DNA from: Lytechinus pictus | Lineage: Eukaryota | Direction: 5' to 3' | Assembly (NCBI RefSeq): GCF_037042905.1 | Contig: NC_087245.1 | Location: 27,840,001-27,904,000 of the forward strand | Length of the DNA stretch: 64,000 nucleotides | In this document: positions 1 through 64,000 of the stretch, piece by piece | How positions within the stretch are numbered: the stretch's first letter is position 1 | Layout: each line of letters starts with the position of its first letter | The notes under the pieces: generated by a model | Told to the model about the DNA's origin: nothing | Seen by the model: only the letters and a program-made list of their open reading frames with translations | Database searches by the model: none | Made by a program: the position numbers and the translations under genes

Positions 1-420
1 CAATGCGACCAAGATCTGTGATGTCACACACGTACAACTCTCCCATTTGGACACTGAAAATATACCCCAAAACATCTCTTTTTGCTCATTCTAATCATAT
101 GACAAACGATTCATCAATGATATAATGTTGTGAAACCTCTGTACTTGTCATCTCATAAAGAGAACACCTCACCTTGTGATAGACTCTATAAAAGTGAGAA
201 TATAAGTGAAATAAGTACTAAAGTAATGAGGGAGTTGTACGTGTGTGATATCACAGATCTTGGTCGCATTGCCGTTGGGAGGATCTACATGGCACTAGTG
301 ATCTCAATATTCGAATGCTCATAACTTTCTTATTATTCATTCAATCTTCCTCAATATGTTTCTTTGATTTTTCTCTTTGATATGGATTCAGCTGGTTTCA
401 AGGGTTTCATTCTCCTTTAA
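1..420. mobile_element. Right part of a TTAA-flanked MITE with an internal palindrome (Kolobok/piggyBac-type ends)
   Basis: 1-44 is the inverted complement of ~230-271; ends ...GGGTTTCATTCTCCT|TTAA like other TTAA-AGG..CCT-TTAA copies in the window. Confidence 0.55.
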
Positions 421-607
421 ACAAAAAAGGAGTACACTGAATTAAAAAGAGAGATGAATATATGAATATACACCATATTTAGAAAAAATATTTTTTAGCA
501 AACATGCATTTTCGATTTTTTTTTTTACGATGGTGGCTTTCCATAGTTCTTGTTGGTTGGATTAATCGCAAACTCTTTGTAAGACAGGTCCTGTAGTATT
601 TGTATAC

Positions 608-1699
608 CTGCCACGGTGCCTCCTAGAAAAGCTCCAACTCCACCGGATATCTCAAGTAACCCGACGTAGACAGAAACATTTTTATCGGACACTCCACTCT
701 TTATGGCAATCATTCCCAGTACAGACCTACCTGCCACCGAAGCTCCCGAACAGAAAGCCGCAATTATCATGATGAAGAAATATCGAATGAAAACATTGCA
801 TAACAATGCAAGTATATTCAAAATAGTTACAAAGCAATATAGAGTGACAGGATCAACGAGTCTGTGAGTTAAGACACCAGACATGATACGTCCGCATAGG
901 TTGCCAACGGCAGCACCGAAGGTTATGAAGATTGTGTTTTTGACTGAAAGTCCTCTCTGGAGGCAGTATGGCACCAGGAAAGTATGCCAACCAATGTATA
1001 CAAACTCATGAAATGCATAAGACAAAACAATGAAAATTGAAGCGGGATTTCTCCTAAATTCAGTGTGTTTTAACCATGACATTATCTTGTTTATTGTTTT
1101 GTCATGATTATTGACATTTTCCTCACAGTTCATTTGAGTGGGCTCTCCTTGAGAAGATGGATCCGTTTTAATTTTGTCTTGAGAATCTCGTCCACTGCAA
1201 CAGTTTGTGACGAGTTCACTTTGTTCGTTATCATCTGCATCTGAAGCGTTTCTGGTTTCATTTTTTAATTCGCCTTTGTAGCTGTAGGGAGACGCTAATT
1301 CAGATACCTTGGGGCATGATACATTATGATGTTGTAAAGTTTCTTTATCGGCGACGTTGAAGTCACGTTCACCACAGGGAAGATCTCCTTCAGATGGAAC
1401 GGAATCCGATGAGTTGGTTTCCGAACCCTCCATGTGCAATGATGCCACAGTACCAGGACGTTCTGCAGGTATCCTCACGGCCAGGACAAAAGGGACTATG
1501 TTAAACATGATTCCACTAAAGATCAGTAGAACTCCCCGCCAATCATATGCTACAAGGAGACCCTCCGCTAACATAGGGAAAAGACAGATACCGACAGGAT
1601 AGCCACACGTTGAAATGCTGAGTAAGAGGTTGAAATTCGTTCCAGCCAAATTACACAGTGTCATGAATGATACGATCCAAACGATGCTGTACCCGAGGC
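608..1699 (-). CDS. SLC16/MCT-like transporter, third (large) coding exon; last exon(s) lie left of the window
   Basis: Acceptor TCCTCAG|GCCTC, donor GGCAG|GTATAC; contains YDWRGVLLIFSGI, a long hydrophilic central loop and the C-terminal TM bundle (GNLCGRIMSG...GAFLGGTVAG) typical of SLC16. Confidence 0.88.
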
Positions 1700-2400
1700 C
1701 TGAGGATTGTGAACAACAACATCAAAAGAAAATGATAGTGAAAGTTTCAATTTACAAAATGTTCAACCTATTGCCTTGATAAAAATCACCATTTATGACG
1801 TCCCAAATCCAAAACATAAAATTCTAATAACTTTCTTAATCTTTATTGGACTTTCCTCACACCTTCACCAATATTATTCATTATTTTTCTGCTATTCTCT
1901 CTTCAGGGTGAACTTCCCTTTGATAAGGTATATTAAGACAGCAATATTTCCCACATATCCGTAGGATTTCATCATTTTTAATAGGCAACTTAAAATCACA
2001 TTAATACAGCAATCAATATTTCAATCGTGAATTTTGCTTAAAATTTTGAATGCTGTGTTATCTATGAATACGATTTTGATGATAATTGAAGATATTTTAT
2101 TTTATAATTTGCATAATTTGTTTTATATCCACGTTTTCAAAAGATTATATCGTGACCTGTGATAGCGTATACTCGTTTCACAAGGCACTTTTATTACCGA
2201 TAATCATGATCCTCTTTTTTGTTCCCATTTCGCCTCCATTACCAGTGGGAAAATGAGTTTTCTCTGAACAATGTCAACTATATAATCCCTTTTGATCCCA
2301 GTTTGGTATTTCTTTTTCCTATTCTTCTGAAGTTGTCGTTATTGATGAGCAGTGGCGGACCGTGACCTGGAGGAGACAAAACATTGGAGGGGCACTGTAT

Positions 2401-2783
2401 CCTCAGGCAAGATCCTCAGTGATACACTATCACCCGTATGTCCAAGTTTCATGAACTAGGTCCATATACTTTAGAAGTTATGATGACATTTCACAAACTT
2501 AACCTTGGTTAAGATTTCGATATTGATTTCACCAACATGGTCTAAGTTCATTTTTTTACCCTAAATGACATTTGACCTTGGTCATGTGATCTGAAACTAA
2601 GGCAGGATGTTCAGTAATACTTCATTACCCTTATGTTAAAGTTTCATGAACTAGGTCCATATACTTTCTAAGTTATAATGACATTTCAAAACTTTAACCT
2701 TGGTTAAGATTTCAATGTTGACGACGCCGCCGTCGGAAAAGCGGCGCCTATAGTCTCGCTCTGCTATGCAGGCGAGATAAAAA
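2401..2783. mobile_element. Fragment of a Helentron/HINE-like repeat
   Basis: Two ~190-bp tandem units (AAGTTTCATGAACTAGGTCCATATACTTT) and a terminal hairpin TCTCGC-TCTGC..GCAG-GCGAGA followed by an A-run. Confidence 0.45.
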
Positions 2784-2901
2784 TCAATGACAAGGCTGAT
2801 GACAGGCCTATTTCTTATCACTATCTTGAATTTATTGCAAGGATAATTGGAAAATTTGAATTCTAGGCATCTATAAACCTTGAAAACCATTATTTACTCA
2901 C

Positions 2902-3045
2902 CTGTCATTGCGAGACAGAGGCTTACAGATGCATTGGTGGTACATACTGATAGTAAGGTGAAACTAAATGACGACACTACAGCACCGAATAGCAGAAGCT
3001 GACGACGTATGTTACAGTTTTCGTATATCCAAGCAATAAGGGGGG
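2902..3045 (-). CDS. SLC16/MCT-like transporter, second coding exon
   Basis: Acceptor TTTTCAG|CCCC, donor ACAG|GTGAGT; 144 nt, phase 1-1; translates (A)PLIAWIYENCNIRRQLLLFGAVVSSFSFTLLSVCTTNASVSLCLAMT(G), in frame with both neighbouring exons. Confidence 0.85.
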
Positions 3046-4546
3046 CTGAAAATTTTAAAGAAGAAATTGTTAACCGGAAAAGAGGGCGTTATAATTGTTA
3101 AAACGAACAAACGGCGTGGATTTTATTTATCATTCATCAAATAAATCAACCGTCATGGTTTATATATACGTTATCATGGTTATATAGGTTTATCCGAACC
3201 TTTTGTAGTAATTTTGTTTCATCCACAAGGCAAATCACCCAAAGACCATAGATTACAAGATAAGACATCTCAGTTCAGCGTGCTTCCGTACAGTCCCTTT
3301 CTCAACGGGAATTGCGTAGAGTTGCGTAGGAAGTACGCGAAAATTCGTTGCGTACTCATGACAAAAATAACAACAAATAAATGATAGGCGTAGTCCCTGA
3401 ATGGGGTAGCGTAGGGTTGTGTTACTTGTCTACTAGTGGAGCGGTTATGTGACAAAAAATGGCCAAGATGCTCGGATCTGGCAGAAAGTGTGAAATTTGG
3501 CATACAGGGGTATTTTTAGGCGCTGATTAAAAAAATTGCCGGCCCCAAGCGATTTGACCATCGGGTCGGCCGCCATTTTGAAATCCAAGATGGCCGCCAT
3601 GAAAAATCACTAAATGTCAATTTCTTGAGTTTTACATGGCATGTGACACTGAAATTTTGGCATATATGGGTATTTTGAGGCACTGATTTCAAATATTGCC
3701 GGCCCCCAGCGATTTGACCATTTGGTCGGCGGCAAAATGGCCGCCATCTTGAAATCCAAGATGGCCGCCATGATATATTATTGCAATCATTTTCTCGAGT
3801 TTTACATGATATGTGACACTGAAATTTGGCATATAGGCTGAATGTTGGGTGCTGATTTCAAATATTGCCGGCCCCAAGTGATTTGACCATTGGGTCGGCT
3901 GCCATTTTGAAATCCAAGATGGCCGCCATGAGAAATCATTAATGTCATTTTCTCGAGTTTTACATGACATGTGACACTGAAATTTGGTATGTTGGGGTAT
4001 TTTTAGGCTCTGATTTCAAATATTGCCAGCCCCCAGCTATTTGACCATTTGGTCGGCGGCAAAATGGCCGCCATCTTGAAATCCAAGATGGCCGCCATGA
4101 TATATTATTGCAATAATTTTCTCGAGTTTTACATATGTGACACTGAAATTTGGCATATAGGCTGAATTTTGGGTGCTGATTTCAAATATTGCCGGCCTCA
4201 AGCGATTCGACCATCGGGTCAGCCGCCATTTGAAATCCAAGATGGCCGCCATGAAAAATCATTGAACTCGTTTTCTTGAATTTTACATAATATGTGCTAC
4301 TGAAATTTATAGTATATTGGTATCTGGGTAAGTTCATTTGAAAAGTTGCTGGCTCCAAGCAATCTGACAATTGGTCAGCGGAAAAATGGCCATCATCTTG
4401 AATTCGAAGCTGACTGCCATAGAAATATTGCAATTATTTCGTCGAGTTTTATATGATCTGCGGTATTGCACTTTGACATATAGAAGTAGTGTTTGGAGCT
4501 TATTTCAAATATTGCTGGCCCTCAGCGATCTCATCCCCTGAGTCAG

Positions 4547-4943
4547 GGTTATACGGGCCAAAGATATTCATTCGAGCCAACCCATTTAATTCTTTTTTTT
4601 TTTTGATAGGCCTATTGCTGATTGACAAAAATGAATGAATATGATTGATAATCTTACACTGATTCTAGGGAGGGTAACTTTACTGAACTTCCTTTTATCA
4701 AATTGGGAAGATATATCACCATTTTGGAACTACTTTTATACTGGCGGGAAAAGTATTGCCATTTTACTGTCTCAAGTGATGAATTTGATCCTGTCGGGTG
4801 TAGTCTTCATAAATGCCGATTTATTTTTAAAATGAGCTGGTCGGGGTACCCACATTCAATTCTCGAATTTCATCCTTATTTTTTTTTTTAGAGCGCCTCT
4901 TTAACACACGAGTCTATGGGAAATGTTTTAGGCCCGTGATACC
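4547..4943. mobile_element. Small TIR element inserted in the left Academ arm
   Basis: TIRs GGTTATACGGGCCAAAAGATATT / AAATGTTTTAGGCCCGTGATACC; TCAG duplicated at both sides; the opposite arm (~8661-8690) shows the empty site. Confidence 0.75.
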
Positions 4944-5820
4944 TCAGTTGCAAAATGGCAGCCATCTTGAAATCCAAGATGGCTGCCATAAAAAAATCAT
5001 TTAAAAAATCAAGTATCATAATTATAACGTAGGTATTATTTTTGAATTTGGCATCTTCGGGTATTGAAATTTCCCCCAGTAATCTGTCCAATAGATATGC
5101 TGCAAAATGGCCACCATCTTGAAATCTAGAGAGGATCGACTGTCATGAAAATTCATTAAAATCATTTTCTTGAGTTTTAAATGATTTGAGGCACTGCATT
5201 TTAGACATACAGGCAGGTTTTGGCCTGCTGGTTTTAGAATATTGCTGCCCCAGTGATTGATCCACCAGGTCACCTGAAAATGACCGCCACTTTGAAATCT
5301 AAGATGGCTACTACGAAATATCTTTCAAAAATGTTTTCCTGAATTCTACATTACCTGTGACACTGTAAATTGGTATCATGAAGCAAAAACTTGTATTGTA
5401 TGTTAATTTCAAATATGGATAGATAATGAACATATAACACATAACACACTTTATCTGCCATTTTAAATTCCCATATGACACAAAGGACTTGATTACTTAG
5501 CTTAGTTCTAAATATTGATTATTGTGGGGGAAAATAAGTACAATATGATAGCACGAATCGAAATTCATGTATGGTATTACTGATGGCAATCCAATTATTG
5601 TTGCTATCAATCATTTATATGCTAGACGGTTGACAGTGAATCTTACATATCTCCAGGAATTACTTTGGAACGATTCAATTGATAACCATCGTGGGTTCGA
5701 CAATCTGACAATGAATGGGAGCATGTTCGCCTCAAAATCGGGAGATCAAGGTCCGACAGCATCAGACCAAAAGATGTTAAAAGAGGGGAGTTGATTCTAC
5801 CCTGTTTGGCGGTCAACGAA

Positions 5821-8124
5821 TTAAAGGGGAAGTTCACCCTGACAAAAAGTTAATTTGAAACAATAACAGAATAAACTAGAACTGCAATCGTTTCAGAACG
5901 ATGTGCATGCATTGACGCGTCTGATTGAAAGGTCAAGTCTACCTCAGAAAAATGTTGATTTGAATCAATAGGGAAAAATCAGACAAGCGCAATGCTGAAA
6001 ATTTCATCAAAATCGGATTTAAAATAAGAAAGTTATGACATTTCAAAGTTTCGCTCATTTCTAACAAAATAGTTATATGAACGAGCCAGTTACATGCAAA
6101 TGAGAGAGATGAAGATGTCAATCACTCAAAATGGTGCATGCACTGTCATGCATTAATGATATTAGAAAATGAAATAAGAGGTATACAATAATGCATCATG
6201 GACAACATGTCTACCAAGTCAGAATGAATTTGGATAAGTGGAGGCAGGGAGGACTAAGAAAAATTACATGTTAATCAAAGTGGATTTTGGTACATTTTGC
6301 CCTCCATAGGAAGTTACATTCTCGAGTCAAACAGATTTCGTCCATTTTTAGACCATGGCCGCTCAACAAAGAGAGAGAAGGGAGAAAAAGACACAGAGAG
6401 AGTGATATGAATAAGCATACACATTTCCCTGACAGTTCATAAACGTAACTCGGTGTAAAGTACATAGCAGAACGATGTGCATGCATAATACGTTATGCCA
6501 TAGACATTGTGTACAATTTTGTTGTTGATAATATGTGCATTGTGAGCAGTATACCATGTGTTCAGATTGGCTTATCTTGAAATTTTCTGTTGTAACCTAT
6601 GTCGTATTTGGTATCAGTGGAAAGAGCATTCCAATGCGGTGACATTGATACCCCTTTTATTTGTGCGCAGGCAATAGACCGGAAGTAAATGCCATATAAA
6701 GAAAGACATTCAAAATGAAGGTTTTTCACAATAATTTTAAGCTGACGTGAGCTCTATGTCATTTTCTGTCACAAAAGGTTAACGAACGGTTAAAGTATAT
6801 ATCAATACTCATATCTGCCAAGTTAGAAAGGATAAGCTTCAATAATAAGGAAATAAGAGCAAGTTGAAGTTGTGCTGGCATTATAGTGCATTTTTGCGTA
6901 TTTTGCTGATTTTCGGGAGCATTTTTCAGATATTTCGTCAGTGGTAAGGTATATATTTTTCTAAATGGCATGAAAGGGCATATCTTGAACACCCTAAATC
7001 TAAGAAAGGGTACGGGTTTGGCCATGCATGACGCAATGAGGAGCATTCAAAGGTAAGCGTTTTTGAGACTTTAGAGGGCGCTATTTCAATACCGGAAGGT
7101 CAATGATGCGTGAAAACTGACTCGTATGTATGATATGTTGCCAGTATCGATTCCCGTAAATATGAGCTCGAATTGAATAAAAACCAGAAAGTTATGGCCA
7201 TTTTAGGATTTTTTTACTTTACATTTCAATAAATATGACGTTTCTGAAGGAAGGCTATTTCGGATTTGAATTTAGGGCATGAAGATGGCATTTTAAAGGT
7301 CAAGTTATACGTCGCAAATGATGAAGCAACTCTTTGACTATCTATAGCAATTTGTTAAAAGTCTGTAGCATGCATGATGCGGGAGTTAGGACGAGATTAG
7401 TAATGGTATGCAAATGGACTTGAAATTTACAAAATGGCGCCTTGATGGTCATGCATGAGCGATTTTGGAAAATGGAAGACGAGGTGCACAACTAGAGATG
7501 CTGGACAACATGTCTACCAAGTTTGGATGAATTTGGATGAGGGACGGAGCCAGGGCAGAGCTAACAAAAACCATGTGTTAAACAAATGGGATTTTGTGGA
7601 AGAAGAAGAAGAAGACGACGGAATAGGAATACGGAACAAGAACAATGCATTGTCGCCATTGGGCGTCAATGCAACAAGAACAATGCATTGTCGCCATTGG
7701 GCGTCAATGCAATAATGAAAAATATATTGAAGGTTTGAGGAAATTCCATAAAATATTTAAAAAGCTATTGGAATTTCATTTGGTGTATTTGTGACGTCAG
7801 ATGCAAGCAGTTCCCCCATGTTTCTTATAGTACAAAATCAATGAAATGTAGCCTCCTAAAAAAAAGAAAATGTTTTTTATTGAACCCTCAGTATATCAAC
7901 AAACAAATAATTTCACACCCGCTCCAGAAAGAAAGAAAAAAACCCATGATGAACCATTGATGCATTTTATATCACACAACATAATGGGGCAGCTGCTCGT
8001 ACAGTATATGACGTCACAAATCAAAAACTTAAAATTCTAATATCTTTGATGGATTTACCAATATCTTTTTTATATCATATTTTCTTGTGTTTTTACAACA
8101 AACTTTTCTCCGGGGTGAACTTCC
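5821..8124. mobile_element. TTAA-type MITE (AGGGGAAGTTCACCC termini) interrupted by a Helentron-like element
   Basis: TTAAAGGGGAAGTTCACCCTGAC at 5821, GGGGTGAACTTCC at ~8112-8124; related copies at ~1790-1922, 49848-50280 and 58499-59433. Confidence 0.65.
5876..7713 (-). mobile_element. Non-autonomous Helitron2/Helentron-like element
   Basis: Minus-strand 3' end: hairpin ATCGTT-CTGA-AACGAT a few nt before CTAG|TTT; subterminal IR GCATTGACGC (~5909) versus GCGTCAATGC (~7663, ~7701); 5' hairpin is tandemly duplicated; inserted in an A/T run without TSD. Confidence 0.65.
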
Positions 8125-8849
8125 AACGTCCGATGTGGCGCTGCTAAGTTGCTGGCGGGCTCACGATCTACAGGGTATGGGCAAAATAAATTTTCGGAGC
8201 ATTTCTGTTACTGAATTCTATTTTGAACAATAAAATATGTATTATCATCCATCATTAATATTAATTTCATCATCTTCATCATCATACCACTATATAACCA
8301 TCAGTACTTCAAGTCTGGAGCAGTTTTCTTCATGTCGATTTGTAATAAAATATCACAATTATTGGAACAATATTCTGAAACCAGCAAGCCAAAAACCTGC
8401 CTGTATGTCTAAAATGCAGTGCCTCAAATTATTTAAAACCAAGAAAATGATTTTAATGAATTTTCATGACAGTCGATCCTCTTTAGATTTCAAGATGGTG
8501 GCCATTTTGCAGCATATCTATTGGACAGATTACTGGGGGCAATTTCAATATCCCTAGACTCCAAATTTTAAAATAATACATTACGTGATACTAGATAAAG
8601 TGATTTTTTTTTCAATTATCTTTTTTCATGGCAGCCATCTTGGATTTCAAGATGGCTGACATTTTGCTTCTGACTCAGGGGATCAGATCGCTGAGGGCCA
8701 GCAATATTTGAAATAAGCACCCCGCACTCCGTCGATATGTCAAAGTGCAATACTGCAGATCATATACAACTCAAAGAAATCATTTACAGCCTCTCAACAG
8801 AAAATGATTATTCCGGATGGTTATTATTCAACCAAAGCCACTTCAAATG

Positions 8850-8985
8850 TGTAACTGCAGAAGAAGCTAGCTGGTTTGTGCATTTATGGTGCTTCATACT
8901 TACGTAACATCTATATCAGCAATTAAGGGTGCCAAAGTATTATAATCCTTGCAACGGACAAAGATGTGGTTGTGTTGGATTTGTT
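8850..8985 (+). pseudogene. Academ transposase relic (XPG/PIN-like motif region)
   Basis: GAAGAAGCT (EEA) at 8860 followed by IIILATDKDVVVL at 8939-8977, resembling the HEEADTR...DTDVVVL motif pair; frameshifted. Confidence 0.5.
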
Positions 8986-11135
8986 TTCAGTGCCAATACA
9001 ATGGGTTTTACTCACCATTATAATGTTGTACATCATTTAAACTTGGTAACCATATTGGAATTCAAAATAGCATCTATTCATTATGTTTTTTTCATTGATC
9101 AAGGATGCAAAGATCAAGTTTTTCTCCAAATTCAAAGTGTTACAGGCCATACGTAAGACTTGAGCAAATTATCTTTCATGGTGGCCATCTTGTATTTCAA
9201 AATGGCAACCAAACAGGGGTCTGACAATAATCAGTGCCTAAATATATGCCTATATGACAACTTCAAGGGCCAGAGTTCATATAAAACTCAATACAATTAT
9301 CATTGCTTTTAATTCTTGGCGGTCATTTTGCCGAAACCCGGTGGTTACATTACTGGTGGCCGGAAAATATCAGTGCCACGTACTTTTGTATGCCAAATTT
9401 TGGTGTCATATATAATGTAAAATCCAAGAAAATTATTTTGATATGGTTTTTCATGACAGCCATCTTGCCGCTGAACTGATAATCAGATCACTTGTGGCTG
9501 GCAATATTTGAAATCAGCACATGATTTTTAGTGATTTTCTTGGCGGCCATCTTAGATTTCAAGATGGCGGCTGACCTGGTGGTAAGACTATTTGAAATAA
9601 GTGCCCTAAACTACACCTACACTGTATATGCTAAATTTCAATACCATAGCTCATACAAAACTAGAGAAAATTATTGCAACAATATTTCATGGCGGACATC
9701 TTGGATTTTAAGATGGCGGCCGCTTTGCCGCTGACCTGGAGGTCAAATTGCTAGGGGCCGGCAATATTTGAAATCAGTGCCTCAAAATACCCCTCTATGC
9801 CAAATTTCAGTGTCACATATCATGTAAAACTCAAGAAAATGATATTAATGATTTTTTTATGGCGGCCATCTTGGATTTCAAAATTGCGGCCATTTAGCCG
9901 CCGACCAAATAGTCAAATTGCTGGGGGCCGGCAATATTTGAAATCAGTGCCTAAAAATACCCCTCTATGCCACATTTCAGTGTCACACGTCATGTAAGAC
10001 TCAAGAAAATGACATTAATGATTTCTCATGGCGGCCATCTTGGATTTCAAAATGGCGGCCGACCCGTTGGTCAAATCACTTGGGGCCGGCAATATTTGAA
10101 ATCATCACCCCAAATTAAGCCTACATGCCAAATTTCAATACCGCAGTTCATATAAAACTCGAGAAAATGATTGCAATAATATATCATGGCGGCCATCTTG
10201 GATTTCAAGATGGCGGCCATTTTGCCGCCGTCCAAATGTTCAAAATGCTGGGGGCCGGCAATATTCGAAATCAGTGCCTCAAAATACCCCTTTATGCCAA
10301 ATTTCAGTGTCACATGCCATGTAAAACTCAAGAAATTGACATTTAGTGATTTTTCATGGCGGCCATCTTGGATTTCAAAATGGCGGCCGACCCGATGGTC
10401 AAATCACTTGGGGCCGGCAATTTTTGAAATCAGCGCCCCAAAATACCCCTGTATGCCAAATTTCACACTTTCTGCCAGATTCGAGCATCTTTTTCACATA
10501 TCTACTGGACTATACGTACACTTGGTTGGTCAGGTATAGTATTAAGTCCGTAGCGTTGCGACTGATTGCGTATGGATTCCTTGCGCAAGCGTAGATAAAA
10601 ACAACAAAAACTTGATGAGTAACAGTAGGATCCAGCATTAGTACGCAAAATTTGAGTAACTACAAGCAACTTTACGTGAATGTACGGCAGGTCTACCCAA
10701 GTCGATGACCAACAATACGCTGCACTACGCCATTCAATGCGGCAGTCTCAAAAGGTGTTCTAAGGGGTTTTAAGAAACCGCGGCATTTTGGCGTAGTCTT
10801 GGGTATGAGTGGCGTGCAGTTGCATTGTGTTGCGTAGGCTTACGTATGTCCTGCGATTTTTATTGGGGGGGGGGGGCTGGCTCTTAGCAAATAGTACCAA
10901 AAAATCTCATGTTCATTTTTTCCTTTCCTCCCGCGTACCCATTTTGCTTTCCTCAGTGAATACTTGCGTATGCAAAACGAATGGCGGCGGAGTGTTGCGT
11001 AGCCTAGTCTAGTACATAATTCTACGCAAATCCGGCGATGTGAAAGCCTCTGTTAGCATGATAAGGTCTCCGAGCGCGCGAATTGCAGTGAGAACAGAAC
11101 CAGCTCAAATAATGACGTTTTCCATAGTGTAAAAC

Positions 11136-11472
11136 GTAAAAACACGGTAGATATTGCAGTGACGGAAGGATATCAAGGCTTTCTTGCATTCGATGAAACT
11201 AAGGTTATTTAACAAAAACCCGTCCTAGAAAGGGATCATTCATTACTCTGAATCTCGTATAAAATTATAATATAAATTAGCACAACAACATGTAAACCTT
11301 CAAGAAAATGACACATAGAATTGCAGGCATACAGTATAACGTATACTTCTACTGTATGTGAACTCGGCCTACAAATTTTGAGGAAGCCTTTTGATATCCT
11401 TCCGTCACAGCAATATATACCAAATTCGATTATTTAAGGGCTTGTTGGCATTATGGCGAACCGTGTTTTTAC
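11136..11472. mobile_element. MITE
   Basis: TIR GTAAAAACACGGT / ACCGTGTTTTTAC plus inner IR ATATTGCAGTGACGGAAGGATATCAA / TTGATATCCTTCCGTCACAGCAATAT. Confidence 0.7.
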
Positions 11473-12165
11473 TCTGATGTATACACTCCGATGCAACTTG
11501 TAAATGACATGGATTTTGAATATTAAAGTGTTTTTAGAAATTCTGATGGATGTTTCAAAAAGAAGGAATGTATTTTTGTACATGTATTTCGCGTACATTT
11601 TCAGACCTGAGAGTTCTGCTAAATTAAGGGAGAATGTATCCTCAATCTTTGATATACCTTTCTTATTTGGAAAATTTAATGAAATTTACATCCGACTGAC
11701 GAGGAAATAAGGATACAACTCAGTTGTGTGCTTGTGTGAGGTTTAACACTGGCCCTTATATATATTGCGTAATTCTATCTGAGTGTCATTTTTGCAAAAT
11801 TCAAGGACAATTGAAAAAAAGCGTGGTGTAGATATAGATAAATATCTAGATAGAAATCTGTTTTATGAAAATTAGATTTTCATTTTAATTGTGGAACGTC
11901 CTTTTAATAGACGAATCTTTGTGTGTTAACCGATATTCATTGAAATCTCTGTAATGACAAATTACCGCTGTTTGCCTGAAGATTACTTGATGATTTTGAA
12001 GACCTCTCCATTTCTCTATAATTTGGCGTTATATGATTAACCAGCCACACCTCTCCATGTCAATTCCTTTCAATGAATCCACTGACAATTTGAATTTGGC
12101 CCTATTCATTAATTTTTGAGCTAAATCATGAAGACAGTGTTCCGTCACTCACCCCCCCCCCCCCC

Positions 12166-12670
12166 ACACGGTGCCGGGTAAAAATGGCAGAGGTAAAAAT
12201 GGCAGAGGTAAAAATGTCAGAGGTAAAAATGTCAGAGGTAAAAATGTCAGAGTTAAAAATGGCAGAGGTAATAATGGCAGAAGTAAAAATGGCAGAGGTA
12301 AAAATGGCAGAGGTAAAAATGGCAGAGGTAATAATGGCAGAGGCAAAAATGACAGAGGTAAAGATCATGACATGCTAAATCACCAAGGAAAAGATAGAGC
12401 CTTTCCAGTTAATATCAGTCGTAATTATTGACCTTGAATGGACTCCTATCGACAAAATGAGTATTATGAACTGATGAGATATTATTTGGATTTTTTAATC
12501 ATTTTAGGTCTATACTTTATTGTTGATATGATTAAACTCAAACCTCTGCCATTTTTACCTCTGCCATTTTTACCTCAGCCATTTTTACCTCTGCCATTTT
12601 TACCTCTGCCATTTTTACCTTTGCCATTTTTACCTCTGCCATTTTTACCTCTGCCATTTTTACACCGAGC
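12166..12670. mobile_element. Foldback MITE with inverted arrays of a 15-bp repeat (AAAAATGGCAGAGGT)
   Basis: About 12 units on + (12180-12365) and about 8 inverted units (12542-12663) around a short spacer. Confidence 0.8.
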
Positions 12671-13224
12671 CCCCCACACACACAAAAAGCGCAGTGTAAA
12701 TGCTTATCATAACGCCCAGAAAGCCCTGTAGGTGTGGTAATGCATCCAATGACAATTTGAAATATTCATGAATTTTGTTTGTTAAATTATGCAATTTTTC
12801 ATCACTCACCAAAATCAAGATAAAGGCAGTGTAAATGCCTAACATGACGCCCAGAAAGCCCCTGTAGCTGGGCTCTAGGAACGATTTTTTTAACCGGGGG
12901 TGCTGATGTAAATTCGAAAAGCAAAAAGAAAAAGGTTTCAATAAAGAAAAATGAAGGTCATTGGGTTAGGGTTATGGTTAGGGGGAGGGGGTTACTACAA
13001 AAGGTACGTCATTTTGTTTACATTTTTCATTTTTTCCACACCTACCAGAATTCCAGGCGGTGCTGCCTATGGGGAATGATACACGCAGCGCCCCCTAGGA
13101 AAATCTTGGGGTGCTTCAGTACCCCGCTTCCCAGGGCCATGTTCTGTAGGCGTGGTAATCAATCCATTGACAATTAATTTTGAAATATTCATGAATTTTG
13201 AAAGCTAAGTATTCCTTCACTCAC

Positions 13225-13420
13225 CAAACACAAAAGAAAAGGCAGTGTAAATGCCTATCATGAATCCCAGATCTGCCGTAGTCGTTTGTAATGATTTAGA
13301 CATGTCGTTTAGTAACACACCCATGATCTTGATTGTTCCAATCAAGAAAGACGACTCGAAGAAGAAGACTAGTACAACTGGGAGACAAGGGAAAATATTG
13401 TTCCACCATCCCATATCCAT
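13225..13420 (-). CDS. SLC16/monocarboxylate-transporter-like MFS protein, first coding exon
   Basis: ATG at 13420; MDMGWWNNIFPCLPVVLVFFFESSFLIGTIKIMGVLLNDMSKSLQTTTADLGFMIGIYTAFSFVF resembles MCT TM1-TM2; donor TTTG|GTGAGT at 13225/13224, phase 1. Confidence 0.8.
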
Positions 13421-14754
13421 CTTTATCTATTATATGTAATAAAGGCGTTTGAAATTTAACAAGCTTATATCAATCGTTGAAACAGCCGATCCAGTGTATT
13501 TTTATTAGATTTCAGTTGTTGTTCGTTTACCTCAGAAAAAATGGGCTTTCGCAGTACAGGTACATTCATTCAGTATGTGGCTTGTAATCAATGCCTCGTT
13601 CCATCGAGGAAGTTAATTAACAATATCACAACTGAATACCAAGAGGGCGAAAGCCCACCTATGCATATTTGCATGTTGATCTCACCCCTGACTAAAAAGT
13701 GTAGGACAAACATCGTGAGCTAGTGAGGGCGAAACGAGAATCAATCTGTAATAATTCGTTATCCTGTTTCCAAAACAGAAAATAAAGATAGAAAAATGAA
13801 AATTGAGATGAATAACTTTTTCCGTTATTACAAATCGAAATAGATATTAATTAACGTTTTAATATGAAATGGAAATTGAAGAGAAAAGGAGCTAAAAGTA
13901 AGTAAACTAGCTGCTTTTTTTTTTTACTAAAACAAAGCAGGATCGTCTTTGCAAGGCTGGTTTTCTTACTTGCCCTCGAAACTTACAATAATACAAAAGC
14001 ATATGACACATCAATCGGAATCACCACAAGATTATCACATCAAATTAAAAAGAAATATTGAATAAGCCATTGTAAAAAGACAACAATATGTCAAGGACGA
14101 CCCGCACAATAATCATTTGAAAATGTCGAAATGTTTAGTGCGTGGTATTAAGTTTAATATCTAACAATGTGGAAACAGAATGCAATTTAAAGAAAACGAA
14201 ATAGGACAATGCACTCAATCTGGATGATTGCACCCCAGAGATGTCGCTCAAGGTACATGATAATTTAAATGGAAATGATAGTTGCTATATCGGTCAGGCC
14301 ATATCCCTCTCCATTCTCCAGGAAACAAAAATTCACCCATATTTTCTCCGATCGGCCACTCAAAGATGATTTTTGTTTGTTTCTTCGTAACAGTCACTTC
14401 TTTGCTTTATTCTTATAAAAACATAGTAATCTTACAAGCCATATTTAAATGATGCGAGTGCGAAGCGCGAGCAAACTTTTTTGAAATTTCATGTATCTTG
14501 TCCTGAAAATCGAACATTTTGGGCAATGTTTGTGATCCTGAACAAAAATCCATATATAACTGATCCAACAGGGACCTGTTGAGGACTGTTTGTAGTTAGC
14601 CATAAAGCGAGCGCGAAGCGCGAGCTGAAAGTTGTTATCATTCCAACCTAAAAATCGATATTTTGTAATCGTGGGCCGGATAGGCATATAACTAGACAAT
14701 GCGAGCGCGAAGCGTGAGCGGGGAAAAATAGATTTAGACCTAAAAACGGGGTTA

Positions 14755-16988
14755 CACTTCGTAATTCCGAAGATTCGTTATTCCGAAGGTTTGTAATTCC
14801 GTAACACGTAAATTGCATATACCTCGATGTTCGTTAATCCAAAAACAAAAAGGGGTTCGTTAATCCGATCATTTGTGGCGTTATTCTGAAGGTTCATCAG
14901 TCCGAAAACGAAATAAGGTTCGTTAGTCCGAAAACGAAATAAGGTTCGTTATTCCGAAAGTTCGATAATCCGCAAACGAAATAAAGTTCGTCGTTCCGGA
15001 GGTTCGTTAATCCGAAAAAAAATAAGATTCCTTGTTCCTAAGGTGCGTTAATCCGGAAACAAAATAAGGTTCTTTAATTCGAAGGTTCGTTAATCTGAAA
15101 AATGAAATATGGCGAAGCCGGGAAACCGGAAGGGTGCGTATGGGAGGGGAAACACCGTTGCTGTTATTGTATTGTGGATGGGGAGGCAAAAAGAAGGGCG
15201 GCGGAGCAAAGTAGAGTGAAGTAGAACAAAGCCTTTATGAAGTGTTTTATTATGTGGATTATGGTAAGATATATACTAAGGCTTTATTTTTCGCGAGAGA
15301 TTGTAACGAGCGAGCGTAAAACCCGGTTTTTGCCAGTTACTGTTTAAAGGGCATCCTTAGGAGGTGTTGCGAGCGTGAATACCAAGCTCAAAATTTTGGA
15401 CATTTCAAGTGGATATGAAAATACAAACTTCTGAGCAGTTTTTGCAATCATTAAAAAGATTTGCATCTAACTGAAGAATTAACACGAGCGCGAAGTGCGA
15501 GCTGAAATATACTGACCAATAAAGGAACCTGTTAAGGACTGCATATAGTGACTCATGAATAGGATACATCGAATAATGCGAGTGCGAAGCGCGAGCTAAA
15601 AAGATATTCCAGCCTGAAAACTGGACATTCACATTCTAAGCCTTTTTATAACCAAAAACGGTGAGTACCTTACTAAACAATAACTGATAACAATAACCAA
15701 AAATGGGAAAAAGCAAAACAAGGGAATTTCCCATTTTGGAAAAATAGTATTTCGTTCCTACGGGATTTTTTTTTTTTTTTTTTTTTTTTTTGGGGGGGGG
15801 GGGTGCTAGTGCCCCCTGCTTTCACCACCCCTGTAGGAAGGGGCTGATCCATCGTTACCAGGGATGTTTACGTACGCAGAATTCTCTCTAAGGGATGATC
15901 ATAGGCTTATGAGGCTACATGTAGCTCATGTTTTTTTTTTCTCTCATTGCTAGACATGCAATTATTTATTGTATTATTCATTTAATTTAACCGGTCTAAA
16001 CATAAATGAATATACATGATACAAAGGTACAAGGCCCAAACTGAAAAAGTTTACAATAATTACAACTTAAAAAAACAGACAATTGATAATCAAACAAATA
16101 AAATATAAATGCATTCAAAGAGAAAACTACTATTTACCTATTAACGAAAACCAGAATAAGAGCAGAATTATTATCATACAAGTTATCAAATCAAATATCG
16201 ATAGGGGCATGTTGATGCATTTTGAAATTGGTTTGTCAAAGTTTAAAAAGTCCACTAAAAGATCCATTCTTGATGAAATGTTTACCACTTATATATAAAC
16301 CTTTAAAAAATCGCTCTGCGGGGGGGGGGGTTGATTGTTTGGACCAGAATTGGGGTGATAAAGACACCTTTTTTGGCCGGGGCGGGGCAAAAAAAGTCAT
16401 CAAGGGGGGGGGGTCATTCATATTTTCCCCGATCGGCTGCTCAAAGCTGACCTTTTTTTTCTCTGAAGGGGTTGTCCGAGCAGTGACTTCTTAGCTTAAT
16501 TCTTGTAAATTTTATTGAAATTTCAGGATTTTTTTCCTAAAATTGAATATTCTGAGCAATGTTTGTGATAATGAACAAGACGCGTATGGAACTAACTCAT
16601 TACTTTGAGCGCGAAGTGCGAGCTGAATTTGTTTTATAAACTGGCATAAAGAGGGATATAGAAGTAGGCTCATACATACTAATGAAAATGCGAGCACGCA
16701 GCGCCAGCTGATAAGTTTTGACGATCAGACCTGAAAAGGAATATTTTGATAACTTCATGGAATACATGAATATAATAAGTACTTCAAACGAACCTTTTTT
16801 CATTTTCGGAATTACGAACCTCATTTCGTTTTCGGACTAACGAACCTTCGGAATTACGAACCTTATTTCGTTTTTGGACTAACGAACCTTTTTTCGTTTT
16901 CGGACTAACGAACCTTCGGAATTACGAAGCTTATTTCGTTTTCGGACTAACGAACCTTCGGAATAACGAAGCGTCAGAATTACGAATG
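14755..16988. mobile_element. TA-flanked foldback element with GGTTCGTTAATCCGAAAACGAAATAA subterminal arrays and nested inserts
   Basis: Array 14755-15110 is inverted relative to 16786-16988; ends TA|CACTTCGTAATTCC ... GAATTACGAATG|TA. Confidence 0.65.
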
Positions 16989-17514
16989 TATGCGCGGGTC
17001 ACTCTATTCATGTTCTGTAAATTATGAAAAGAATGGGTAATTGGGTATCCTAGATCAATAATGTGGGCGTGAAGCGCGAGCAGAAAATTTTAGTATGTTT
17101 TAAATAAAGAACAAGCTCTGTATCTCAATAACCATGTGTGCATGTGTTTAAGAGTTATACCTAGTATCTGGGCATTCTAAATAATTGTTTTATCATGAAA
17201 ATCAATAATGTGATCGCGAAGCGCGAGCTGAAAATATTTGATATTCCTACCTGAAAAGGGGTCAATTTAAGCTCTAAAAATCGTGAAGTGGATATTATGG
17301 ATCGCTCTTAATAAATGATGTGAGCGCGAATTGTGAAAGGGGCTCAAGAAGGCAAGGCCCATACGGACAAGCTCGTTAGCCATCACTTGCATCGAGAGAG
17401 GTATATATATATATTTTTTTTTTTTTGGGGGGGGGGCCTTTACCAAGGCCGTCCAGTTTGTACGTGGCAAGCTTTACTCCTTATAGCCGAAGGTACGTTA
17501 ATTTTATAACGATT

Positions 17515-20500
17515 TTATATATATATAATGTTTTATTGTCCAACTTAATGGAAATTCATTTTGTTTACATGCAAACATACAAATTACAAATATGAATAAT
17601 CAAGGAGACAAAATTAATACAAAATACTGGCATGCACGTAGTACATTCGTTCTTATACATAAGACGATTAAGAGTGTAACGAGATAATTATTGAAAATAA
17701 GATCAACAGGTAGGCATACAGTATTCGGTGTAATTATTACCATCATTCTAAAACTGTTCAATGAGTAAAAGTATCAGGTCATTTTATTTTATTTATTTAT
17801 TTATTACTTGAAGCATATTTCACATATAAAAAAAATCCACAACTCTACATTGACCATGATTTCGATACTATTATTATTATTGTAATCATTATAGTTGCTG
17901 TTATTATCATTATTATCATTACTATTATTACTATTACTACTACTATCATTACTCTTTACTTTTGTGGCAGTTATTGCATTTAAGAGGAGACATAGATGGC
18001 AATATTGAAGAGTAAGTGTAATTCTGCAATAAGGTGACTTGTTTTCTATTCAATGGTTCAGAAGACGAATTGAGAAAGGAATAACAGAATTTCCGTAACG
18101 GCTTGTTCTTGCCTTAACTGATTTCCACCTTCTTCCACTACGAAGTAGTTTGTATTTCTTATTTAATGGATGGGAGTGATCACCGACTATTGCTTGGGCT
18201 TTGTCAACTACCTTTTCTTGACATATCCTATCCAAATCTACAACGCACTTCGTAATCCTACTAGCCCGTTTCACGACTCTGTACAATTTATCTATATCCT
18301 TCTGTCTGGCACTGTGATACCAGACAACACAGTCATGGGTGATGATACTCTGAATAACTGAAGTATAAAACAAATACAATATTCTCTCGTTTACATGAAA
18401 TTGTTTCATCTTCCGAAGGAAAAACAATCTGTGGTTGCACTTGAGTGTGGTAGCTTTAGTCTGCTCGGACCAATCAAGTTTGTCATCAACAATAGTGCCT
18501 AGATACCTATAACTATGGACAATTTCAATTGGATGACCATCGATGTGGATAGGGAATTCTACAGGATCACAAGATTTCTTCTTCCTGAAGTCAAAGATGA
18601 TTTCTTTAGTTTTGTTAGAATTCAACACCAGATGGTTTTCAGTGCACCACCTACCAAAAGAGGATATGCTCTCCCTATATTCTAACTCACTCTCTTTTAT
18701 CAGGCCTACAATGACAGTATCATCGGCATATTTCAAAATACGAACCGACGGAATATTGGAAATACAGTCATTAGTATATAATATATAGAGAACAGGTGAG
18801 AGAACACACCCCTGAGGAGACCCTGTGTTCGTTGTAAGTACGTTGGAGAGTACATCATTAACCTTAACCCTCTGGGTTCTACCATGTAAGAAGTCATAGA
18901 TCCATAGAACCAGTGACGGTTTCACATCCAAGAAGCTTAATTTTTCTATTAACTTATATGGCTGGATGGTATTAAATGCGGAGGAAAAATCCACAAATGT
19001 AGCTCTTGCATAACAACTAACAGAATCTAAATGCTGGTAGAGTGAATGGGTTAACATGAGTACTGCATCTATGACAGACCTCTTAGACTGGTATCCAAAT
19101 TGGTTTAGATCAATTTTGTGACGGATTGACACAAGTACTTTTTCCAAAATAATTCTTTCAAAACATTTCATGACAACAGGACTTAATGCTACTGGTCTAA
19201 GATCATTATTCAACCTAGGACGATTATTTTTAGGCACTGGTGTAATGACTGATGCTTTCCAGCATTTTGGTACGATATGCTCAATTATTGACCTTTGAAA
19301 TAACATACAGTACGGAGCAGTGAGTTCAGATGCGCATGTCCGTAGGACACGCCCACTAACACCATCGGGCCCAGTCGCTTTTCTCGGGTTGATCAACTTT
19401 AAACGTCTCCGAACTTCGTGCTCTTCAATGACAATTGGGTTGTCATCCGACGCGCGCAACCGTTCAACTTGCTCATCAGCGATATGACGGAAGTTTTCAT
19501 TCTCGAAACGGGCGAAGAATCCGTTTAATTCGTCAGCTCTTTGTTGTGGATTAGGTTCATTTGCAAACATGTTTTCTCTCCGACTACTCGAATAATCTGT
19601 CATGTGCTCTAGACATTTCCATGCATCTCGGGGATTATTTGTATGGAAGTTTTCTTCGAGCTTTTCACCATACTCTTTTTTTGCTTCACTGATTTTCCGT
19701 TTCAGCCTATTTGTCAAGTCTTTAACAAGTTCACTGTTCCTCAGATGAAATGCCCTTTTCCTTTCTTTCAAAATCAATTTCATTTCTTTCGTGAACCAAG
19801 GCTTATTGTTCGGATAAATAGTAACCAATTTAGACTGAATGTGAAGATTCTCACAGAAGATGACATAACTGTTAATTGTATCTGTGAGTTCATGTATGTC
19901 GTCGCAGGCACCATAAAACAGTTCCCAATCCGTAATATCAAATCCCGTCTGCAGTAACTCAACTGACGTATTGTTCCAAATCCAAACTTGAACGTTCCTT
20001 TTTTCGCACTGATTGGACTTAATCCGTTGTTTGTATTTTGGTAATAAGTGAACGGTGTGATGATCGGACGCTCCCAGTCCCGGTCTCACAAGAGATTTGT
20101 ACGCATTTGGTATCGAACTGTAACATCTGTCTAAAACATTTCTTCCCCGTGTAGCAAAATCAACTAACTGATGATATTGGGGCATGGTATCCTCTAATTC
20201 ACAATGGTTGAAGTCTCCCAAAATAATAACCGGGGAATCAGGGGATCGCGTTTCAAGTTCACTCACTTTATCTTCGATGATCTGAATAGCTGTTACTTTA
20301 TTTGCATCAGGGGGGATATACACCAACACAACATGAACTTGTGGAAATTCTCGAGGTAGATAGAATGGTCGAAAAGAGAGAGACATAAGTTCAATATCAG
20401 TACAGCATGTAGACGATCTTACAGTATAGTTGTTGCACCACTGTTTGTTTACAAATACACATATCCCACCTCCTCTCTTTTTGTTTGTTAATTCAAAAGA

Positions 20501-21090
20501 ACGATCAAGCCTTTCTACACCAAAACCGGCTATATCAATATTGTTGGAATGAATGTCATTATTAAGCCACGTTTCTGTTATACAAATCAAGCTAGAGTTT
20601 CTATATTCGTGATCATATCTGACGTTAGCACGAAGTTCGTCCATCTTATTTACAATCGATCTCACATTACTGAGGGTGATCGTTGGTAAAGGTGGACGAT
20701 GGCCCCTCATCCGTACCCTTTGTCTGACGCCTCCCCGTTTACCCCTACGATGTGAAGACGTCTGATTGGGTTGATCTCTTGTCGGGACCCAGTCGGGTAT
20801 ATTCGCTGGTCGAACCCTGGATAGCGGCTTGGTGGCAAGGTGAAGCATAAACTGGTGATCGTATCGAATTGTAGGTGTATTCGGTTCATAATTACATCGA
20901 CTTACTCGAAACGACGAAAAATACAACACGATGACAAATAACCAAGTGGAAGATACATGTCCAAGAAACATGGTGAAACACTCCAAATGTAAACAGCTAC
21001 TAACAGTGGCACAAAAAGTGAAATTTTAGATGAAAAATGACAGACAAATTTGCATGTAAACCGGTCGCTACTGAGCAGCGCCCTTAGAAG
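17515..21090 (-). mobile_element. Rex1/Babar-clade non-LTR retrotransposon, apparently full length
   Basis: Single APE-RT ORF; short 5' UTR; 3' UTR ending AATTTCCATTAAGTTGGACAATAAAAC-(AT)n. Ends are approximate and no clear TSD was found. Confidence 0.8.
18050..20971 (-). CDS. Intact APE endonuclease-reverse transcriptase (Rex1/Babar type), 973 aa from the first ATG
   Basis: RRGKRGG..PPLPTITLSNVRS, ITETWL, GDFN, SDH (APE); KATGPDG, DFSSAFNTI, GSPQGCVLSP, YADD (RT); HPL..LLRSGRR..RTSRYGNSVIPFSIRLLN C-terminus; ACCATG context at 20971; no stops. Confidence 0.92.
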   Translation of the reverse strand: MFLGHVSSTWLFVIVLYFSSFRVSRCNYEPNTPTIRYDHQFMLHLATKPLSRVRPANIPDWVPTRDQPNQTSSHRRGKRGGVRQRVRMRGHRPPLPTITLSNVRSIVNKMDELRANVRYDHEYRNSSLICITETWLNNDIHSNNIDIAGFGVERLDRSFELTNKKRGGGICVFVNKQWCNNYTVRSSTCCTDIELMSLSFRPFYLPREFPQVHVVLVYIPPDANKVTAIQIIEDKVSELETRSPDSPVIILGDFNHCELEDTMPQYHQLVDFATRGRNVLDRCYSSIPNAYKSLVRPGLGASDHHTVHLLPKYKQRIKSNQCEKRNVQVWIWNNTSVELLQTGFDITDWELFYGACDDIHELTDTINSYVIFCENLHIQSKLVTIYPNNKPWFTKEMKLILKERKRAFHLRNSELVKDLTNRLKRKISEAKKEYGEKLEENFHTNNPRDAWKCLEHMTDYSSSRRENMFANEPNPQQRADELNGFFARFENENFRHIADEQVERLRASDDNPIVIEEHEVRRRLKLINPRKATGPDGVSGRVLRTCASELTAPYCMLFQRSIIEHIVPKCWKASVITPVPKNNRPRLNNDLRPVALSPVVMKCFERIILEKVLVSIRHKIDLNQFGYQSKRSVIDAVLMLTHSLYQHLDSVSCYARATFVDFSSAFNTIQPYKLIEKLSFLDVKPSLVLWIYDFLHGRTQRVKVNDVLSNVLTTNTGSPQGCVLSPVLYILYTNDCISNIPSVRILKYADDTVIVGLIKESELEYRESISSFGRWCTENHLVLNSNKTKEIIFDFRKKKSCDPVEFPIHIDGHPIEIVHSYRYLGTIVDDKLDWSEQTKATTLKCNHRLFFLRKMKQFHVNERILYLFYTSVIQSIITHDCVVWYHSARQKDIDKLYRVVKRASRITKCVVDLDRICQEKVVDKAQAIVGDHSHPLNKKYKLLRSGRRWKSVKARTSRYGNSVIPFSIRLLNH

Positions 21091-21894
21091 ATGATTACTA
21101 TATTTATAATACGTGTGTTTAATTCTTCATGACAGTCATCTATTCAAAAGAGTGACCGAATGTCGCATTAGGTGCTTTTACAATTTTTGGGCGTGGCACT
21201 CAGCCGATGGCTGTATACCTCATATTTAATTATCATATCATTGGAATTGTAAATCATACTATATTTTATATCTTGCAATATTAAACTTCGATACAATTAT
21301 TTTAAGTTATCTTTTTGACAAAAAAAAAAAACATTCGAGATTGAACGATTGATTACCGCATTCCATACTGCACTCATTTGTTAGTTTGTTTGATGAAGTT
21401 GTTTTTCAACTCGTAGTCTCTAATTTCAGACACGATTATTTAGACTGTTGATAATTACAATTTAGGAAATATAATAACTTGTGTCTGTAATTAAATAAAT
21501 CGTACGTATTTTTTATTTAGCCACTACGAACGTCAAAATTTCCGGTCTTCAGTGATTGACTCTATAATGCACCTCTCTGTCATATGCATATCCGCCCCAT
21601 GACTAGGATGAAGTTTATTTTTTTTATACTATAAATAGTTCTTGTATAGCGCATATCACATTAAGATCACGCAAACTATTCACTACTGAATGATACGCGC
21701 CTTATAAGCTAAAACAAAAACAACAACAACGATATCTCTATGCATTTAGGAGTCGGATTAGGAATTATGATACATCTTTTTATGCAATAGATAGTAGCGA
21801 TACTCAATATTAATGTTTTTTTAATAAGTATATGTGATAGAGATTGGTATTATAATGCCAATTATTCTAATTCATTTAAAATACTTTATTACTG

Positions 21895-24800
21895 TACGCA
21901 TGCTGAGGAGTGGTAGTCATGGTAGATCAAAGCGATTTATCTACATGCCTTTTAAATGATTCTGTTGTTAGCAAGACGACTATACTTTCAGGGAGGCTAT
22001 TCCAATCATCTATCACTCTTCTACTAAAAGACTTGCTGCGAACGTCCAGTCTACAGTGCTCTTTCTGAAGCTTCAGGCAGTGTCCCCTTGTTGATCTACC
22101 TACTGATTTTGTGAAGAAGTGATCTTGGGGGAGATTGATAAGTCCATGCATTAACTGGTGCACAAAGATCATGTCTCCTCTTCTCCTGTACAGCAGGGAG
22201 TACAAGTCCAATTCTTTAAGTCTGTCTTTTTATGGGACGTTCTTCAGCTCTCTAACCAGCTTGGTTGCCATTCTTTGGACCCTTTCGATCCTCATTGCAT
22301 CTTCTTTGAATCTGCTATGCCAGAAGATACTCCCATATTCAAGGTAGGGTCTTATAATGGTTTTGAAGAGCAGAGGCAGAGTTGTCCTTGTGAGTTGAGT
22401 GAAGATTCTTTTCATTATGGCGAGAAGTTGGTATCCCTTGCTAACTGCTGATGACACATGCTGATGAAATTTCAGCTGACAGTCCACTATTACACCGAGA
22501 TCCTTTTCGGCTTCCACTACTTGCAAGTCTTTCTCATGCATGTGGTAGCTTTTTTCAAGGTTTCTCCTGCCGATGTGCAACACTTTGCATTTGTCATCAT
22601 TGAAGGGTAATTGCCATCTCTCAGACCACTCAATAAGGTTATTCAGGTCGTCTTGAAGACCACTCGTCTGTGAAGGTGTATTTCCGTTACTATGTAGTTT
22701 TGTGTCATCAGCAAATAGTGCTACTCTGCTATTTATTACGTCAGATGGGAGGTCATTTATGTAGATCAAGAAGAGGAACGGTCCGAAGACACCTCCTTGC
22801 GGAATTCCGCTTGTAACAGTTGACCAGTCGGATGATTCTCCATTAACGAAGACTCGTTGTACTCTTCCGATCAAAAATGCTCAAATCCAATTCAGGAGTT
22901 TACCTTCTATACCATGTGCCTTTAGCTTGAGTAAGATTCTTTGATGGGGAACGCCATCGAATGCCTTCCGAAAATCAAGGTATAGGACATCGATCGTTTT
23001 TCCTTCATCTAATAACCTTGACCATTCCTCAAGAACATAAAGAAGTTGAGTGGCACACGTCCTTCCTGTGGTGAATCCATGCTGACTCTCTGTAAGTAGG
23101 TCATTACTTAGCAAGTGTGGAACTATAACATTTCGAAGAATTTTCTCCATCAATTTTCCTGCAACGGACGTAAGGCTAACAGGCCTATAAGTTGAGGCTT
23201 GGGTTCTACTCCCTTTCTTATGGATTGGTACTACAGTTCCCTGCTTCCAGTCCGATGGGAGTTTACCTTCCAGCATAGACTTGTTACAGATTAATGTCAA
23301 TGGTTTAGCAATAGACTCGGCTAGCTCATTTAATACTTTAGGATGCAACCCATCAGGTCCCGGTGACTTGTTTGTATTTAAGTTCTTTAACTTTTTGCTG
23401 ACATCTATCTCTTGTACTTTTACTTCACTTAGCGTAGGTAGGTCACTTCGCAAAGGGACTTGTATATCCGGTATACTGTTTTTGTCCTCTCTAGTGAATA
23501 CTTCGGAGAAATAATCGTTAAGAACACTTGCTATTTCACTATCTGATTCAGTAAGTTGTCCATCGCCCTTCATGAGGCTTGTAATACGACCTTTACTCTT
23601 TAAGGGGCTTTCACAATTGCTCTTGCGATTGTTTGCGATAATTTGGTCACAATATATGTTGCACACAATCGCAACGGTTGTAAGCAGTCGCACCACCAAT
23701 TGTGAAAGGGGCTTCACCTTGCTGTTAGCATAACGCCAAAAAGCTTTGGGATTATGGCCAATGTTCTCAACTAGGTCAAGTTCAAAGCTGTTACTTGCTG
23801 CTATTGTTTCTTTCCTTAATTGGTTCCTCACTCGTTTATACTCTCTGTAGTCGATTTCTCTCTCTTATCTAGTCCTGTTCACATCTGAATAGCGTTTCCA
23901 GTAACGCGTCTTCTTCTTAGACAACTTAAGTATAGTTTTTGTTACATAAATGTTTCGTCTCTTATCGGTGTTACACTTGCGTACTGGTACATAATTTTCC
24001 CACCTTCTTTTATATTGTGAAGCAATGAGGTCCAAGCTTGTTCACAAGTTTTGCCAGTAAAATCCTTATCCCAGTCAATTTTTTCAAGAGTCTCATTCAT
24101 GGACTTGTAGTCTACTTTCTGGAGGTTTGGGTGACTTTCTCTTTCTGGCAATTTGTCTTTTCCCTGAAGTACGTCAAGCTTAGTCAATATACACACATGA
24201 TCACTAAGTCCAAGTGGAGGTAAATAATCAATTGTAGATATTAGGTCATCAGCTGTAAATGCAAGATCCAGAACGTTTGGATTTTGGCCTTGTCTATATC
24301 GTGTAGGCCCATATATATGCTGGTGTAGGAATGCTTCCTGGGTGGCAGTGAGAAACATGTACGATGTATTATTAGAGGTCGAATTCACATGTGATCTTTT
24401 CCAGTTGATGTCCGGAAAGTTGAAATCTCCCATTATCAAAAGATGCTTCTCTCTGTTTTCACTGGCCAACTCCATGAGTTCACAAAGTAACTTATTATTT
24501 TCTATTGAGCTAGAGGGGCTTCTATAAATACATCCGACCAAAGTCATCTCCCTTTCAGCTTAACAGAGCACCAAACACTTTCGGTAAATTCGGTGTTGAA
24601 TGAAACTTCGTGTGCTTTGCGTTTTGTGCAAATGTAGATTATAATACCCCTATGGCAGTTTTCCTTATCCATGTTTGAGAAGAGTTCATATCCTTCTAGT
24701 TTAAGTAATTCATTTGTCACTTTTAAGATGCCTGGTCTAGGAACTACTTCACATATCATTACTATATCTGGGTTATGCTTTCCTATAGAAATTTGTAGCT

Positions 24801-26520
24801 CTTCAAATTTGTTCAATAGAGAGTCTGCATTAGTATAGAGGACCGTTAATTTATTTTGTGATAAGTACTCCACATCTTTGTCCACAATCTCTGTTTCTGG
24901 TCCTCCATTCATGTCTCCAAGTCATTGGCTATGACGGTTTCCACCCACTGCTCCAAAGACTCCATCTACTTCAATTTCACTTTCCATATCGCTATCTTTA
25001 TCATCGTTTCTATGGTGTGTCTGTTGGTGAGTTGGTTGTGGGGTGACTTTTTCCTGGAGATTTGATCCAATGTCTGTTTCCTGAAATTCTATTTTGCCAC
25101 TCTCACCACTTGCGTTTCTAGACTTATTTCTCTTCCAACTAGTGACAATCTGGCCTTGACGGATCACTAAACCTTGTTCCCCATTCTCTCTTCTCTGTTT
25201 CAGTTCTTGTCTTAGTTTCCAATTTTCCTCACGTTGTTGCCTTGTCATGTCCGGTGATATATACGTATCTTTCCACTTGGTAGTTTGTTTAAGTTTTTTG
25301 GCGGCTGAGAGGATTTCGTTTCTCATGCGTGGGCTCTCTAAATTGACAAGTAGAGCTCTGGGTTTTGATGTTGATTCTTGCGTGGCATCGTCACGCTGCT
25401 TCCTTCCCAGTCGAATTGCTTTGATTATCTAGGTGTTGTGCACATTGAGACCACTCATTGCAATTTCCATAACTGCTTTCATATCCTCTGCTACTCTATC
25501 ATGTATTTGGTCATGGCGAGATTCGGGTACATTGTAGAAAACGACATTGTTCTTTCGTCTTTCTCTGTCTACTAATTCCTCCATTGTAGTCATACTCACA
25601 ACATTCCCTATCTTGTATCTTGAGACTATTTCATCTCCATCTTTTTCGATGACATTAGCATTGCCATTGTTGATATTGGAATCTTTCTTAGTACGAACGT
25701 TAGGTCTTTGAAGTATAGTGATTTTGTTCTTTGATCCCTGTGCATTTACATTGCTGACAGACTGTTTACATGCATCAGCATATGACTGTTTGATTTTTTT
25801 CACGTCATCATCCACCATCTCTTTCATTGAATCTTGTGCCTTTTTCAGAATTTTCCCGACAGCTTCATTCACTTTACTTTCACATACTCTTGGAAGTGAT
25901 TTTATTTCTTATTCTGGCTTTGGCTGCTTCAATTGCAATCTCTTCGCAATCTCTGCAGAACCAGTGTGCTCTATTTTTGTCATCAGTAAAGAAGCGATCC
26001 ATGTCAAGTGACAGATTGTGACAAGATAAGCACGACCACCTTTCGCATGCCTCGCATTCAATCATGTGCGACATACCCTCATCATCACAGTACTCACATC
26101 TCGATTCAGAGTATGATATTGCTCTTTTCACCTTAGTCTGCTTCTTAGATCCACTTGTAGTTGATTTAGATCTCTGTTTTGTTGCGTTATTCCTTCAATC
26201 TGATCGTACGTTGTTGGTGATATCAACATCCGGGTCATTGCCCGTGGCCTCATTCGCTATAATATCTTGATTTGCATCTTCAAATTCACTTTCATTTCCA
26301 TCCTCGTGATCTTGGTTACTCGGATTTTTATCTTTTTCCGAATGGTGATATTTTTTAAAGAGTTTTCTGAATCTTATCCATCCATCCTTCAAGATTTTAT
26401 TTTTCTATTCCAGCTCGGTGACTTGTCCGATCGGTGCTAGTATACGCGTCCCTCGATCGCGGCGGATGAGGCGGCCTGCGACACGTGTATGGTCGGTACG
26501 AATACGATGGCTACCTGAAA
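21895..26520 (-). mobile_element. CR1-clade LINE, near full length, decayed (ORF1 with PHD finger, ORF2 APE-RT)
   Basis: ORF1 pieces 24922-26392 incl. CEYC..CEACERWSCLSC..WFCRDC and ERRKNNVVFYNVPE; ORF2 pieces 21927-24912 incl. YRSP, GDFN, SDH, KSPGPDG, YLDFRKAFD, FADD, RSTRGH; broken by stops and frameshifts. Confidence 0.9.
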
Positions 26521-26579
26521 TCCGACTTCCTGAAATCCTGAAATCCGACTACCTACGATCGACTTCCTGAAATCCACGG

Positions 26580-27303
26580 GCACGCCAAATTTTCCACCTC
26601 AATTTGAGCTATTTTGGGCTGCCAGATTTTACCAAAAATCAATCTTGAAGCATATGAATGTGCCAAAAGACATATGCTAGGATAAATTCCTTCTTTTGGG
26701 CAGATTTAAATGTATTTTTCCAAAATTTAGTTCTAAAAAAATGAGAGCACAAAATGAGAGACATCCACTCCTCACGCATGCGCAGTCGAATCTTAATGAT
26801 TGAACTGCATTCTAATTTACAGAAATATTCGCATTTTTTCTTGGCTGATGCCATCCAATATTATTATGACGATGTATTTATGGTATTTTTGTATATTTCT
26901 GTACAATGCAGGGGTCTTTGGTTTTTCTCCTATACAATTAGTCACCAACTAACTGTACTTCTGATGACTTCGTGTCTCAATTTTTGTCGGGCGTACGTGG
27001 TGATCCCGACTGAGAAATGCAGTTAAAATCTCAATAAAATGACCTCCCCTATAAATAGTACCAAATTGTAGGAAATTCATTTGTTTTTTCATATGACACT
27101 AATTCTGTGGCAATTTAATGTTCTATGTCAAAATCTGTGCATGAAAATTCAAATTTTCTTGAAATTTGGCGGCCATTATGAAAAAAGCGCCCTCTCAGGT
27201 TAATCTCATCTATTCATATTCAGCATAAAAAAATGGTTTTGAAGCACAATATGAAAATTTCTCCTTCTCCGAGTGGCACCTTGCTCAATTATAACCCGGA
27301 CTA
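26580..27303. mobile_element. Possible right end of another Academ-type element
   Basis: Ends ...CCCGGACTA, matching the GGACTA right termini at 10512 and 37214; left end not found. Confidence 0.3.
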
Positions 27304-27415
27304 ATAGTGCGAACACGACTCACAGAACAAAGACGGGACTCGCATGCAAAGGTGTGGCAGTGCAAAATATCGTTTTTCGCATGTAATTTTTTTCTTATAA
27401 TGTGGTGTCAAAATA

Positions 27416-27761
27416 TTCCTTTAACTTGTTTATAATTAATAGATTCCAATAGTTGGCAATCGGTTTGCATTTACTAGGAAAAAAACATGTACTTGCACGC
27501 TACAGTACACTAGCAAAACACATTAATTGGTTTCCATATAGCCCCCTTTCCTTTTGGCAGCTATTACTCAAGCATTTATTTTGCTTTTCCTTTAACTTGT
27601 TTATAATTAATAGATTCAAATAGTTGGCAATCGGTTTGCATTTACTACGAAAAAACATGTACATGTACGCTACAGTACACTAGCAAAATGAATAATATAA
27701 TTGGTTTCCATGTAGCCCCTTTTCCCTTTTGGCTGCTATTACTAAAGCATTTATTTTGCTT
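27416..27761. repeat. Two-copy tandem duplication, ~171-bp unit
   Basis: TTCCTTTAACTTGTTTATAATTAATAGATTC... starts at 27416 and again at 27587, with high identity. Confidence 0.85.
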
Positions 27762-29944
27762 ATATAGTTTGCCACTGCATTTGTTTTTCACTACTTTGTC
27801 TTATCCTTAAATTGTATTCATGTCTAAATTTTGTTATGACACTGCTATTAATTTGTCGCATTACAATGTACTTTAATGTCATAATACGATTATGTTTATG
27901 TATTGAAAATTTATTTTGACTTTACAATAAATCCAGAAACTCCTGTCAAAAAAATAAATAAATAAAAGTTCAGTTGCATTCATTTTAGCTAAATAGCTTA
28001 AAAGTCCAGCAAATGCTAGCAGGCAGTTAGCAGTATTGTTTGAACTTAATAGCAATAGCATTTGCTCGCTCATTTTTATGCATACGGACAAAAGGCAGTA
28101 AAAAGCAGTGGCGTATCTGGGGGTAGGTCAGGAGGACACGTGCCCCGGGCGTCATTGTCAGGGGTCGCAAAAAGGGGAAGGGTATCAAGAAACAAAAAAT
28201 GAGGAGAAAAGGTAAAGAAAAAGGCGGGAAAAATGATGTCTTGTAAACTGAGATTCAGTCTGCACTTATCAATTCACTTTTTCAGTATGTGCTACTTTGT
28301 CTACTTGCAGAACTCAATTTTTGCAAGAAAAATTGCTTAGTGAGATATCCTTCCTGTTCACAGTTATAAATAGTGCTTAGAGTATCACATTTTTGGTCTA
28401 TAAATTCGCCCCCACCCAAGAAAAAAATAGCTCGCGCTTACATTGTTTAATAGTGAGATCTATATATTTTATTTACAATTTTCATAAATGTTAAAAAAAT
28501 GATCCTATTGGGGTCAGTAGGCCCTATATCATTCAGCTTGCGCTTTTCGCCCATATTAAGATACACAGATCGTTCTTTATGACTGTATACAAAAACATAT
28601 TTCAGGTAGGATTATAAAAAAAATAGCTCGCGCTTCACACTCGCTACTTTTGTTAGACATATGTTTTTTTTATTACGGGACATTCTAATCACTTTTAAAG
28701 TGATTAGAATGTCCCGTTTCGAGGTATAAATATCCCGCTAAAAAGTCTCAGCTTGCGCTTCGCGCTCTTATACTTTGTTCTTCATAAAAAAGTGCTTTAA
28801 CTGTCCAGCTTTTCAGGTCAAAATGTTTATAAAAAAAATCAGTTCATACTTTTCGCTCGCATCATTTGTTTGATTAAATACCCATACTGTTACCAAAGGT
28901 AATTATAATGTACCGTTTAAGATCTACATCTGAAATGTTGTACATCTTCGCGCTCGTACACTTTGTTCTTAATCGAAAACAAAAAATATGATATTCCGTT
29001 TATGATAAATGGGAAAGAAGTTAAAAATTACATCTTCCTTCTGGTCATAAATATTACTGTACGATGGCGGATTAGCATGTTCATAAGTTATGGTGGCTGA
29101 TATATCCGCAATTTATGAAATAAATAAGTTTGGAGTCATCGTCAGCATTACAGTAAACAATATATTTAGAAATACCGAAACTATTTGGTCTCCCCGATCT
29201 TCACTGCTTAATTGTGGTGGGAAATGACTGGAAGTATGTGTTTAATAAGTTTACTCTAGTAAAATACAGTAGAAATGAAATCGTACATTTTAAAAGGAAC
29301 GATTTTATTTCTACGGCATTTTACTAAACCAGTTGTGATTATTTATTCCTAACATGCCCAAGCAGATAATACATATAATTATGTATGTTGTCTGCTTTGG
29401 CATAAAAGAAATATATATTAGTTTAATTCGTTTAAAGGAGCAATTTTAGCACTTTGCCCCGGGCGCCGTTTTCCTAGATGGTACTTCTTAAGGCCACCGC
29501 ACACATAGTCCAGTCAATCTAGCCAGAATGGGGTAACCCACCACTAATGAATTGCAACACGGGACATCCACTGAAATGCTTTCCAGGAAGGTCCCCTAAA
29601 CAACATACTAAAAGTCCTCAAAAAATCCAAGCAGTGGAAATTTATGAAATTTTCATAATTATGCAAATTAGCCATAAAAAGTTAATAAAAGAAGGGAAAT
29701 AGTCCAAAGATTACAAATTAAGTGTCCAAAACAATTTAATTTGAATGAAAGTTCATGACAAATAACTGAATTCAATGATTTTAATTAAAAGTGCAAAAAA
29801 TTATACATCATTTGCATAATATGCAAATAAGCATCCTTATATGAAAAAAAATGTCAAGATATTGTGATTTTTCTCATAACAGCAAATTATTTCAAAAGAA
29901 ATTGAATTTTATGAATGAATTGGTAAATAGACCCAAACATATTA

Positions 29945-32537
29945 TAGTCAGGCAGCATATGTAATTTACTTCGACAAATTGGCTAAGTCTGATTTTTCAC
30001 TTTTATGTGATTGGTGACATCACAACGAACAACTTTCAACTTGGTGACAAAATTCTAATGGTCATCTTGACCATGTTAGTGGTCAAAATGGGGTCAAAAG
30101 GGGTCAATTTTTTAAATTGCCCCGATTCTGTCGAGTGACACATCAAATTGTTTGTCTTGTCATACTGAACAAAAAAGTGTACACAAGCATATACTCTTGA
30201 CCTCCCGTTAAAAAGTTATGACCGGAAATGTCAAAAGCTCAACGAACTTTAGTTAAATGGCAAATTACACTGAAGGTGTGAAGAAAGCTAATTTTATTTT
30301 CGATTTTGATAAGTCCATCGTCAGAAGTCCTTATCCGGAAGATATAAAGGGTCAATACAAGGGCAGGGAAAGGTCAAAAGGTCAACAAACTTTCATTGGA
30401 AGCCAAAATACACGTCTAAGCGGTTAGAAGTTTAGAAGTCTTACTTTTCGTGGGTTCTTTATTTTGAAAAGTCTATATCTAAGAAGACATTATATATAAA
30501 GGGGCCAAATGTGCTTATTCAGGAACAAAATAGATAAACAGAGATAGACGTCGAATACATTCAGTGTAGGTATCATGGTATTGCAGGAATGCCTTGAAAC
30601 GACTTGACAAACCCTAATGCCCTTAAAAGTCGTATCATCTTCATGATGTTATAAGTGCAACCAGCTCTTTCCGAGTTTCTTGATTTAGAAATTCAATTCA
30701 AGTTCAATTCATTTTCAATTTACTAGTCTTTGATTTGTAAAGATACATTTCATCCATTTGCTTTGTACATAATATTTTAATGAACAGAAAGTCACGGTAT
30801 TGTAATGTATTGGGGTATATATGTGCACTATGTTAACAGACACATCGATTGATCAGTGCTCCCATGCAGCTCCTAAGAAAGATGCCTAACATCTTATTTG
30901 GATTAACTTACGAATAAGACAATGAGGTTAGGATTGAGGATGATATGATAAGTTGGACTCCAATTGCCCCTCAATTAATTCTAATGTGTGACGGTTATAT
31001 TATTTCTATTATTTCTGACAAAGAGGCAACATCGTGCAAGCATGCTGTTTGTAGTCAGTCATGGGTGTCTATCATGCTGAAGAAGGACTACATATTCCTG
31101 ATTATGTGCTGACATTAACACGGCTTGTACTATTTTATCAAGTGTGTTTTTTTCCAGAGCATACAAAGTGAAACTAAACTTAATACCAGTTCTCACGATA
31201 GTGATGTGCATATATGCTAGATGCAGATTTTGATTTTGTTCTTTTGTCGTTCTTGTTTTTTTCCTACTTGCTGAACTACCTGGATGTTACTATAAATAAT
31301 CACATATGCCATTGAAGTAAACCACGGCCATACCGCAGCGGGAGGGGGGGGCAGCTGCCCCCAGAAATAGTGAAGACTTGCATTTTTACTGAAAAATAAA
31401 TCAAATTGACCAAAAGTATGCACGAGATCCTTAAATTTTACTTTACAAAAAGCAAAAGGGCCCCAATGGTAAGCTCAGAACAGCACATGCACCAGAAATG
31501 TGTAGTCCTTCTTGGCTCCAGAGATCGAGCATCTTAATTCGCAAGATAATCCAAATGAAATGTTAGGCAACTTTCTTAGGAGTTGGGAGCCCTGATCAAT
31601 CGATGTGTTTATTCTGTTAACATAGTATTATACTGTCTTATACCCCAATTCATTACAATAATTTTTGTTAATTAGAATATTCTGTACAAAGCAAATGAAG
31701 GAAATACTTCTTTACATATCAAAGACTAGTAAATTGAAAATGAATTGAACTTGAATTGAATTCCTAAATAAAAAAAACTCCCTAGCTGGTTGCACTTAAT
31801 TATCACACCATGAAGATGATAAGATTTTAAGTGCATAAGGGTTTGTCAAGTCGTTTCAAGGTATTCCTGCAATACCATGATACCACACTGAATGTATTCG
31901 ACGTCTATCTCTGTTTATCTATTTTGTTCCTAAATAAGCACATTTTACCCCTTTATATATAATGTCTTCTTAGATATAGACTTTTCAAAATAAAGAACCC
32001 ACGAAAAATAAGACTTCTAAACTTCTAACCACTTTTAGACGTGTATTTTGGCTTCCAATGAAAGTTTGTTGACCTTTTGACTTTCCCTGACCTTTTCCTG
32101 ACCCTTTATATCTTCTGGATAAGGACTTTTGACGATGGACTTATCAAAATCGAAAATAAAGAAGTACACACATGCATAAAAACACGGAAAATGACCTTCC
32201 TTAACAGTGTAATATGCCATTTAACGAAAGTTCGTTGACCTTTGACATTTCCGGTCATAACTTTTTAACAGAAGTTCAAGAGTATATAGTTGTGTACATT
32301 TTTTAGTTCAGTATAACAAGACAATTTGATGTGTCACTCGACAGAATTGGGGCTATTTAAAAAATTGACCCCTATTGACCTTATTTTGACCCCTAACATG
32401 GTCAAGATGACCATTAGAAATTTGTCACCAAGTTGAAAGTTATTCGTTGTGATGTCACCAATCACATAAAAGTGAAAAATCAGACTTAGCCAATTTGTCG
32501 AAGTAGCCGGTAAATCATGACATATGCTGCCTGACTA
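29945..32537. mobile_element. Academ-type foldback element with ~0.9-kb inverted arms
   Basis: TTA|TAGTCAGGCAGCATATG ... CATATGCTGCCTGACTA|TTA (3-bp TSD); 29945-30890 mirrors 31560-32537. Confidence 0.88.
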
Positions 32538-32858
32538 TTATTATATCCGGATATAATTAGCCAATTTCATGTCCATTTGATGGTAAATGTTTAGTTATAC
32601 CATACAACAATGAACACCTCATATGATGATATGAGAAAACACTGTGCCTGTATAACTCCTCATTTCCTCTTACTCTCTTCTACTCTTTCTCTCTGTCACG
32701 CAATTATGAAAAAATAAGACAAATGTCACACATAGTATTACAGTATTACTATAATTACTGTAATTACGAATAAACGGTTTCATTTCATTAATGTATACAG
32801 ATATATACAATTATAAGATTACATAATCAAAAGTACACATGTATTAACTCCATTCCCA

Positions 32859-33775
32859 ACTGGTCGAAGCGGAAAGAAATTTACCGGATTTTGATCACTG
32901 GTCAAGGCGGAAAGAAATTTACCGGATTTTGATCACTGTTCAAAGTGGAAAGAAATTTACCGGATTTTGATCACTGTTCAACGCGGAAAGATATTTACCG
33001 GATTTTGATCACTGGTCAAAGTGCGGAAAGAAATTTACTGGATTTTGACCACTGGTCAAAGCGGAAAGAAATTTACTGGATTTTGACCACTGGTCAAAGC
33101 GGAAAGAAATTTACCAGATTGTGACCACTGGTCGAAGCGGAAAGAAATTTACCGGATTTTGATCACTGTTCAAAGCGGAAAGAAATTTACCGGATTTTGA
33201 TCACTGTCCAACGCGGCCGGATTTTGATCACTGGTCAAAGTGCGGAAAGAAATTTACTGGATTTTTACCACTGGTCAAAGCGGAAAGAAATTTACTGGAT
33301 TTTGACCACTGGTCAAAGCGGAAAGAAATTTACCAGATAGTGACCACTGGTCGAAGCGGAAAGAAATTTACCGGATTGTAATCACTGGTCAAAGTGCGGA
33401 AAGAAATTTACTGGATTTTTACCACTGATCAAAGCGGAAAGAAATTTACTGGATTTTGACCACTGGTCAAAGCGGAAAGAAATTTACCAGATTGTGACCA
33501 CTGGTCGAAGCGGAAAGAAATTCACCGGATTTTGATCACTGGTCAAAGCGGAAAGAAATTTACCGGATTTTGATCGTTGGTCAAAGCGGAAAGAAATTTA
33601 CCGGTTTGTGATCACTGTTTAAAGCGAAAAGAAATTTACCAATTTGTGATCAGTGTTTAACGCAGAAAGAAATTTACTAGTTTGTGATCATTGGTCAAAG
33701 CGGAAAGAAATTTACAGGATTTGGATCACTGTTCAAAGCGGAAAGACATTTACCAGTTTGTGATCACTGTTCAAA
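32859..33775. repeat. 38-bp minisatellite, about 24 units
   Basis: Consensus ACTGGTCAAAGCGGAAAGAAATTTACCGGATTTTGATC, head-to-tail without spacers. Confidence 0.95.
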
Positions 33776-34439
33776 TTATATACCGGTTGTCGTAGATATT
33801 TGCAAAAGGCAGTCGGATGTCGGACGATAAACACTTTAAGTTAAATTTAAATTCCGCAGACAAACAAAAAAGACTGGATGGATCCTGAATTAGTGTTGAT
33901 TCGATCGATAAAAAGCTGAGATGATTCTGATAAAGCGAGCGAGCGAGGAAATAATAAATTTCGCGCACTTTTTCAGTTTTGGCGCCGGGCGTCGCCTGTG
34001 TGTATTTGTGTGTGAGGGTGTGTGTGTGTGGCCATATATGACATATAGACTGCTTGAAAACATTTAATTAATGTTGACATTTACATGCTACTCTCACTAA
34101 GCATGATAATTCATTCTAATTCCTGAACATTAATTTGCATATTATGCAAATTAGCCTTTACAAATAGAAAATAAGGAAAATAAATCCCAAGATTACAAAT
34201 TAAATGTCCACAGCGAGTAATTTGAACAAAAGTTCATGATAAATAAATAAGTTCAATGTTTTTATTTTTAAAAAGCTAGCAAACCTGCCTCATTTGCAAA
34301 TTATGTAAATAAGTGGAAAATGTCAATTTTTTTTTCTCACATTGATTGCAGTGAAAACCTTTCAGTTGTTTAAATTATTATGCTGCTTTCACTAAGCATG
34401 CAAATTTATCCCAATATAATTTACATATTGAAGGAAAAA

Positions 34440-36140
34440 TGCTGGAAAAATGTTCTTCGCTTCCTAAAGCTATGTTGTTAGTCTGACAAGATGATGGGAT
34501 TGGCAAGAACAAAACACAGTGTTTGAATTGGTGTGTAGTTTGTAAGAGTTGACAACCCTTTCTTGTATGGATGGAAACGACAGACTTTCTTGGAATTTCA
34601 CCGTTTAAAGAGGGAGGCCAGGAAAAGCAAACTTATGGCAGGTAAGATCCGATGAGTAGTCTCATTAAGAAATGTAGCAAAGATTCCATCTGGCCTAGTA
34701 GCTTCATGAAGGTTGTTTTCTTTAACAATTTGTTCAGTAGTTTGGCTACACCTGCTTTACTAAACATTATGTTATCTGGCCATGTCTGGGTCAGGACTGG
34801 GTCCCAGGACTTGTAAAGCAGCTAGCGTCATCATCATCATGATCAGTGGTAAATACTAACACAAAATATTTTGCCTTCCTTTAATGCAATTCCAATGTAG
34901 TCATACACATGGTATTAAGGGCTCCCAACATGCTAATTGTTACAGCCTGGATCATTGTCAATCCAGTCAACAAATTATGTATTATAGGCTTGTCTACAAA
35001 CCCTTTTATGGTCCTCTTTGATGCATTGTAGCAATTCTGATCTTTACCTTACTGATGATGCTTTTGGAGCTCTAACATGTGCAAGCTTTCCTAGCTTTCC
35101 TATAAAACTCTTTGTCTTCTTCCAACACAACTTATGTTCAGTGTCTCATTGAGGCAACTTGTGTCGGAAGAAGACATGGGTAACGGTTTGGTTCTTGTCA
35201 AAGTCCTCTTGATTGGCATTTAATCTCCTATGCTCGACTTGTCGGTTTCAGTATAGAGAGTTGTATGATTGTCCAAAGTACACTATTAAAGTCAGCATTC
35301 CTCCAGAAGAACATCCTTAGTCGTACCATACTTACTGAAAGGTTTATTCCTCTGTATACCCTCACAGTATGAGTAAAACATTGTGGCAAATAAATTCTGG
35401 AATGGATACACACTGTTTAATCAATGTTGGATGGTATTTGATGGTGATGTAAGGGTGTTCCATACTTCCATTATGTTTTGTCCTCTTGTTGGAAAGGCAA
35501 TAATCTGGCTTAGTCCTTCATCTGTTAAAGTCTGCTTGGTTGTTCATTGTCTCACTGAGAAATTTCTATTCGCCATAAATATCAGGAAATTGATATTATT
35601 TGCATACGATTTGCTTAGAAACTATAGCTACAATATTTGGAGATAGTTGCCATCCTTAGGAGATTTATCAAAGAGGAAAGAACAGAAAATTGATGCTTCA
35701 TCCTGAAGCAGCAACTGGATTCAGAAAGAACGCCTAATCACGATTCCTGTATCTGAGAAAGATGTCTATATACACTTTAAGCCTTTATCATGACTTTATG
35801 AATGGCTTTCATGTCGCTAGTATGGGCAAATGCTCATTGGTACTCTTATTAACAATGCCCAGAGATCTCGTGATCAAGCAAGTACTTATATTCACCACCA
35901 AGACAAGTGGTGTGCTACAAGGACCAAATATTCGAAGCTAATGGGCTTTTATTTGTACTGGGCGTGACATCTTGTGCTGATCACTTGACAATCCAGGGGC
36001 TTGCTAGCGTGAACTGTAATAGCAAGAAACGCAAAGACTCTACCAAGTCAAGAAGAGAGCAAGACTTGGATGGAAATATGAAGCATTCAAGCAATGGGAC
36101 CCATGTAGAACTGACTCATCATTGCACAATACGAGTGGAG
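34440..36140 (+). pseudogene. Heavily decayed Academ-like transposase
   Basis: Ordered relic motifs read across frameshifts: NP.QQ..KPFY (~34960-35010), M.FGAL.HVQAFL (~35058-35093), LFAYD..RNYS (~35595-35630), GFHVAS..PRD.VI.Q (~35804-35880); these resemble DQPLY / GGLH / FALDH.NYAR / D..IEQ. Confidence 0.45.
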
Positions 36141-36550
36141 TAACTGCCCCGGTGGTAATTACTCACGAAAAAAGGTCAATATCAACCAAACAAGAAATGT
36201 AGGGATGGTCATCATGGTTACACATAATCTACATGGAATTTTAGAGGAAAGTATCACGAGTTTCCTTTAATATTAATAACATGCCGGATGCTTGCATTCT
36301 CAGTGCTATAGCCCCCTGGGTCGACCCCAGCCGGATTGGATAGAGGCTAAATATTGTAACGTTTTCCCCCGGAATGTTTGATTTCATGAAGATTGCCTAT
36401 CAATATCGATCGGTACGCCACTGCTGCCCCCCCCCCCCCACACACACACACACCCTCACCCACACCCTTGTACACACACATAGCCGGGTCGCGCGTTTCC
36501 GTTTTACACCCTGGCGAAGGCAATTTTCGCAAAAATAGCTACAAAGCGAC

Positions 36551-37214
36551 TAGTGAAGAGTCTATACACACCACCTCCGCTTGCAACACAGCCACTGAAC
36601 TCCAGCACAGAGTGCTCTACACGGCCACCGCACCTAATGTACAGAGAGCCGTCATGAATTAAATCCAAACATGCTTTTGCAGTGGCGTTTGTGTATACAA
36701 GGAGATGAAAAACCTAGAATTCGGGCAATAGCAAAAGTTAATTTAGTAAATGATGAGACAAGAATAATAACAAAAGAACACAACGTAGGATAATCTACAG
36801 CATCATGTAGAAGTCCAGTTGTTTTCACCTTAATTGTTTCATAGTGATTCTAAACGACGAATGAAAATATACTAGTTCTACTACTCCTACCGATAAGTAT
36901 ATTCGAATCCCTTTGAATTCATTGTTTAGAGTCATTATGAAACAATTATATAAGTGGAAACAACTCAGTCCACATGCTGTAGATTCTCGGAGATTCTCCT
37001 TCGTTTTGTATTGTTATTATTATTGTCTTATCATTAAATGATAAGACAAGAATAATAACACTAAATTAATTTTGGCTATTGCCCGAATTGTAGGTTTTCA
37101 CCTCCTTGTGTATACAAACGCCACTGCAATGTTCGGATTTAATTCATGACAGTGCCGTGGCCGTGTAGCCACAGCGGCTGCGGCAATATAGAATAATACG
37201 ATCTGTACGGACTA
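36551..37214. mobile_element. Academ-type MITE
   Basis: TAGTG...GGACTA with GAC/TAC flanks; strong internal IR 36617-36800 versus 36975-37168. Confidence 0.65.
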
Positions 37215-37690
37215 TACCACATGTTTTTCTTCTCTCTTCCTTACCATTAAAAAAAAATCCTGTTATAGTACTATTCTATTCTTTCTTAGTTCTTTTTTCA
37301 CTGTATGGAAAATCATAAAGTCCCCCCCCCCCTGTAGCACAAGCCATGCTTTGAAAAAAGTGAAAGGCTCTGTAATCGTTTCTGTAATTTACCAATCTTC
37401 ATAAATGGCTAGAATATAGAACTCGGACGAAAACATGATGTGTGTGTAAAACATCGCGGCATGCATGGAGGTATGGAATTTCGAGAATATGACGAAGCAA
37501 CTTTTATCATGACTTTTTTCATGAAATCACATATAACTTACAGAGGTGTGTTAACGAATAAGAAAATTCATGGATACATGGAGCCATTCGTGGTATTATT
37601 ATACCGTATACACCTATCCCAATAACCAACATTCGAACCACGGTGTATACTATTTCCATAACCTAAGTGTTGTATCCGGAGTGGGGAAAC

Positions 37691-40600
37691 AGTTCGAATA
37701 TCAATTCGGCGCCCCCTAGTTCAAACATCAATGTGGTGCCCCTAGTTCGATCATCAATTCGCCCCCCCCCCCCCGTTCGAACATCAATTCGGCCCCCAGT
37801 TCGAACATCATTTTGGCATCCCTTCGAACTCAATTTGGCTTCCCTAGTTCGAATATCATTTCGCCCCCCTAGCTCGAGTATCAATTTGGCGCCCCCTAGT
37901 TCGAACATCAAATATCTTAGAGTCTATGTCAACTATTTTATGAGAAGGTCCCAAAGCAGGGTAAGAAATACACTGTAACTCAGCTCTAAGGCCGATTTTT
38001 TTTTGCTCCCCATATGAATTAAATAAATAGATCTAGCCCCCAAATAACAAAATAGCCATCAGTCAACTATCCTCATAGCCTAGGGTTCAATGTATAACAT
38101 ACTGACATCACTAAGGTCGAAATACGTTCATGACTATGGTGGTCAACTGGTCATGAGCTTTGAGCCATAATTCAAAGGAAATAAATATTCAATTTGGCAT
38201 AACTGAACATTTTTTGCCGTGAAATGTTTCTTTTCCAACGATTCATCGAATAGGTAGGGAATCAAGTATGTTTCATGCAACTTTTTCTCGACCGTGCGTC
38301 ATTCATATTTTACGAAGAGGGTCTCATAATTATGAAAAAATAAGAAATGGATGTTTCAGTTATGAACTTTGATTTCCGAATAGATAGCAGTAAAAGCCAG
38401 AAAAATCGTAAAATTGCTCGTGCAAACGAAAATTTGGTAACACCATTTCCATTATTCTAACTCAGTCATGCATGTTTTATGACCATTTATATGGTCTTTA
38501 AATGACAGCAAGAAATCATATATTTCGATTTATACATCACATGAAGAAAAATTATGATTATGGCAGCAAAAACTTTCACCGAATTACGGTTTGGTTTTTT
38601 CTGGGGATTCACTATATTCTAACTTCTCAATGAGACATCAAATTATCAATCGATGAATGTTCATGTTTCACCATGTGTTCCTACCTCTCAAATTTGGGCG
38701 GAGGTACTTGTCTAGGGAGCCAGCTTGCTTTAGCATCTCCGCTTTTCTTTTTCGATTTTCGCAATCTGAAGATTTTTTGCTGGCCATGGTACTTGAGAAC
38801 TTTGTAGTTGGGCGTGGCCGTCTGGGCGCCATGAGTTGCAGACTGGCGAGTTTGAATTCGGGCCTTGCCCGCTTTCCAGACCATGATGCGCATGCTCGTA
38901 ACTTCGAGAATTTCTCGAAAGTCTCTTCGGGACGGAATGTATGAATGCGGAAATAATAACACGAATAGTCTTAAGGCCTGAACAAGTTCTTGCAATGTGA
39001 TCGAGGCGGTCTGAATATACGGTTATTATCAATTTCCACTTTCCAAATAACTATGGAGCGCAAGTTATCCCGACCTACAACTAGCTACACGGCGGGTCAT
39101 TGCTTGCTTGTTAATTGGTGTTGAACGTGACGATGTTAACATGTGCTTTGTAATCTATGCAATTATAGGTATATGGCTTAAAAAGAATGCAACTTGTTAA
39201 CTTATACTAGTTGCATTCTTTTTAAGCCATACCCAGCGCCCCCTAGTCCTAACATCAACTTGGCGCCCCAAGTTCGAATAACAATTCTGCGCCCCTACGT
39301 CGAACATCAATTCGGCGCAACCCCCCCCCCCTACGTCGAACATATATTTGGCCTCCCTAGGTCGAACATCAATTTGGCGCCCCCAGTTGGAACATCAAAT
39401 TGGCGCCCCTAGTTCGAATATCAATTCGGCGCCCCCTAGTTCAAACATCAATGTGGTGCCCCTAGTTCGATCATCAATTCGGCCCCCCCCCCCCCCGTTC
39501 GAACATCAATTCGGCCCCCAGTTCGAACATCATTTTGGCATCCCTTCGAACTCAATTTGGCTTCCCTAGTTCGAATATCATTTCGCCCCCCTAGCTCGAG
39601 TATCAATTTGGCGCCCCCTAGTTCGAACATCTATTCGGCGCCCCCTATAATATAATAGTTAAGGTAATCTTGAATGCTTCGAAGAGGTGTATTCGTCGAG
39701 TGCGAATAGGAGGAAAAAACAGAGGTAAAATAACTCCCTGGTGGAACGAAGCATGTCAAAAAGCGGTGGCGGAGAGAAATCATATTAAAAACAGATTACG
39801 AAGATATTATGATAGAAATGATGTTCAACTATACTTGAAAAAGAAAGCATTTGCTCAGAAGGTGCAACGGCGAGCACGATATGACTATAGGTCTAAATAC
39901 TGCGGTAAAATGAATAGATTTACAGATATCGGAAAAGTATGGAAACAAGTAAAAGGAATGAGAGATAGCGCAATGAACACTCATATTTTTCCACAATTTA
40001 ATCGTTGACGGCAATATCATTAGTGAATCTAAAGATAAGGCTGATGCGGTCGCCCGTTTTTTCAAGTCTATTGACAGATCTTTTTATAATAATGATCATG
40101 ATGATGGTGAAAATGAAGATAATTTATGTAAGGAAATGTCGAATGATGACTGCATTAATGACGATTTTAACATGAATGAAATGAAGAATGTTTTACAAGA
40201 TTTGAAAAACTCGGCGCCAGGTAAGGATGATATTCATGCGATTATGTTAAAAAAACTTACCCCAAATAGCGCTTGATGTCATATTAGATCTGTACAACGA
40301 CATATGGAAAACTTCACATTTCCCTTGTCAGTGGTATGAAGTTGTTCAAATACCTATTTTGAAACCTGGAAAGGATCCTAGTTTAGTGTCGTCCTATAGA
40401 CCTATTTCTTTATTATCAACCCTGTTTAAAGTCATGGAGAAAATGATTAAAAACCGTCTGAATTGGTTTTTAGATAATAAGAAGACGTTAAACCCACTTC
40501 AATCAGGATTCCGCAAATATCGTAGCGTCAAAGATCATTTAGTCAGGATTGAAACAGATGTTCATTTAGCATTGAAGGAGAAAAAATATACCGTGGCAGT

Positions 40601-43319
40601 TTTTCTAGACCTGGAAAAGGCGTATGATTCGTTATGGAAAGGAGGTATCTTGAAAAAATTGTCAATGTTAGATATTAGTGGAAAATTATTTTTCTTTATT
40701 AGAGCTTTCTTAAGAAAAAGATATTGTAACGTGAAAGTTAGCAATAGTATGTCAGAAAAGTATGTATTAGAGCACGGAATCCCGCAAGGGAGCTCATTAA
40801 GTCCTGTCATTTTTACATTGATGTTAAATGACTTAAAGATTAAAGAAAGTGGAGTAAAATTATCATGTTATGCAGATGATATCGCGATTTGGTTTACTAG
40901 CTCAAACTTAGATCTGGTTCGTCAAAAGCTGCAAGAAGCCCTCCATGAAATCGAAATCTGGTGCTGGAGATGGAAATTAAATATCTCTCACACAAAGTCT
41001 GTAGTTTTAGTTTTTACCAATAAACAAAAGGAAGATATTACTTTAAAAATAAATGGGCATGTTTTGCCTCATTGTGAGCAGTTCAAATTTCTTGGTATGT
41101 GGTTAGACTTGAAACTAACTTGGTCTAGCCACATTAATGCGATTATTGATAAATGTAAGAAAATATTAAATTTATTACGTTGCGTTTCGGGTACGTCCTG
41201 GGGGAATAGGTATGAAATGTTGATGATGATATACAAAGGTCTTATTTTATCTCTGTTTTAGACTATGGAAGTGAAATGTATGATTCTGCCTGTACATCTC
41301 TTAAGAAAAAGCTTGACTCTATACAATATAGAGCTTTGAAAATCATTACAAGAACGATATACAATGTATCATTAGAGTCTTTACAAGTTTTGACTGGTGA
41401 ATTACCGTTGTATCTTCGGAGAAAACTGTTTAATGATAAATTTAGATATTATTTGTTGTTTAGCACTTCATGCCATCCAAGTAGAGAAATTTTCATTGAA
41501 CATATGAACAGACACGAATGGAAGGAAGGGGAAAGACCTTTCAAACTTCGAGCCTGTAGGGATGAGGTACTTGTAGAGAAGCAAGACAACTTATTAACAA
41601 GAATCCCGGAATGGCGTTTGTCCCGCCCTCCTGTGTCGTTTTGTGCTCATCGTATAATTAGAAAAAAAGATATGCTAACGGCCGAGATGAAAGCTATCGT
41701 TCTAGAAAGAATTGGAATTGTGTGGAATGGTTATTTACATATATATACTGATGGATCCAAACAGGAAAATTTTAGAACGGGGGCAGCATATTATGTTCCT
41801 CAATATAAAATAAAAAAGTATTTCAGGTTATCCAATGTAAGTATCATGAGAGCGGAACTCCTGGCCATTTTAATGGCACTTGAGTGGTTAGACTCCTTTG
41901 ATAAACCATGTTCAGTTGTAATTTTTTGCGACTCTTTGTCAGCACTGAATGTGATTGATTCATATTTCATTAAATGCTCCATTGTTAATGAAATTTTATT
42001 TAAAATTCATAAACTCAGTTTGAAAGATATCTGTATTAATTTTGAATGGATTCCCTCACATTGTGATGTTAACGGCAATGAGATCGTCGATAAAGCTGCC
42101 AAGAAAGGAGCCGCGAAAAATTTTGTAGACATAGTTTTACCAAACACTATAAATGAACTCACAGGCTCACGCATGACATTTTATAAAAGTGTCTGGCAAG
42201 CAGATTGGAATGCGTCTAGAAATGGTAGATTTTTATATGCTATTCATGATAATGTTTTTAAGCAGGCATATAGAAAAGGTTTTTCTCGGAAAGAGGAATG
42301 CCTCCTTCATCAAATCACAGTAGGTAAGTGCAAATTAAACTATTATATGTTTCAAATTAAACAGCACTCTTTCGGCCTCTGTGAGGTGTGCAAATAATTT
42401 GAGACTATTGAACATTATGTTTTATTTTGTTCAAAATATGTAAAGGAGAGACGCATTATGTTTAATAAACTTAAGATGAATGACCCGAATTTTAAACAAT
42501 TGTTAATTAATCCCGATTATACACGGGAACTATTATGTTTTATATATGCCACTAACCGTTTTTACAGTTAGGAGTGTGTCCTTATTTTAAGAAATTCTAT
42601 AGATATATAACTAGTAGCCGATTGGTTAGCTGGTGTGCCCTTTTTCACGAACAATCATTTAGCACGCGCGATATTTAATTTGTCTATTTGTATTGAAGTG
42701 TTATTCCTCGAAGATGTTTAATCTTGTAGGACCTACTAATATAATAGGTGGATGGGTGACTAATCTATATTAATATGTCATATAATCGTCACCAATGGTT
42801 TAACGTCGTATGGATCGCCTTTGCCGACGACGTCCTACTTACGAAAGTGACTGGCGCGTATAATCTGGAGAGATTGAAGAGCGCCATCATATTCAACAAC
42901 AACAACAACCCTAGTTTGAGTATCAGTTTGGCGCCCCCCTAGTTCGAACATCGATTCGGCCCCCTCCCCCCACCTAGTTCGAGTATCAATCTGGCGCCCC
43001 CAGTTCGAACATCAATTTAACATCCCTTCGAACATCATTTCGGCGCCCTCCTAGTTCGAATATAAATTCGGCGCCCCTACGTGTAGGTCCAACATCAATT
43101 TGGCGCCCCTATATAGTTCGAATATAATTTCGCCCCCTCCCCCTAGCTCGAGTGTCAATTTGGCGCCCCCTAGTTCCAACATCAATTTGGCGCCCCTACG
43201 TCGAACATCAATTCGCCCCCCCCCCCCCCCCCGTTCGAACATCAATTCGGCCCCCAGTTTGAACATTATTTTGACATTCCTTCGAACATCATTTCAGCGC
43301 CCTTTTGGTTCAAACATCA
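37691..43319. repeat. ~30-bp GC-rich satellite (GGCGCCCCCTAGTTCGAACATCAATT) in three blocks: 37691-37910, 39235-39647, 42909-43319
   Basis: Tandem degenerate units visible directly; interrupted by two insertions. Confidence 0.85.
39648..42908 (+). mobile_element. 5'-truncated I-group (Nimb/I-like) LINE with RT, RNase H and CCHC; disrupted by stops and frameshifts
   Basis: PWWNEAC, SAPGKDDI, SYRPISLL, FLDLEKAYD, GIPQGS, YADD; RNase H IYTDGS..AEL..CDS..WIPSH..GNE.VD; CEVC..ETIEH..C; (CAA)n tail; CCCTA duplicated at 39643-39647 and 42909-42913. Confidence 0.88.
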
Positions 43320-44476
43320 TTTTCTTTCCTCCTCTTCCTCTTTTTTTTCTTCTCGTCCTTCCCCCTCTTCCTCTCCCCTTTTCTTCTTTTCTTTCCCCCT
43401 TTCTCTCTCTCTCTTTTCTTCTCTTCTTTCTTCCCTCTTCCTCTATCTCCTTTTTTCTCCTTTTCCTTCCCCCCCTCTTCCTCTTTTTTCTCTTTCTTTC
43501 CCCTCTTCTCCTTTTTTTCTTCTTTTCTTTCCCCTCTTCTTTTTTCTTCTTTTCTTTCCCCTCTCTTTTTTTCTCTTCTTTCCTCCCTCTTTCCCTCTCT
43601 CCTTTTCTTTCCCCTCTTCCTCTTTTTTCTTCCCCCTCTCCCCCTCCCTGTTCTTCTCTTCCTTTCCCCTTTTCTTCCCCCCTTCCCTCTCTTTTCTCCT
43701 CTTCTTTCTTCCCTCTTCCTCTCTCTCCTTTTTTCTCCTTTTCCTTTCCCTTCTTCCTCTCTCTTCCCCCTCTTCTTTCCCCGCTTCCTCTTTTTCTTCC
43801 CCTCCCCCTCCCCTTTTCTTCTCTTCCTTCCCCCTCTTCCTCTTTTTTTCTCTTTCTTTTCCCTCTTCTCATTTTTTTCTTCTTTTCTTTCCCCTCTTCT
43901 TTTTTCTTCTTTTCTTTCCCCTCTCTTTTTACTTCTCTTCTTTCCTCCCTCTTCCTCTCTCTCCTTTTTCTCCTTTTCTTTTCCTCTCTTCCTCTTTTTT
44001 CTTCCCCCTCTCCCTCCCCCTCCCTTTTCTTCTCTTCCTCTCTTTTTCTTCTCTTCCTTTCCTCTCTTCCCCTCTCTCTCTTTTTTTTCTCATTTTCCTT
44101 TTCCTCTCTTTTTCCTTCTCTTTCTTTCCCCTTTTCCTCTCCCTTTTCCTTTCCTTCTTTCCCCCTCTTCCCTTTTTCTTCTTTTCTTTCCCCTTTTCCT
44201 CTCTCTTTTTTCTCCTCTTCTTCCTTCCCCATCTTCCTCTCTCTTTCCCCCTCTTCTTTTCTCCTTTCTCTCTCTTCTCTTCTTTCCTGCTTCTTCCTCT
44301 CTCTTTTTTTTCTCTTTTTCCTTTCCCCCTCTCCCCTCTCTCCTTTCCTCTTTTCTTTCCCCCTTTTCCTCTCTCTTTTTTCTTCCCTTCTTCCCCCTCT
44401 TCCTTTCTTCTTTTTCTTCTTTTCTTTCCCCTCTTCCCCTCTTTTTGTCTCTTTCTTTCCCTCTCTTCTTTTTTTT
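43320..44476 (+). repeat. 1.15-kb polypyrimidine/polypurine tract
   Basis: Almost only C/T on + (about ten purines); internal duplicated segments. Confidence 0.95.
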
Positions 44477-44976
44477 AAAATCAAAGTTCAAACTTTAATT
44501 TGACACCTTTTAGTCGGAAGGGGGGGCAAGGCCCCCCATGGATCAGCGCCTGCTGTACGCTACCCTTAAACCTGACATAAAACCTTATTGCAAGCCTAAC
44601 CCGACATCGTCGACGAAATAAAGCCAAGAGCATGAGCAAGTGTCGTGTCACCGGGAGGGGTATGGTGCAGTGAGGGAGAGAATAAAATGTGAGTGAGAGT
44701 TCACCATGAATAGGACTACTTACCTATAGCTGTATGATATGATTCATCATACAATTTGCTTTTGCGATGCTTTATCTATTTTCGAGAATCAACTTCCTCT
44801 TGACATGCTTGAGGAGCAAATGTTCATGCAAAAAACATGTTCGACTTCATCATATACACGAAATGAGAAGTCGCGAAAAAATTACCGTGATTTGTTTGAT
44901 TGGTGTACTGAGCAAACTTAATCTCATGCTTTATGGCTTAGCACACATGGGCACTGGATTCGATTATCACCGGGGG

Positions 44977-46065
44977 CAGTGGCGTAACTACGGGGGGCAT
45001 GGGGGGGGGGGGGCACGTGCCCCCCCCCCCCCCCCCAATCGGCTGACAAAAAAAAAAAACGGGGAAAAGGAGAAAAAGAGGGAGAAAGGAAGAGAAACGT
45101 AGTGGGAAAGAAGACATTATTGTTCATTATAATGTTATATTATATCATAATTATGTTACGTTATATTACATAAGAAACATTTTTTTATAACTTTATGAAA
45201 CATGATTTGCTCAGGGCCTATGTCTTCATTGTTCCTGGTGCTCGCATTGTCTGTTTACCGAGATATATAATCCTGTTATACTAAAACCTCCCGTTTTCAA
45301 GTCAATATACACCAAACTGCCAAATATATTTCCTCGCACTTCGAGTTATTGTTTTATGTACAATAGTATGCTTCTTTTTCATGACTACTTAAAGTGATTG
45401 CCCCATTTTAAGGTCTTGATATAAAACTTTTCCTGTCCGGGTCCTTACGTTCGCAGTAGTGGATTGGTGAAATATGTCTGCTCTCCATGAATTCCTAGAA
45501 TCAGTCCTTAAATGTCCCTCTTTCTAATCTGAATATCAAAATTTTCAGCTCGCGCTTCGCGCTCGCATCATTTGGTTAGCGAACTACGTATGGTCTTCGT
45601 GAATTTCTACCAACAAGCCTTAGAATGCCCCTCTTCAGGTCTGAATTTCCTAAATTTTCAGCTCGCGCTTCGCGCTCGCAAGATTTGATTAGTGAGATGG
45701 GTATGTTAATCATGATTACAAGTGCTTTATGTGCATGTTTAGATGTAATTCTAACAAAATCAGCAAGCGCTTATTGGCACTCGCATTAGATGGTGAGATG
45801 TGTATACTCTTAATGGATTCCTAAAATATAGTCCTTAAAATCTTCCTGTTTAGGGGTCAATATTTACAAAAATTTCAGCTCGCGCTTCGCGCTTGCATTA
45901 TTTAGCGAGACAGGTACATATCATGATTACAAAAGATTGATTATAATGTCCCTTTTTAGGTCTAAATATCAAAAATTTTAAGCTCGCGCTTCGCGCTCGC
46001 ATTATTTGACTCAAAAATTTTGCTGGTGCCCCCCCCCCAATGCCGTGACCCACGGTACGCCACTG
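44977..46065. mobile_element. hAT-type MITE
   Basis: TIR CAGTGGCGTA / TACGCCACTG; perfect 8-bp TSD ACCGGGGG (44969-44976, 46066-46073); internal GCTCGCGCTTCGCGCTCGCA repeats. Confidence 0.88.
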
Positions 46066-46764
46066 ACCGGGGGCAGGGGGCAGTGGCGGATCCGGCCCGT
46101 GCCCTCCCCCCTTGAGAACCATAATCAAAATTCGAAATGTAAATATACCGTTCTTACAACAAGTGTGCCCGCCCCCTTTGAGAGTCATATCAAATATTTT
46201 ACTGGATATATACCGATCATACACTAATGAAGCTTTTTTTTTTTTTTAGTGGACGAAATTACCTTATTTTTTTGGTGAAAACATTTTTGTCCTATTTCCT
46301 CGTGCCCCCCTCCATGGAAAATCCTGGATCCGCCCCTGGGGGATCCAGCCCCTGCCCACCCCCTTTTCCTTTAGTGACTTAGAAAATATTTGTTGGTGGA
46401 AAATGTCGTCCATACGCGAAAAAAGGCCTGTCGCATATCATCGTGACTGTCGATTGTGGTATAAATGCTGTATACATATAAACCCCTCAAAAAAAGTTTG
46501 GAAATCTGACATTGATCGATAATCCCTCCTCGGTTTTATTGAATATTAATGTGTGAGTGATATCAATGAATAGATCATTTAATTTTCTTTAGAATGATAC
46601 CCTGCATGATATAATTATGGTTCACATGGAGGTGCAGGGCCTTGAAATGTGGGGCAAGGTCAAAATTCAAAAGTTGCAAAATGACACAATATTGAAAGTC
46701 ACTGTTTTTTTCCGTGTTGATAAGTGAGTTCCAGCGGTTTCTTTTGTTTTCATGCACCTTAACA

Positions 46765-47405
46765 TTTCATTTCATTTTCATTTTCATTTATTGGTTTTTG
46801 CAACGTTTTTCATAACAAAATTCTGGACTAGAAAATACATATCTGAAACTTGACATCAAGATAATGAACAATAGTTTTGTATATAAATCCTCAAACATAT
46901 CTTACATGAATGAAAATCATTAAGTGGTATTTTCTGTTACACAATAAATAGGATGGTTGCAAGGTTCGTCACAAAAGCAAAGCTTGAAAACGTAACAACC
47001 CTGGAATATAGCCAAAATAATTAATATCTATTGTCATTAAACGTGCAGGTGCATGAGGGACTGTGGAGGGGGGGGGGGAGGGAGATGCTTGGTCCTTAGC
47101 ATGGAATTTTAGAAAATAACACGTTTTGTTGTTTGATTTTAATTTATACATGTTCTAGATAAAAGTCAATGTCTAATTAAAATAATGATAACAATGGTAA
47201 TGATTTTCTTTTTTTAATTTGTTAGGTATTGGTTTAATTGCATTTCTTTTATAGTTCGTTTAAAGGAATAAAATTATCTTGTCAGCTTGAGTGAATCTGG
47301 CAATGCATTCCAAATATCAGGTCCATGATGTCTTAGTGTTTTATGTGCAAATAGTGTCCTGGGATTGTTTAAGTGAATATTATTGCATGTTCTTGTTGGA
47401 TAACA
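46765..47405 (-). mobile_element. 3' fragment of a Crack/L2-group LINE
   Basis: Minus-strand YPTRTCNNIHLNNPRTLFAHKTLRHHGPDIWNALP (RT C-terminus), 3' UTR, AATAAA and (TGAAA)n tail. Confidence 0.6.
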
Positions 47406-50319
47406 TCAACATTAACATGGAGATCTGCGAGATAACTTGGTTTGAGTCGTGATTTGAAATACCCATACATGTTTGTTTGTTTGTTTGGTATTATGAATTC
47501 ATTCAGAAGATTCGAATCGGTCGCTTTGTACTCTCTCACGACCCCCCTTCTCTCTCTCTCTCACTCTTTCTTTCTCTCTCTCTTTTATTTATGAGGTAGC
47601 TTTAATGTTGGACGTATTGTTGCTATTTGGTATATATGTATGTGCATGAACTTTCGAGAAAATGACTGGAAATGGTTAAACAAAATGAGATGCAAGTATT
47701 GTGATATAAATATATTTAGGCCATAGGAGGAAAATGGATTTCACTTTTTATCATGTTGCAGAACTCACGCATTTTGCTTTTACCATCCAGTGCTACCATT
47801 TCAAACAGGACATTTGTGTAACTAATACCCTTTTCACAGTTAATTTTAAGTACTAGTAAAGTGTACCAAATACATACAGATTACGTACCCGGACATCTTC
47901 ATCATGAATATCACCATGCAAACATCCGAGTTCGCCGCCCCTGCACTCTTTTTTTTAATATCATTTTTGTATCATCTTCATCATCATCAATGACAGTAAT
48001 TATAGGAGTCAATGCTGATCTTGAGACATTGGTCCGTAATCTGAACTCCGCTTTAACTTTCACTATGGTCTCGGTCAGGCGCGGTTCTAGACTGATTTTT
48101 TTTTATGGGGCTTGTGGGGGCTTGAGAAATGTTCGACTTTTTCTACGTTGTTTATTCATTGCATTGTAATCGTGGGCAGCATTATGTGTAAGTGAGCTAT
48201 ACTGATCTGACCATGCAAGCAGCTAGTCCCCGCTCCTGGCTCCCAAAATGTTTTCTACTGTTATGCAAGAGAGCGTTGTGACTGAGCAAAAAAAAATTCA
48301 AAATGCTTGAGAATGCATTTCATAACCATTTCATCTACACGTGTAACACCCACCATGCCCTGATTGGTGTTACACACGTAGATGAGGGCATCTGATTTCA
48401 CTTAAAGATATTAAAGGGGGGCAATAATTAAGAAGGGGGCTTGCGTTGTTACTCTTTGCAGGCGCTTCATATACTTTTACGAGTGATAATTTCTTCTTTC
48501 GAGAGCAATGTTTTCAAATTTATTAAATTTGAAAATGGCAAAGAAATTTTCTTTTGAGACCTTAAAACTTTATAAGGAATATTAGAATATGAACGGGAAA
48601 GATTTTCGAAGTGAGGCTTAGCATTTGGAGCAATATATGTACTTCCAAATAATTGTAAATCTACAATATCTTTAAATTCCTGAGTAGAATACTGGACATA
48701 CACACATGCTGCAAAAGAACACGATCGGGGATCGCTCATATTGTAGAGTACAGAGTAAAATCACTCTACTCTAAAGAGAGGCATCAATCCTGGGGGCGGG
48801 AGCGATCGCGTCTATGAAAATATTGGTGGACAAACATCGATTTGCTCCCAAATAATTTTGACAACTTTAAAAATTTATAGTATTCAATGCAAAATTATGT
48901 TTGAAAAAACATCAGAAAGCACTATAAAACTATTCTACTTGATATTAAAATATTATTAAAAAACATAGAAAATTGTCCAAGTTTTCGGTGCTCTTCATGT
49001 TCAAAATGTTGTGTTAAAATTTGGCGCGCAATTTTTTTTAACATTCTCACCCCCGCTCTCCCATTAAAACATGGATCGACATCCCTAACTCTAATGTATG
49101 TTTTAAATAGCCTTGGTCATGAAGAATATGACGACCGAGCCATTTTCTCAAACAAAATATAAACAAATCAGGTCAATTTTTTTTTAATAGTTGCTGGGCA
49201 TTGTGTTGTATTACATGGCATCATTGACTTGCTATACTTGCACTTGAAGAGATTCATTTTGAATAGTAAAAGCTTAAATATTCGAGCACTTGACGACATA
49301 AATAGAATACCGCATTATTCAATACATATATTACGCAAATATAGGGCCTACTTATATATCTTTTTTTTCGTTGTGATCGATTTTTTTTTGGGGGGTTCAG
49401 CGATTTTCCCCCCATTTTGGGGGGGGGGTGGGCTTCAGTCTTGAAAGCTCCCCTTGGAACTCCGCCTGGTCTCGGTATTTGATTTTACTATGGGTAACCA
49501 AAAGGAACATTAATTACTTTTTAAAGATTAACAATATATCATCACATTTGCCATTCAAATCGTTAAATATTGTCTTGAGATAATGAGATAAGATATTTTT
49601 CTTCACCAACCAAAAAAAATCGGATTGAAAGGGGTCTCGTGTTTAAATAACATTATTACTTTCCTACCGAAACATGTCGGGTCACCAAACTTTAAAGAGA
49701 TAGATGAGGAACTTCATGTTAAATTAATCTGTTCCGGTCAACTTGTTTCCCTTTCTTTTCCCTGTTTTAATTTCCGTTCATTTATTACATGCAGAGTCCC
49801 TCCACAATTTCCCTTATCAACAACGAGCAACGGTTAAACGACCATGTAAAGGAAATTTCACCCTGACGATAAAGGTGTTCAGGTAAAGGCAGAGGGGGGG
49901 GGGTAGTAAAAATATCGGTGAAGGTTTGACGACAGTATAAGAGAGTTATTCATTAAAGAAATGAATTTGTGACGTCATTTCCGAGCAGCCGCCCCACATC
50001 ATATTAATTTCATAAATTACAATTTTTAGATATTGTTTATAATTACTGAAAATATTTATTATGGAAGCGGATATGAAATTATGTTTCTGATGATGCGATG
50101 AATGCACGAATAAAATCATTCTCAATTATCTGAGAAAATTGTATTTTAAGGAATGTACATCACACAGCCAATGGGGAAATGCTATTGTGTGTGACGCCAA
50201 CCCCGCCCCCCCAAAAAAAAAAATAATAATAATAATTTCTAACTGAAATAAAATTCACGCCAATGTGAACTTACCCTGTACAACAACTCGCATGGCTTCT
50301 GTGGAATCCCTTCTAATAG

Positions 50320-50686
50320 AGCCGTGGAAGAGCCGTGGTGTAGTGGTTCTGACTCTCGCCTTGTAAACAGAGGGTCGTGTGTTCGAATCCCACCGCGGTC
50401 TAGCGTCCTTTGGCAAGGCGTTAATCCACACTTTGCCACTCTCGACCTAGGTGATAAATGGGTACCCGGTAGGATGCGAAAGATATTGTATGTTTGATTT
50501 TGCCAGCGCCATAATGAGGCTGCGATGAATGCAAGGAATGCTCCCCAGGGAGTGGAAATTGTGCACTTTTCGTGCGGGATTGAAATGAATCCAATGACCG
50601 GGGTAATAATATGCTGTAACGCGCTTTGAGCCATTCAGGGAAAAGCGCTTTATAAAAATTGGCTATTATTATTATTATTATTATTA
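50320..50686 (+). mobile_element. tRNA-derived SINE with Deu/Nin-like core and L2-type tail
   Basis: A box TGGTGTAGTGG, B box GTTCGAATCCC, core CCTTTGGCAAGGC..TAAATGGGTACC, 3' stem-loop CGCTTTGAG..AAAGCGCT, (TAT)n tail. Confidence 0.85.
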
Positions 50687-50749
50687 ATAGGGAGTTTTCG
50701 CAAAGCAGAACAGCAGTATCGTCCTTGACTCTGGACACGGTGACACGAT

Positions 50750-50866
50750 GTATTTATTATTATAATTATTATTATAATAATTGCTATTATTATTATCATT
50801 ATCATTTTTATCATTATTATTATTATTATCATTATTATTATTATTATCATTATTATTACTATCATT
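50750..50866. repeat. (TAT/CAT)n microsatellite
   Basis: Directly visible. Confidence 0.9.
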
Positions 50867-51256
50867 TTGCAATTTTTCGTCAGCTCCGAAATTTAGGACG
50901 GAATTTTTGGTTTGATTAACGAATTTTCGACAGACTTTTTGGTTGTTTTTTGTCAAGACGGCCATTGACAACATATTTTCCCTATACGTCGTTGTGCGAA
51001 AACTCCCTAATTATCTTTAGAGACAGGCTTCCCATCAATTTTCGACAAAGGCCTCCCATCTATTCTTTGTCATTTGACGGGCATTTTGAATACATTAATT
51101 GCATTCTCGAATCTTCCATACGTCAAGGGCAAAAACTTCTTATTATCCTCGGGACAGTAGGCCTACGCATCATCGATATATGTGCATCGAACATGATAGG
51201 TCTTTGAAGTACATTAATAACATTATACATTAACAATAACATTAATTGCAAATCTA

Positions 51257-51622
51257 AAGGCGACCGCACACCTTATATTGAGACTTGGAAAATCTTACTG
51301 TGTAATGTTCGAAATCATCGTACGAATACCTATGTTCAAATCTGTGACTATGCTATCATCCTTCGTAGAATAAAAGCAAATTTAATATCTAGTCGTAATG
51401 ACGTCATAGCAGTCGTACGATTGGCTACGATTTGAAACTGATTTGGCCTTTACTCCAAAATGAAGGCTTGCAACCTTTCAAAATTGTTATATTAGTATTC
51501 TTTCAATTAATTTTAACCTCAAATAAAATGAAATGTTCCATTCACATTTTTAGAAAATGAGCAAAATGCGATTTGTTACAAAATCGGATCGCGAACAACA
51601 GTCGTAAGGTGTGCGGCCTTAA
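51257..51622. mobile_element. MITE (Harbinger-like ends)
   Basis: AAGGCGACCGCACACCTTA ... TAAGGTGTGCGGCCTTAA imperfect TIR with internal palindrome AATCGTACGA-like/TCGTACGATT. Confidence 0.55.
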
Positions 51623-51671
51623 AGCTTTTCATTGTCACTCAGTCTCAAAGTCTACTGAGCTGAACCATTTT

Positions 51672-51790
51672 CCGCCAATCAGAATCCGGGATCAAATTTC
51701 GAGCTCGTCAGACAAAACGGAACAATTTCATTCCCTTCAGAAAAGAGATAAATATCGTACTTCTTCCTCTTTCCTGTGCATATAGAGGTA
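51672..51790 (+). promoter_or_regulatory. Candidate core promoter of the Gly-rich protein gene
   Basis: GCCAATCAG CCAAT box at ~51674 and weak TATA-like GATAAATA at ~51747 in unique sequence 150-250 bp before the ATG. Confidence 0.3.
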
Positions 51791-51925
51791 CATTTTTGTG
51801 TTCGAATGTGCTTGCCAGCTGTAAGAATTTATTGACAAACCTTCATTCTGATAAAATTGGACATTTTCACAACTACCGAGAAGAAATAAATAACGTGGTG
51901 AAGACAATATAAAAATGTTACAAGA

Positions 51926-52334
51926 ATGAGTGACGGTTATTCCGACGATATAATGATGCCCTCAGACGGGGAAAATTACCCCGGCCGTCGTCGTCCATAT
52001 CGTAAGCTGATTGGAAAAGATGACCACGGAGCAAGGGTATCTCGTCTTAATATGGTGATTCTGATAGTCTTTATCGCCTTCATCGGAAAGGTTCGTTGCG
52101 ATTGCCCCGACCTCGGTCTCGACGACGTTCTCATTCCTTCCGGTCAAAACTGTGAACTGTCCACGGATCTGCACACATCGGCTTTGACTGTCGATGGCGT
52201 ACTCATCGTCCATTCCAATGCCCAGATTTTTGTCGATGAGCTGACCGTACGTAACAGTGGACATATATCAGCCAACGGTCAAGGCTTCGGGCCAGGATCT
52301 GGACCAGGTCAAGGGACCTCTACGGGATCCGGTG
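51926..52334 (+). CDS. First coding exon of an uncharacterised secreted/surface protein with a Gly-rich repeat (ISANGQGFGPGSGPGQG..GSGG)
   Basis: GC-richer open frame; hydrophobic signal-like segment LNMVILIVFIAFIGKVRC; strong donor GGTG|GTAAGT at 52334/52335; later exons not found in the window. Confidence 0.75.
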
Positions 52335-53539
52335 GTAAGTCGTACGAACAGAGTCTAAAGGCAGGGGAGGCGCCACGAGGGAGAAAGGGAGGAGGAGGCA
52401 ACATACTTCTTTCTCAGTTGAATTGTAGGGCTAATTTACCCCCCCCCCCCCGTTCTCTCTCCTTTTTTTCTTTCACCAAATAAACATTCATAGGGCTACT
52501 GTCCCGCCCCATCTCGTTTCCGCCTCCCTGTCTCAAGTCAATTTTTTTTTCAAAGCATCCCTTCTGAATTCGGACTAACATCATCATGCGATAAACTCCA
52601 TTATTCTAGGATGATTGCATTTTAAATCCTTCTCAATGTTGGGGATTATGAGTATTAGATTGTATAAACATTTCAATACCTTAACCCCTTCTAAATGAGT
52701 TAGACATCATGTATATCCTGTTAAAGGAAATATGGGAAATGGATTTGCCCTTATCGGAATCAATATCACTTTATTTCTCCTCAAATTACTCTTTCAGCAT
52801 CCTGGTATTTCATCTTCATCAAGTTCAACTTATTTAGTTATTGGCACGATTGACACGTACAACTTTACTTTATTCCTTAACCGGGGAGTGGGGGCACTTA
52901 CATTGACGAGTGGATACCATGTTAAGACACATTTTGGTAACAGCACATTTTGGTAAATTTACCAATATGTGCAGGACATTGACTGCACATTTTGGTAACT
53001 TCTGGGATTATTCTCTAAGTTGTCTGTTCTCATTCATTGTATTAAAATATTAACAAAGATACCATGTAACTGCACATGGAGGGCATAACAGTTATAAAAC
53101 CACATCAGCTAAACACATTTATTTTACCATTAATTTTGTCTCATCTCGAGTTGGTCTAAGACCTACATGGTCTAATACCCAACCTCTGTCCAATTCCATT
53201 TCGTCCAATGTCCATATCGTATAATGCTGTTTAGTCCAATATCATTTTGTTCAATAGCCATTCGTGCAATAGACATTTACTCTAAGAGCCACTTCGTGTA
53301 AGAGCCATTTCGTCCAAAGCCACTTCGTCTAAGAGCGACTTCATGTAAATGCCACTTCGTTCAATAAACAATTTTTTTTCCAATTGCCATTTCATCCAAT
53401 AGCCAGTTGGGCCAAAAGCCACTTTGTCCAATAGCCATTTTGGTTTAATGACATTTGATCCAATTCGGTCCAACACCTACTTGGTCTTAGTGACAGCTGG
53501 TCCAATACCAATTTGGTCCCATGCCCACTTGGTCTAAGG

Positions 53540-53764
53540 CAGGGGCGCATCCAGGATTTTCCAACGGGGGAAGGCACATTTTTTTTCCCCGAGGAAAAAT
53601 TTGACAAGCAAAAAAAAAAAGTTTTCACTTTCAAAGGGAGGGGGGCACACACTGCTGTTTTTACGGCATTTTTACATTATAAATTTCAATTGTGCCTCTC
53701 AAGATGGGGGTGGGGCACGGACCGGCTTTGCCGCTCCCCCCCCCCCCGATCCGCCAGCGCAGTG
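53540..53764. mobile_element. hAT-type MITE (second copy at ~56645-56881)
   Basis: Starts CAGGGGCGCATCC, ends GATCCGCCAGCGCAGTG; 8-bp TSD GTCTAAGG. Confidence 0.7.
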
Positions 53765-53910
53765 GTCTAAGGTGTAAAAGTCTACGCAATCGCGTGGTAT
53801 TCATAGGTGTGAACGCCCCCAGCTCTTGCCCCCCCCCCACACACACACACATACGCACACATTCACTCTCTTTGTGAAAACTATTGACTTTCCCAATGTC
53901 AGATATACAA

Positions 53911-54962
53911 TGCATTTAGACAAATTCAGAATATATCGACTAAGCAATTTTATCGCACTTTTTTAAATATTAATAACTCCGAAACCTCCAAGGTGTTTAC
54001 TCGTTTTTTTAAATCAACTTTACAACATCGATAGGCAACAGACTTCCAAATTGTTCACTCTTCCATTACGAATCACTATTGACACCAGACTTCGAATCAC
54101 ACACTATAAAATTTTAAACAACAATACCTACAAATGAATGGCTCACAAAAATAGGAAAGAAAACCAATGCATTATGCTCTTTTTGCAATGCGACACCCGA
54201 GACTTTGGATCATTTGTTTTTTGCATGCCCTAAAATAGCATCCTTTTGGAATGCGTTGCGTTTGAGAGTGACTGATTTTAATCCTAATTATTTCCTTTCA
54301 CGAAATACTATTTTATTTGGATTACTAGAACCATTGAGTCAATCCACCTTAGCATTTAATTTTCTAATTTTACTTGGTAAACAATTCATTTTGCGATGTA
54401 AATACCAAGAGACTCTCCCTAGTTTGAAACAATTTAATTATTATCTTTTATCTTATAAAGTTACTGAGGAAATTATTGCAAAAAAGAAAAACAAACTCAA
54501 TAAACACAATGTAAAATGGCAAAACATAAACAATTTTTTTTCCATTGCATAAATTGTAACCACTGTAGATTAGTATTTTGTGTTAATCGTCTTTGTGAGT
54601 TTGTTTTATCTTCTGTTCATGTTGTAGTGGTGTTTTTTATGTCATACTTTCGGTCATGTTAATACATTAAAATGTCATATTTTTTGGGTTGCGCTATACC
54701 CCGGCGATGCCGCCAGGACGACAGTGAACCGCCGGGTATTACCGTACCCCTTTTTCTTTTTCGGTTTTAATGGATCGTCTTGTCGGCAGGACTAGGGTAC
54801 AAGTTACTTGTAAATTATTCTGAGTTCACAATTTTTTTAAAGGATATGTTGTATGTACTTATACACAGTTTGTATCAATGTTCTGTTTGAAGTGCAACCA
54901 TATGTTTTGTATACTTTGATTGTTTTTGTGACGAATAAAAACTGCAAAGATAAAAAAAATAA
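53911..54962 (+). mobile_element. 3' fragment of an L1/Tx1-clade LINE (copy 1)
   Basis: zf-RVT-type CSFCNATPETLDHLFFACPKIASFW..GKQFILRCK..KW, 3' UTR, AATAAA and A-rich tail. Confidence 0.75.
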
Positions 54963-57654
54963 GCAGCACCTCCTGAGAATGAGGTTGATGTGCTAGAGAT
55001 TTGACACAACTTTTTGTTGTAACTTTTTTCTGACCTAAATGAATTTCATTTAGTTGGAATAAATCATTTTTAGTCCTTTTCTACCTCATGAACAAAATTC
55101 CCTTTCATTATTGGAGTGAAACTTTTTTGCCGCTTTTTAACAAATTAGCATCCCATATCTCTTTTATTTTTTGCCTCTGCCATCTTTACATTTGCCATTT
55201 TATTTTTAACTCCGCCATTATTATACTGTTAGAAAATTTCTACTTAAAAATATCCCCAAAACTCCTGCGGCATGTCTTTTTTTTGTACCTATGTCATTAT
55301 TACCTTTGTCAATATTACCTCTGCCATTTTTACTTCTGCCACTTATACCTTTGCCATTTTATCTTTGCCATTTATACCTCTGCCATTTATACCTCTGCCA
55401 TTTTTACCTCTGCCATTTCACCTCTGCCATTTTTACCTTTGCCATTATTACCTCTGCTATTATACCTCTCTTCTCTTATTTTTACTTATGCCATTTTTAC
55501 CTTTGCCATTTTGGCTTTGCCATTTTTACCTCTGCCATTTTTACATCTGCCATTTTACCTTTGCGATTTTTACCTCTGCCATTTTTACCTCTCCCATTAT
55601 TACCATCGACAGTCAAGTCAATTTTTTTTCAAAGCATCCCTTCTGAATTCGGACTAACATCATCATGCGATAATTCTAGGATGATTGCCTTTTAAATCCT
55701 TCTCAATGTTGGAGATTATACGTATTAGATTGTATAAACATTTCAATACCTTAACCCCTTCTAAATGAGTTAGACATCATGTATATCATGTTAAAGGAAA
55801 TATGGGAAATGGATTTGCCCTTAACGGAATCAATATCACTTTATTTCTCATCAGCATCCTGGTATTTCATCTTCATCAAGTTCAACTTATTTAGTTATTG
55901 GCACGATTGACACGTACAACTTTACTTTATTCCTTAACCGGGGAGTGGGGGCACTTCCATTGCCGAGTGGATGCCATGTTATGGCACATTTTGGTAACTT
56001 ACCAAAATGAACAGTTAGCAAAATGTGCCGTAACTATAAATGTTAATACACATTTTGGTAAATTTACCAATATGTGCAGGACATTGACTGCACATTTTGG
56101 TAACTTCTGGGATTATTCTCTAAGTTGTCTGTTCTCATTCATTGTATTAAACTATTAACAAAGATACCATGTAACTGCACATGGAGGTCATTTCAGTTAT
56201 AAAACCACATCGGCTAAACACATTTAGTTTACCATTAATTTTGTCTCATCTCGAGTTGGTCTAAGACCTACATGGTCTAATACCCAACCTCTGTCCAATT
56301 CCATTTCGTCCAATGTCCATATCGTATAATGCTGTTTAGTCCAATATCATTTTGTTCAATAGCCATTCGTCCAATAGACATTTAGTCTAAGAACCACTTC
56401 GTGTAAGAGCCATTTCGTCCAAAGCCACTTCGTCTAAGAGCGACTTCATGTAAATGCCACTTCGTTCAATAAACAATTTTTTTTCCAAATGCCATTTCAT
56501 CCAATAGCCAGTTGGGCCAAAAGTCACTTTGTCCAATAGCCATTTTGGTTTAATGACATTTGATCCAATTCGGTCCAACACCTACTTGGTCTTACTGACA
56601 GTTGGTCCAATACCAATTTGGTCCCATGCCCACTTGGTCTAAGGCAGGGGCGCATCCAGGATTTTCCAACGGGGGAAGGCACATTTTTTTTCCCCCGAGG
56701 AAAAATTTGACAAGCAAAACAAAAAAGTCTTCACTTTCAAAGGGAGGGGGGGGGCACACACTGCTGTTTTTACGGCATTTTTACATTATAAATTTCAATT
56801 GTTTCTCTCAAGATGGGGGTGGGGCACGGACCGGCTTTGCCGCTCCCCCTCCCCCCCCCCCCCCGATCCGCCAGCGCAGTGGTCTAAGGTGTAAAAGTCT
56901 ACGCAATCGCGTGGTATTCATAGGTGTGAACGCCCCCGGCTCTTGCCCCCCCCCCCCACACACACACACATACGCACACATTCACTCTCTTTGTGAAAAC
57001 TATTGACTTTCCCAATGTCAGATATACAATGTACATTTATTTTATTTTCAGATCCTAAAATTGAAAATTCAATTTATTTCCATGTCCAAATTAACTGACA
57101 CCTTGCGCATGAGGGAGAGGAAGAGAAGGGGAGAGAAGAATATACAGATAATAATAACCCTGCAATATTCAAAACAAACGAGACCAAAAACTACAGCTCC
57201 ACAAAACAATTAATTATTAAATGAAAATTACTTGGCTTTTATTCAAATATCAGAGTCTTCAAATACATTCCTAATGAAATAAATCAAATCAGGACAAAAG
57301 AAATATGGAATATCCAATATTTGATTACATTCATTGGATAAATCTAAAAAAAATAAAAATAAAACGTAAAAGGATGGGAAAGCAAAGATATACATGGATT
57401 TTGTTTTGTTATTGTTCTTAAAAATTACCAGAGTTAAGCCTTGGGTAAGCAGATACGACTTACTTAAGTGTCAAATTCGCAAAAGCATGGGGATTGGTTT
57501 CACATTACTTACATATTACTTATTTTATATTCATGAGGATAATAAATTGGAGCACGGATACCAAAATCAGGTTAATAAAATCGATATTTGCATGTGTCTA
57601 AATAAGAGTTGTTCATTCTGTATTGTGTGTTTCATCTTTTTTACGGGGGGGCAT

Positions 57655-57930
57655 GGTTCGGTATAAAAAATGGCAGAGGTAATAATGGCAGAGGTAAACA
57701 GGGCAGAGGTAATAATGGCAGAGGTAAATATGGCAGGGGTGATAATGGCAGAGGAAAAAATGGCAGAGGTAATAACGGCGGAGGTGAAAATGGCAGAGGT
57801 AAATATAGCCATGATAGCAGAGGTACTAATGGGAGAGGTGAAAAAGGGAAGGGATTATAATGGGAGAGGTAAAAATGGGAAGGGGTTATAATGGGAGAGG
57901 TAAAAATGGCAGAAGTAAAAATGACAGTGG
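57655..57930 (+). repeat. 15-bp AATGGCAGAGGTA array (left-arm orientation)
   Basis: Same unit as 12180-12365. Confidence 0.85.
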
Positions 57931-59957
57931 TATGTATGGCCATTCTTAAACCCCCATACAATAATAAAAGCCCCCGCATGTACAAAGATTAAATAAGAGG
58001 TGCATGTCACAGTTTGGCATTTCATCATTTTAAGTCCTCATCGGTCTAACATGGCCCTGGAAATTTTCCTTGGGGTGCTGCTTGTATTATTTTCCATAGG
58101 CAGCACCCCCTGGAAATCTGGTAGGTATATGATGAATGACAGAAGTGTAATGAAAATGAAAGATGTTCTAGAGGACCCCCCCCCCTTAAGAATTTTCCTA
58201 CACAGTGCTTGAAATAGTGCTTCAATTCACCCTTTTCAGATCGAAATATAAAATATTGGTTTTCATAATAAAATATGTATTTAGAATGCCCTATTCTAGA
58301 TCTAAATCTAAACACACGCACGCATGTTTATTCAGATACGCAGTTTGTTTTTGTTTTTTTAATTTAAAACCTTAAATTAAATTTTCAGATCAAAATATGA
58401 AAAAAAATGTGCTTGCACTTCGCGCTCACATTATTAATGTAAGAAGATACGCATTACCCACCCTTTTCCTGAATTACAAAACATGAATGAGTAGGTCCTA
58501 AAGGAAAAGTTTACCCTGACAAAAAAATTCACCGTAAAAATTGCAGGAAAATAAAAAAATATTTCCGAAGGTTTTAGAAAAATTGATCAAAGAATTATAA
58601 AGTTATCATAATTTTATTATTTGATTTGTGACGTCATACGCATGCAGCATTCCTACATAGCGAATGGTAAAAATTAATGAAATGTCATTTTCTCAGAAAA
58701 TTAAATAGTTATGCAAATAAGCTACCGGGGCTTTGCCCCAGACCCCACGCAGTAGGGGCTCTTCATTTATAACCTTCAAATGGCTCTATAACGCCCCCCG
58801 TTAAATCACGTTAAATCACTGGCATACATGCGCGGAGGGGGGGGGGGGGGGGATCTTGGTTCCACACCCAAGAGGAAATAAAAGAAATTATAGGAGACAA
58901 CGTAAAATGAAATGAATGGAAACAATGAAATGTGTTATTTGCTGTATATAATGGACAAATCTATCACATAATTAGAATTTAATTTCAATAGACTTTTTCC
59001 AGCTCGCTTTGCACGCTGGCGACTTTTTATTTTTTTTCCCACATTGCTATGTTTTTCCCCCTCAAAATATTTGGTTCATTGCGCAACTGGGTTGAATAAA
59101 TGTGTTGTGTAAAAGCTATATTCTGTATAAGCCCGCGATTTGATTGAAATAGCGGCAATCTGCGAGGTTTAAATGGCTTTGATATCAAGATCATCCGATC
59201 ATGAATAGAAAAGAAAAAATAAGTCATCACGAACTATTAAAAATGGAATTGATGCATTGTATATTACCTAACATATGGGGCAACTGCTAGTTTATGACGT
59301 CACAAATCCAAAACTTAAAATTCTAATAACTTTCTTAATCTTTAACGGATTTTACTCAAACCTTTACCAATATTTTCATGATTTTTTCTGATATTTTTAC
59401 AACCAACTTTTCTTCAAGGTGAACATCCCCTTGAAGCCTCAATTTTGTTTCCGCGCTTCGCGCTCGCATCAATCGTGTAGTTATATATCTATCCTGTTCA
59501 TGATTAGAAAAGTGCTTAGAATATCCCGTTTTTAGATCTGAGATCTCAATTTTGCTTCCGCTCGCGCTTCGCGCTCGCATCCATTGCATAGTTATATACC
59601 TATCCTGTTCATGATTACAAAAAATGCTTAGAATGTCAAATTTTTATATCGGAATTTCAAAGTTTTCAGCTCGCGCTTGCATTAATTGATTGTTGAAATA
59701 TGAATCGTCTTCATTACATGGGTAACTGCAAAGAGTCGTCCCTTTTCGATCAGGCTAGAATGTATATTAAAAATATCTGCTCGCGTTGATCACGCTCGCA
59801 TTAATTATTTTTACATTCGCATTCTCTTTAGGATCACAAACATATTGCTCAAAATGTTAAATTTTCATGACAAAATACATAAAATCTCATTTTTTTTAGC
59901 TCCCACTATTTAATATTTATATTCTTTTATAAGAATAAAGCTAAGAAGTGACTGTCC

Positions 59958-60042
<85 letters not shown>

Positions 60043-60236
60043 AACTTTACACATTTGTATACTTTCTCCCATACGTGTACTGTATCAAAGCAATAGCTTT
60101 GATCCAGCTGAAGCATGGCGGCTTGTCATTGTTCGAAACCCACCTTCACCCGACAGGGGAAATTATAATTGGTATAGTGTCGAAAATCTGTCTATCTGAC
60201 GGTCAATCGGATCGGGGTCGCCCTAGCCACTAACCC

Positions 60237-60308
60237 GTCTCTGTGGTCTAGTGGTTAAGGCACCGGCGTTCAAAGCTGGGGGCCCGGGTTCGATTCCCGG
60301 CAGGGACA
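60237..60308 (+). tRNA. tRNA-like gene with anticodon TCA (opal-suppressor-like; Glu-like body; not tRNA-Sec architecture)
   Basis: Acceptor GTCTCTG/CAGGGAC-A; D arm GTCT-AGTGGTTA-AGGC; anticodon arm CCGGC-GT TCA AA-GCTGG; variable GGGC; T arm CCGGG-TTCGATT-CCCGG. Confidence 0.7.
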
Positions 60309-60314
60309 TTTTTT
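60309..60314 (+). terminator. RNA polymerase III terminator (T6)
   Basis: TTTTTT directly after the discriminator base. Confidence 0.65.
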
Positions 60315-60457
60315 CGGCATTACCAATTTTTCCAAAGGGTAGATAGCTCTGGGGAACCTTGATTTAAGCTACGCCTACCATTGTTCTCTTCATCCATTTC
60401 TTTACAATATTTAAATAAAAGAGTTGCCAAAGCTGTTGTACATGTATAACTTTACAC

Positions 60458-60510
<53 letters not shown>

Positions 60511-61099
60511 TATCACAATAATTATAAAGATAATAATAATAATAATTATAATAATAGTCATGGCTCTGCGGTCTAGGGCTTTTAAAAAAGAAATGAAAGG
60601 AAATATTTTTTTCATTCAATTTATCATAAGCAAAATGAAACTGCATAGTCCATCCGGTTATAACATTCCTTTTCGTCTGGCTGGTTCTTTTGATCTAAAG
60701 CTTTTCCAGGTTTACCGATAAAAAAGGAGAGACATGAGAGAGGTGGAAAGACAGAATGGATTCTGGGGCGGGGAAAAGAGGGGGAATTAGCTTAAAATGT
60801 TAACGAACGATTGCGGTCAAATATTTTGTCCTTATTTGTATGTAGTCTGTACTAGGCTGTACTTTTCTTTTTAAATATTTGAATAACAATAAACATGCAC
60901 TCCCAGGTTTGGCACTGAATTTAGAATTCATGAAAATCAATAATATTCTTGTTTTGCATGGTAAACCAATTTGGGGTCGATCGAGGGTCTGGTTCAGATT
61001 CTTTGTATAAAAGAAGGCCCCGGACCTTTACCACTGCATCCAATATGATATTGAATAAAAACGCATTGATGATCATAACCCTTGGAAGCGGGAGTGCTG

Positions 61100-62210
61100 T
61101 TGGGTATTGTGTACACCATAATCTTGTAAAAGAACCTGGGGATTTCCCTTCTCTTTTCTGTGAATCTGCATTTAGACAAATTCAGAATATATCGACTAAG
61201 CAATTTTATCGCACTTTTTTAAATATTAATAACTCCGAAACCTCCAAGGTGTTTACTCGTTTTTTTAAATCAAATTTACAACATCGATAGGCAACAGACT
61301 TCCAAATTGTTCACTCTTCCATTACGAATCACTATTGACACCAGACTTCGAATCACACACTAAAATTTTAAACAACTTAATACCTACAAATGAATGACTC
61401 ACAAAAATAGGAAAGAAAACCAATGCATTATGCTCTTTTTGCAATGCGACACCCGAGACTTTGGATCATTTGTTTTTTGCATGCCCTAAAATAGCATCCT
61501 TTTGGAATGCGTTGCGTTTGAGAGTGACTGATTTTAATCCTAATTATTTCCTTTCACGAAATACTATTTTATTTGGATTACTAGAACCATTAAGTCAATC
61601 CACCTTAGCATTTAATTTTCTAATTTTACTTGGTAAACAATTTATTTTGCGATGTAAATACCAAGAGACTCTCCCTAGTTTGAAACAATTTAATTATTAT
61701 TTTTTATCTTATAAAGTTACTGAGGAAATTATTGCAAAAAAGACAAACAAACTCAATAAACACAATGTAAAATGGCAAAACATAAACAATTTTTTTCCAT
61801 TGCATAAATTGTAACCACTGTAGATTAGTATTTTGTGTTAATCGTCTTTGTGAGTTTGTTTTATCTTCTGTTCATGTTGTAGTGGTGTTTTTTATGTCAT
61901 ACTTTCGGTCATGTTAATACATTAAAATGTCATATTTATTTGGTTGCGCTATACCCCGGCGATGCCGCCAGGACGACAGTGAACCGACGGGTATTACCGT
62001 ACCCCTTTTTCTTTTTCGGTTTTAATGGATCGTCGTGTCGATAGGGTACAAGTTACTTGTAAATTATTCTGAGTTCACAATTTTTTTAAAGGATATGTTG
62101 TATGTAATTATACACAGTTTTTGAATGTTCTGTTTGAAGTGCAACCATATGTTTTGTATACTTTGATTGTTTTTGTGACGAATAAAAACTGCAAAGATAA
62201 AAAAAATAAG
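61100..62210 (+). mobile_element. 3' fragment of an L1/Tx1-clade LINE (copy 2)
   Basis: Same sequence as copy 1 (ORF 61461-61814); 5' boundary approximate. Confidence 0.75.
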
Positions 62211-62409
62211 CAGCACCTCCTGAGAATGAGGTTGGTGTGCTAGAGATTTGACACAACTTTTTGTTGTAACTTTTTTCTGACCTAAATGAATTTCATTTAG
62301 TTGGAATAAATCATTTTTAGTCCTTTTCTACCTCATGAACAAAATTCCCTTTCATTATTGGAGTGAAACTTTTTTGCCGCTTTTTAACAAATCAGCATCC
62401 CATATCTCT

Positions 62410-63360
62410 TTTATTTTTTGCCTCTGCCATCTTTACATTTGCCATTTAATTTTAACTCCGCCATTATTATACTGTTAGAAAATTTCTACTTAAAAATATC
62501 CCCAAAACTCCTGCGGCATGTATTTTTTTTACCTATGTCATTATTACCTTTGTCAATATTACCTCTGCCATTTTTACTTCTGCCACTTATACCTTTGCCA
62601 TTTTATCTTTGCCATTTATACCTTTGCCATTTTTACCTCTGCCATTTTACCTTTGCCATTTTCACCTTTGCCATTTCACCTCTGCAATTTTTACCTTTGC
62701 CATTATTACCTCTGCTATTATACCTCTCTTCTCTTATTATTACTTATGCCATTTTTACCTTTGCCATTTTGGCTTTGCCATTTTTACCTCTGCCATTTTT
62801 ACATCTGCCATTTTACCTTTGCGATTTTTACCTCTGCCATTTTTACCTCTGCCATTATTACCTCTGTTATTTTTACTTATGCCATTATTACCTCTGCTAT
62901 TTTTACTTATGCCATTTTTACCTCTGCCATTATTACATTTGCTATTTTTACCTCTGCCATCTTTACCTATGCCATTTTTACTTCTGCCACTTATACCTTT
63001 GCCATTTTATCTTTGCCATTTATACCTCTGCCATTTTTACCTCTGCCATTTTACCTTTGCCATTTTCACCTTTGCCATTTCACCTCTGCAATTTTTACCT
63101 TTGCCATTATTACCTCTGCTATTATACCTCTCTTCTCTTATTTTTACTTATGCCATTTTTACCTTTGCCATTTTGGCTTTGCCATTTTTACCTCTGCCAT
63201 TTTTACATCTGCCATTTTTACCTTTGCCATTATTACCTCTGCTATTTTTACCTCTGCCATCTTTACCTCTGCCATTTTTACCTTTGCCAATTTACCGTTG
63301 CAATTTTTACCTCTGCCATCTTTACCTCTGCCATCTTTACCTCTGCCATTTTTACCTCTG
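62410..63360 (-). repeat. 15-bp TTTTTACCTCTGCCA array (right-arm orientation; shorter copy at 55170-55605)
   Basis: Dozens of degenerate units with an internal block duplication; explains the low-complexity LPLPF/CHFYL/TSAIF ORFs. Confidence 0.9.
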
Positions 63361-63645
63361 ACTTTGACTCTAACCCAATACCATAATTATAAATCTTTAC
63401 TCCATTACAACCGTAAAATGTGGTTTTGAAATTGTTACCATATGTGCATATTGCCGAAAATGTGCAGGCACATCACTTTTGGTAACAAAAAATCCTGCCA
63501 GGGGCCAGGCATAGGTGCACTTTCGGCACATTTTGGTAACATATTTGTTTTATCAATATGTGCAGTTACCAAAATGTACCGTAACATAGTGATGAGGAAC
63601 CAGATTAGCTCCTTTGCACAGCGCGGCGAACCGGGGGGGGGGGGG

Positions 63646-63950
63646 CAGCGGCGTAACAGGGGTCGGTGGCCAGGGGGAGGGGGGGCAAGAGCCTAAAATT
63701 TCCCGGTCATATCATGGTATGAACAGGCGTAATGGTGTAATGAGGCGACTATTTTGAGAAGGCCAGATATTGCGTATCGAGCAGAATTTATCTATAAAGA
63801 AAAAATGCGAGCGAGCGAAGCGAGCGAGCAAAAATGTTGACCTTTTTAATACAAAAATCCAATTTTGTGATAGATTTTGACATATCCAGAGAATAATATA
63901 TTTCACTCTTTTTCCTTTAGATTCCCTTTTTTGTGGTCTGTACGCCACTG
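63646..63950. mobile_element. hAT-type MITE
   Basis: CAGCGGCGTA ... TACGCCACTG; TSD not evident. Confidence 0.55.
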
Positions 63951-64000
63951 TGAACAGGATTTTTTGCGGCAGTAGCGTGACGAGTAAAAAAAACAACAAC

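Follow-up and report, generated by a model that had tools for sequence, protein, structure and literature searches.

We found that the tRNA-like gene in a 64,000-nucleotide stretch of the Lytechinus pictus genome (the window) is one module of a 405-bp repeat, in keeping with the original prediction that it was transposon-borne. The repeat is very probably a non-autonomous, hammerhead-less retroelement with Penelope-like copying, and comparison of its copies places its tRNA gene under structural selection. Our reading of what the tRNA does is more tentative. It may be the unit's RNA-processing module and not a decoder, with tRNA splicing yielding a circular intermediate for a Penelope-type reverse transcriptase (RT); we regard this as plausible but somewhat short of probable. 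In the window, the unit is followed by 23 bp of the unit start, and the whole insertion is embedded in (TA)n:

59959 to 60033, no strand: left part of the (TA)n target tract
60034 to 60438, plus strand: full 405-bp unit of the non-autonomous repeat (lineage A, young subfamily), from genome matches and the tandem period
60462 to 60513, no strand: right part of the (TA)n target tract; a TA repeat follows the preferred ends in other copies

The tRNA module itself has the following parts, with tRNA positions in standard numbering throughout:

60237 to 60308, plus strand: tRNA-like gene, a 72-nt cloverleaf, from ARAGORN, Rfam and host-tRNA comparison
60244 to 60254, plus strand: A box of the tRNA-like gene
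60268 to 60271, plus strand: fixed loop motif G32-U33-U34-C35 (GTTC in 5 of 5 subfamily majorities), with a putative role in processing
60270 to 60272, plus strand: anticodon TCA of the tRNA-like gene
60287 to 60297, plus strand: B box of the tRNA-like gene
60309 to 60314, plus strand: T6 run resembling a Pol III terminator, present as T6 in 51 of 58 dispersed lineage A copies and 6 of 9 lineage B copies
60327 to 60331, plus strand: second T run (T5), 3' of the T6

All 21 stem pairs form in the window tRNA, three of them as G-U (U4.G69, U11.G24 and G29.U41), and the A box, the B box, the U33-UCA-A37 loop and the immediate T6 are as originally described. The loop reads G32-U33-U34-C35-A36-A37-A38. 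U4.G69 is nearly private to the window copy, the repeat family having A69. Rfam RF00005, the general tRNA model, is covered in full with 58.9 bits (E 3.5e-10), and another copy of the tRNA unit scores 65.3 bits. ARAGORN reports 60237-60308 as the sole tRNA of the window and calls it SeC, a name that comes from the anticodon alone. The hallmarks of tRNA-Sec are a long variable arm, an extended acceptor stem and G73. The window tRNA has a 4-nt variable loop, a 7-bp acceptor stem and discriminator A73, and the claim that it is not a tRNA-Sec therefore stands. It is not a SINE head either: in a tRNA-derived SINE the tRNA head lies at the 5' end and reads into the body, whereas this tRNA sits mid-unit and is followed by T6, and 44 of 115 distinct 5' ends of unit copies lie upstream of it. 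An abundant older SINE with a D-arm motif common to the element tRNA does start at its head and read into its body (loci L074, L075, L077-L080, L083, L085 and L087-L091).

We searched the L. pictus genome (812 Mb, 368 contigs) with the unit and obtained 145 matches and 1,296 candidates. Copies are present as single pieces, as head-to-tail runs with a period of 405-406 bp and as head-to-head inversions, and most are 97-99% identical. A 35-nt pattern that includes TCA had 1,780 exact genome matches and its reversed control had none; thus, TCA is the state of the family rather than a chance or private mutation. When the loop was left unspecified, the pattern had 1,764 matches, and TCA was present in 98 of the first 100 listed, 40 of which came from one array. 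A related pattern with two mismatches tolerated had 2,452 matches. Long head-to-tail arrays of a 406-bp tRNA unit are found on contig C28 within ~755-918 kb and on contig C2 at 8.866-8.884 Mb (together loci L107, L156-L172 and L237-L239). Two 10-kb samples of the C28 array contained 19 and 25 motif matches, and nearly all array units within 10-kb samples keep TCA and T6. Searches for relatives of the unit gave 0 matches in both metagenome contigs (two patterns) and viral contigs. Public sequencing runs with organism labels A-E contained at least half of the sampled words, and two public non-A runs yielded only near-identical pieces and no other lineage. In about a quarter of each of two RNA-seq runs, there were 2,031 and 1,468 unit reads. 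These had both mate directions at similar depth and came mostly from 90-99% copies, with only 9 and 19 at 99% or above. The signal looks like passive transcription; read ends are not piled at the tRNA, in a library type that can neither reveal a tRNA nor distinguish circles and genomic tandems.

A looser pattern (2,556 matches) led to locus L076, and a search with L076 recovered a second lineage, B (147 candidates, of which 40 were scored, and 34 copies aligned). The A and B majority sequences are identical at 62 of 72 tRNA positions but at only 118 of 216 and 91 of 159 flank positions (55-57%). Lineage B keeps UCA, G32, A73 and T6, and all 5 stem pairs that changed between the lineages still pair. 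Three did so by double change (U2-A71 to C-G, U6-A67 to C-G and C28-G42 to U-A); the others went from C27-G43 to U.G and from G29.U41 to G-C. Thus, the proposed check of stem covariation came out in favor of a fold maintained through compensatory change. In a simulation of 8 random stem changes (400,000 trials), full pairing survived in 0.13-2.3%. Among 39 distinct copies, 92.2% of stem cells pair, with 51 double changes, and 0 of 500 shuffles reach this value, a control that kinship inflates. T-run length is nearly constant among copies. Comparative evidence of this kind indicates that selection acts on the cloverleaf fold in the source lineages, whereas copies decay once inserted. When the window and the collected loci were scanned with a profile for a third lineage (554 hits), only one short candidate emerged, L099:92-192 (minus strand), an old fragment with the T arm, the T-run and a 3' block that may represent one.

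The sequence immediately upstream of the tRNA is tied to its fold:

60183 to 60236, plus strand: antisense leader, from the fold of 60180-60314 (z -4.80), with like geometry in lineage B

These ~50 nt are a degenerate inverted copy of the tRNA minus the anticodon arm. The leader pairs with the D arm, the T arm, the acceptor 3' strand and the T-run and skips the anticodon arm, and in the subfamily majority sequence 41 tRNA positions are paired with it. Beside the window value, the z score of the leader plus tRNA was -5.23 in another lineage A copy and -4.08 to -4.89 in three lineage B copies, against -0.78 and -0.33 for two host tRNAs with their own leaders. The leader rod lies below the enforced cloverleaf by 18 (A) and 23 (B) kcal/mol. 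In this masked fold, the acceptor, D and T pairs drop to 0, the anticodon stem stays and its arm is exposed at probability 0.77-1.0. The leader duplex has -48 to -54 kcal/mol in the element versus -12 to -26 for fifteen host leaders, and it reaches -35 or lower in 92 of 105 lineage A and 16 of 21 lineage B copies. The A and B leaders are identical at 31 of 49 positions. Pairing is common to both lineages at 35 positions; 10 of these differ between them and yet remain paired. Position 71 changes jointly with its cloverleaf partner and its leader partner. Leader pairing did not exceed a shuffle control, in which 372 of 500 shuffles were at or above the observed percentage, a consequence of the low variation on the tRNA side. 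Slid leaders gave 9-50% pairing versus 91.6% observed, in a register derived from these very sequences. For 16 decayed copies, RNAalifold predicted the acceptor stem instead of the leader rod. By the predicted folds, the leader masks the tRNA in a long RNA.

These comparisons bear on one explanation of the tRNA, that it is a neutral relic: a recently captured tRNA whose anticodon changed by chance and which is carried by a young repeat. The near identity of most copies and the free decay of individual copies after insertion would fit this. However, it does not explain why lineage B, with its diverged flanks, keeps every pair, A73 and T6, or why leader pairing is kept there even though the leaders themselves have diverged. 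The A/B comparison appears largely to refute a neutral relic, and we consider it very unlikely.

We then mapped insertion ends in copies with 88% or more identity to a natural tandem, which gave 98 distinct 3' ends and 115 distinct 5' ends. Two bins hold 63 of the 3' ends; they peak at unit positions 384 (17 ends) and 28 (30 ends), 49 nt apart. In the window these correspond to the following:

60410 to 60417, plus strand: first preferred 3' end (unit 377-384); 24 of 98 distinct 3' ends lie in unit 376-390
60418 to 60461, plus strand: tail of ~44-49 bp to the second preferred 3' end; 39 of 98 distinct 3' ends lie in unit 16-30
60439 to 60461, plus strand: 23-bp repeat of the unit start, within the tail

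A TA repeat follows the second end in 31 of 43 copies and the first end in 14 of 16. Inverted arms stop at the first 3' end and have no tail, so that the tail is present at one end only. The 115 distinct 5' ends are scattered along the unit (5' truncation), and partial tandems and inverted 5' copies are present among the insertions. A tail, inversion, partial tandems and a TA target are the Penelope-like signature in the available part of one report (PMC8557442), and the two preferred 3' ends match, by analogy, the two internal RT start sites described for PAc in the accessible text of another (PMC11167929). Adjacent units in four dispersed tandems are 0-3 changes apart and separate insertions are 2-30 apart, which fits circle copying and equally a homogeneous array or local duplication. 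There was no ribozyme family among the 10 Rfam matches up to E 10 on the unit dimer. The hammerhead core CTGANGA was absent from either strand of the lineage A majorities, and lineage B had one isolated match without a GAAA partner. These searches thus revealed neither a hammerhead nor another ribozyme in the unit.

The 5' ends also bear on how the template is made. We counted 4 at the tRNA start versus 4.5 expected and 4 at the tRNA end versus 3.1 expected, and this spread indicates a template that exceeds a Pol III tRNA transcript in length and remains uncut at the tRNA ends. Template ends defined by RNase P or Z were rejected, as there is no pile-up at the tRNA boundaries. More broadly, other host enzymes could process the RNA: RNase Z or P would cut the leader-free first tRNA of a dimer, or an anticodon nuclease would cut the exposed loop, and the released unit-length RNA would then be ligated or template-jumped. 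Such processing would draw on the conserved and compensated acceptor and T arm, on the exposed anticodon arm of the masked fold and on a leader able to hold both ends together. However, neither tRNA boundary has an excess of 5' ends, tRNA-less junctions were not found among the collected loci, T-run length hardly varies, and this explanation gives no reason for G32 and C35. We judge it improbable.

No autonomous partner was apparent by 3' similarity in Neptune- or Hydra-type fragments (L233, L234) or in recurrent flanks, the latter yielding only other TA-targeting repeats. L233:3236-4732 (minus strand; C2 8.21 Mb) is a 5'-truncated Neptune-type Penelope-like element with RT, a C-terminal GIY-YIG and a hammerhead-like motif at its 3' end, and it shares a TA tract with a copy of the tRNA unit. 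Its ORF has one in-frame TGA, at codon 176 of 499. This TGA is private, since a protein with 99% identity carries an ordinary residue at this codon, and L233 was rejected as a partner with a fixed UGA. L234:3180-4307 (minus strand; C15 5.87 Mb), near a lineage B copy, is the 3' portion of a Penelope-like element, presumably of Hydra type, and carries a hammerhead-like motif as well.

To place the tRNA among host genes, we fetched host Glu, Gly(TCC), Lys and Asn genes, so that the comparison is confined to these four isotypes. Host tRNA-Gly(TCC), a type that makes up 26 of the 44 matches of one search, differs from the element tRNA at 4 unpaired positions in each lineage, whereas host tRNA-Glu(TTC) (L081) differs at 7 and 9. 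Overall identity of the lineages is 49 and 53 of 72 to host Gly and 48 and 45 of 72 to host Glu. On sequence similarity, tRNA-Gly(UCC) is probably the ancestor, a better candidate than Glu. The register-shifted Glu(TTC) ancestor hinted at originally is probably wrong, being the poorer fit in unpaired positions and identity. Relative to host Gly, the element has G32 instead of C32, C3-G70 instead of G3-C70 and an altered D stem.

TCA is present in 17 of 21 lineage B copies, in 7 of 8 basal lineage A copies and in 57 of 64 lineage A copies among those collected without anticodon patterns. By these counts, TCA is the ancestral and dominant state of the element tRNA. The 29 matches without A36 (21 TCC, 4 TCT and 4 TCG) were collected on purpose, and their share among the collected loci is therefore inflated. 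The TCC copies form a subfamily with common diagnostic flank changes. A tree of 108 copies places them low in lineage A with weak support; the diagnostic columns instead make a TCA group basal. A separate TCT subfamily was rejected: a DNA search with a TCT copy gave mainly young copies, and the TCT copies are too few. All five subfamily majorities have GTTC at positions 32-35, whereas positions 36 and 37 are variable. G32 is present in 118 of 126 copies, and its fixation across all subfamilies makes it look like a feature rather than damage. Among variants of positions 32-35, U33A alone was shared by every unit of a multi-unit insertion; it is present throughout two insertions on different contigs (2 of 2 units in L013 and 4 of 4 in L240). 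A32 occurs in four loci, in no case in more than one unit. With no more than two deep lineages recovered, this pattern of fixed and free loop positions reflects few events.

The loop data weigh against the suggestion that the tRNA promotes UGA readthrough. As a functional opal suppressor, the free tRNA would be charged (with Gly or Trp) and would read UGA for a partner element or in host readthrough. This would agree with TCA being ancestral and dominant. A human tRNA-Gly given a UCA anticodon suppresses UGA strongly while barely affecting native stops, as reported in the accessible part of Lueck et al. 2019 (PMC6379413), and its loop differs from the element loop at position 32 only. In-frame UGA codons also occur in some Naiads that target (TA)n, according to the available text of PMC8557442. 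However, the Naiad UGAs are read as Sec via SECIS, which is beyond the reach of the element tRNA. In place of an invariant stop anticodon in a canonical loop, we found a variable position 36, G32 and a transposed U33A. G32, a purine at a position where purines would be expected to weaken decoding, and the reversed 3:70 pair both deviate from host Gly. The UCC subfamily was amplified and the U33A variant also spread; thus, decoding is not needed. The 1,780 TCA copies are in ~70-fold excess over the 26 host Gly(TCC)-type matches, the TGA of the neighboring Neptune-type ORF is private, and conservation of 6 of 7 loop bases at 56% background identity is not significant (~0.11, hand calculation). 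The literature, in the portions available, had no passage on the effect of G32 on suppression. Suppression as the function of the tRNA thus seems quite unlikely.

Our preferred model, in which the tRNA is an RNA-processing module, would work as follows. In a two-copy RNA, the tRNA mature domain would be assembled from the 5' half of copy n together with the 3' half of copy n+1, and one whole unit would be an intron between positions 37 and 38. Once the anticodon stems had swapped partners, G32-U33-U34-C35 of both copies would pair (G-C, U.U, U.U and C-G) with 3-nt bulges (36, 37 and 38) on each strand, giving a symmetric bulge-helix-bulge with G32-C35' as the anticodon-intron pair. Host TSEN would cut twice at 37/38 and RtcB would ligate, which would leave a tRNA(UCA) by-product and a scarless 405-nt circle. 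The leader in the circle would mask the tRNA from RNase P and Z. A Penelope-type RT-endonuclease, to go by the insertion pattern, would nick (TA)n, start at either internal site and copy round the circle. In this scheme UCA would be incidental, A36 being a bulge base, and the C32G change would have made a tRNA-Gly tandem spliceable; tRNA splicing would replace the hammerhead of retrozymes. The window copy could not make a circle because it holds one tRNA. We tentatively suggest a class of element with a tRNA-spliced, leader-shielded circle, each round of which would free one tRNA(UCA) and might give low-level UGA readthrough; we offer this class as a possibility.

Several properties of the unit dimer are in line with this model. 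In the minimum fold of a natural dimer, the acceptor 5' strand of copy n pairs with its 3' counterpart in copy n+1 (0.99); D(n) and T(n+1) persist, and the inner halves are paired with the leader. As modeled, this fold is a pre-tRNA with one unit as its intron. As far as geometry goes, each of the five subfamily majorities allows G32-C35' pairing with 36'-37'-38' bulged. In the parts of the literature available to us, the splice motif has an N32-N35 helix in which N32 pairs with the third-last intron base (PMC10275265); a G-C anticodon-intron pair works and C-C abolishes splicing, weak helix pairs are preferred and over-strong helices reduce splicing, and RtcB circularizes the intron (PMC6614914). 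The C32 of host Gly would give C-C at the anticodon-intron pair in a dimer. U33A turns the helix into a perfect GAUC palindrome, fully complementary. U33 is the usual base at its position and has a role in decoding. The spread of U33A and the non-spread of A32 agree, as a natural test read from sequence, with the splice model; the U33A evidence comes from two loci. The model would account for the fixed G32 and C35, the free positions 36 and 37, the leader that skips the anticodon, the scarless units and the absent hammerhead.

Other results temper the model. Relative to the minimum, the splice-ready conformer costs 7.8 kcal/mol in 3 natural dimers and 7.8-11.5 kcal/mol in 3 model dimers, and local anticodon hairpins win over the splice-ready fold (0.81-0.94); these energies ignore enzyme binding and tertiary contacts. 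The chimeric acceptor stem is not diagnostic, because it also forms in 20 of 20 leader-shuffled dimers. T6, and in lineage A also T5, should stop Pol III after the first copy, and a dimer therefore needs read-through or another promoter.

In another reading, the tRNA would be a promoter or passenger module as in Cassandra or Helenus. It would recruit Pol III and TFIIIC and give a short, stable, poorly decoding tRNA-like RNA; the RT templates would be long read-through RNAs from arrays or host genes, the leader would only ward off RNase P and Z, and there would be no circle or one formed some other way. The conserved A and B boxes and T6, the long arrays on C2 and C28 and the passive transcription in both directions are all compatible with it. 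There is precedent in the available text of Kojima 2024 (PMC10886601): the Pol III promoters of Helenus TRIMs are tRNA-like, and in Uromyces and Cronartium every predicted tRNA-Sup-CTA gene derives from Helenus. However, a promoter needs the boxes alone, which leaves the double-sided acceptor changes, the fixed unusual G32 and the exact skipping of the anticodon arm by the leader unexplained. A promoter or passenger role is rather unlikely in our estimation.

Among known systems, the non-LTR retrozymes of animals are likewise short non-coding tandem units, with a self-paired predicted circle (the circular tRNA unit has z -6.2) and probable mobilization by Penelope-like elements, according to the available parts of two reports (PMC7229834; bioRxiv 10.64898/2026.07.22.740005). 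They have a type I hammerhead per unit, whereas the tRNA unit carries a tRNA and an antisense leader. Abundant circular monomer RNA is a further hallmark of these retrozymes. "tRNA" and "urchin" had 0 matches in the main text of the second report (Li, Clavereau & Pollet 2026), the part available. In the portion of PMC7229834 drawn on here, plant retrozyme circles mask their own ribozyme with complementary sequence, comparable to the masking of the processing motif by the leader. The Penelope-like Naiad/Chlamys and MRC1 (PMC8557442) and PAc (PMC11167929) likewise have two 3' ends plus a tail, 5' truncation and inverted 5' pieces in the accessible text. Penelope-like elements also share partial tandems and the (TA)n target, and Naiads are likewise without a canonical hammerhead (PMC8557442, in part). 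The tRNA unit differs from Penelope-like derivatives in having no ORF and a tail of 44-49 bp rather than 30-40, the latter figure from the same partial source. Motifs of the tRNA unit had 0 matches in the portion of the PMC8557442 supplement available.

The proposed chemistry is like that of tricRNAs (Schmidt et al. 2019, PMC6614914, in part), with a bulge-helix-bulge-like motif, an N32 anticodon-intron pair, TSEN cuts at 37/38 and closure of the intron by RtcB. Unlike in tricRNA precursors, the "intron" here would comprise an entire mobile unit and restore the tRNA at its junction, and single copies have no intron. The TRIMp3 elements Helenus and Cassandra (PMC10886601, in part) are likewise non-autonomous, have an internal small-RNA gene and can inflate suppressor-tRNA counts. 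Unlike TRIMp3, the tRNA unit is without LTRs, a purine tract, a 4-5-bp target duplication or, apparently, a primer site and has a Penelope-like insertion pattern instead: its 5' ends are variable, its ends are embedded in TA, and its longest purine run is 8-9 nt. The UCA-edited tRNA-Gly shares a tRNA-Gly-type body, UCA and A73 with the element, which differs from it in G32, C3-G70 and the altered D stem (PMC6379413, in part). The portions of the literature available contained no description of a tRNA-bearing Penelope-type element.

If the splicing model is true, the family would be a selfish element exploiting host tRNA splicing, with a ribozyme-free route to retrotransposon circles. It would explain the tandem copies of a hammerhead-less Penelope-type passenger, and it would provide a small natural substrate for probing the Penelope mechanism and TSEN rules. 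Even without the model, the unit would be a natural two-state tRNA/anti-tRNA switch, and the family inflates the Sec and suppressor tRNA counts of this genome by about two thousand. Separately, contig C4 has a host tRNA-Lys cluster at 9.70-9.74 Mb (L033-L060), in which a TTA-anticodon variant, reported by ARAGORN as tRNA-Stop, occurs 8 times in overlapping loci.

We also observed several other features of the window. An open 991-codon LINE-type ORF with endonuclease and RT domains is at 18050-21025 (minus strand), and an exon of a major-facilitator transporter gene is at 525-1721 (minus strand). Two local duplications are present, 53911-55604 with 61167-62862 (97%) and 52533-53918 with 55613-57039 (92%). 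Inverted 15-bp minisatellite arrays at 57640-57950 and 62400-63400, ~5 kb apart, flank the tRNA unit.
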